DNA of 32,000 nucleotides from Oscillospiraceae bacterium (GTDB lineage: Bacteria; Bacillota; Clostridia; Oscillospirales; Oscillospiraceae): positions 38,738 to 70,737 of the forward strand of contig JAFXPO010000009.1 in NCBI GenBank assembly GCA_017527825.1, in the 5' to 3' direction. Below are positions 1 to 32,000 of this stretch, one piece after another. Position 1 is the stretch's first letter. Every line of letters begins with the position of its first letter. Under the pieces are notes generated by a model, which had not been told where the DNA came from, ran no database searches, and saw only the letters and a program-made list of their open reading frames with translations. The position numbers and the translations under genes are program-made.

Positions 1-531
1 ACACTGCACATCGACGTACCCGGCGGCGGCATCGCCTGCGTGATCCCGATGAGCAGCATCGGCGGCCGCCGGGAGTTGGCATTTTTGACCGACGGACAGA
101 ACTATACCCGCGGGGAGGAGAGCACCATGAAGGGAACCGATCGTGAGCTGATCGTGATTATCAGCAATCAGGGCTATAACGAGCTGGTGATGGACGCGGC
201 GCGGGAGGCGGGCGCCTACGGCGGCACCATCGTCAGCGCGCGCGGCACAGGCATGGAGCGTGCCGAAAAATTCCTCGGCATTTCGCTGGCGTCGGAGAAG
301 GACATGATCTTCATCGTCGCCAAGACCTCCCAGCGCGAGCGCATCATGCAGGCGGTTATGCGCAAGGCGGGCATGGCGACGCCGGCGAAGGCGATCGCGT
401 TCTCGCTGCCGGTGGCGGACACCGCGGGATTGCGCTTGCAGGATGAGGACGACGAGGAGGAAAAACCCGCCGAAGGAAGCGGTGAAACCGGCGGAGGGAT
501 AAAAGCGCCGGCGGAGAGAAATTGTCATTGA
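1..531 (+). CDS. P-II-like (nitrogen regulatory protein P-II fold) protein, 5' partial; apparently two tandem P-II-like domains (alternative internal start ATG 127)
   Basis: Frame 1 is open from nt 1 to TGA 529-531. The C-terminal domain (ELIVIISNQGYNELVMDAAREAG...AIAFSLPVADTAGL) resembles small P-II family proteins. The upstream in-frame peptide GIACVIPMSSIGG mirrors the end of that domain. GGGGAGGAG sits 6 nt before ATG 127, so a separate 134-aa product is also possible. Confidence 0.6.
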   Translation, partial: TLHIDVPGGGIACVIPMSSIGGRRELAFLTDGQNYTRGEESTMKGTDRELIVIISNQGYNELVMDAAREAGAYGGTIVSARGTGMERAEKFLGISLASEKDMIFIVAKTSQRERIMQAVMRKAGMATPAKAIAFSLPVADTAGLRLQDEDDEEEKPAEGSGETGGGIKAPAERNCH

Positions 532-548
532 AAAGATGCTACAGAGTG

Positions 549-577
549 TTGAAAAAGTGGAACAATACAGATATACT
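549..577 (+). promoter_or_regulatory. sigma-70-type promoter for the surface protein gene
   Basis: TTGAAA (549-554), 17-nt spacer, TATACT (572-577), about 60 nt upstream of ATG 639. Confidence 0.5.
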
Positions 578-638
578 ATACAATAAAGAGGGTCTGCTTG
601 AATAGGACCACCTGGACGGGAAAGGGTGAATTTGCGGG

Positions 639-3056
639 ATGAACACACGATGGGTAAGAAGCGCGCTGGCGCTGGTGCTGGCGGTTGGAATGGCGGTTTC
701 GCTGCTGCCGGGAACCGCGTTTGCGGCGGAGCCTGCGCCGTACCGGATCACCGTGGACGGCGTGACGTTCTGGTCTACGGACGACAACGTTCACGATGAG
801 AAATCCACATGGGTCTACTGGCGGGGCAGCGATGGCTATAATGCGCTGAACCTGTTCAACTATCACGGCGGCGCGATCGTTTCGGAGGGCTATCTGTTTA
901 TCCAGCCCATGGAGAACACCGTCAACACCATCACCGGCTCGGAAGGTCAGCCTGCCATTGACCTTGGAAAAATGAGCATGTGGTACCTGAACGGTTCTTC
1001 GACGACCATCACCGGCGGCGCGGGAGCGCCCGCTATCCGCGCGAAAGAGAGCATCCGCATCGACAGCGGAGACTGGACGGCGAACGGCATCGGCAGCTGC
1101 GCCGTTGTCGGCGGCGAAGGTTCCTACGGCGTGGATGCGCCGGACTTTAAAATATCCGTGCCCAACATCACCGTCTCCGGCGACCTGGGGGTCTCCACAG
1201 GCAAGCTGCGCGCGGGAACAGAAATCGCGATGGTGAAGGAAACCGTGGGCAATGTCGTTCGCAGCGCCCGCTTTGTTGAGAAAGGGTCGGGCGTGACGCT
1301 GGACGGCAACGGCGGAACGCTGAACGGTGAGGCAACGGTGAAAACCACGGAAACGGTGTTCTCGCTGAGCGACTACCCCTTTGAACGCGAGGGATACCGT
1401 TTGCTGGGCTGGCGCAGCGATCTGGGCAAGGTATACGGTTACAGCTACAAGACCGGAGAGTACGATGTCTTTAACCGGCTGACGGCAATTTGGCAAAGCA
1501 CCGGTCAGGCGAAGCTCAGTACCCCGGAAAACCTCCGCTGGGGTGTATATGAGATAACCTATATTTTATCGGACGGCAGCTTCGGATGGACGGAACGGTA
1601 TGAAGTGCCCGGCGTCTTCAGCTGGGATATCGGCGAAGGCTTGCTTTCACAGAATAAATACAGAGTAAAGGTGTGGCGCGCCGGAAATGAAGATAAGCCG
1701 ATCTATGATGGAACCTATTCCGGCGGCAGCAGCTTATACTATATCGGCAACTCGTTTGATTTTGCGGGACGGATTGAGGAAAGCGGAGACTACTATTTTT
1801 CCATCCACGAGATGGGCGACGGGGTTGTGTACACCGACGGAGACACCGTGACCTCCCCCGTCTGGCACTATGAAGCGCCGGAGGAACGCCTTTCGCCGAT
1901 CACCGGTTTGACCGCCCACATGGAGGACGAGGGACTGGTCCTGACGTGGAACGCCTGCGAGGACCCGCTTTTTTACCGGTATGAGGTTAAAGTCGATCAT
2001 TACCACGGCAATTCTCACCGCTCCAGCAGTTCACTCTCGATGAGATTTAAACCGGATCGGTCGACCGAGACAATCGATATGCAGCGGATTCTTTCGGATG
2101 GATCGGGAGACTATCGGATTTCCGTTCGCGCCATCAGCTGCGATATCACCCAAAAGCTGAGCAGCCAATGGGTCACGCTGGACGAGCCTTATCATGTCAG
2201 CACCGAGCATGCACAGCTGAGCAACATTGTGAGCAGCTTGCCGGAGGAACCCACTCAAAAGCAGGTGGAAGAGGCGGTTGAGCAGGTGAAGGCGCTCAAC
2301 AGCGGCGAGCTGGCGCGTGCGCTTGCGGCAGATCAGGACGGCGCGGCGTCCGTTGCCAAGCTGGCAAAGCTGGAAGAGCTGGCGGGGCGGAAAACCAAAG
2401 TGGACGTCGGCGAGGGTCTGGAGCTGGGCGATAGCGCGCAGATCACCGTCGTGGGCGGCGCGCTGAACGCGGCGGGCGACAGCGCGGTGACACTGAGCCT
2501 CGGCGCCGCGGCGGATAAGGACAAGCAGGGCATCATCCGATCCAGCGTCATCAACACGCAGGTGCACAACACCGTGGCGTTCGAGATGAAGCTGAAAGAG
2601 GGCGACAACGAGATCACTCCCACCGAGGGCAAAACCGAACTGGATGTTCCGGTGTCGATCACGATGCCGGTGCCGGAGAACATCAATCCGCAGTTTCTGG
2701 TCGTGCTGCACCAGCACAGCGACGGCAGCGTCACAGAGGAGCCGATCAGCGTTTATGAGAGCGACGGCAAGTGGTACGTTCGCATGGTGGTGACCAGCTT
2801 CAGCGTGTTCCTCATGGCAGACAAGACCAAGGTGGAACAGGACGAATCCACCGGTACGCTGACCGTATCGGTACCGTCCGGGGAGCCTTCGTTCTGCGCG
2901 GTGTATGACGCCGAGGGGCGGCAACTTGCGACCGCCACGCCCGTTAACGGCAGCTTCGCCATTTCGGGCAAGCTGGAGGACGCGAAGCAGGTAAAACTGT
3001 TTTATCTGAAGGACGGCAAGCCGACACGCGCCGCGGAGACGATCGCGCTGCAATGA
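639..3056 (+). CDS. secreted cell-surface protein with a Listeria-Bacteroides-type repeat and FN3-like modules
   Basis: N-terminal signal peptide MNTRWVRSALALVLAVGMAVSLLPGTAFA/AEP. The segment GVTLDGNGGTLNGE...YPFEREGYRLLGWRSDLGKVY matches the Listeria-Bacteroides repeat pattern. No LPXTG motif seen. Followed by a strong terminator. Confidence 0.8.
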   Translation: MNTRWVRSALALVLAVGMAVSLLPGTAFAAEPAPYRITVDGVTFWSTDDNVHDEKSTWVYWRGSDGYNALNLFNYHGGAIVSEGYLFIQPMENTVNTITGSEGQPAIDLGKMSMWYLNGSSTTITGGAGAPAIRAKESIRIDSGDWTANGIGSCAVVGGEGSYGVDAPDFKISVPNITVSGDLGVSTGKLRAGTEIAMVKETVGNVVRSARFVEKGSGVTLDGNGGTLNGEATVKTTETVFSLSDYPFEREGYRLLGWRSDLGKVYGYSYKTGEYDVFNRLTAIWQSTGQAKLSTPENLRWGVYEITYILSDGSFGWTERYEVPGVFSWDIGEGLLSQNKYRVKVWRAGNEDKPIYDGTYSGGSSLYYIGNSFDFAGRIEESGDYYFSIHEMGDGVVYTDGDTVTSPVWHYEAPEERLSPITGLTAHMEDEGLVLTWNACEDPLFYRYEVKVDHYHGNSHRSSSSLSMRFKPDRSTETIDMQRILSDGSGDYRISVRAISCDITQKLSSQWVTLDEPYHVSTEHAQLSNIVSSLPEEPTQKQVEEAVEQVKALNSGELARALAADQDGAASVAKLAKLEELAGRKTKVDVGEGLELGDSAQITVVGGALNAAGDSAVTLSLGAAADKDKQGIIRSSVINTQVHNTVAFEMKLKEGDNEITPTEGKTELDVPVSITMPVPENINPQFLVVLHQHSDGSVTEEPISVYESDGKWYVRMVVTSFSVFLMADKTKVEQDESTGTLTVSVPSGEPSFCAVYDAEGRQLATATPVNGSFAISGKLEDAKQVKLFYLKDGKPTRAAETIALQ

Positions 3057-3094
3057 TAAAAGAGGTGCTTCTTTACAGAAGCACCTCTTTTTTA
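3057..3094. terminator. bidirectional rho-independent terminator
   Basis: AAAAGAGGTGCTTCT-ttac-AGAAGCACCTCTTTTTT: perfect stem flanked by an A-run and a T-run, between convergent genes. Confidence 0.8.
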
Positions 3095-3120
3095 TGGCTT
3101 GCCGCGTGCGGGGAGATGGT

Positions 3121-4293
<1,173 letters not shown>

Positions 4294-4313
4294 AGCGGTA
4301 AGATTCCTTTCCG

Positions 4314-5423
4314 TTATCCCTCGAAGGGGAACTTGTAGTCGAGGGCGAAGCGGTCGCGCAGCTCGAGCAGCTCCTTCTGGATGCTCTCGCCCACGGGGAC
4401 GCCCTTGTCCTTACGATCCTGCCACGCGAGCCATTCCTTCTCGCCCGCGGTGTAGATGCGCTCCGCGCCGGGCGCCTTCTCGCTCGCGCGCAGACCGCGG
4501 AGGATGTCGCCGCTGGTCTTTTCAAAGGTGTCAAGCCCCATGAAGAACGCGGGGTTGATGACGAAGAAGAAATGACCGAGGCGGTACATCTTGTTCGAGC
4601 CGTCGGGGTTCTTGCCGCTCAATTCCTTCATGAACGGGCCGCCGGTCAGCGCCGCGGAAAGGATTTCCACGATGGTGGTGAAGCCGTAGCCCTTATAGCC
4701 GCCGGTCTCCTCGCCAAGCCCGCCGATGGACAGCAGCGCGCAGTTGCCCTTGCGCATCTCGCGGAGGATTTCGCCGGAGTCAGTCATGGTGCCGCCGTCT
4801 CTGGTGACGACCAGACCCGCCGGAGTCTCCTTGCCGCTGCGCTCGTAGAACTCGATCTTGCCGTTTTGCACAATGGAGGTGGCGCAGTCAAAGTTGAACG
4901 GAAATTCCTCGTCGGTCGGCATGGTGAAGGTCAGGGGATTGGTGCCCATCATCGGCTCCACGCCGAAGGTGGGGGCGACGGAGGGACGGGCGTTGGTGCC
5001 GGAAATGCCGATCATGCCCGCCTTTTCCGCCATGGTGGTCCAGTAGCCCGCGATGCCGTAGTGGGTGGAATTGCAGATCGCGCCGCCCGCCATGCCGTAC
5101 TTGGACGCCTTCTCGATCAGCATTTCCATCATTTTGTGGCTCGCCACCATGCCCATGCCGTTGTTGGCGTCCATGACGACCGTGGTGGGCGTGTCCTTGA
5201 GAATGTCGATCTTCGTCACCGGCAGCAGCGTGCCGTTCTCGATGCGGTCGAGATAGATGGGCTTGAAGCGGTTGCAGCCGTGGCTCTCAATGCCGCGGCG
5301 GTCGCTCTCCAGCAGCACGTCCGCGCAGATGGCGGCGTCAGCGGCGGGTACGCCGTATTGCTGGAACACGTCGATCATGAACGCGTTCATCATTTCCCAG
5401 GGAACAAAGGGTCTGGTTTCCAT
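4314..5423 (-). CDS. Ldh_2 family (malate/L-lactate/sulfolactate-type) oxidoreductase
   Basis: LLESDRRGIESHGCNRFKPIYLDRI and the overall layout are typical of the Ldh_2 family. AGGAGG RBS lies 6 nt before the ATG. Sits 20 nt upstream of the malic enzyme gene on the same strand. Confidence 0.85.
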   Translation of the reverse strand: METRPFVPWEMMNAFMIDVFQQYGVPAADAAICADVLLESDRRGIESHGCNRFKPIYLDRIENGTLLPVTKIDILKDTPTTVVMDANNGMGMVASHKMMEMLIEKASKYGMAGGAICNSTHYGIAGYWTTMAEKAGMIGISGTNARPSVAPTFGVEPMMGTNPLTFTMPTDEEFPFNFDCATSIVQNGKIEFYERSGKETPAGLVVTRDGGTMTDSGEILREMRKGNCALLSIGGLGEETGGYKGYGFTTIVEILSAALTGGPFMKELSGKNPDGSNKMYRLGHFFFVINPAFFMGLDTFEKTSGDILRGLRASEKAPGAERIYTAGEKEWLAWQDRKDKGVPVGESIQKELLELRDRFALDYKFPFEG

Positions 5424-5487
5424 AACAGCCTCCTAAAAGATCATGAAGTGGGAAGCAGCCCCATCGCCTGCGGCGACAGGGCGGCAG

Positions 5488-6546
5488 TTATTTTTCGGGT
5501 TTATCGCTGTTGAGCCACGCGACAAAGTCGTCCAGCGGCAGCTCGCCGGCGCTGCAAGCGTCGCGCTTGGCGCGCGCCTCCATCGACCACGCGGTGAACT
5601 CCTCGCGGCTCATCAGCCCGTAGCGGATGCGGGCGTTGTGCGTTTTGTACGAGCGCTTGTACTCGCGGATGGCGGGGTCCTCCATCTTGCGCGCCTCATA
5701 GAGCCGCAGTGAGCCCATCTCCCGACAGGTTTTGGTGGAGTTCTCAATCAGGCGGTCGCAGTATTCCAGCTTCGTGTGACCGTGGGTGGCGAACAGCCGC
5801 CCGCAGTACTTGCACTTGCGCAGGTGCAGGTTCTCCTGCAAATAGCGGTAGAGCAGGAACTCAGAAAACGCCGCGGGGTCCTCCGTCTCCAGCACCTCGG
5901 TGATGATGGTGCGCTCGTCGCGGCGTTCGTCCTCCTCCAAAAACTGATCGTAGGGGTACAGTCCGCTGATGCCCTGGGTCATGGGCAGATACTTCACCGA
6001 CTCAAAGGCGAACGAGGGATAGGAGGTGTCGCCAAAGCGGTGCTGAAGGGAGAAGTAGCGGTTCGCCACGTCCTCGCTCTCTGACGCGGAAAAGACCTGG
6101 TCGACGAGGCTGCGGAAATAGACTTGCAGATCCCTGTAATAGTCCATCTGCGCGTTGCACGCGTCCAGCGAGAGCGGGTCGCCCGCGCCCTGCGTGATCT
6201 GCAAGCGCTGCAAGGTGGCGGCGAAGGGCGCGAAGAACGCGCTCTGGTTGAGCCAGTACAGCGTGCAGTAGAAGATGGCGTTGAGACTCTTTCTGAGGTA
6301 GCGCCCCTCGTTGATCGACTGAACCGCCTCCGCGACCTTCGGGCGGAGCTGCTCCCAGACGGAGAGATCGGCGGCGAGGAAATCGCCCAGCGCCGTGCCG
6401 GAGGAATACTCCTTGTGATAGAGCGTCACCGGCTCGTCCTTTTCCAGCGCCATGGTGCGGATTTCAAAGCATTCGTGTTCCGCGTCGGTGTAGATCACGC
6501 ACCAGATTTTTGCGCGGGGCGTGGGCTGCGCCTGATTCGGCTGCAT
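5488..6546 (-). CDS. Zn-ribbon protein of the family I recall as DUF6076 (orphan copy in core region)
   Basis: C-terminal CKYCGRLF...EYCDRLIENSTKTCREMG (CxxC...C...C) followed by a helical tail. Same architecture as the ORF at 19753-20887. Has its own consensus promoter and an AAGGGGG RBS. Confidence 0.6.
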   Translation of the reverse strand: MQPNQAQPTPRAKIWCVIYTDAEHECFEIRTMALEKDEPVTLYHKEYSSGTALGDFLAADLSVWEQLRPKVAEAVQSINEGRYLRKSLNAIFYCTLYWLNQSAFFAPFAATLQRLQITQGAGDPLSLDACNAQMDYYRDLQVYFRSLVDQVFSASESEDVANRYFSLQHRFGDTSYPSFAFESVKYLPMTQGISGLYPYDQFLEEDERRDERTIITEVLETEDPAAFSEFLLYRYLQENLHLRKCKYCGRLFATHGHTKLEYCDRLIENSTKTCREMGSLRLYEARKMEDPAIREYKRSYKTHNARIRYGLMSREEFTAWSMEARAKRDACSAGELPLDDFVAWLNSDKPEK

Positions 6547-6587
6547 GACAAAAACCCCCTTCGTTCCGCAATTTTCACATCCCCCTT

Positions 6588-6616
6588 ATTATACCAAAAG
6601 GATGACGTAGAGTCAA
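6588..6616 (-). promoter_or_regulatory. near-consensus sigma-70 promoter for the DUF6076-like gene
   Basis: Minus strand reads TTGACT (6616-6611), 17-nt spacer, TATAAT (6593-6588). The -35 lies in the loop of the upstream terminator hairpin. Confidence 0.6.
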
Positions 6617-6636
6617 GCAAATCCACGTCATCCTTT
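6592..6636 (-). terminator. rho-independent terminator of the alpha-glucosidase gene
   Basis: Minus strand: AAAGGATGACGT-16 nt loop-ACGTCATCCTTTTGG. 12-bp stem followed by a T-run, 25 nt after the stop codon. Confidence 0.65.
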
Positions 6637-6660
6637 AGTCTATTTCTTTGCCTCAGTCTA

Positions 6661-8331
6661 TCAGCGGTTTTGTGCAAAATGATAGACTCGGCATTCGTAG
6701 GGTTTTGTGATAAATCCATTGCCCGACCGCTCCGCGCCGTAGTTGCACAGCACCAACTCGGCGCGGGAGAGGTCAAAGCCATCGGGGGCGCGGAAGCGCA
6801 CGGGGCGCTCCACGAAGGAGCAGACCACCAGCACCCGCTCGTTGCCGAGGCGGCGGGAGTAGACGTAGAGGCTGCCGGAGAGCGGCGCGTGGTCGGTGAA
6901 GCTGCCGTGGCGGATCACGCGAAGCTCCTTGCGGAGCCTGATGGCGCGGCGGTAGAAGTTGAGCAGCGAATCGGGGTCGTCCTCCTGCGCGGCGGCGTTG
7001 ATCGTGCGGTAGTTGTCGTTGACGCTGAACCAGGGCGTGCCGGTGGTGAAGCCGGCGTGCTCCTCCGCGCTCCACTGCATCGGCGTGCGGGCGTTGTCGC
7101 GGGAGGAGCGGTGGCACCACTTGAGCCGCACCCTGTCCGGGAGAATGTGCGAGAGCATGTGGGCGTAGTGCCAGCGGGTCTGTACGTCCTCGTAGAGGTC
7201 GGGGTCGTCGGGCCGCCAGTTGACCATGCCAAGCTCCTGCCCCTGATAGATGAAGGGCGTGCCCTTCAGGAACAGGTATGCGCAGGCGAGCATCTTGCCG
7301 CTCTCCACCCGATACTTCTCGCTGCCGTAGCGGGAGATGACGCGGGGATGGTCGTGGTTTTCGAGGTAGAGCATGTTCCAGCCCCTGCCGTCGAGCTTCT
7401 TCTGCCAGCGGTCGAAGGCGCGCTTGAGCCGCCGCGCGGAGAAGGGCAGGGGGACGTAGTCGGTCATGAAGCAGTCCGCCTCCATGCTCTGAAACTGGAT
7501 CATGGCGTCCAACTGTCCGCGCCGCTCGTCCACATAGTCCAGCGCGCGCCGGGGCGACACCAGCGGCGCCTCGCCGAGGGTGAAGGTGTCGTACCCGCTC
7601 AGCGCGTCGCGGCGGAACTCCGCGAGGTAGTCGTGGACGCGGGGACCGTGGTTGTAGTGGAAGATGCCGCGGACGGTCGGCATCCAGTAGTCGTTGGGCA
7701 GACCGTCCTTTTTGGAGATGAACGTGATCACGTCCTCGCGGAAGCCGTCCACGCCCTGCGCCAGCCAGAAGCGAAGGATCTTCTTGACCTCCTCACGTAC
7801 CAGCGGGTTATCCATGTTGAGGTCGGGCTGTTTGACGGCGAAGATGTGGAGGTAGTACTCCTGCCGCAGCTCGTCCCATTGCCACGCCTTGCCCTCGAAC
7901 TGGCTGTCCCAGTTGTTCGGCAGCTTGCCGCCGGGCAGCGCGGGGCGCCAGATGTAGTAGTCGGTGTACGGTTCGATGCGCCGCCGGGACTTCTGGAACC
8001 ACTCGTGCTCGTCACTGGTATGGTTGACCACCAGGTCCATGATGACCTTCATGCCGCGTTCGTGCGCGCCGTCGAGCACCTTGCGAAACGCCTCCATGCC
8101 GCCGTAGAGCGGATCGATGTCCATATAGTCGGAGATATCGTACCCGCAGTCCACGCCGGGGGAGGGATAGAGCGGCGAGAACCAGATGCCGTCGCAGCCC
8201 AGCGACTGGATGTAATCCAGCTTTTCATAGACGCCGTAGAGGTCGCCTACGCCGTCGCCGTCCCCGTCCTTGAAGCTGCGGGGCCAGATTTGATAAAATA
8301 CCCGATCTTTGTACCAGCGTGTCTGTTCCAT
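6661..8331 (-). CDS. GH13 alpha-glucosidase / oligo-1,6-glucosidase
   Basis: MEQTRWYKDRVFYQIWPRSFKDGDGDGVGDL...DGIWFSPLYPSPGVDCGYDISDY...MDLVVNHTSDEHEWF. The ATG at 8331 is preceded by GAGGTGG; the track's GTG at 8343 is less likely. Confidence 0.93.
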   Translation of the reverse strand: MEQTRWYKDRVFYQIWPRSFKDGDGDGVGDLYGVYEKLDYIQSLGCDGIWFSPLYPSPGVDCGYDISDYMDIDPLYGGMEAFRKVLDGAHERGMKVIMDLVVNHTSDEHEWFQKSRRRIEPYTDYYIWRPALPGGKLPNNWDSQFEGKAWQWDELRQEYYLHIFAVKQPDLNMDNPLVREEVKKILRFWLAQGVDGFREDVITFISKKDGLPNDYWMPTVRGIFHYNHGPRVHDYLAEFRRDALSGYDTFTLGEAPLVSPRRALDYVDERRGQLDAMIQFQSMEADCFMTDYVPLPFSARRLKRAFDRWQKKLDGRGWNMLYLENHDHPRVISRYGSEKYRVESGKMLACAYLFLKGTPFIYQGQELGMVNWRPDDPDLYEDVQTRWHYAHMLSHILPDRVRLKWCHRSSRDNARTPMQWSAEEHAGFTTGTPWFSVNDNYRTINAAAQEDDPDSLLNFYRRAIRLRKELRVIRHGSFTDHAPLSGSLYVYSRRLGNERVLVVCSFVERPVRFRAPDGFDLSRAELVLCNYGAERSGNGFITKPYECRVYHFAQNR

Positions 8332-8350
8332 GATGTGTCCCACCTCAAAG

Positions 8351-8376
8351 CATCGCGCCGCGTGCGCGGCGCGATG
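8351..8376 (-). terminator. GC-rich hairpin downstream of arcC (possible terminator)
   Basis: CATCGCGCCGCG-tg-CGCGGCGCGATG perfect palindrome. Only a weak CTTT tail on the minus strand. Confidence 0.45.
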
Positions 8377-8394
8377 GAAGCTTTCTGTTGAATG

Positions 8395-9333
8395 TTATGC
8401 CTGAATCCGTGTGCCGGTCTTGCCCTCGATGCCGTCCTTCGCCTTCTCCAGCAGCGTGATGAGCGCCGTGCGGCCGGGCTTGGACTCGGCGAACTTGACC
8501 GCCGCCTCCACCTTCGGCAGCATGGAGCCGGGGGCGAACTGCCCCTCGGCGATGTATTGCCGCGCCTGCTCCGGCGTCAGGGTGTCGAGACCCTTCTGGT
8601 CGGGCTTGCCGAAGTTGACGGCGACCTTCTCCACCGCGGTGAGAATGATGAGCATGTCCGCGTCCAGCTGCTCGGCGAGGCACTCCGAGGCGAAGTCCTT
8701 GTCGATGACCGCGGGCACGCCCTTCAAGTGATACTTGTCCTCCCAGATCACGGGAATGCCGCCGCCGCCCGCGGCGATGACCGCGTGCTTCTGATCCAGC
8801 AGCGCCTTGACCGTGTGAATCTCGATGATCTCCGTGGGCTTCGGGCTTGCCACCACCTGACGCCAGCCGCGCCCCGCGTCCTCCGCCACGTCGATGCCCT
8901 TCTCGTCGCGGAGCTTCTTTGCCTCCGCCTCGGTCATAAACGCGCCGATGGGCTTGGTGGGGTGCCGGAACGCCGGATCGTTCGGGTCGACGGCGACCTG
9001 CGTGAGCACGGTGGCGATGTGCAGCCCCGTCCCGCGGCGATCCAGCTCCTCGCCGATGAGATTCTGGAGGTCGTAACCGATATAGCCCTGCGACATGGCG
9101 ACGCACATCGAAAGCGGCATGATGTCGCGGCTCTCGTCCTCGCGGCGATAGGCGGCGAAGGCGTTCTGGATCATGCCCACCTGCGGCCCGTTGCCATGGG
9201 CGATGACCAGCTCGTAGCCCTCCTCGATGAGGTCGGCGATCGCCTTGGCGGTGGTGTTCACCGCGACCATCTGCTCGTGTAAATTCTTGCCCAGCGCGTT
9301 GCCGCCGAGGGCGATGACAATTCGTTTCGCCAT
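8395..9333 (-). CDS. arcC: carbamate kinase
   Basis: MAKRIVIALGGNALG...VIAHGNGPQVG is the carbamate kinase signature. The ATG at 9333 is preceded by GGAAAGGAAG; the track's TTG at 9357 is rejected. Confidence 0.92.
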   Translation of the reverse strand: MAKRIVIALGGNALGKNLHEQMVAVNTTAKAIADLIEEGYELVIAHGNGPQVGMIQNAFAAYRREDESRDIMPLSMCVAMSQGYIGYDLQNLIGEELDRRGTGLHIATVLTQVAVDPNDPAFRHPTKPIGAFMTEAEAKKLRDEKGIDVAEDAGRGWRQVVASPKPTEIIEIHTVKALLDQKHAVIAAGGGGIPVIWEDKYHLKGVPAVIDKDFASECLAEQLDADMLIILTAVEKVAVNFGKPDQKGLDTLTPEQARQYIAEGQFAPGSMLPKVEAAVKFAESKPGRTALITLLEKAKDGIEGKTGTRIQA

Positions 9334-9471
9334 AGTGAAGCTTCCTTTCCGTGCCAAAAAAAAATTTTAGCTTACATAATTTATAATAAGCGGTTGCGCG
9401 GCTTTTTGCAATATGCTAAACTATCAAAGATACAGTCCAATTCTTGGTGAAAAGAGCAGAGGTACATCACA

Positions 9472-11208
9472 ATGAACATGATTCAGAGCGCGAAGGATCA
9501 AATCGCCGAATTGACGAAACAGGCATACGCCGCCGCGGCTGCCGAGGGTCTGCTGCCGGAGGGCGTGGAGACGCCGGTGAACGTGGAGATTCCGAAGGAT
9601 ACCGCCAACGGCGACTATACGACGACGTTCTGCCTCGCCGCGGCGAAGGCGATGAAGAAAAGCCCCCGCGAGGTGGCGCAGGCGCTGACGGGCAAGATGG
9701 CGCTGGACGGCACATATTTTACAAGCGTGGAGATCGCCGGCCCCGGCTTCCTCAATTTCCGCCTCGGCGAGAAGTGGTACGCGGACGTGCTCGCCGCCGT
9801 GGAGAGCGAGGGGGAGACCTACGGCCGCTCGGCGGGGCTGACGGGGAAGAAGTACATGGTGGAGTTCGTTTCCGCCAATCCCACAGGACCGATGCACATG
9901 GGCAACGCCCGCGGCGGCGTGCTGGGCGACACGCTCGCGAGCGTGCTGGACTGGAACGGCGCGGACGTGGAGCGGGAGTTCTATGTCAACGACGCGGGCA
10001 ACCAGATCGAGAAGTTCGCCAAGAGCATCGAGGCGCGTTACTTCCAGCTCATCCGGGGGGAGGACGCGGTGGAGTTCCCGGAGGACGGCTACCACGGCGA
10101 CGACATCCGCGAGCTGGCGCGGCTCTTTTACGAGCAGCACGGCGAGAGCTATCTGAACAAGACCGTGGAGGAGCGCCACGCGGACATGGCGCGATTCGGG
10201 CTTGACCACAACCTGCCGAAGATGAAGAGCGACCTCGAACGCTACGGCATCCGGTTCGACACCTGGTTCTACGAGTCCACGCTCCATGACAGCGGCTTTG
10301 TGGCGGACTCGGTCAAGGCGCTGACCGACGCGGGCTGGACCTATGAGCAGGACGGCGCGCTGTGGCTCAGGACCGCCGACATCATCCGCGACAACCTGCG
10401 CAAGGCGGGGAAGAAAGAAGCGGACATTGAGAAGCTCGACCTCAAGGACGACGTGCTGCGCCGTGCCAACGGGTTTTATACCTACTTCGCCGCGGACATC
10501 GCCTACCACCGCAACAAGTTCGCGGTGCGCGGCTTCGACAAGGTCATCAACATCTGGGGCGCCGACCACCATGGTCATGTGGCGCGGCTCAAGGGATCGC
10601 TGGATGCGCTGGGGCTGGACGGCAGCGACCGCCTCGACATCGTGTTGATGCAGCTTGTGAAGCTGGTGCGCGACGGCGAGACGGTGCGCATGTCCAAGCG
10701 CACGGGCAAGGCGATCTCGCTTTCCGACCTGCTGGATGAAATTCCCGTGGACGCCTGCCGCTGGTTCTTCAACACCAAGCCCGACACGCAGATGGAGTTT
10801 GACCTCGGTCTCGCCGTCCGGGAGGACAGCGAGAACCCGGTCTACTACGTCCAGTACGCCCACGCCCGCATTTGCAGTCTGCTCAAGACGCTCTCGGACG
10901 AGGGACACACGGCGGGCAGGGGCGCGGATATCACGCTCGCGAACAGCGAACAGGAGCGGGAGCTGATCAAGGCGCTCTCCCGCTTCCCGGAGGAGATCCG
11001 CATGGCGGCGCGGGACTACGACCCCAGCTACATCAACCGCTATCTGGTGGAGCTGTCCGGCGCGTTCCACCGTTTCTACAATGCCTGCCGCATCAAGGGC
11101 GAGGCGGAGGACGTGATCGCCGCGCGTCTCGCGCTGGCGGAGGCGACCCGCCGCGTGATCGCCAACGGTCTCGGCATCCTGGGCGTTACCGCGCCGGCGA
11201 AGATGTGA
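9472..11208 (+). CDS. argS: arginine--tRNA ligase
   Basis: EIAGPGFLNFRL, SANPTGPMHMGNARGG (HIGH-type) and VRMSKRTGK (KMSK-type) motifs. Full length, 578 aa. Confidence 0.96.
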   Translation: MNMIQSAKDQIAELTKQAYAAAAAEGLLPEGVETPVNVEIPKDTANGDYTTTFCLAAAKAMKKSPREVAQALTGKMALDGTYFTSVEIAGPGFLNFRLGEKWYADVLAAVESEGETYGRSAGLTGKKYMVEFVSANPTGPMHMGNARGGVLGDTLASVLDWNGADVEREFYVNDAGNQIEKFAKSIEARYFQLIRGEDAVEFPEDGYHGDDIRELARLFYEQHGESYLNKTVEERHADMARFGLDHNLPKMKSDLERYGIRFDTWFYESTLHDSGFVADSVKALTDAGWTYEQDGALWLRTADIIRDNLRKAGKKEADIEKLDLKDDVLRRANGFYTYFAADIAYHRNKFAVRGFDKVINIWGADHHGHVARLKGSLDALGLDGSDRLDIVLMQLVKLVRDGETVRMSKRTGKAISLSDLLDEIPVDACRWFFNTKPDTQMEFDLGLAVREDSENPVYYVQYAHARICSLLKTLSDEGHTAGRGADITLANSEQERELIKALSRFPEEIRMAARDYDPSYINRYLVELSGAFHRFYNACRIKGEAEDVIAARLALAEATRRVIANGLGILGVTAPAKM

Positions 11209-11239
11209 AAAAAGAGCGGGGGCAAACCCCGCTCTTTTA
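11208..11239. terminator. bidirectional rho-independent terminator (argS / ybaB)
   Basis: AAAAAAGAGCGGGG-gcaaa-CCCCGCTCTTTT between convergent genes. Confidence 0.85.
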
Positions 11240-11305
11240 CTGTTCAGCCGCTCCTCCGCTGGAGCGGAGACGGAATTCAATGGGATACCGGTTCTTCCGT
11301 TCCCT

Positions 11306-11680
11306 TTACAGCCCCGGAATGTTGATCCCGCCGAGGTTGAACGCGCTCGTGAGGGCGTTCATGCTGGACTCCATCGCCTCGTCTGCCTGATGGATCGCCT
11401 CGTTGACCGCGGAGATCACCATGTCCTGAAGCGTCTCCACGTCATCGGGGTCGAGCACGTCGGGCTTGATGGTCAGCGCGGTGAGCTGCTTTTTGCCGCT
11501 GACCGTGGCGCTGACCGCGCCGCCGCCGACGCTGACGGAGAAGCTTTTCTCCTCTACCTCCTGCTGACGCTGCGCCATATCCTCCTGCATTTTGGCGATC
11601 TGCTGCTGCATGGCAGCCTGACGCGCGGACAAGCCGCCGCCGTTGGAGAATCCGCGCCGTGCGCTGTAACCCTTAGCCAT
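11306..11680 (-). CDS. ybaB: YbaB/EbfC family nucleoid-associated protein
   Basis: QQQIAKMQEDMAQRQQEVEEKSF..SVGGGAVSATVSGKKQLTALTIKPDVLDPDDVETLQDMVISAVNEA. Lies immediately downstream of dnaX, as is usual. Confidence 0.9.
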   Translation of the reverse strand: MAKGYSARRGFSNGGGLSARQAAMQQQIAKMQEDMAQRQQEVEEKSFSVSVGGGAVSATVSGKKQLTALTIKPDVLDPDDVETLQDMVISAVNEAIHQADEAMESSMNALTSAFNLGGINIPGL

Positions 11681-11695
11681 TGTTGTTTCCTCCTG

Positions 11696-13354
11696 TTATT
11701 TTACGGTAAAACCGCCGAATTTGCTGCCCATGCGGAGCAGGTCCTGCATTTTGTCGTGGTGATCGTCCGGCGCGTCGCCCACCTCAAAGCGCACCGTTAC
11801 CGGCTGCCCAACGGACTGCGCCACCAGCTCGCTGATGACAGAGACCACCGTGGGGTCGTCCAGACGGCTCTTGTGGATTTCGCTGGGACAGTAGACCGTC
11901 AGCGTACCGTCGCTCAGTACGCCGTGGGTCTTGCCGATGAACGAGCGCTTGTCCGGCGCGAGCCGGTTTTTGAAGTTCTCCATCAGGTCCGCGTACACCT
12001 GCGTGCTGCCCGCCGCGGGCGGGTCGGACACGGCGGGCTCCGCCGCGACCGGTTCCGCGCTTTGCGCCTCCGGCGCCGCGGGGACACCGACCGATTCACC
12101 ATAGGGCGGCGGACCGTCGTCCTCAAGGGGCGCGTCGTCCGGCGCGGGGATATCCGCGGGTGGCGCGGGAAGCTCCACCGCCGGCACGGCTGCCGCGGCG
12201 TAAGCCGCGCCCGCCGCCAGCCGTTCCTCCACGCGGGAGATGCGGGCGTTGATCGCGGCGAGGTCGCCGGACAGGCTCTCGTCGCACAGCCGCAGAAGGC
12301 ACAGTTCCGCGTCGGTGCGGCGGTTGACGCTGTTTTGCAGCGCCGCCGCGGTTTCCTGCAAAACCGTGCAGATTTGGATGAGACGCGCACTGGTGGCGGC
12401 TTTTTGCAGTGCGCCGAGCGTCCCGGCGTCGTAGCCGCCGCTGAGCAGCGCCGCGCCGCCCTCCGGCGCGGTGGACGAGATCAGCAGGTCACGCGAGAGC
12501 GTTGCCAGCTCGCCCAGCATCGCCTCCACGTCCTTGCCGCCGGTGTAGAGCTTGTGGAGCAGCAGAAGCGCCGCCTTGGCGTCGCGCTGCAAAATGAGCG
12601 CCATGAGCTGCGCGGTCTGCACGTTGCCCGCGAGACCCAGCGCGTCCAGCACAGCCCTTGCGTCAATCGCTCCGCCGGTGGCGGCGCACTGGTCGAGCAG
12701 GCTCAGCGCGTCGCGCAGCGCGCCGTCAGAGAGTCGCGAGAGCAGCTCCGCGCCGTCCGGGCGCAGGTCGATACCCTCCTGCTTCGCCACATAGTCCAGC
12801 CGCGCCTCAATGTCCCGCGGCAGGATGCGGCGGAACGCGAAGCGCTGGCAGCGCGAGAGGATCGTGGGCAGCACCTTGTGCAGCTCGGTGGTGGCGAGTA
12901 TGAACATCAAATGCTCCGGCGGCTCCTCCAGAATCTTGAGCAGCGCGTTGAACGCCGCGCCGGAGAGCATGTGCACCTCGTCGATGATGTACACGCGCTT
13001 TTTGACCTGCGCGGGAGCGTAGACCGCTTCGTCGCGCAACGCGCGGACGCTGTCCACGCCGTTGTTGGACGCGGCGTCCAGCTCGGTTACGTCCAGAAAC
13101 GCGCCGGAGTCGATGCCGAGGCAGGACGGGCAGCGGTTGCAGGGATCGCCGTTTTGCGGGTTCTCGCAGTTGACCGCCTTGGCGAGGATTTTCGCGCAGG
13201 TGGTCTTGCCGGTGCCGCGGGTGCCGGTGAAGAGGTAGGCGTGGCTCAGCCGCCCCTCGGCAACCTGCCGCCGGAGCGTCGAGGTGATATGCTCCTGCCC
13301 GACCACGTCGGAGAAGGTTTTGGGCCGCCACTTGCGGTAAAGTGCCTGATACAA
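11696..13354 (-). CDS. dnaX: DNA polymerase III subunit gamma/tau
   Basis: (M)YQALYRKWRPKTFSDVVGQEHI...GTRGTGKTTCAKILA...CNRCPSC. TTG start at 13354 sits 5 nt after AGGAGGTG. The 45-aa N-terminal extension in the track overlaps the SRP RNA and is rejected. Confidence 0.95.
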   Translation of the reverse strand: MYQALYRKWRPKTFSDVVGQEHITSTLRRQVAEGRLSHAYLFTGTRGTGKTTCAKILAKAVNCENPQNGDPCNRCPSCLGIDSGAFLDVTELDAASNNGVDSVRALRDEAVYAPAQVKKRVYIIDEVHMLSGAAFNALLKILEEPPEHLMFILATTELHKVLPTILSRCQRFAFRRILPRDIEARLDYVAKQEGIDLRPDGAELLSRLSDGALRDALSLLDQCAATGGAIDARAVLDALGLAGNVQTAQLMALILQRDAKAALLLLHKLYTGGKDVEAMLGELATLSRDLLISSTAPEGGAALLSGGYDAGTLGALQKAATSARLIQICTVLQETAAALQNSVNRRTDAELCLLRLCDESLSGDLAAINARISRVEERLAAGAAYAAAAVPAVELPAPPADIPAPDDAPLEDDGPPPYGESVGVPAAPEAQSAEPVAAEPAVSDPPAAGSTQVYADLMENFKNRLAPDKRSFIGKTHGVLSDGTLTVYCPSEIHKSRLDDPTVVSVISELVAQSVGQPVTVRFEVGDAPDDHHDKMQDLLRMGSKFGGFTVK

Positions 13355-13383
13355 GAGCGCACCTCCTACAAGACAGATAGAAT

Positions 13384-13520
13384 CCTCCGCGCTCTGCCAC
13401 GGAACCGGCGCCCTTGCGGCGCATGAATGGTCCCGCTTAATGCTGCTCGGTTCCCCGCCTGACATGGTTCGCGGGTATTCATCGCGCAAGACCGGTTCCG
13501 CAGCAGACTGCGGAGGACAA
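13384..13520 (-). ncRNA. ffs: signal recognition particle RNA (short form)
   Basis: Minus strand contains GAACCATGTCAGGCGGGGAACCGAGCAGCATTAAGCGGGACCATTCATGCGCCGCAAGG. This is near-identical in pattern to B. subtilis scRNA domain IV (GAACCAUGUCAGGUCCGGAAGGAAGCAGCAUUAAGUG...CAUGUGCCGCAGGG). Closing helix is CCTCCGC...CGGAACCGG / CCGGTTCCG...GCGGAGG. Conserved position upstream of dnaX. Ends are approximate (+/-5 nt). Confidence 0.85.
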
Positions 13521-13528
13521 CATCAGAT

Positions 13529-13557
13529 ATTTTACTATAGGTCGGCGAAAGATGCAA
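13529..13557 (-). promoter_or_regulatory. promoter of SRP RNA (and probably dnaX)
   Basis: Minus strand TTGCAT (13557-13552), 17-nt spacer, TAAAAT (13534-13529), about 8 nt before the predicted RNA 5' end. Confidence 0.6.
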
Positions 13558-13589
13558 CAGAAAAATTTTGTTTTTTTGAAAATCAGGGC

Positions 13590-13618
13590 TTTACAAATCG
13601 GAAAAACTGTGGTATTGT
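13590..13618 (+). promoter_or_regulatory. promoter of tRNA-Ala
   Basis: TTTACA (13590-13595), 17-nt spacer containing TGg, TATTGT (13613-13618). About 45 nt upstream of the tRNA. Confidence 0.55.
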
Positions 13619-13668
13619 ACTTGAGCTGACAAAAGAAACCGAAAGCGTCGGCGGCGAAAATAGAATAT

Positions 13669-13744
13669 GGGCCTGTAGCTCAGTTGGGAGAGCGTACGGT
13701 TCGCATCCGTAAGGTCGTGGGTTCGAATCCCTTCAGGTCCACCA
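13669..13744 (+). tRNA. tRNA-Ala (anticodon CGC), CCA encoded
   Basis: Cloverleaf by hand: acceptor GGGCCTG/CAGGTCC with G3:U70, D arm GCTC/GAGC, anticodon loop TTCGCAT (CGC at 13702-13704), T loop TTCGAAT. The T stem GTGGG/CCCTT has one U:U mismatch and one G:U pair. Confidence 0.9.
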
Positions 13745-13747
13745 CTG

Positions 13748-13787
13748 GAATCACTCGAAATTGTTATGATTTCGAGTGATTCTTTTG
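13748..13787 (+). terminator. rho-independent terminator after tRNA-Ala
   Basis: GAATCACTCGAAAT-tgttatg-ATTTCGAGTGATTC followed by TTTTG. Confidence 0.7.
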
Positions 13788-13841
13788 CAATATTGGTGGA
13801 TAACGCTTAAAGAAGTTGCGGTTGCAGAGTGACTCAAAAAA

Positions 13842-13864
13842 GTTTTCCCTTATGTTTTCCCTTA
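13842..13864. repeat. tandem 11-bp direct repeat (candidate integrase arm-type sites)
   Basis: GTTTTCCCTTA t GTTTTCCCTTA, 10 nt from the integrase stop, between tRNA-Ala and int. Confidence 0.5.
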
Positions 13865-13873
13865 CTGGCTGCA

Positions 13874-15148
13874 TCAGCTCGAAACGGACTGGATAAACGC
13901 CTCCATACGCGCCGCGCTTGCCTGCTGCATCTGCGGTGTCACATGACCGTAAACGTCAAGCGTAAATGCAGCCGTGGCGTGACCGAGATTTCCCTGCACA
14001 GTCTTGATGTCGTCGCCGGACTGAAGAGCGGCAACGGCATAGCTATGACGCAAATCGTGCAGCCTGGCGTGCGGGAGACCAATCGCCTTAACGATCTTTT
14101 TGTAGTTGTCATAGACCGTATGCGGCGAAATCCGTTCTCCGAACTCATCGCAGAAGACAAACCCGTTGTCGTGCCACAAGGGCCCCGCCATCAACCGTGC
14201 CTCATTTTGCTGCGAGCGATGCTTGCGGAGCAGGTTGACAATAGTAGGTGCTGCCAGAATAGTGCGGCTTTTGCCGTTCTTTGTGGACACCAACTTCCAT
14301 TCGCCGGGGTGTCCCGGAACGTTTTGAAGCTGCTTATTGATCCGGATCGTGCCTTTGTCGAGGTTGATGCAATCCCACGTCAATCCGCAGGCTTCGCCTC
14401 GACGCATCCCCGTAAAGAGCATCACAAGAAAGATCGTCTCGTACTTGTTACCCTTGATGGCATTTGTAAACTCAGCAATGTCATTGGCGTCCAACGGCAC
14501 GATCTCCTTGCGCTCAACGCGAGGCAGCTCACAAGCATCAGTGGGGTTGAAGCGGATATATCCGACTTTGACAGCCTGCTGCAGAGCACGATGGAGAACA
14601 CCGTGGATGTTTTTAATCGTCTTTGCGGACAGGGGTGCGGTGTTCTCGTAGACGATTTTGCCATCCTTACGGATTGCCTTGCCGTCTTTATCATGCTTGG
14701 GAACCAACATGCCCTCTTTTGCGAGACTGTTGTAGAAGCCTTGAATCACATGAGGATGCAGCGCATCCAGACGAATCGCTCCGAGCGCGGGATTGATATG
14801 GTTTTTGATATTCGCGGAATAGCTGAGAACGGTATGCGGTTTGACGGATACAAGGTAATCTCGCTCCCAGATTTCCAGCCACTCGCGCAGGGTCATCTTG
14901 CAAGGCTCGATATACTGATCCGTATCAATTTCGGTTGTGAACTGGCGAAGTTTCTGAGCCACTTCCTTCTGCGTCTTGCCCGTGACGGACTTCTGTATCT
15001 GTTTTCCCGTTCCGGGATCGAAGCCGGTCGTATACCGAGCTTCCCAATAGGTGTATTCTTTCCCATTGCGCTTCACGGTCTTCTTCCGGATGGTCCCGGC
15101 GCCGGAAGCGCCTTTTGTATTTTTCGCGTTGCTTTTGCCGCGCGGCAT
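13874..15148 (-). CDS. int: tyrosine site-specific integrase (phage/ICE type, with arm-binding N-terminus)
   Basis: N-terminus KEYTYWEARYTTGFDPGTGKQIQKSVTGKTQKEV. C-terminal catalytic region LFTGMRRGE...HDLRHSYA...LGHATAAFTLDVYGHV. ATG at 15148 is 8 nt after AGGAGG. Confidence 0.93.
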   Translation of the reverse strand: MPRGKSNAKNTKGASGAGTIRKKTVKRNGKEYTYWEARYTTGFDPGTGKQIQKSVTGKTQKEVAQKLRQFTTEIDTDQYIEPCKMTLREWLEIWERDYLVSVKPHTVLSYSANIKNHINPALGAIRLDALHPHVIQGFYNSLAKEGMLVPKHDKDGKAIRKDGKIVYENTAPLSAKTIKNIHGVLHRALQQAVKVGYIRFNPTDACELPRVERKEIVPLDANDIAEFTNAIKGNKYETIFLVMLFTGMRRGEACGLTWDCINLDKGTIRINKQLQNVPGHPGEWKLVSTKNGKSRTILAAPTIVNLLRKHRSQQNEARLMAGPLWHDNGFVFCDEFGERISPHTVYDNYKKIVKAIGLPHARLHDLRHSYAVAALQSGDDIKTVQGNLGHATAAFTLDVYGHVTPQMQQASAARMEAFIQSVSS

Positions 15149-15170
15149 AGTCAAAACCTCCTTTCGCGCC

Positions 15171-15226
15171 GCACGGCAGGAATCATGTTCCCATGATACC
15201 CGCCGTGCGACACATTTGCAAATGTG
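15171..15226 (-). promoter_or_regulatory. structured xis-int intergenic element (long hairpin plus 16-bp palindrome)
   Basis: GCACGGCAGGAATCATG-ttcc-CATGATACCCGCCGTGC (15/17 bp stem, 15171-15208), then the perfect palindrome CACATTTGCAAATGTG (15211-15226). Confidence 0.35.
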
Positions 15227-15238
15227 GAATCTTTTATT

Positions 15239-15430
15239 TTACCTTGAAAGGTATTCCGCGACTGCCTCCTTGGGCACGCGGATGTTTCTCCCGACGCGGA
15301 TGCTGCGGATCTGACCGCTGCGCACCAGCTCATACGCCGTGTTGCGCCCAATGCAGAGCACGGGCATCAGGTCCTCGACCTTCATCACGAGTGGAAGGTC
15401 GTTGATCGAACAATACTTCTTTTCGTCCAT
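15239..15430 (-). CDS. xis: excisionase-family / MerR-like HTH DNA-binding protein
   Basis: 63 aa: LMPVLCIGRNTAYELVRSGQIRSIRVGRNIRVPKEAVAEYL. Position immediately upstream of int. GGAGGG RBS. Confidence 0.75.
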   Translation of the reverse strand: MDEKKYCSINDLPLVMKVEDLMPVLCIGRNTAYELVRSGQIRSIRVGRNIRVPKEAVAEYLSR

Positions 15431-15441
15431 GGCGGCCCTCC

Positions 15442-17433
15442 TTATCTCGCGTCATAGTCACGGGGCTTTTTCTTCGGAGGGTGGTAGTTCTCCTCCAGAA
15501 CGCCCATGATCTCGGATTGCATCTTCTTCGGCGTGTACCCTGCCGGAAACAGCGGACGCAGTCGGTCCATCGGCAGCGAGAGCCGCTCGCGCTGGTTCGG
15601 CTTTTCTTCTGCCATGATCTCCTCAATGCCGCTCTCGGTGAGGGCAAAGAGCCTCTCGTCGCACATCCTGTGCATCCGCACCGCCTGAGAATAGGACGGC
15701 GTGGCGTCGTACAGCTCGATTGTGTCAACGAGGTGCTTTTGCAAACGCTCCGGCAGGAACGAAAGCTCCACGCCGACCGAGAACGCGATGCGCTTCGTGT
15801 CCACCATGTCCAGCAGCGCGGGGATGAGATGGGTCAGACGGATATAGCGTAGAACCTGATTTTTGCTGTCACCGCTTTCCATGCCGATCAGCTCGACGGT
15901 CAGCAGCTTCTCCCCGAGTTGGGGAGAAGCTGCTCCTTGATGAGCGAGCGCGTCGCGCTTCAGCTTGTAGGCAAAAGCCTTTTCGCTCGGCAGGATGTGC
16001 TCACGGTGGAGGTTGCTGTCCACCAACTCGATGGCCGCCGCGTCGCGGTCCACGGCATGAATAAAGGCGGGGACGGTATCCACCCCTGCCTTCTGCGCGG
16101 CGTGGAGTCTCCGATGTCCGGAGATCACCTCATATTCATCGGTCGTGCCCTCCAACGGGCGAACGATCAGCGGCGACATAACGCCGTGTTTCCGGATGCT
16201 CTCGGCGATCTTCCGCTTGGTCGCCTCCTCGACCTCCTTGGGCTTGGGACGGCGGAGCGTGTTGCGGCAGAGCTGACGCTCATGCTCCAGCTCCTTGATC
16301 TTCGTCTCGGTTTTCGTGATGAACTGGGACAGGTCCTCCGGCGTGTGGATTTCGTTTTCCGACATGAGCATATACGCCGCGTGGAGCTGGTCAAAGCGTT
16401 CCAACTCGGCGCGGACAGACGGCGAGAGCGGGCGGAAGGAGACCTCGCCCTCCTGTTCCTCGCGTGTCAGCTTCACCATCTGCAAAATGATGAAGAACAC
16501 CACATCGACGAGAACGGTCACGGTGTCATGGGAGTGCATGATCTCATAATCCAGCCTCCGCTCCATCTCCAACAGCGGGAAACGCTTCGGGCGATATGGC
16601 AGGTTGCTGTTCCAGCCGTGCAGCGCAGCGGGGTCATACAGGTTTATCCTGATTCTCTCCTGAATGACCTCGTAGGTGAAGCCGAGCCGGTCGAGGCGAA
16701 TGCCGCGTTCCCAGTCCGGCGCTTTCACCGTGCCGCGCTGCCAGTCGTACTCGTAGCCCTTGGCTCGGAGCTGCGCAATCACATCATCGAAGCGCATGGC
16801 ATAACGCATACTGTCCTCGACGTCGCGTTTCAGCATGGCGCGGTGCGTCAGCTTGCCCTGCTTCTCCGCCCAATACGCGCCGCGACTCTTTCCACCGAAG
16901 AATGTCGCTCCCTCCAGGACGGAGAGCTGGCGCTCGCGGCAGATCGCGTCGGAGATCTCGCGCAGGTGGATGTGGTCGCGGATGTGGTTTTGGAACTTCT
17001 TGCCATCCTTATAGGAAACGGCATTGACCACCATGTGATTGTGGATCGTGCCCGTGTTCAGATGCGTCGTGACAAGCACCTGAAAGCGGTCGCCCCACAT
17101 CTGCTTGGCGGTCTCGATGCCGATGCGGTGCGCCTCCTCCGGCGTGACCTCTCCGGGCTTGAAGCTCTGATACCCGTGGTAGGCGACGATCTGGCCCTTC
17201 AGCCCGAAACGCTTTTGCACCGCCGCCATATCCTCGTAGGCGTGCTCCGCCGTGCAGTGGACACCGGTGACGAAAAGTCGCTGGTCGGTCTTGTCGTCGT
17301 TCTCTGCATAGCGAAGCACCTGGGCGAGATCGTCGTCCAGGTACTTCGGGTTCGTGGTCTTATCCGGATTGTCGGCGTAGGCGATGACAGCGCCGAGCGA
17401 GCTGCGCACGGGCCAGAAGCCGGTGGTTGCCAT
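15442..17433 (-). CDS. relaxase/mobilization nuclease fused in frame to a ParB-like N-terminal (ParB/Srx) domain and its C-terminal region
   Basis: aa 1-390: relaxase features (VAYHGYQSF, THLNTGTIHNHMVVN His triad). aa ~405-663: IAESIRKHGVMSPLIVRP...YEVISGHRRLHAAQKAGVDTVPAF...VDSNLHREHILPSEKAFAYK...QVLRYIRLTHLIPALLDMVD. This is typical of stand-alone ParB-like proteins of clostridial mobile elements. Confidence 0.88.
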   Translation of the reverse strand: MATTGFWPVRSSLGAVIAYADNPDKTTNPKYLDDDLAQVLRYAENDDKTDQRLFVTGVHCTAEHAYEDMAAVQKRFGLKGQIVAYHGYQSFKPGEVTPEEAHRIGIETAKQMWGDRFQVLVTTHLNTGTIHNHMVVNAVSYKDGKKFQNHIRDHIHLREISDAICRERQLSVLEGATFFGGKSRGAYWAEKQGKLTHRAMLKRDVEDSMRYAMRFDDVIAQLRAKGYEYDWQRGTVKAPDWERGIRLDRLGFTYEVIQERIRINLYDPAALHGWNSNLPYRPKRFPLLEMERRLDYEIMHSHDTVTVLVDVVFFIILQMVKLTREEQEGEVSFRPLSPSVRAELERFDQLHAAYMLMSENEIHTPEDLSQFITKTETKIKELEHERQLCRNTLRRPKPKEVEEATKRKIAESIRKHGVMSPLIVRPLEGTTDEYEVISGHRRLHAAQKAGVDTVPAFIHAVDRDAAAIELVDSNLHREHILPSEKAFAYKLKRDALAHQGAASPQLGEKLLTVELIGMESGDSKNQVLRYIRLTHLIPALLDMVDTKRIAFSVGVELSFLPERLQKHLVDTIELYDATPSYSQAVRMHRMCDERLFALTESGIEEIMAEEKPNQRERLSLPMDRLRPLFPAGYTPKKMQSEIMGVLEENYHPPKKKPRDYDAR

Positions 17434-17705
17434 TACCCGTCCCTCCCCGGCGAGATCACCGTCTCGCGCAGGGCGTCGAGCACCTCGAGCACAGCGGCCC
17501 CGTTGTCAGCGTTCCGTACGGCGTCAAGCTTGTCGCAAAGCTCATAGAAGGCATCGGGAGGGATGGCGCGGGGCTCGTAGCCGAGACAGCGTTGACGGGC
17601 GTATTCGGAGAGTTCCAGACCGCATCTCTTGGCGAAGCGGAGGACTCTCTCTTTTTCGGCAGGTGTCACACGGAGCGCGATCCGCGCGGTCTTGTTATCA
17701 TTCAT
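17433..17705 (-). CDS. mobC: MobC-family relaxosome accessory protein
   Basis: MNDNKTARIALRVTPAEKERVLRFAKRCGLELSEYARQRCLG. TAATG overlap with the relaxase start. ATG at 17705; the track's upstream extension crosses hairpins and is rejected. Confidence 0.8.
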   Translation of the reverse strand: MNDNKTARIALRVTPAEKERVLRFAKRCGLELSEYARQRCLGYEPRAIPPDAFYELCDKLDAVRNADNGAAVLEVLDALRETVISPGRDG

Positions 17706-17737
17706 TATAAATTTCAACCTCTCTTTCATGCAGGGGA

Positions 17738-17985
17738 TTGGGGGCGCAGCCCCCAAAGAACGAGCCGCCCATCGGCGGCTCTGAACCGGAGTTTGTCGAA
17801 CAAACTCCCTGCTGGTTATTCTCTTAGACACCACCCCTATAGGGCGTGGATGGTTCAGTCGGGCGGTGTCGCGGGCGTTTCTTCAATGGTCGGATAGTTC
17901 GGAGCGTTCTCCTTTTCTGATGGCACCTGCACGGTGCCATCAGCGGGGGAGGCATCAGGGAAAGGCACCGTGGCGGTGCCATCAG
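17738..17985 (-). other. hairpin and repeat cluster; candidate oriT and/or centromere-like site
   Basis: Three consecutive perfect hairpins: TGGGGGC-gca-GCCCCCA (17739-17755), GAGCCGCC-catc-GGCGGCTC (17762-17781), GGAGTTTGT-cga-ACAAACTCC (17788-17808). Imperfect 19-bp palindrome at 17831-17849. CTGATGGCACC-tgcac-GGTGCCATCAG at 17917-17943, with GGTGCCATCAG repeated at 17975-17985. Located directly upstream of mobC-relaxase. Confidence 0.35.
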
Positions 17986-18305
17986 AAGAATTCGTCGAGC
18001 GCAGCCAGCGCCGCCGCCTGATTCGCCTCCTGCTCCTCCGGCGTCAACTCGGTCAAGCCGTCGGCGCTTGCTTCGACCAGCTGAGAAACGGTACGTGGAA
18101 GGCTTTGCAACTCATCGCGGATGACTTGCCGGAGCATTTCAACCAAACCTGCGGCATCTACGCCGCCGTTCATGCGGGCGGCAATCGCCTCGATGACGAA
18201 GCGGTTGCGGGAGCCGCGCTTCATGCCGCGCAAAAATTCGGCGGCCTGCCGTTCCACTTCGTTTCTTGTGTCAAAGCGGACGTTGAATCGGTAGTCGGTC
18301 ATCAT
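17982..18305 (-). CDS. ribbon-helix-helix-like small protein, candidate ParR-type adaptor
   Basis: YRFNVRFDTRNEVERQAAEFLRGMKRGSRNRFVIEAIAARM fits a strand-helix-helix pattern. ATGATGA overlap with the parM stop. No family recognised by sequence. Confidence 0.5.
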   Translation of the reverse strand: MMTDYRFNVRFDTRNEVERQAAEFLRGMKRGSRNRFVIEAIAARMNGGVDAAGLVEMLRQVIRDELQSLPRTVSQLVEASADGLTELTPEEQEANQAAALAALDEFF

Positions 18306-19222
18306 GCTTTCCCCGCCTTGATCTGAAGCTCCGCTAGATACTCATAGCCCTTGGCGGCGGCGCAGATGTCGTCCACGAACTTTACGCGCTCGGTGTTGAA
18401 GCTGTAGAAGTGCTTCACGAGGCAGCCGCCTCCGCCCGTGATGTAGAGCGTCATGGTGCCCTCGTCGTACCCGTGATCCCGCAGCCGATGGAAGATTTCT
18501 TCCACATACCCGGAAGCGGCATCACAGATGATGGCGAGATCGCTTTCCCGGATGTTTGCCGTACCAGTGCGGAACACCTCTTCGATGATGGCGTCGTTCA
18601 GCTCACGCTGCGTCCGACGCATGAACGCCTCGCGCACGGCGAGCGTACACTGGTGGACGCCGAACTTCTCCGTGAACATCTTCCCGGACTGAGGCTTGCC
18701 GTTCACAAGGTATAGCACATTCATCGTACCGTTGCCGATGTCCGCGACGAGATTCAGCCCCCTGAGCTTCGTCGCAAAGGGCGCGACGGCGGCGTATCCC
18801 TGCGGATAGACCTTCACGCCGGCGATGTGGATGTGATAGTCCTGTTTTCTGTAGGTGAAGCGAACATCCTCGTTCCGGCTGAGGTACTTGGCGAATTTGT
18901 CCTTCTGCCCGGATGTCCAGGTCAGCGGCAGACCGACGGCAAGGAAAACGTTTGCCTCCGTCAGATGCGCGTCCGCCAGCTCACAGGCGATAGCGGCGAA
19001 CGTCAGAAGATAGTAGTCGTCGTCCATGACCTTATCCGGCAGGAACTCCTTGTGCCCTTCACCGATGAGGTAGTAGCGTCCCTCATAGACCAGCATATCG
19101 CCGGTGAAGAGCGGTTCGGTGTCGGAGCCGATGATGCCGGTCGGGAAGCAGTGGTTTGCGGTTTTGATGTTGCCATAGCCCTGGTCCACGGCAATGATCT
19201 TGATTCCGTTCATGTCTTTCAT
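18302..19222 (-). CDS. parM: ParM/StbA-family actin-like segregation ATPase
   Basis: IIAVDQGYGNIKT (phosphate 1), LVADIGNGTMNV (phosphate 2), TLYITGGGG (adenosine motif). 306 aa. Confidence 0.85.
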   Translation of the reverse strand: MKDMNGIKIIAVDQGYGNIKTANHCFPTGIIGSDTEPLFTGDMLVYEGRYYLIGEGHKEFLPDKVMDDDYYLLTFAAIACELADAHLTEANVFLAVGLPLTWTSGQKDKFAKYLSRNEDVRFTYRKQDYHIHIAGVKVYPQGYAAVAPFATKLRGLNLVADIGNGTMNVLYLVNGKPQSGKMFTEKFGVHQCTLAVREAFMRRTQRELNDAIIEEVFRTGTANIRESDLAIICDAASGYVEEIFHRLRDHGYDEGTMTLYITGGGGCLVKHFYSFNTERVKFVDDICAAAKGYEYLAELQIKAGKA

Positions 19223-19224
19223 AA

Positions 19225-19458
19225 TCAGTGATCCTCCTTATTTTGCTTGATGATTTCGTTGTACAGCTCTTTTTCAGCTGGTAACACCCTGTCGCGGAAA
19301 TACCGGCAGTAGATGCCTCTGGAGCAAATGAGCTGTACGCAGGTTTGCGCTTCGCCGTCGTCGAGCAACAGGCAGTTCCCATCCGAGCAGTTGCAGCAGC
19401 CGCTTCGCACGAGCTGTCGGACGGGCTCCACCTGAGCCTCTGTAATCTTCCATCTCAT
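19225..19458 (-). CDS. cysteine-rich VLP-type small protein
   Basis: MRWKITEAQVEPVRQLVRSGCCNCSDGNCLLLDDGEAQTCVQLICSRGIYCRYF. ATG at 19458 follows GGGAGG. Family is common in clostridial mobile elements. Confidence 0.7.
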   Translation of the reverse strand: MRWKITEAQVEPVRQLVRSGCCNCSDGNCLLLDDGEAQTCVQLICSRGIYCRYFRDRVLPAEKELYNEIIKQNKEDH

Positions 19459-19473
19459 AGGCAGACCTCCCTT

Positions 19474-19561
19474 CGTGATTTCGGGCAGCAAAAGAGCCGC
19501 TGGGTATGTTCACCCGGCGGCTTTTCACTGCCTTCTACTCTCTTAATACGTCGAAATCACG
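19474..19561 (-). promoter_or_regulatory. leader element: intrinsic-terminator-like hairpin bracketed by a 10-nt inverted repeat
   Basis: Minus strand: GTGATTTCG...AAAAGCCGCCGGGT-gaacat-ACCCAGCGGCTCTTTTG...CGAAATCAC, then GAAGGGAGG (RBS) and ATG 19458. Bracket copies at 19552-19561 and 19474-19483. Confidence 0.45.
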
Positions 19562-19717
19562 ATTTTCAATGGAATCGCGCAACATGGTTAAATCCAAAAG
19601 CGCAACAACGAGAAATCGTTGATAATAAGGCGCTTCTATGATATAGTTGGGTTTGATAATCAATATCGCATCGAAAAATCACGCAAATTTTTCAAAATTT
19701 CTTTACAGTCCGGATTA

Positions 19718-19726
19718 TGGTACAAT
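19718..19726 (+). promoter_or_regulatory. extended -10 promoter element for the DUF6076-like/sigma operon
   Basis: TGgTACAAT about 27 nt upstream of ATG 19753. No good -35: TTTACA at 19702 is only 13 nt away. Confidence 0.4.
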
Positions 19727-19752
19727 GGATTTGAGAGAATGGAGGCTGGGCA

Positions 19753-20887
19753 TATGGCAATGATGTTCTCGGAGGGCATCTTCACAGCGGATTACCGCGA
19801 CGGCTGCGTCTATCTCGGCGGTAAGAAGTATCCCGCCGGGTACTTCGTCCTGCAATTTCTGAACCAATACTACGTCAACGACACGGCGGCTCGGATCGCC
19901 GTATTCTGCGACGAGATAACCTACAACATCCGGCGTCAGCTCCGCTGTGGGTATCTGAACATTGAGGAATATGAAAAGACTGGGCGCAACACGCTAGAAA
20001 GCCTGAAGGCGCTTCCTTGGCTTCGCCCGTTTGATACGCTCGACGTGGACGCAATGCGGAGACAGGTCACGGAGCTGTTCTCAGGGGAAAACGGCGAGCG
20101 CATCTGCGAATACTTCCGCAGCCGGGGCAAAATCAGCACGTTCGACCAAAACGAGGTGGGTGTCGGCACGGCGAGCCGGCGCTGCGATATGGCGTACATT
20201 GAGGAGATGGAGACGCTGCTCGCGGAGGTCAACGCCATCCTTGCCTTTTTCGATACGCTGAGCGAGGACATGTCGAACGCGATGAAGAATATCCGGGCAT
20301 TCATTTCTCGGCTGGACGAGGCGGAGCGGCTCGACGAAAAGCATCTGCTGCCCATCGCGCTGGATGTGTTCGGCTCGGTGCCGTTCCCGCTGACGGAGGA
20401 GTACGTCGGGCTGAAAAAGAACAAGCGCAGTAACGAGGCGACGGTGGCGCGACGGCTCCGCTTCGACCGTTATTACAGCTTTCTCCTGACGGATTTCTTT
20501 GAGGGGCTGCACCACGGGCACTATCCGCGCCGCTGCCCGGTCTGCAAGAGCTATTTCCTGATGCAGAGTGCGCGGCGGACAATCTACTGCTCTGGGATGT
20601 CGCCCTACGAGGCGCGTGGAAAGCGCCTGACCTGTCGTGCTTACGCCGCTTACGTCCACCGCAAGGAGCTGGCGGAGGGCGATCCGGTCACGGACATCTA
20701 CAATCGCCGGTGCAGCGTGATCCGCGCGGAGCTCAGCCGGGACACGATCACGCCGGAGTTTGCGGCGAAGGCCAAGGCGCTGGCGCTGGAGCACAAGCAG
20801 CGGGCACAGTTTGACCACGAATACGCGGTCACGCAGTACGAAAAGGATATGGAGCGTGAAAAGCTCTACCACGACGCAGAACACTGA
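19753..20887 (+). CDS. DUF6076-like Zn-ribbon protein (element-borne copy)
   Basis: RRCPVCKSYFLMQSARRTIYCSG...RLTCRAYAAYVHRKE (CxxC...C...C), similar in architecture to 5488-6546. Start ATG 19753 is 8 nt after GGAGG; ATG 19738 is also possible. The track's 19619 start is rejected. Confidence 0.65.
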
Positions 20888-20903
20888 GGAAGGGGCGACG
20901 GCG

Positions 20904-21743
20904 GTGCCGGAGCAAAGCACTTACAAACTGTATCAGCTCGATCCGGCACCGGAGAAGCGGACGCCGCAGGAGTGCATCGAGCGGTATCTGGAAACCGGAG
21001 ATGCGACGTTTTTCGCGCAGTTCCTGCACTGGCATGAGCCGGCGATCAATGCGAAAGCAAAGGAATTTGCCCAGAAGTACGCCGTACAGGGGCACTTTTC
21101 GGACTTGAAGCAAGCCTGTGTGCAGGGCTTGTTGGAGGCGCTGGACGGTTACGAAAAAGAAAAAGGCCCGTTTGTCCCATACGCGGAGCGTACAGTCGAA
21201 CGAGCCATGCATGATTGTATCCGCACGATGCGGACAGGGTTTTCGGTGCCAAACGATACGGAGTATTACCTGCTGAGAAAAGCGATGCGGCTGTTTGCGG
21301 AATACGGTGAGAAGACGGACGACGAGACCATTGCCGCGATTGCCGCTGCCATCCACCGCGAGCCGAAGACGGCGTTGGAGATGATCCGGAGCGGGATGCA
21401 GAATATGCGCGTCCTTGAACTCGACCGCGAAACCGGCGACGAGGACGACGAGCCGATGGAGATCGGCAGCCTGATCGACGAGCCGAGCGCGCTGTTCTTT
21501 CAGGCGTATCAGATGGACGCGCTGTATGATGCGTTCCAGAAGCTCGACTACAAGGAACGTGAAATGCTGGCACGGCACTATGGCTTCTGCCCGGAATGCT
21601 TCAGCGTCACGGACAAGGACGGCAGGTCGCTCCCGAAGGAGACCTATGAGGACATCATGCTGGACTTTGGGCTTTCTTCGCCGGACACGGTGGAGAAAAC
21701 GTGCAAGCGGGCGCTGGAGAAGATACGGAAAGTGATTCAATAA
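20904..21743 (+). CDS. sigma-70 family RNA polymerase sigma factor (divergent, element-encoded)
   Basis: Region-2-like FFAQFLHWHEPAINAKAKEF...ACVQGLLEAL and region-4 HTH ETYEDIMLDFGLSSPDTVEKTCKRALEKIRK. GTG at 20904 follows GAGGAAGGGG, 17 nt after the upstream stop. Confidence 0.8.
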   Translation: MPEQSTYKLYQLDPAPEKRTPQECIERYLETGDATFFAQFLHWHEPAINAKAKEFAQKYAVQGHFSDLKQACVQGLLEALDGYEKEKGPFVPYAERTVERAMHDCIRTMRTGFSVPNDTEYYLLRKAMRLFAEYGEKTDDETIAAIAAAIHREPKTALEMIRSGMQNMRVLELDRETGDEDDEPMEIGSLIDEPSALFFQAYQMDALYDAFQKLDYKEREMLARHYGFCPECFSVTDKDGRSLPKETYEDIMLDFGLSSPDTVEKTCKRALEKIRKVIQ

Positions 21744-21749
21744 AACAGC

Positions 21750-21796
21750 AAAGCGGGCTTGGGGCGATCAATCAAAGCACCCAAGCCCGCTTTTTA
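21750..21796. terminator. bidirectional rho-independent terminator
   Basis: AAAGCGGGCTTGGG-16 nt-CCCAAGCCCGCTTTTT between convergent sigma and XRE genes. Confidence 0.8.
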
Positions 21797-21797
21797 C

Positions 21798-22037
21798 TTA
21801 TGGTTCCAAATTACTTTCCTCAAACAATGGAGAATTGAAGAAATCGCTGATGTTGATTTCAAAGCCTTGACACATCTCGTGAATGATACGCAGCTTGACG
21901 GAATCATAGGAACAGTTGATGACATTGCCGATGGTTGACTTGGGAACGCCGCTTTTCATGTATAGCTGGTATTGCGTCATGCCCCGCTCGCTCAAAAGCT
22001 CGCTTAGTCGCGCGCTGATCGCCTCGTTCAACTGCAT
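21798..22037 (-). CDS. XRE-family HTH transcriptional regulator
   Basis: ISARLSELLSERGMTQYQLYMKSGVPKSTIGNVIN is a classic Cro/C1-type HTH. 79 aa. Confidence 0.85.
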   Translation of the reverse strand: MQLNEAISARLSELLSERGMTQYQLYMKSGVPKSTIGNVINCSYDSVKLRIIHEMCQGFEINISDFFNSPLFEESNLEP

Positions 22038-22053
22038 TTCATCACCACTCGTT

Positions 22054-22112
22054 CCTGTAGCTGTACCATAATTATAGGTGAGTGCTTAGAAAATTAGTCC
22101 CTGTAGCTGTAC
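22054..22112. repeat. two perfect 13-bp direct repeats in the divergent XRE/SLOG control region (candidate operators)
   Basis: CCTGTAGCTGTAC at 22054-22066 and 22100-22112. A minus-strand TATAAT (22076-22071) lies between them. Confidence 0.5.
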
Positions 22113-22158
22113 TAATCCTGATTTTTGTGATAGTCTGGCTACGGGAGGTGAGAGCAGC

Positions 22159-22476
22159 ATGATCTGCTTCTTCATTGGGCACCGTAATGCTCCTGAGGCA
22201 CTGCGCACGCTATTGGAAAAAGCGGTGGAACGGCATATTACCGAGTGCGAAGTGACTGAGTTTGTTGTCGGGCACTATGGACGTTTTGACTATATGGCGG
22301 CAGGTGCTGTCAGGGCGGCAAAAAAGCGCCACCCGGAGGTAACGCTTACGTTGCTTCTGCCGTATTATCCGTTTTTGCATGATACATCCGATTATGACCG
22401 GACCTATTATCCGGAAGGTTTGGAAACCGTGCCGAAGCCCTATGCCATCATTCGAGCGAATCAGTATATGGTACGG
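22159..22476 (+). pseudogene. SLOG/DUF1273 (YpsA-like) family gene, 5' fragment, interrupted by IS21-family element
   Basis: MICFFIGHRNAPE...VVGHYGRFDYMAAGAV...PKPYAIIRANQYMVR, then reads into the IS terminal repeat (C, stop). Confidence 0.7.
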
Positions 22477-22666
22477 TGTTAGCGTCCAACGATAACCGCC
22501 AAAAAGAGTCCATCAGAAATCACCAATATGAGGCCAAATGAGAAAGCCATTTCCTCCAGCTTTCAAATCCTCTATACTGGGTAAAAGCCAACAACTCAGC
22601 AAAGGAGGACTATGAAAACATGCGAAAATGGCTTTGAGCCCAGTATAGCACAAGCCCATCGAGGAA

Positions 22667-23932
22667 ATGAAAGCGGAACAGGGGAAAAACTTTTCCCTGG
22701 AGCGGATCAATCTGGCCGAGTTGGAGCGGCGCACGGGCGTTTCCCGCGCAAGGCTCAGAAGACTGAAGGCAAACAACTACCAAGTCAAGCCTCACGCTTC
22801 CAAGGGCAAACGCCCCAAGGCAACCGTCCTGAGCGGCTATTCCGCTGTCTTGGATGCCCTGCTGACACAGGGGATAGCGAATTCATCCGTACTTCTCCAG
22901 CGGTTGCAGGCAGAGGGTTATACCGGAAGCCTGACGACGGTGAAGCGGTATATCCAGAGCCACCGCTCACTTATCCCTGCAAAACGTCAGCTCGTCGCGC
23001 CGCAAGGCAGCCGCGGAAGCAGATACACTACGGCGCCCGGAGAAACTTACCAGATGGACTGGGGCTTTACAAAGGTGGCAGATTACACCGGGAACGAATT
23101 TCAGGCAGCTTGCTTTGCCGTGATCTGCCACCACTGCGGACAGCGGTATATTGAGTTCTTTCCCAACGCCAAGCAGGAAAATCTCTTCATCGGGATGATC
23201 CACGCGTTTCGCTACATGGGTGTGCCTCGGTATGTCCTGACGGACAACATGAAGAGCGTGGTGATTCGGAGAGACTTTTCCGGTTTCCCAATCTGGCAGA
23301 AAGACTATGAGGCTTTTATGGGTACGGTGGGCTTCCAAACGAAGCTCTGCAAACCCAGGCATCCGTTTACCAAAGGAAAAGTGGAGCGGCTCGTCCGCTT
23401 CGTGAAGGAAAACTTCCTCGCCGACCGGGCATTCTGGAACGTGACGGATTTGAACCGCGCCGCGCTGGAATGGTGCAACAGGCAGAATACAGTCTACCAC
23501 CGTGCATTAGGCTTCGTTCCGCAGGAACTGCATCTTACGAACTGCGCCGCCAGCCTCTCACAGCTGGAGGACAGCCTTTCCCTGCGGTTCTATCTCGCCC
23601 CAGAGCGGAAGATCTCGTTCGATGGTTTTATCAATTACGAGGGGCGGCGTTTTGGCGTACCATACAGCTACCGAGGTAGCACCGCCCGTATCGCGCGGGA
23701 AGACGATATGATCTACATCTACTCGGCCGATGCGCGGGATCTGCTTGCCACCTACGAGGTAACATGGTCCAAGCGGGACCGTTTCTGCAAGGACCAGTAT
23801 CTGGATGTACGCCAGCCCGAGGAGTTTCCCACGGCGCCTGTCCGAACCACCATGACCATGCTGGAGGAACCCAAGCAAGACCTGACCTTTGACAAGTTTG
23901 ACTTCGACAAGGGGGTGGTCTGGGATGAATGA
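22667..23932 (+). CDS. istA: IS21-family transposase IstA
   Basis: HTH INLAELERRTGVSRARLRRL. DDE region YQMDWGF...VLTDNMKSVV...RHPFTKGKVERLV. 421 aa. Confidence 0.92.
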   Translation: MKAEQGKNFSLERINLAELERRTGVSRARLRRLKANNYQVKPHASKGKRPKATVLSGYSAVLDALLTQGIANSSVLLQRLQAEGYTGSLTTVKRYIQSHRSLIPAKRQLVAPQGSRGSRYTTAPGETYQMDWGFTKVADYTGNEFQAACFAVICHHCGQRYIEFFPNAKQENLFIGMIHAFRYMGVPRYVLTDNMKSVVIRRDFSGFPIWQKDYEAFMGTVGFQTKLCKPRHPFTKGKVERLVRFVKENFLADRAFWNVTDLNRAALEWCNRQNTVYHRALGFVPQELHLTNCAASLSQLEDSLSLRFYLAPERKISFDGFINYEGRRFGVPYSYRGSTARIAREDDMIYIYSADARDLLATYEVTWSKRDRFCKDQYLDVRQPEEFPTAPVRTTMTMLEEPKQDLTFDKFDFDKGVVWDE

Positions 23933-24116
23933 GCCCGTATTTGAACGTGTGGAGCGGTGTAGCGATATCCTCAAGCTGGATTTTTCCTCTGCCGAGTTGG
24001 CACATCTTGCCGAGGAGCATGAACTCTCACCCGAGGCTGTGGATGCGATTGCATTGGTTTTTGAGATCTCTCCGCCAAGAAAACGGAGACGACGATCCAG
24101 ACAATCCTCAAGATGA
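23925..24116 (+). pseudogene. istB: IstB N-terminal segment, in a different reading frame from the ATPase core
   Basis: MNEPVFERVERCSDILKLDFSSAELAHLAEEHELSPEAVDAIALVFE resembles the helical IstB N-terminus. ATG overlaps the istA stop (ATGAATGA). The frame ends at TGA 24114-24116, while the core continues in the -1 frame. Confidence 0.55.
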
Positions 24117-24724
24117 GCAGGCTGCCGCTGAAAGATCCGAAGACCTTTGAGACCTTTGATTTCTCTGTGATAAAGGGGAAAGATGTGGAGCGGCTCAAGG
24201 CGCTGCCATCCCTGTCCGCCATCTACGCGCATAAAAATCTTGCCTTCATCGGGCCTGCCGGTACCGGGAAAACGCATCTTGCGCAGGCTTTCGGCTTTGA
24301 ATGCTGCAAGCATGGCATGAAGACGTACTTCATAAAAATGTCCGAGTTGCGAGACAAGTTTACCGCCGCCAGGCGAACCGGCAAGGAGGCGTCCGCTCTG
24401 ACCAGCCTCGTCAGGCCGTCCTGCCTGATTATTGACGAGGTGGGACACTGCGAGTTTGACAAGGCGAATACGCGGCTGTTCTTTGACCTCATTGACCGCC
24501 GGTACAACAAGGAAGGCCCATACAACACCATCTTCACCAGCAACAAGAACCCTGCGCTCTGGCGGAGCAACTTTAACGAGGACGATGCGCTGCTTTGCGC
24601 TCTGGACCGTATTTTTGACGACGCGACCGTGTTTAAGATCCGTGGCGAGAGCTTCCGTGGAAAGAAGTTGGAGACGGTGGCGCTGCAAACCGGCAGAGTA
24701 AAGACAAATGAACCAAGCGAATAA
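24113..24724 (+). CDS. istB: IS21-family helper ATPase IstB (AAA+ core)
   Basis: KTFETFDFS, Walker A FIGPAGTGKTHLA, Walker B CLIIDEVG, IFTSNKNP. The frame is open upstream to 24065 (DLSAKKTETTIQTILK). Confidence 0.88.
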   Translation: MSRLPLKDPKTFETFDFSVIKGKDVERLKALPSLSAIYAHKNLAFIGPAGTGKTHLAQAFGFECCKHGMKTYFIKMSELRDKFTAARRTGKEASALTSLVRPSCLIIDEVGHCEFDKANTRLFFDLIDRRYNKEGPYNTIFTSNKNPALWRSNFNEDDALLCALDRIFDDATVFKIRGESFRGKKLETVALQTGRVKTNEPSE

Positions 24725-24821
24725 TTGAAAACACGTTGGCTGGGTTGTTGGCTTTTTTAAATGGCCTCCGATTGGTTGTTTTCGCTGGACTTTTTGCGGC
24801 GATTATTGCCGGACGCTAACA

Positions 24822-24969
24822 ACGGAACAGCGACTTCTTGATTTGCTACGACCGGAGAACCCCCGGAAACACAGGGGATATTGTGGATATGGCGCTGCGC
24901 CGGGAAGCAAAAGGATTGATGAGGGTTACCAATCTGGCTGAAGGCCTCGAACCACGAAAACGTAGTTGA
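24822..24969 (+). pseudogene. SLOG/DUF1273-like gene, 3' fragment
   Basis: NSDFLICYDRRTPGNTGDIVDMALRREAKGLMRVTNLAEGLEPRKRS stop. Removing the IS and one ACGG copy restores an in-frame ...NQYMVRNSDFLICYD... ORF of about 153 aa. Confidence 0.65.
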
Positions 24970-24974
24970 CCGAT

Positions 24975-25002
24975 TGCAAAATATAGGGGAAACGTGTATA
25001 AT
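24975..25002 (+). promoter_or_regulatory. sigma-70-type promoter of the R-M operon
   Basis: TTGCAA (24975-24980), 16-nt spacer, TATAAT (24997-25002). 78 nt upstream of ATG 25080. Confidence 0.55.
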
Positions 25003-25079
25003 ATGTAAAATAGGTGTAGTAGGCCTTTGCTTCGACAAACGAGCCGAACTGCCGCACATTCACTTTGGAGGGCAAAAAC

Positions 25080-25391
25080 ATGAACGACCAGCAAATAGAG
25101 CTGTTAATCAATATGCTTCGAGCGAAAGGACAAATCACTGACCTCGAAAAAGACATCATCGACACCTACCACGAGCTAAAAAAGCAGCCGGTCGATATGA
25201 ACTCCGCCTTTCGGCAGATGAAGTCGAACGAGCTAAACCATCCCGATGTGCTCTTGAAAGTGACTATGATGCCGACAACAGGGCAAAAGCAGGCTTCGGA
25301 GCTTACTGCCCAGGATTTGCTGTATGTCCTTTCAGCCCAGTTTACCTTTTTGCTTGAGAAAGAGGAAACTTCGCAACGCAGCGGCAACTGA
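25080..25391 (+). CDS. hypothetical 103-aa protein, first gene of the R-M operon
   Basis: ATG 25080 is 7 nt after GGAGGG. Helical-looking sequence, no family recognised. No terminator before hsdM (43-nt gap). Confidence 0.55.
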   Translation: MNDQQIELLINMLRAKGQITDLEKDIIDTYHELKKQPVDMNSAFRQMKSNELNHPDVLLKVTMMPTTGQKQASELTAQDLLYVLSAQFTFLLEKEETSQRSGN

Positions 25392-25434
25392 TTCTCAGCC
25401 ATAATAAAACCGACAGAGAAGGACGGATATTCCC

Positions 25435-27039
25435 ATGCCGAAGAAAAAAGCCGAAGAGACGCTGAACCTTGACGCGATACTGTTCAAGTGCCGCGACATT
25501 CTGCGCGCGGCGCGCAATTCCGGATCGTTTTTTGAAAAGCGCGACATGATGCTCACACTCGTTTTTCTGCGCTTCATCGGGGAGAAATTCGAGGACGGCA
25601 TTGAAAATCTGCGCAATGAGTTGGTGAAACAAGGCCTTGACCCGGACGACCCGGATATCAAGGCCGCGTTTTTGGATGATCCAACCTTCACGGACGGAAC
25701 TTACAACCTTCTCCCGGAAGCGCGTTGGTCCACCATCATCAACACGGCCGCGCCGAATCTCAATGTTGCGCTCGATACCGCCTTGAGCAGCATCGCGGCG
25801 AATGACAGCCAGCTCAAGGGTTGCTTTGTGAAAGGTACATTTACCACGCGGAACCTTGCGCCGAACGATATCAAGAAGCTGGTCGATGAGGTCAACAAAA
25901 TCAGCCACAAGACCTTTGGCGAGGAAAAAGACCTGATCGGCCGCGTTTATGAATACTTCCTCAAAGAATTTGCGGTCAATGCGACGAAGGAGGAGGGCGA
26001 ATATTACACACCCCACGACGTGGTTGAGTTGATTGCCACCATGATTGAGCCGTTCGACGGCACATTGTACGACCCCTGCTGCGGGTCGGGCGGAATGTTC
26101 ATTCAGAGCGCCGAGCTGGTCAAGGCAAAGCGCGGCGATATCAGCCGCATTAACGTCTATGGGCAGGAGAAAGAACCCGCAACCTACCGTCTGGCGAAGA
26201 TGAACCTCGCCCTGCGTGGAATCAGTCATCATCTCGGCGACGAGGCTGACTCGTCTTTTACGCACGATCTGCACAAGGGCTTGTATTTCAACTACATCAT
26301 GGCAAATCCGCCATTCAATCTGAAGGGCTGGTTTAACGACAATCTGAAAGGCGATCCGCGCTGGACGGATTATGAGACGCCGCCGGAGAGCAACGCGAAT
26401 TATGCATGGATTCTCCACATTCTTTCCCACTTGAAGCCGCTGGACGGCGTTGCTGGATTCCTGCTGGCAAACGGTGCCTTGGGCGACAGCGACACGCTTG
26501 CAATCAGGAAAAAGCTGATTGAAAACGACAAAGTCGAAGCTATCATTATCCTTCCCCGTGAGCTTTTTATTACAACGGATATCAGCGTCACGCTCTGGGT
26601 TCTGAATCAGAACAAAAAGGGCGGCGACTACCACGGCAGGGCGCTGCGCAACCGCGAGCACGAGATCCTTTTCATGGATCTTCGCACATGGACGGAAAAC
26701 CCCGTCAAGGGCGAAAACAAGAAAAAAGTGCGGCTTGATGCAGACCAAATCAAGCGGGCAGCGGACATTTATCACACATGGCAGGCGGAGGGGACGGACG
26801 GAACGCATTACGAAGTGCCGGAGCTATACCGCAGCGTCGGCATGACAGAGATTGAAAGGAATGGCTGGAGCCTCATTCCCAGCAAGTATATTGAGTTCAT
26901 CGACCACGATCTGGAAATTGACTTCCCTGCGGAAATGCAACGGATTCAGGCGGAGATGCGCGATGTGATCGCGCAGGAGAAGCAATCGCAGAAAATGTTG
27001 GAGGATGCGTTCAGGGGGATTGGGTATGGCATTGACTAA
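25435..27039 (+). CDS. hsdM: type I restriction-modification system methyltransferase subunit
   Basis: N-terminal HsdM region. GEYYTPHDVVELI, LYDPCCGSGGMF (motif I), IMANPPFNLKGW (motif IV NPPF). Confidence 0.95.
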   Translation: MPKKKAEETLNLDAILFKCRDILRAARNSGSFFEKRDMMLTLVFLRFIGEKFEDGIENLRNELVKQGLDPDDPDIKAAFLDDPTFTDGTYNLLPEARWSTIINTAAPNLNVALDTALSSIAANDSQLKGCFVKGTFTTRNLAPNDIKKLVDEVNKISHKTFGEEKDLIGRVYEYFLKEFAVNATKEEGEYYTPHDVVELIATMIEPFDGTLYDPCCGSGGMFIQSAELVKAKRGDISRINVYGQEKEPATYRLAKMNLALRGISHHLGDEADSSFTHDLHKGLYFNYIMANPPFNLKGWFNDNLKGDPRWTDYETPPESNANYAWILHILSHLKPLDGVAGFLLANGALGDSDTLAIRKKLIENDKVEAIIILPRELFITTDISVTLWVLNQNKKGGDYHGRALRNREHEILFMDLRTWTENPVKGENKKKVRLDADQIKRAADIYHTWQAEGTDGTHYEVPELYRSVGMTEIERNGWSLIPSKYIEFIDHDLEIDFPAEMQRIQAEMRDVIAQEKQSQKMLEDAFRGIGYGID

Positions 27040-28162
27040 ATGCACCCTTGGCGAGTTTATCGAACTCCGCGAGGTAACAAATGATGATCTCGCGTTCGGC
27101 TCAGAGGATGTGCGAGGCGTCAACAATTTGAAAAAACTCATGCTGACAAAAGCGGACATTAACGACCGCGATTTGTCCAAATTCCAAATCGTCTATCCCG
27201 GTGAGTTCGTATTTAACCATAGGACATCCAGAAATGGCAGCAAGTTCAGCATAGCATATAACGATGGTCAGAAACCGGTGATCTGCACAGAGGATTACGT
27301 TGTATTTCGGATCAAAGAGGACTCGAAAAAAGACCTTCTCGCCGAATGGCTGTATATGTTTTTCAATCGCCCGGAGTTTGACCGCTATGTAATTACCAAC
27401 TCATGGGGCAGCTCCACGGAATTCTATAATTGGGAAGATATCTGCGCTGTCGAGTTTTTGCGTCCCGATTATACCATTCAGAAAAAATACGTTGATATCT
27501 ACAAAGCCATGGTTGCCAATCAGCAGAGCTATGAGCACGGGTTGGAGGATTTGAAGCTCGTTTGCGATGGGTATATTGAGGATTTGCGGCGGAAGATGCC
27601 GTGTGAGAAGATTGGACCGTATATTGAGCGGCATGACGTGCGCAACGGCAGAGATGGGACAAAAAACGTTATGGGAATCAGTACCGCAAAGGTTTTCCGA
27701 AAGCCAACTTCAAAAGTGAATCTTGATGATCTTGCAAATTATAAAATAGTAAAACCGCGGCAACTTGGATTTGTCCAAACGACTCATAACGAAAAAGTGT
27801 TCGCTTATGCCTTTAATGACACGAATAATGATATAGCCGTTTCATCGGTATACGAAGTTTTTTCTACAGACGAAGAGTCTTTGTTGCCAGAGTATTTGGC
27901 CTTGTATTTTAACAGGAAAGAGTTTGACCGATATGCACGTTTCAACTCGTGGGGAACCGCGCGTGAAACATTTACATGGGCTGAACTTGTGGATGTTAGA
28001 ATACCCATTCCGGATATCAAGCTACAACATTCAATCGCAGAAATCTATGTAGCATATAATGCAAGAAAAAGAATCAATGAACAGCTAAAGGAACAAATTA
28101 AGGATATTTGCCCGATACTGGTAAAGGGGGCGTTGGAGGAGGCACAAAATGGAGAAGTATAG
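27026..28162 (+). CDS. hsdS: type I restriction-modification system specificity subunit
   Basis: Two TRD halves, each followed by a conserved helix (PEFDRYVITNSWGSSTEFYNWEDICAVEF / KEFDRYARFNSWGTARETFTWAELVDVRIPIP). ATG 27026 overlaps the hsdM end by 14 nt. Confidence 0.9.
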   Translation: MALTKCTLGEFIELREVTNDDLAFGSEDVRGVNNLKKLMLTKADINDRDLSKFQIVYPGEFVFNHRTSRNGSKFSIAYNDGQKPVICTEDYVVFRIKEDSKKDLLAEWLYMFFNRPEFDRYVITNSWGSSTEFYNWEDICAVEFLRPDYTIQKKYVDIYKAMVANQQSYEHGLEDLKLVCDGYIEDLRRKMPCEKIGPYIERHDVRNGRDGTKNVMGISTAKVFRKPTSKVNLDDLANYKIVKPRQLGFVQTTHNEKVFAYAFNDTNNDIAVSSVYEVFSTDEESLLPEYLALYFNRKEFDRYARFNSWGTARETFTWAELVDVRIPIPDIKLQHSIAEIYVAYNARKRINEQLKEQIKDICPILVKGALEEAQNGEV

Positions 28163-29561
28163 ATTTCATTTCAACGTACAATATGCCGCTGATTTGCGCA
28201 ATGCAGTTAATGATCGGCAAAAGCAGTCCATTGACAACGTTCACAAAGAAAAGCAAATCAAGGGCGATTATTACGCGTGGGGGCAGACGTGCGCTGCCAT
28301 GGATCGTTTAGAGGATACTCTCGACTATCTGAATAGCATTGAGCTTGGCGGACGGGGATGCAATCGGGCTGCTTTCGACTTTTACGATTTTATCAACAAC
28401 GCTTATGTTGTTATTGAGTGTATAAAAACGATTGGTCACATTTTCAGAGTTGACAATCATCTGATTGAAAGCATAGAGGCTTCTTCCTTAGTATTCGGAA
28501 GCAAGGAAAGCACAGATGGAAGATACTTCGAATATATTCGTTCGCTATGTGCGGTGCATCCGCTTTGCACAAATCGCCAGAACGAGTTTTTAAATGGCAG
28601 ACAATTTCACTGCTGCCCATTTGTGACTTGGCGAGATCATCCTTGCTGTGCAGGAAGCAGCAAGGCCGATTTGACAGCAATGATCTATCCATCTGATCGA
28701 TGGGACAAGCCGGTTCATCTGGGATTATATATTTCACAGTTTGAGCAGTATCTTGAAAAATGGATTGACCTGATACCACAAATCATTGAAGCAAAAAACA
28801 ATTATGCAGATGGCGAATACAAGCGTTTAAGAAGTGAGCAGATAAAAACACTTTCTGACTATTCAAATGATGCTGTTCAATATTTGGCATATCTAAAGGA
28901 AGAATACTGCAAAAGGTTTGACTATGGCGGCGATTATCTGTTTGATCACTTTATTCGTGTATTTTCAGCGGAAGTGTCAGACAACAGAAATACTGCACTC
29001 CTTGTCAAATACCGGAACGCCATAATTTATTCTTTGCAGTTTGAAAGAAACGCTCTGCAAAACATGAGCTACGATGGTTATGACAATACGGGGATAAAAT
29101 ATCCTGACCGCGGAATTGAAACAACGCTGTTCGACTCTTTGGATGACCCCAGCACCTACGAAAGTGCATTTTCTCCGTATTCCTATAATTTGGAGAAGTT
29201 GTCTTATTTAGAAGGCGATAGTTATAACTATTACAACAAGATTTACGCTCGCCAACTTTTGGAACCAATGAAAGAACTGATAAACCAATATGTTGCCTTT
29301 ACGAATCAGGAATCAGATGAAGAAACGATAGTTCTTGTTAATCTTGCGCTTTATTTGGAAGCTCTTACAAGGAAAAGCTCACTAAACAGAAACATTCCAA
29401 ACGAACTGAAATATCGCGTGAATGTACTGGCCGATGATCAATACAGCAGCATTTTTGCAGAAGATGCATCGGACGAGAGCGCAAATGATTCTACAGACAT
29501 TTTGCAGCGGCTGATTGAACAATACGGAGGTACCAGCCATGGCGAAGCTGAAAAACTATAA
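28149..29561 (+). CDS. unknown 470-aa protein embedded in the type I R-M operon (candidate R-M-linked defence effector)
   Basis: ATG 28149 is 6 nt after GGAGGAGG and overlaps the hsdS stop by 14 nt. Its own stop overlaps the hsdR start by 23 nt. Long uninterrupted AT-rich ORF. No Walker A. Contains R131-x5-H137 and a Cys/His cluster at aa 134-167. No family recognised. Confidence 0.8.
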   Translation: MEKYRFHFNVQYAADLRNAVNDRQKQSIDNVHKEKQIKGDYYAWGQTCAAMDRLEDTLDYLNSIELGGRGCNRAAFDFYDFINNAYVVIECIKTIGHIFRVDNHLIESIEASSLVFGSKESTDGRYFEYIRSLCAVHPLCTNRQNEFLNGRQFHCCPFVTWRDHPCCAGSSKADLTAMIYPSDRWDKPVHLGLYISQFEQYLEKWIDLIPQIIEAKNNYADGEYKRLRSEQIKTLSDYSNDAVQYLAYLKEEYCKRFDYGGDYLFDHFIRVFSAEVSDNRNTALLVKYRNAIIYSLQFERNALQNMSYDGYDNTGIKYPDRGIETTLFDSLDDPSTYESAFSPYSYNLEKLSYLEGDSYNYYNKIYARQLLEPMKELINQYVAFTNQESDEETIVLVNLALYLEALTRKSSLNRNIPNELKYRVNVLADDQYSSIFAEDASDESANDSTDILQRLIEQYGGTSHGEAEKL

Positions 29562-32000
29562 CGGTCGCTTTTGCGAGTCGGAATTTGAAAATGCCTTCCT
29601 TTCCTATCTGGAGGCAGAGGACTGGCAGTATCTTGCCGGAAACAGCATGGCGCGCCGTTCCAAGCGCGACGTGCTGTATGAGGATGATCTGGAGCAGTTT
29701 TTGAGCAAGACAAATCCCGACCTGACCGCCGAAGAAGTCCGTCAGCTCATGGACACCGTCCGCCTCGTCGGCGCGGAGAGCGACTTTGCCACGCTGCACA
29801 AGGTATATGGCTGGATGGTCAATGGCATCCAGTTCACGCCGCAAAGTGGCGAGCCGCGTATGATTGCCCTGATTGATTTCGAGCATCCGGACAGCAATAT
29901 TTTCCGTGCCGTCAATCAATTCACCGTGGAATATACCAACAACGGACAGGTCGAAAATCGCCGCCCTGACATTCTCCTGTTTGTCAACGGTCTGCCTCTG
30001 TGCGTTATCGAGCTCAAAAACCCGGCGGACGCAAACGCTACGATCTATGATGCGTGGGAACAGATCAATATCCGCTACTGGCGCGACATCCCGCACCTGC
30101 TGCACTACTGTCCGCTGGCGTGTATCTCCGACGGCGTGAAAACGCGGCTGGGTACGGTTCGCACGCCCTATGAACACTTTTACGCATGGCGCCGCGTGAA
30201 CGAAGGAGACAAGGTATCCACGCTTCCCTTTGAAGAGACGCAGACCATGATCAAGGGCGTATACAGCCCGGAGCGCTTCCTTGAAATTTTCCGCGACTAC
30301 ATCTATTTTCAAGACAGCGAATACGACAGCGACGAAGTGGAAATCGTTTGCCGGTATCCGCAGTTCTTTGCCGCGCGCCTGCTGAAGCAGAGCATTATCA
30401 AATCTGTGGTTGCAAAGAGCGGAAAGGGCGGCACCTATTTCGGCGCGACCGGCTGCGGGAAAACCTATACGATGGCATTTCTTGCCCGTCAGCTTGCCCT
30501 GCGCTGCACGGATGTCCCGGAAATCGGTTCCCCCACGATCGTTATGATCGTTGACCGCGATGACCTGCAAAATCAGGGTTCAAAACTGTTTACCAAAAGC
30601 AACGAGTTCTTGAGCCTCGGCGAAGTCAGCGTTGTCCCGAGCCGCAAGGTGTTGAGAGAAGAACTCGGCGTGCGTGAAAGCGGCGGGTTTTATATCTGCA
30701 CCATTCAGAAGTTCTGCGACAGAAAAGACGATAAAATCGGCCTGATCAACAACCGCGCAAATATTATATGCTTCTCGGATGAGGCGCACCGCACACAGCT
30801 TGAACAGTCCAGACAGATCAAGTTCAGCAAGGACGCGGACAACAACATGAAAGCCATGGTGTCCAAGCCCTATGCCAAGGTTTTGCGGGAAGCCTTCCCA
30901 CACGCTACCTTTGTCGGCTTTACCGGCACGCCGATTTCCGAAACCTATCAAACCTTTGGCGATGAAATCGACCGCTATACGATGGATCAGGCGGTTGCCG
31001 ACGGTCTGACCGTTTCCATCAAGTATCATCCCCGGATTGCAAAAGTCCTGCTGGATCAGGAAAAAGTCAAGCTGATCGAGGAGTATTACAAAAAATGCGC
31101 CGACGACGGCGCGACCGAGGAGGATGTCGAGGCAAGCAAGAAGGCCATGAGTTCTATGGAGATCATTCTGGGCGAGCCCTCGCGCCTGGAGCGCCTTGCC
31201 GTGGATATCCATGACCACTATGTTTCGGCATGTGCCAACGATCCGGAGCGCGTGCAAAAGGCCATGATCGTTTGTTCCAGCAGAAAAATCGCTTATGACC
31301 TGCTGAAAAAGTTTCAGGATAAGTATCCGGAGTGGTTTGTGGAGAAGAAGACCCCGGATGGCGTCGCCGTTTCTGCGGAAGAGCTGAACAAATTGAAGCC
31401 CATGCCCTTTATTGCTATGGTGGCAAGCGTCGGAAAGAACGACGATAAAGACATGTACAATTATCTCGGCGGCGTCACAAATGATAAGCGCTCCGAGAAG
31501 CTTGATGTTGCCTTCAAACAGGAAAAGTCAAATTTCCGCATCGTTATTGTCGTCGATATGTGGATCACGGGATTTGACGTTCCCTCGCTTACATACATGT
31601 ACAACGACAAACCTCTGAAAAAGCATATGCTGATCCAGACCATCAGCCGTGTAAACAGGAAATACCCTGGCAAGGAGTACGGCCTGATCGTCGATTATAT
31701 CGGCATTCGTGACAATATGCGCGAAGCCATGAAGATGTATGGCGGCGACAGCTCCGTCGCGCCCACATCCGATGACATTGAACAGGCGACCGGCGTATTT
31801 AGAGAGGAACTTCTTACCCTCAAGAACCTCTTTACGGGCTACGATTTGACGCCCTTCCTCAATCCGGCCGGAGACCCCGCTAAGAGATACAGACTGCTGG
31901 CAAAAGCTGCCGAGTATGTCTTTGTGTCTACGGAAGAGTTGAACTCCACCAGCAAAAGCGGAAAGAGCGTCCAGAAGGTGTCTTTTAAAACGTATTTTCT
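29539..32000 (+). CDS. hsdR: type I restriction endonuclease subunit R, 3' partial (runs off window)
   Basis: Translated by hand: MAKLKNYNGRFCESEFENAFLSYLE...RRPDILLFVNGLPLCVIELKNP (HsdR_N nuclease motif), GATGCGKTYTMAF (Walker A), IICFSDEAHRTQ (DEAH), FVGFTGTPI. Frame open from 29539 to 32000. Absent from the ORF track because it has no stop in the window. Confidence 0.93.
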   Translation, partial: MAKLKNYNGRFCESEFENAFLSYLEAEDWQYLAGNSMARRSKRDVLYEDDLEQFLSKTNPDLTAEEVRQLMDTVRLVGAESDFATLHKVYGWMVNGIQFTPQSGEPRMIALIDFEHPDSNIFRAVNQFTVEYTNNGQVENRRPDILLFVNGLPLCVIELKNPADANATIYDAWEQINIRYWRDIPHLLHYCPLACISDGVKTRLGTVRTPYEHFYAWRRVNEGDKVSTLPFEETQTMIKGVYSPERFLEIFRDYIYFQDSEYDSDEVEIVCRYPQFFAARLLKQSIIKSVVAKSGKGGTYFGATGCGKTYTMAFLARQLALRCTDVPEIGSPTIVMIVDRDDLQNQGSKLFTKSNEFLSLGEVSVVPSRKVLREELGVRESGGFYICTIQKFCDRKDDKIGLINNRANIICFSDEAHRTQLEQSRQIKFSKDADNNMKAMVSKPYAKVLREAFPHATFVGFTGTPISETYQTFGDEIDRYTMDQAVADGLTVSIKYHPRIAKVLLDQEKVKLIEEYYKKCADDGATEEDVEASKKAMSSMEIILGEPSRLERLAVDIHDHYVSACANDPERVQKAMIVCSSRKIAYDLLKKFQDKYPEWFVEKKTPDGVAVSAEELNKLKPMPFIAMVASVGKNDDKDMYNYLGGVTNDKRSEKLDVAFKQEKSNFRIVIVVDMWITGFDVPSLTYMYNDKPLKKHMLIQTISRVNRKYPGKEYGLIVDYIGIRDNMREAMKMYGGDSSVAPTSDDIEQATGVFREELLTLKNLFTGYDLTPFLNPAGDPAKRYRLLAKAAEYVFVSTEELNSTSKSGKSVQKVSFKTYF

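Follow-up and report, generated by a model that had tools for sequence, protein, structure and literature searches.

The relaxase–ParB gene

The window analysed here is a stretch of 32,000 nt from an Oscillospiraceae bacterium (GCA_017527825.1, JAFXPO010000009.1:38738-70737), to which all coordinates refer unless another contig is named. It carries a minus-strand operon that comprises, in this order, a Cys-rich VLP gene, a ParM-like ATPase gene, a 107-aa gene, a NikA/MobC-like gene, a chimeric relaxase–ParB gene, an HTH_17 excisionase gene and a tyrosine integrase gene. The chimera occupies positions 15442-17433 of the minus strand and was listed as one open frame of 663 aa. Pfam Relaxase (PF03432) matched residues 42-170 over its whole profile (positions 1-132 of 132) with an E value of 8e-37 and 126.9 bits against a cut-off of 24.6, and ParB_N (PF02195) matched residues 395-467 with an E value of 7.5e-16 and 58.4 bits against a cut-off of 26.3. 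NCBIfam agreed with Pfam, reporting parB_part above its cut-off together with weak relaxase models. The composition that a first-pass annotation of this DNA had read from the sequence, a single 663-aa ORF with a MobA/VirD2 relaxase followed by a ParB domain, was thus confirmed, and both motifs it had quoted were found in place, THLNTGTIHNHMV at residues 123-135 and GHRRLHAAQKAG at residues 439-450.

The relaxase-derived part was delimited by breakpoint mapping to codons 1-408 (16209..17433, minus strand) and shares 95% identity with P0001, a stand-alone relaxase of 459 aa; in BLASTP, 389 of 411 residues were identical and the alignment stopped at residue 411. Its His-triad motif (17029..17067, minus strand) lies within the Pfam Relaxase match and is intact, the triad HLNTGTIHNH at residues 124-133 being conserved in an alignment of 108 relatives. 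The conserved Y19 (YADNP) is also present and is a candidate for the catalytic tyrosine.

The ParB-derived part consists of residues 412-663 and the stop codon (15442..16200, minus strand), which correspond to residues 34-285 of the intact protein in an alignment with the ParB genes of the related contigs L001 and L004, and it shares 96% nucleotide identity with the ParB fragment of contig L005. Two conserved boxes were retained, namely the Box II or P-motif 2 equivalent formed by the second quoted motif (16084..16119, minus strand), which aligned to GERRxRA of Noc, and the Box III or P-motif 3 equivalent DSNLHRE at residues 472-478 (16000..16020, minus strand), which aligned to ENLQRE of Noc. 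Within them, the phosphate motifs aligned to Noc as GHRR at 439-442 (Box II GxxR) and SNLHRE at 473-478 (Box III NLxRE). The beginning of the domain is absent, since the ParB_N match was limited to profile positions 17-86 of 95, whereas that of the intact L001 ParB begins at position 5.

The integrated element and its flanks

Upstream of the chimera in the same operon lie the ParM-like actin ATPase gene (18302-19222, minus strand; Pfam ALP_N, E 8e-14) and its 107-aa partner gene (17982-18305, minus strand), an order shared with contigs L001-L003 and L024-L025. They are followed by the gene for a NikA/MobC-like relaxosome accessory protein (17433..17705, minus strand; Pfam NikA-like, E 3e-14), which was called at 90 aa in L001, L024 and L025 and whose stop codon overlaps the chimera start in the sequence TAATG. 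Directly after the chimera come the HTH_17 excisionase-like gene (15239..15430, minus strand; Pfam HTH_17, E 5e-10) and the tyrosine integrase gene (13874..15154, minus strand; Pfam Phage_integrase, Phage_int_SAM_3 and Arm-DNA-bind_4). On the integrase side the element is bordered by a tRNA-Ala(CGC) gene (13669..13744, plus strand) recognized by ARAGORN and Rfam tRNA, beyond which lie the SRP RNA and then dnaX. The opposite flank holds a DUF6076 gene, a sigma-70-like gene, an IS21 copy and a type I restriction-modification operon.

Among the genes of the element in the window there was neither a coupling protein nor a secretion ATPase, and the element was therefore classified as an integrative mobilizable element (IME). 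Coupling-protein homologues are encoded on two other contigs of the host genome (C11 and C44), and the chimera is the sole PF03432 relaxase of that genome. Likewise, no ParA domain was detected in the genes of the element, the operon containing the actin-like ALP_N gene instead. A second copy of the tRNA-Ala 3' end, which would mark the far end, was sought in the window with no match, and the list of direct repeats held no convincing candidate; the right end lies either outside the window or is hidden by the IS21 insertion. This IS21-type insertion (rve transposase and IstB ATPase, 22667-24724) is located between the regulatory genes of the element and the type I restriction-modification operon, and it may obscure the far end.

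The intergenic stretch at 17706..17981, between the ParR-like gene and nikA, contains two GGCACC-N5-GGTGCC palindromes and CTGATGGCACC repeats, assigned to repeat family D6 and annotated as a candidate oriT and/or centromere. These palindromes and repeats were kept in L001 and were absent from the sister-clade contigs L026, L029 and L011, the elements that are devoid of them including those devoid of ParM/ParR. On this distribution, the stretch may serve as oriT, as centromere or as a site where ParB loads.

Origin of the fusion

The closest proteins to the chimera, sought in a collection of 5.8 billion sequences, were stand-alone 459-aa relaxases, the best of them 95% identical with an alignment ending at residue 411. 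At the DNA level, related elements with 88-96% nucleotide identity carry separate genes for a 459-aa relaxase and a 282-285-aa ParB that overlap by 4 nt (ATGA), ParB being in the -1 frame relative to the relaxase. This split arrangement is the ancestral one, and it was found on four syntenic relatives (L001, L003, L004 and L005), where the ParB gene is followed by the same excisionase and integrase genes and, in L001, the same dnaX neighbourhood as well. In the 90% cluster that includes the chimera, most members are likewise separate proteins of 459 aa or 285 aa.

Alignment to separate relaxase and parB neighbours, which the first-pass annotation had proposed for mapping a deletion junction, revealed the event itself. 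Between positions 22476 and 13665 the window is collinear with L001 at 88-90% nucleotide identity with a single gap, and a breakpoint scan against L005, L001 and L003 fixed the size of this gap at 242 nt. In L005, the closest relative, two copies of TCGCCGAG lie 242 nt apart and bound the stretch deleted in the window, where one copy of this 8-bp microhomology remains as the deletion junction (16201..16208). In the protein alignment the junction reads KRKIA|ESIR. The deletion removed the last 48 residues of the relaxase (VTDQ...KERNRSR) and the first 33 residues of ParB (MKDYINIEISRLHAFKGHPYKVLDNEEMDALAE). Because ParB was in the -1 frame and 242 equals 2 modulo 3, the loss placed both genes in one frame, and the chimera measures 663 aa against about 740 aa for a complete fusion of the genes of its own clade (459 and 285 aa).

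The proposal that a deletion had fused two formerly separate genes is consequently borne out by the split syntenic relatives and the 242-nt gap, and the deletion origin of the chimera is near certain. Several details had to be revised. The switch to ParB, placed previously near residue 405, lies at 411/412 in the protein alignment, and the DNA junction lies at 16201-16208 instead of 16220-16250. The ParB start is indeed missing, but the mapped loss is 33 residues, fewer than the 40-50 that had been estimated, and the loss of the last 48 relaxase residues, evident from the alignment and the breakpoint mapping, had not figured in the earlier account at all.

The course of events is simple. In the ancestral mobilization operon, the genes of the 459-aa relaxase and the ParB of about 285 aa overlapped by 4 nt, and a 242-nt deletion took away 48 relaxase codons, the stop/start overlap and 33 ParB codons. 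A loss between 8-bp direct repeats is the mark left by slippage during replication or by microhomology-mediated deletion. A split progenitor at least 99% identical to the chimera was not present among 40 cluster members that were compared, the nearest being about 95% (relaxase) and about 94% (ParB) identical.

L001 carries the same element at the same site beside dnaX (window 11000-13665 compared with L001:9300-13565), the host flanks being about 86% and the element 88-90% identical. This shared site fits either a long residence since the divergence of the hosts or repeated site-specific insertion.

The allele in public assemblies

The source genome is a draft of 51 contigs, which leaves room for the suspicion that the two genes are truly separate and that 242 nt were lost by mis-assembly or misplaced binning. 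However, 7 public contigs, among them contigs of two different metagenome samples, encode an identical 663-aa protein flanked by the same genes. One of these is a 158-kb scaffold from one metagenome sample (L024) with 0 differences from the window over 7992 nt, and another is a 27.6-kb contig from another sample (L025) with 2 differences in the same 7992 nt; their contig names suggest different assembly pipelines. In addition, the 8-bp repeat is far below the k-mer length of assemblers and would not be expected to cause a collapse. Considering the identical chimera on independent contigs and a repeat probably too short to mislead an assembler, the allele was taken as real, and an artefact is very improbable.

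The copies of the allele are near-clonal, with 0-2 differences in about 8 kb, which dates the event as recent. The allele is at least tolerated, since its 663 codons contain no interruption and more than one sample harbours it.

Segments lost and their likely consequences

To the relaxase, the deletion cost a C-terminal tail whose conservation (0.55) equals that of the rest of the C-terminal half and which ends in a conserved basic tip. Considering that the catalytic domain is complete and most of the helical region was kept, nicking at oriT is probably still possible.

The ParB half was affected in a different place. The intact ParB of the element is a ParB/Noc-type protein, as it matched Noc, ParB and Spo0J in sequence at E values of about 1e-15, and in fold the ParB part of a full-length fusion model matched Noc, ParB and KorB over the N-domain and the HTH at 3e-10. 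In the Noc alignment, the deleted head has GHPYK opposite FQPRT, and the HP(Y/F) motif it contains is conserved across 21 ParB family representatives and aligns with phosphate motif 1 (QPR in Noc), the head as a whole being conserved at 0.44 against 0.71 for the domain core in the same representatives. In an AF2 model of a full-length fusion with 57% identity, the residues equivalent to the deleted ones fold into two short strands and make up the greater part of the Box I helix. In Caulobacter ParB, Q58 and R60 form P-motif 1 and the substitution R60A abolishes CTP binding (PMC8367383). Without its first strands and its HP(Y/F) motif, the nucleotide-gated N-terminal clamp is therefore probably disabled, and what remains of ParB, its DNA-binding and C-terminal parts, would form a tail of the relaxase. 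The cost of the lost segment is nevertheless not certain, because this ParB family has Y or F where canonical ParB has the CTP-binding Arg. The chimera also keeps the S and G of the cytosine motif (ESIRKHG), Box II, Box III, the HTH and the C-terminal region, and the retained cytosine-motif residues and boxes would, from their sequence, weigh against a loss-of-function reading. An AF2 model of the chimera itself was of low confidence and contained helices in the remnant of the ParB N-domain, the MAFFT input having misaligned residues 412-447 to relaxase tails, which left these residues with no ParB signal in the alignment and makes the model uninformative as to misfolding of the remnant.

Comparison of the window with L001 revealed purifying selection on both gene parts (omega about 0.15), a value that reflects mostly the history before the deletion. 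In the same comparison (window 15442-17433 and L001:5266-7499), dS was 0.56 in the relaxase part and 0.29 in the ParB part, a difference of about 2-fold, which suggests that recombination may have occurred within the operon.

Taken at face value, the chimera is a recent deletion allele in the mobilization operon of an IME, probably neutral to deleterious for mobilization and carried vertically in one host lineage, and we regard this reading as likely. That the chimera is impaired and not adaptive is held with less assurance, as the side to which the balance inclines.

Full-length fusions in a sister clade

The same two families are joined in the same order in a sister clade, in proteins of 735-741 aa with both domains complete (P0011 and P0400, 741 aa; P0007, 735 aa), within elements that encode NikA, the relaxase–ParB protein, a small ORF and a recombinase. 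They share 47% of the relaxase residues and 57% of the ParB residues with the chimera. Comparison of the fused genes (L029:3001-5226, L012:6000-8225 and L011:8001-10208) with the split genes of L026 and L027 (3001-5236) traced the fusions to the loss of single bases from A-runs shortly ahead of the relaxase stop codon: an A is missing from TTAAAACAAG in the lineage of L029 and L012, an allele present on at least 13 contigs from several samples, and one A from GGAGAAAAAAGC in the lineage of L011. The two lineages represent independent events. The fusion cluster also contains a split 455-aa relaxase on many contigs. In contrast to the window chimera, the product of a 242-nt deletion that shortened both partners at the junction, these single-base fusions retain the whole ParB with its own Met and the HPF motif, and the change of frame costs the relaxase no more than about its last 13-20 residues.

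The position of these fusions, at A-runs near the relaxase stop codon of two genes whose overlap in the unfused arrangement is out of frame, could recall programmed recoding, in which ribosomal frameshifting or transcriptional slippage would normally yield the fused proteins and a fusion in the DNA would simply fix a natural product. The base is absent from the DNA itself in the fused contigs, though, and on inspection the A-runs were only 4-6 nt long and out of register with a canonical X XXY YYZ slippery site, so that programmed frameshifting was ruled out as the source of the fusions; the event in the window is moreover a 242-nt deletion with no slip. Recoding in any form is hardly credible here.

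Two further chimeras of the same operon family, found on public metagenome contigs, arose by deletion. In P0128 (348 aa), relaxase residues 1-120 are joined to ParB at EYEV|VSGHRR, and the His triad was lost because the junction follows residue 120; in P0283 (407 aa), ParM residues 1 to about 150 are joined to ParB at the SPLIV strand.

These relatives bear on the question of whether the window chimera could be a functional, selected fusion, in which the ParB DNA-binding module tethered to the relaxase aids the assembly of the relaxosome or its delivery at oriT. A functional tethering had been the alternative named in the first-pass annotation. The frame of the chimera is intact and its allele occurs in at least two samples, the relaxase and ParB are translationally coupled already in the split state, the omega of about 0.15 between the window and L001 speaks of purifying selection on both genes, and the sister clade holds two other independent full-length fusion events, one of them on at least 13 contigs, a persistence which indicates that tethering is compatible with the persistence of the element. 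Partition proteins have also been reported to interact with relaxases or to stimulate transfer elsewhere (PMC8716806, PMC4949242, PMC12421886). Against this stand the near-clonal copies, which do not indicate persistence under selection, and the fact that a random deletion at this place would be in frame one third of the time. Furthermore, conserved parts of both partners are gone from the chimera whereas the full-length fusions retain the whole ParB, the same operon also gives rise to clearly dead chimeras such as P0128, and the split form is dominant among the close relatives. A selected function is accordingly considered unlikely, and the chimera is better seen as the recent, neutral to deleterious deletion allele described above.

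Relation to known systems and a possible relaxase–ParB partnership

In its relaxase half, the chimera resembles the MobA/VirD2 (PF03432) relaxases of Clostridia IMEs in the full Pfam match, the His triad and the upstream NikA-like gene, and its operon likewise ends in an excisionase and an integrase beside a tRNA. It differs from the 459-aa relaxases in having 252 ParB residues in place of their last 48, which contain the conserved basic tip.

The ParB of the element is related to the CTP-dependent DNA clamps ParB, Noc and KorB (7NFU, 6SDK, 6T1F, 8QA8) in sequence and fold, with GxRR and NLxRE motifs. Unlike these clamps, it is accompanied by a ParM-like ATPase in place of a ParA partner, and its P-motif 1 is HP(Y/F), not QPR, across the family of element ParB proteins, a motif that was deleted together with the preceding strands in the window chimera.

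Published cases are known in which ParB-like or partition proteins switch on transfer genes or bind to either the relaxase or the oriT region, namely ParA and ParB of the gonococcal island with TraI, ParM and ParR of R1 with TraI, ParB and ParR of NAH7, and BisD of ICEclc (PMC8716806, PMC4949242, PMC12421886, PMC12409273). By analogy, these cases offer a plausible role for a ParB gene that follows the relaxase gene. They concern separate polypeptides of Proteobacteria, and their resemblance to the ParB of the element is only a lead.

Recurrent independent fusions of a relaxase with ParB constitute indirect ('Rosetta stone') evidence that both proteins work together, and they point to a direct relaxase–ParB partnership in Gram-positive mobilizable elements that has hitherto been uncharacterised. 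In these elements of gut and rumen Clostridia, the relaxase and a ParB-fold protein form a translationally coupled, conserved pair that has been fused at least three separate times. A more far-reaching version would make the ParB a dedicated relaxosome partner, a ParB-fold DNA clamp that would load close to oriT and there either pass on the relaxase or hold it in place, and the three fusions functional single-chain versions of this pair. If this were true, the nucleotide gate of ParB and the tail of the relaxase would be dispensable once the two are covalently tethered, but we consider this version improbable and put it forward as speculation.

By itself, the window chimera is a mutational scar, of use chiefly because it illustrates so cleanly how microhomology can mediate an in-frame fusion of genes in nature. 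Together, the natural split, fully fused and truncated-fused alleles provide material for testing the partnership.

Occurrence of the architecture and other ParB fusions

The fused architecture is rare. A search of 200 further genomes from the family of the host gave many adjacent relaxase and ParB genes, all of them split, and no single match that spanned both. Among 72,556 PLSDB plasmids there was likewise no relaxase–ParB fusion, 0 of 1616 matching records covering 80% of the query in one place. Relaxases are not mentioned as fusion partners in a 2025 survey of ParB-CTPase-fold fusions and its available supplements, where many other partners are listed. The earlier remark that the architecture was not known to have been described agrees with this survey and with the plasmid search, in which the two parts never occurred in one place. 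The chimera is built from two known families, and no earlier description of a PF03432–PF02195 fusion was found in the literature that was searched.

Members of the same ParB family were seen fused to other partners elsewhere, including a MobV (Mob_Pre) relaxase, a TraG/VirD4-type coupling protein, ParA ATPases, serine recombinases and tyrosine integrases. These proteins (e.g., P0285, P0344, P0286 and P0270) form mostly single-member clusters and may be either frameshift errors or genuine, sporadic fusions of ParB to the gene that happens to adjoin it. In the host genome of the window, contig C44 (33880-36321) carries a coupling-protein homologue about 500 nt from a ParB paralogue that is 45% identical to the ParB part of the chimera, neighbours that echo the fusion of ParB with a coupling protein in P0344.

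Follow-up and report, generated by a model that had tools for sequence, protein, structure and literature searches.

Genes nested in restriction-modification (R-M), BREX, DISARM and Hma operons have recently become a rich source of new anti-phage systems. In the prr locus of Escherichia coli, the type I enzyme EcoprrI is encoded in the order hsdM-hsdS-prrC-hsdR, with the anticodon nuclease PrrC located between hsdS and hsdR, and at least 16 clades of HEPN proteins have been linked to R-M operons (PMC3710099). PrrC is almost always embedded in an R-M system, and single-gene candidates, designated PDC-S, have been nominated through guilt-by-embedding in BREX, DISARM and type I R-M operons (Payne et al. 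2024; bioRxiv 10.1101/2024.01.29.577857). Experiments have confirmed that embedding in a defence system predicts a role in defence (Payne et al., bioRxiv 10.1101/2024.01.29.577857; TgvAB, PMC11411939), and TgvAB itself is a GmrSD-like type IV system embedded in the type I operon of Vibrio cholerae VPI-2 (PMC11411939). Another gene of this kind is ronA of Ronin, which specifies a 61-aa membrane effector (10.1101/2023.04.06.535777).

The window considered here, meaning the entire 32,000-nt stretch of Oscillospiraceae bacterium DNA that was analysed, contains an intact type I R-M system in which an additional gene, here called X, lies on the same strand as and between the R-M genes (Table 1), an arrangement that corresponds to the embedding criterion of Payne et al. 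(2024). As the first-pass annotation had pointed out, X takes the place that prrC occupies between hsdS and hsdR. The reading frame is not a product of chance, since the longest ORFs in 200 shuffles of positions 27001-30000 were far shorter (mean 109 aa, maximum 177). The coordinates also bear out the overlaps that had been described for all three junctions, namely 14 nt for hsdS/X (28149-28162), 23 nt for X/hsdR (29539-29561) and, if the ATG at 27026 is the start of hsdS, 14 nt for hsdM/hsdS; the longest hsdS ORF begins at 27005, and the start at 27026 is backed by homologous operons in which the annotated hsdS overlaps hsdM by 14 nt as well. Ribosome-binding sites are indeed present inside the preceding genes, GGAGGAGG ahead of X and GGAGG ahead of hsdR, and X is, as claimed, AT-richer than hsdM and hsdR, with a GC fraction of 0.409 versus 0.531 and 0.523 (0.433 in hsdS and 0.60 in the remaining window). 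Internal promoter-like sites (10 seen versus 7.3 +/- 2.7 expected) and terminator-like sites (7 versus 6.4 +/- 2.7) occur at chance level. This tight coupling supports the co-expression of X with its neighbours, although the equal amounts implied by the earlier wording of 'stoichiometric' expression do not follow from the sequence.

Table 1. Features of the X locus and of its protein product in the window (all on the + strand).
Feature	Position	Strand	Basis and remarks
hsdM, type I methyltransferase subunit; conserved left arm of the scaffold	25435..27039	+	Pfam N6_Mtase 4.6e-85 and HsdM_N; PADLOC MTase_I 8e-100
hsdS, specificity subunit	27026..28162	+	PADLOC Specificity_I 8e-138; Pfam Methylase_S; alternative upstream start 27005
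Shine-Dalgarno GGAGGAGG for X, within the 3' end of hsdS	28135..28142	+	Read from sequence; 6 nt upstream of X ATG 28149
Exchangeable cassette, without DNA homology to the AbiJ-type sister operons	28141..29513	+	blastn
X (470 aa, ATG start)	28149..29561	+	ORF; member of an unannotated protein family
N-terminal alpha+beta domain of X, residues 1-235	28149..28853	+	AlphaFold pLDDT 82.6, pTM 0.84; conservation
Signature R131-S-L-C-A-V-H137-P-L-C-T141 (Rx5HPxxT); candidate active-site loop	28539..28571	+	Conservation
C-terminal all-helical domain of X, about residues 236-430; conserved Y245, R256, Q304, Y346, K350	28854..29438	+	Model, conservation
Acidic C-terminal tail of X, net charge -7	29439..29558	+	Composition, homolog comparison
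Shine-Dalgarno GGAGG for hsdR, within the 3' end of X	29526..29530	+	8 nt upstream of hsdR ATG 29539
hsdR, restriction subunit; conserved right arm of the scaffold; runs past the window end	29539..32000	+	Pfam HSDR_N, SWI2_SNF2, T1R_D3-like; PADLOC REase_I 6e-200

The operon that hosts X is a widespread type I R-M operon of gut bacteria, and comparison with related copies, whose hsdM genes are 73-94% identical at the nucleotide level, reveals how the slot between hsdS and hsdR is used. In sister operons with HsdM proteins 88-90% identical to that of the window, the place of X is taken by an AbiJ_NTD3/NTD4 protein of 458-461 aa that is coupled to the operon in the same manner. Alignment by blastn with two of these operons (L077 and L081) demonstrated that homology stops at 28140 and restarts at 29514-29521; hsdS is otherwise variable, its alignment with the AbiJ-type operons being confined to short central and 3' stretches (27351-27621 and 27919-28140). 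X is in consequence a cassette inserted between conserved hsdM/hsdS-3' and hsdR arms, which shares the operon's transcription and is coupled to it in translation. The first-pass annotation had stated that X is not a passenger, a view contradicted by these breaks in DNA homology at the gene boundaries: X is an exchangeable passenger cassette that relies on the transcription of the operon and on translational coupling rather than on a promoter of its own. It is cargo that an operon may carry or lack, and not a subunit of the restriction complex. The AbiJ-NTD3/NTD4 proteins (AbiJ family, Anantharaman et al. 2013) resemble X in slot, size and coupling and appear to be functionally interchangeable with it as cargo, whereas they share no sequence or profile similarity with it (homology was rejected, with an hhalign probability of 0.05%), and neither the AbiJ N-terminal nor the Abi_C HEPN domains are found in X by Pfam. 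In some sister operons X shares the slot with a gene next to it that matches one of the candidate defence models PDC-S49 (KAP) and PDC-S35 (TIR), names which in PADLOC are taken to mean single-gene candidates. The idea that X and a KAP NTPase or TIR gene obligately form a two-gene module was rejected, as these partners are present in some loci only and their order relative to X varies.

The earlier statement that X cannot be assigned to any described family held up throughout, as searches of Pfam, NCBIfam, PADLOC, PHROGs and PDB, together with Foldseek, came back empty. Searching X against Pfam, NCBIfam and PADLOC returned no match at E<=1, models of PrrC and RloC included, and neither X nor five distant homologs matched PADLOC v2 with its 'embedded' PDC candidates. 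Against PHROGs nothing significant emerged (a single line at E=0.1), and no mobilome or housekeeping family was matched in Pfam, NCBIfam or PHROGs. The same applies to its relatives: 34 distant family members yielded chance-level lines only in Pfam, homologs from E. coli, Bacillus and a phage had no match in Pfam and PADLOC, and those from Lachnospiraceae (L007) and Brachyspira none in PADLOC. Database records label every member 'hypothetical protein', and nothing on WP_001459672 turned up in the literature searched. PDB sequences yielded no significant hit, whether X or one of four different profiles served as query; a weak line that recurs, MatP residues 59-116 aligned to X residues 5-59 (E 0.07-0.6), is treated as noise and could at best hint at a ribbon-helix element. 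Finally, X contains neither a Walker A motif ([AG]x4GK[ST]) nor any GK[ST] in the whole protein, which together with the family models and fold searches upholds the conclusion that a protein without a P-loop is neither PrrC nor RloC.

X is predicted to be an acidic (pI 4.9), soluble protein, and AlphaFold models it confidently at full length (pLDDT 87, pTM 0.77). Foldseek retrieved no structure at E<=0.001 for the full-length model in PDB and BFVD or for the N-terminal domain model in PDB, the best E value being 0.43 and TM-scores not exceeding 0.33. A confident predicted structure without a neighbour in PDB makes a new mechanism likely. Of the invariant polar residues, the greater part (R53, N62, D123, R131, H137, T141 and Y180) falls in the N-terminal domain, and the core that is invariant across the family (N62, D123, R131-x5-H137-P138, Y180, R256 and Y346) persists down to 24% identity. 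Rx5HPxxT is the sole motif that is invariant family-wide: among 88 representatives R131 and H137 are conserved in 100%, T141 in 99% and P138 in 94%, and R131, H137 and P138 are also retained in the E. coli, Bacillus and phage homologs. In the model R131-x5-H137 spans a helix end and a loop of the alpha+beta domain, a stretch that has the lowest confidence of the whole prediction (pLDDT about 65). The acidic tail is found throughout the subfamily of at least 48% identity and is missing from distant clades; it ends in a conserved (E/K)YGG, beyond which reading continues in this copy into the hsdR leader (TSHGEAEKL). C91, C134, H154, C155 and C156 were considered as a structural zinc site, but this idea was rejected, the cysteines being conserved in just 60-80% of the family.

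Two known families with superficially similar motifs were also rejected. HEPN domains are four-helix bundles. The invariant R131-x5-H137 of X, present in the 88 representatives and in distant homologs, fits the Rx4-6H motif of HEPN proteins, but in X it sits in an alpha+beta domain, no Pfam HEPN model was matched, neither AlphaFold model retrieved a HEPN structure and the hhalign probability against an annotated HEPN protein was 0.24%. X is therefore not filed as HEPN, as Rx5H is present and fold and profile support are absent. With Fic/Doc proteins X has in common 'HP' plus a hydrophobic residue alone ('HPL' versus 'HPF'), without the HPFx[D/E]GNGR motif; there was no Pfam Fic match, hhalign against a Fic protein gave a probability of 0.1%, and no Fic structure was matched.

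X belongs to a real and conserved family that is without annotation, comprising 233 protein clusters and 547 representatives by profile search at E<=1e-3 (about 550 representatives at 50% identity). Its members occur in Bacillota (Clostridia, Bacillus and Latilactobacillus), Spirochaetota (Brachyspira), Enterobacterales and Vibrio; a scan of IMG/VR viral contigs detected no relatives, and a single phage record carries one. The neighbourhoods of homologs, which the first-pass annotation had singled out as informative, are strongly enriched for R-M and defence genes, with neighbours matching PDC-S20, S31, S35 and S49 in PADLOC. Of the 24 informative lineages with close homologs (at least 45% identity), about 13 place the gene between hsdS and hsdR, although these loci reflect fewer independent embedding events than their count suggests, because most type I-embedded examples share one R-M lineage. 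Four lineages are linked to type III mod/res genes, in one case with a 14-nt overlap with mod, and others adjoin AbiEii, a KAP NTPase (PDC-S20), GIY-YIG or an SLFN-like helicase. Distant homologs adjoin Gabija and an integrase, DUF2971 (PDC-S31) in six loci, an integrase on Bacillus plasmids or, in E. coli, AbiH and PIN_12, both on an IncX4 plasmid and in a chromosomal integrative element; the 362-aa homolog WP_001459672.1 is found on E. coli IncX4 mcr-1 plasmids and integrative elements. The copy in a temperate phage genome lies between integrase/HTH genes and lysis genes, and some homologs are located among housekeeping genes with no defence neighbour. The existence of stand-alone homologs indicates that the family can do without an R-M partner.

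In relation to described systems, X is like PrrC in holding the identical position: each is the one additional gene expressed together with a type I enzyme, in a context where second-line defence is plausible. It differs from PrrC and RloC in having no ABC-ATPase/Walker A domain, no AAA/ABC Pfam match and no PADLOC PrrC match; its fold is unrelated to that of PrrC or unrecognisable as such, and many of its homologs stand alone, whereas PrrC seldom does. With TgvAB and RonA it shares the pattern of an extra defence or cell-death gene nested in or attached to hsd genes, which in their case has been established experimentally, but it is homologous neither to the two-gene DUF262/DUF1524-type nuclease TgvAB nor to RonA. 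The logic and genomic signature of X are those of the PDC-S genes, with which it shares a slot (PDC-S49 and PDC-S35) or which adjoin other family members (PDC-S20 and PDC-S31), yet it matches none of the 145 published PDC families in PADLOC v2. The family is absent from the PADLOC v2/PDC models probably because it is rare in RefSeq and found mostly in gut metagenomes.

With moderate confidence, we regard X as a self-contained, horizontally exchanged single-gene cargo of an undescribed family, acting against phages (or other mobile elements) from the hsdS-hsdR 'embedding' slot. That related bacteria fill this slot with known or candidate anti-phage genes makes X a good anti-phage candidate. An alternative that we consider unlikely is a guarded suicide effector of the PrrC kind, which would lie latent on the type I (or type III) enzyme until a phage anti-restriction protein of the Ocr, ArdA or Stp type disables that enzyme and sets it free to kill or arrest the cell. 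Its location in the prrC slot with tight coupling to hsdS and hsdR argues in its favour, as do the concentration of the close subfamily in type I and type III operons, the precedents of PrrC and Ronin, and a report from one study that the DNA mimic Ocr blocks both ATP-dependent classes, type I and type III alike (10.1101/2023.04.06.535777). The acidic, YGG-ended tail of the close subfamily, not shared by the distant stand-alone clades, could serve for docking or regulation; on the other hand, close homologs with the same tail occur without R-M genes (L004, L018, L022, L032 and L068), distant homologs stand alone on plasmids, integrative elements and one phage, and X is devoid of a regulatory NTPase domain such as that of PrrC. 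It is distinctly improbable that X complements the type I enzyme in the manner of TgvAB, as a restriction-type nuclease that targets DNA and depends, for example, on base modification: TgvAB provides experimental proof of such logic (PMC11411939) and the same operon family often has GmrSD genes as cargo or neighbours, but no PD-(D/E)xK, HNH, GIY-YIG, PLD or ParB/DUF262 signature or fold was found in X.

The occurrence of the family on conjugative plasmids, integrative elements and a temperate phage, often next to recombinases and in some contexts without defence genes, could also mean that X has no defence role: it would then be a mobile-element accessory gene of a selfish, addiction, counter-defence or otherwise unrelated kind that hitch-hikes in a recombination hotspot. 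This is very unlikely, as the neighbours are overwhelmingly defence genes rather than genes for transfer or replication, X has no similarity to Pfam mobilome families, and an anti-restriction gene within a restriction operon would be self-defeating. The suggestion of the first-pass annotation that X is a new accessory subunit, taken here as one that would, for example, control the assembly or specificity of the type I enzyme or the alleviation of restriction, with no separate defence function, has fared worst; translational coupling to both neighbours and recurrence with the same HsdM/HsdR lineage speak for it, but it is extremely unlikely and already largely refuted by distribution. There are 233 clusters of X against at least 7,936 of the HsdM family, the nearest sister operons without X hold an unrelated gene in the slot in a gene-for-gene swap, copies reside in type III operons or at sites that lack an R-M system, and type I, type III and stand-alone contexts interleave on the neighbour-joining tree of the family.

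As exchangeable anti-phage cargo, X would form a second layer of defence beside restriction, and its activity would halt the growth of the phage or the infected cell. X is most likely an enzyme, with a putative active site drawn from N62, D123, R131-x5-H137, Y180, R256 and Y346 (plus K350), and, given this set of residues, the most plausible chemistry would be a metal-independent, RNase-like attack on nucleic acid; both the catalytic role and the nucleic-acid target are read solely from the types of residue conserved, since no catalytic fold or motif is recognised. A bolder and quite unlikely reading would make X the founder of a new enzyme fold and an 'anti-anti-restriction' trip-wire for ATP-dependent restriction enzymes. 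It would sit silently on a type I or type III complex, its acidic YGG-ended tail perhaps serving as the dock, until a DNA mimic or other anti-restriction protein of a phage disabled the enzyme and thereby freed X, whose invariant Arg/His/Asp/Tyr centre would then destroy an essential nucleic acid.

The family was apparently missed by the embedding survey because it lives mostly in uncultured gut Clostridia, and the existence of the E. coli homolog WP_001459672.1 makes it directly testable in a model organism. If the trip-wire reading were true, a PrrC-like strategy would have arisen independently from an unrelated protein and become widespread among the Firmicutes of the gut. The clean swap between X and AbiJ-type genes at identical boundaries, in turn, portrays type I operons as docking sites for interchangeable second-line defences.

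The open reading frame X, which lies between hsdS and hsdR in the type I restriction-modification (R-M) operon hsdM-hsdS-X-hsdR, was found where the first-pass annotation had placed it, and its length exceeds that of the longest chance ORF obtained when the surrounding 3 kb was shuffled 200 times (mean 109 aa, maximum 177). Its flanks are standard type I R-M genes according to Pfam and PADLOC, and the gene order and junction overlaps described earlier were recovered: 14 nt for hsdS/X, 23 nt for X/hsdR and, with the hsdS ATG at 27026, a start backed by homologous operons, 14 nt for hsdM/hsdS. The ribosome-binding sites reported within the preceding genes, GGAGGAGG for X and GGAGG for hsdR, are likewise present, and within the operon the frequency of promoter-like and terminator-like sites is that expected by chance. 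X is co-transcribed and translationally coupled with the restriction system; its supposed stoichiometric expression goes further than the sequence allows. As had been noted, X (GC 0.409) is AT-richer than hsdM (0.531) and hsdR (0.523), with hsdS at 0.433 and the first 22 kb of the window at 0.60. The encoded protein is acidic (pI 4.9), and neither a Walker A motif, in agreement with the earlier reading, nor a hydrophobic segment was found in its sequence.

Features of the R-M operon and of its surroundings in the window
Feature	Position	Strand	Details
Bacterial small SRP RNA	13399-13498	-	73.5 bits
tRNA-Ala (CGC) gene	13669-13744	+	
IS21-family element	22469-24829		complete; ~600 bp 5' of hsdM
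IS21 terminal inverted repeats	22469-22549 and 24749-24829		81 nt, imperfect
istA	22667-23932		50.6% identical to Collinsella IS21 transposases
istB-like ATPase ORF	24113-24724		
Promoter-like site	24974-25002		10/12 matches, best of the region; just 5' of the 108-aa ORF
108-aa ORF	25065-25391	+	directly 5' of hsdM
hsdM	25435-27039		Pfam N6_Mtase 4.6e-85; PADLOC MTase_I 8e-100
hsdS	27026-28162		PADLOC Specificity_I 8e-138
GGAGGAGG	28135-28142		6 nt 5' of X start
X	28149-29561	+	470 aa, ATG start
GGAGG	29526-29530		8 nt 5' of hsdR start
hsdR	29539 to past window end		HSDR_N, SWI2_SNF2; PADLOC REase_I 6e-200

The GC content drops from ~0.60 (1-22000) to ~0.50 and below between ~21.5 kb and the window end, which suggests that the IS21 element and the R-M operon lie within an acquired island; the SRP RNA and tRNA-Ala genes identify their part of the window as core chromosome. 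Pfam and PHROGs gave no significant match for the 108-aa ORF, and PADLOC just a weak one (E 2.5e-4); since related operons carry an HTH_26 protein in its place, it may be the first gene of the operon or its regulator.

It had been proposed that X could be an accessory subunit of the type I enzyme and that it is not a passenger, and neither view is borne out by its distribution or by sister operons. The window HsdM belongs to a very large gut-associated family of at least 7,936 clusters at E<=1e-100, versus 233 for the rarer X, and X is absent from the operons of three HsdM relatives at 88-90% identity. In two sister lineages the gene between hsdS and hsdR encodes a 458-461-aa AbiJ_NTD3/NTD4 protein, and in a third hsdM is followed by GmrSD and other genes. 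The AbiJ-type operons match the window in DNA sequence over hsdM and the conserved parts of hsdS; this homology ends at 28140, 9 nt 5' of the X start, and restarts at 29514-29521, ~20 nt 5' of the hsdR start, so that the cassette boundaries fall at gene boundaries; the final codons of X (…YGG-TSHGEAEKL) are read-through into the conserved hsdR leader. The AbiJ-type occupant has no homology to X (hhalign probability 0.05%). Elsewhere on this scaffold a second embedded gene accompanies X in the slot, either a KAP NTPase (PDC-S49) or, in three lineages, a CAP12/PCTIR-type TIR protein (PDC-S35), the PDC-S series being single-gene phage defence candidates. X is therefore exchangeable cargo and no component of the restriction enzyme; the slot it occupies otherwise houses abortive-infection or candidate defence genes. 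Among the best 120 of the HsdM clusters, identity is 86-95% and labels include Clostridia, Synergistes and Pyramidobacter; two HsdMs labelled with the latter genera (Synergistota; P0345, P0358) are 87-88% identical to that of the window. Within the gut, this type I scaffold seems to have crossed phylum boundaries.

Genomic contexts were counted over 13 genome loci, 44 metagenome loci and 12 contig look-ups, in which contigs carrying X homologs are often short. Among about 24 informative lineages with >=45% identity to X, the gene lies between hsdS and hsdR in about 13, nearly all of which represent one R-M scaffold (HsdM DNA 73-94% identical) and not independent events. Linkage to type III R-M occurs in 4 of the ~24, three times directly 5' of a mod gene or mod fragment (at locus L066 with a 14-nt overlap into a gene matching PADLOC MTase_III at 4e-191) and once after a REase_III-like helicase. 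Other close copies adjoin a serine recombinase and a KAP NTPase (PDC-S20), AbiEii, a HATPase_c_4/wHTH protein, a GIY-YIG protein or an SLFN-like helicase, and one is surrounded by ordinary genes. In a quick neighbour-joining distance tree the type I-embedded, type III-linked and stand-alone copies are intermixed, and the gene has therefore switched context repeatedly. A 261-288-aa protein without Pfam or PADLOC match was observed at L066 (7406-8191), where it separates mod from res in the X-linked type III operon, and at L063 (585-1451; 29% identity), directly 5' of hsdM in a type I operon carrying TIR and X; it may represent another R-M-associated accessory family.

More distant homologs show a similar range of neighbours. 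One clade adjoins Gabija and an integrase, and a homolog at L042 precedes a distant hsdR. The most distant X-like clade lies directly 3' of a DUF2971 protein (PADLOC PDC-S31) at six loci (L050, L053-L057; for example L055, 5515-6549 and 7001-7945), in L056 after hsdR and hsdM, and the two genes may form a conserved module. Tandem X-like genes or fragments ~2 kb apart were also seen in a distant clade (L051, 4239-4646 and 6409-7245; likewise L052). Brachyspira homologs have housekeeping surroundings. The 362-aa E. coli homolog WP_001459672.1 occurs at >=99% identity in 29 of 5,426 complete genomes; it adjoins AbiH and a PIN_12 protein on an IncX4 mcr-1 plasmid (pEC111, L073), and the same trio is found on a chromosomal island of E. 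coli 13E0767 (L076), beside a tyrosine-recombinase gene, two further hypothetical genes and a truncated umuC. Such identity over 29 genomes points to recent mobility of the trio. The homolog of a Latilactobacillus temperate phage is placed between integrase/HTH genes and lysis genes, a typical site of prophage-borne exclusion genes.

X is assignable to no known family or fold, and profile and structure searches of the kind proposed in the first-pass annotation returned none. No match at E<=1 was obtained in Pfam, PADLOC-DB v2 or NCBIfam, and PHROGs gave nothing better than a single line at E=0.1. PADLOC v2 includes the PDC models of Payne et al. (bioRxiv 10.1101/2024.01.29.577857), and neighbours of X homologs match PDC-S49, PDC-S20, PDC-S35 and PDC-S31, which makes the PADLOC miss of X itself informative. 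PDB sequences gave no significant match for X or four family profiles. The AlphaFold2 model (45 homologs) is confident (mean pLDDT 87.2, pTM 0.77) and comprises an alpha+beta N-terminal domain (~residues 1-235), a helical C-terminal domain and an acidic tail that is poorly ordered; Foldseek found no match for it in PDB and BFVD (best E >0.7, TM ~0.1), nor, in PDB, for a separate N-terminal domain model (pLDDT 82.6, pTM 0.84; best E 0.43, TM<=0.33). Residues 5-59 (window 28161-28325) recurrently resemble residues 59-116 of three MatP (macrodomain Ter protein) sequences at non-significant values (E 0.07-0.6), at most a hint of a strand-helix DNA-binding element. In a 90%-clustered protein collection, none of the 233 clusters matching X at E<=1e-3 carries a Pfam domain or name, database names of family members being all 'hypothetical' or 'uncharacterized protein', and among 1.84 billion representatives at 50% identity a profile search returned 547 at E<=1e-3, 309 at E<=1e-10 and 128 at E<=1e-30. 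Family and fold alike appear to be new.

Across 88 full-length representatives the near-invariant residues are all polar or aromatic: R53 (98%), N62 (89%) and D123 (99%); R131 (100%), S132 (92%), H137 (100%), P138 (94%) and T141 (99%), within the signature R-S-L-C-x-V-H-P-x-x-T; and Y245 (91%), R256 (95%), Q304 (88%), Y346 (86%) and K350 (89%) in the C-terminal half. Homologs at 24-37% identity, from Bacillus cereus-group plasmids, E. coli/Salmonella/Shigella/Vibrio plasmids and the Latilactobacillus phage, retain N62, D123, R131, H137, P138, Y180, R256 and Y346. This pattern resembles that of an enzyme active site, pointing to no particular chemistry, and X is conserved and probably an enzyme. 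An obligatory zinc site is unlikely, because cysteines, including the FHCC motif of the close subfamily, are conserved in just 60-80%. The residue set (two Arg, His, Asp, Asn, Thr, two Tyr, Lys), without metal-binding acidic cluster or NTP-binding loop, would best suit metal-independent phosphoryl or nucleic-acid chemistry, and an RNase-like or nuclease-like effector is tentatively the most likely mechanism.

In a genomic sense X is like PrrC (the anticodon nuclease of the E. coli prr locus), AbiJ-type cargo and PDC-S candidates, yet a member of none. Unlike PrrC/RloC, it has no ATPase domain and no match to their models. It shares the Rx5H motif with HEPN proteins but gives no HEPN fold or profile match, and in the model this motif belongs to an alpha+beta domain, where it occupies the end of a helix and a loop, and not to a helical bundle. 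Tests for membership in AbiJ (hhalign probability 0.05%) and Fic were negative. It has been reported that genes embedded in defence operons are often defence genes, with seven new systems confirmed and 145 candidates predicted (Payne et al., bioRxiv 10.1101/2024.01.29.577857); TgvAB is embedded in a Vibrio type I operon (PMC11411939), PrrC and RonA are effectors under Hsd protein control (PMC3710099; 10.1101/2023.04.06.535777), and at least 16 HEPN clades have R-M operon links (PMC3710099). X would add a second layer of immunity beside restriction. The existence of stand-alone homologs indicates autonomy for the family at large. In its R-M-embedded subfamily an acidic tail with a terminal (E/K)YGG has been added, through which the R-M complex might regulate X; this stays speculative because close homologs outside R-M also have the tail, and the guarding of X by the enzyme suggested at first is hypothetical. 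In conclusion, the finding is real and the initial idea of an unrecognisable, R-M-nested candidate defence gene holds, and, the nesting of extra genes in R-M operons being already known, X is a well-supported and experimentally accessible candidate, one of many embedded in such operons.
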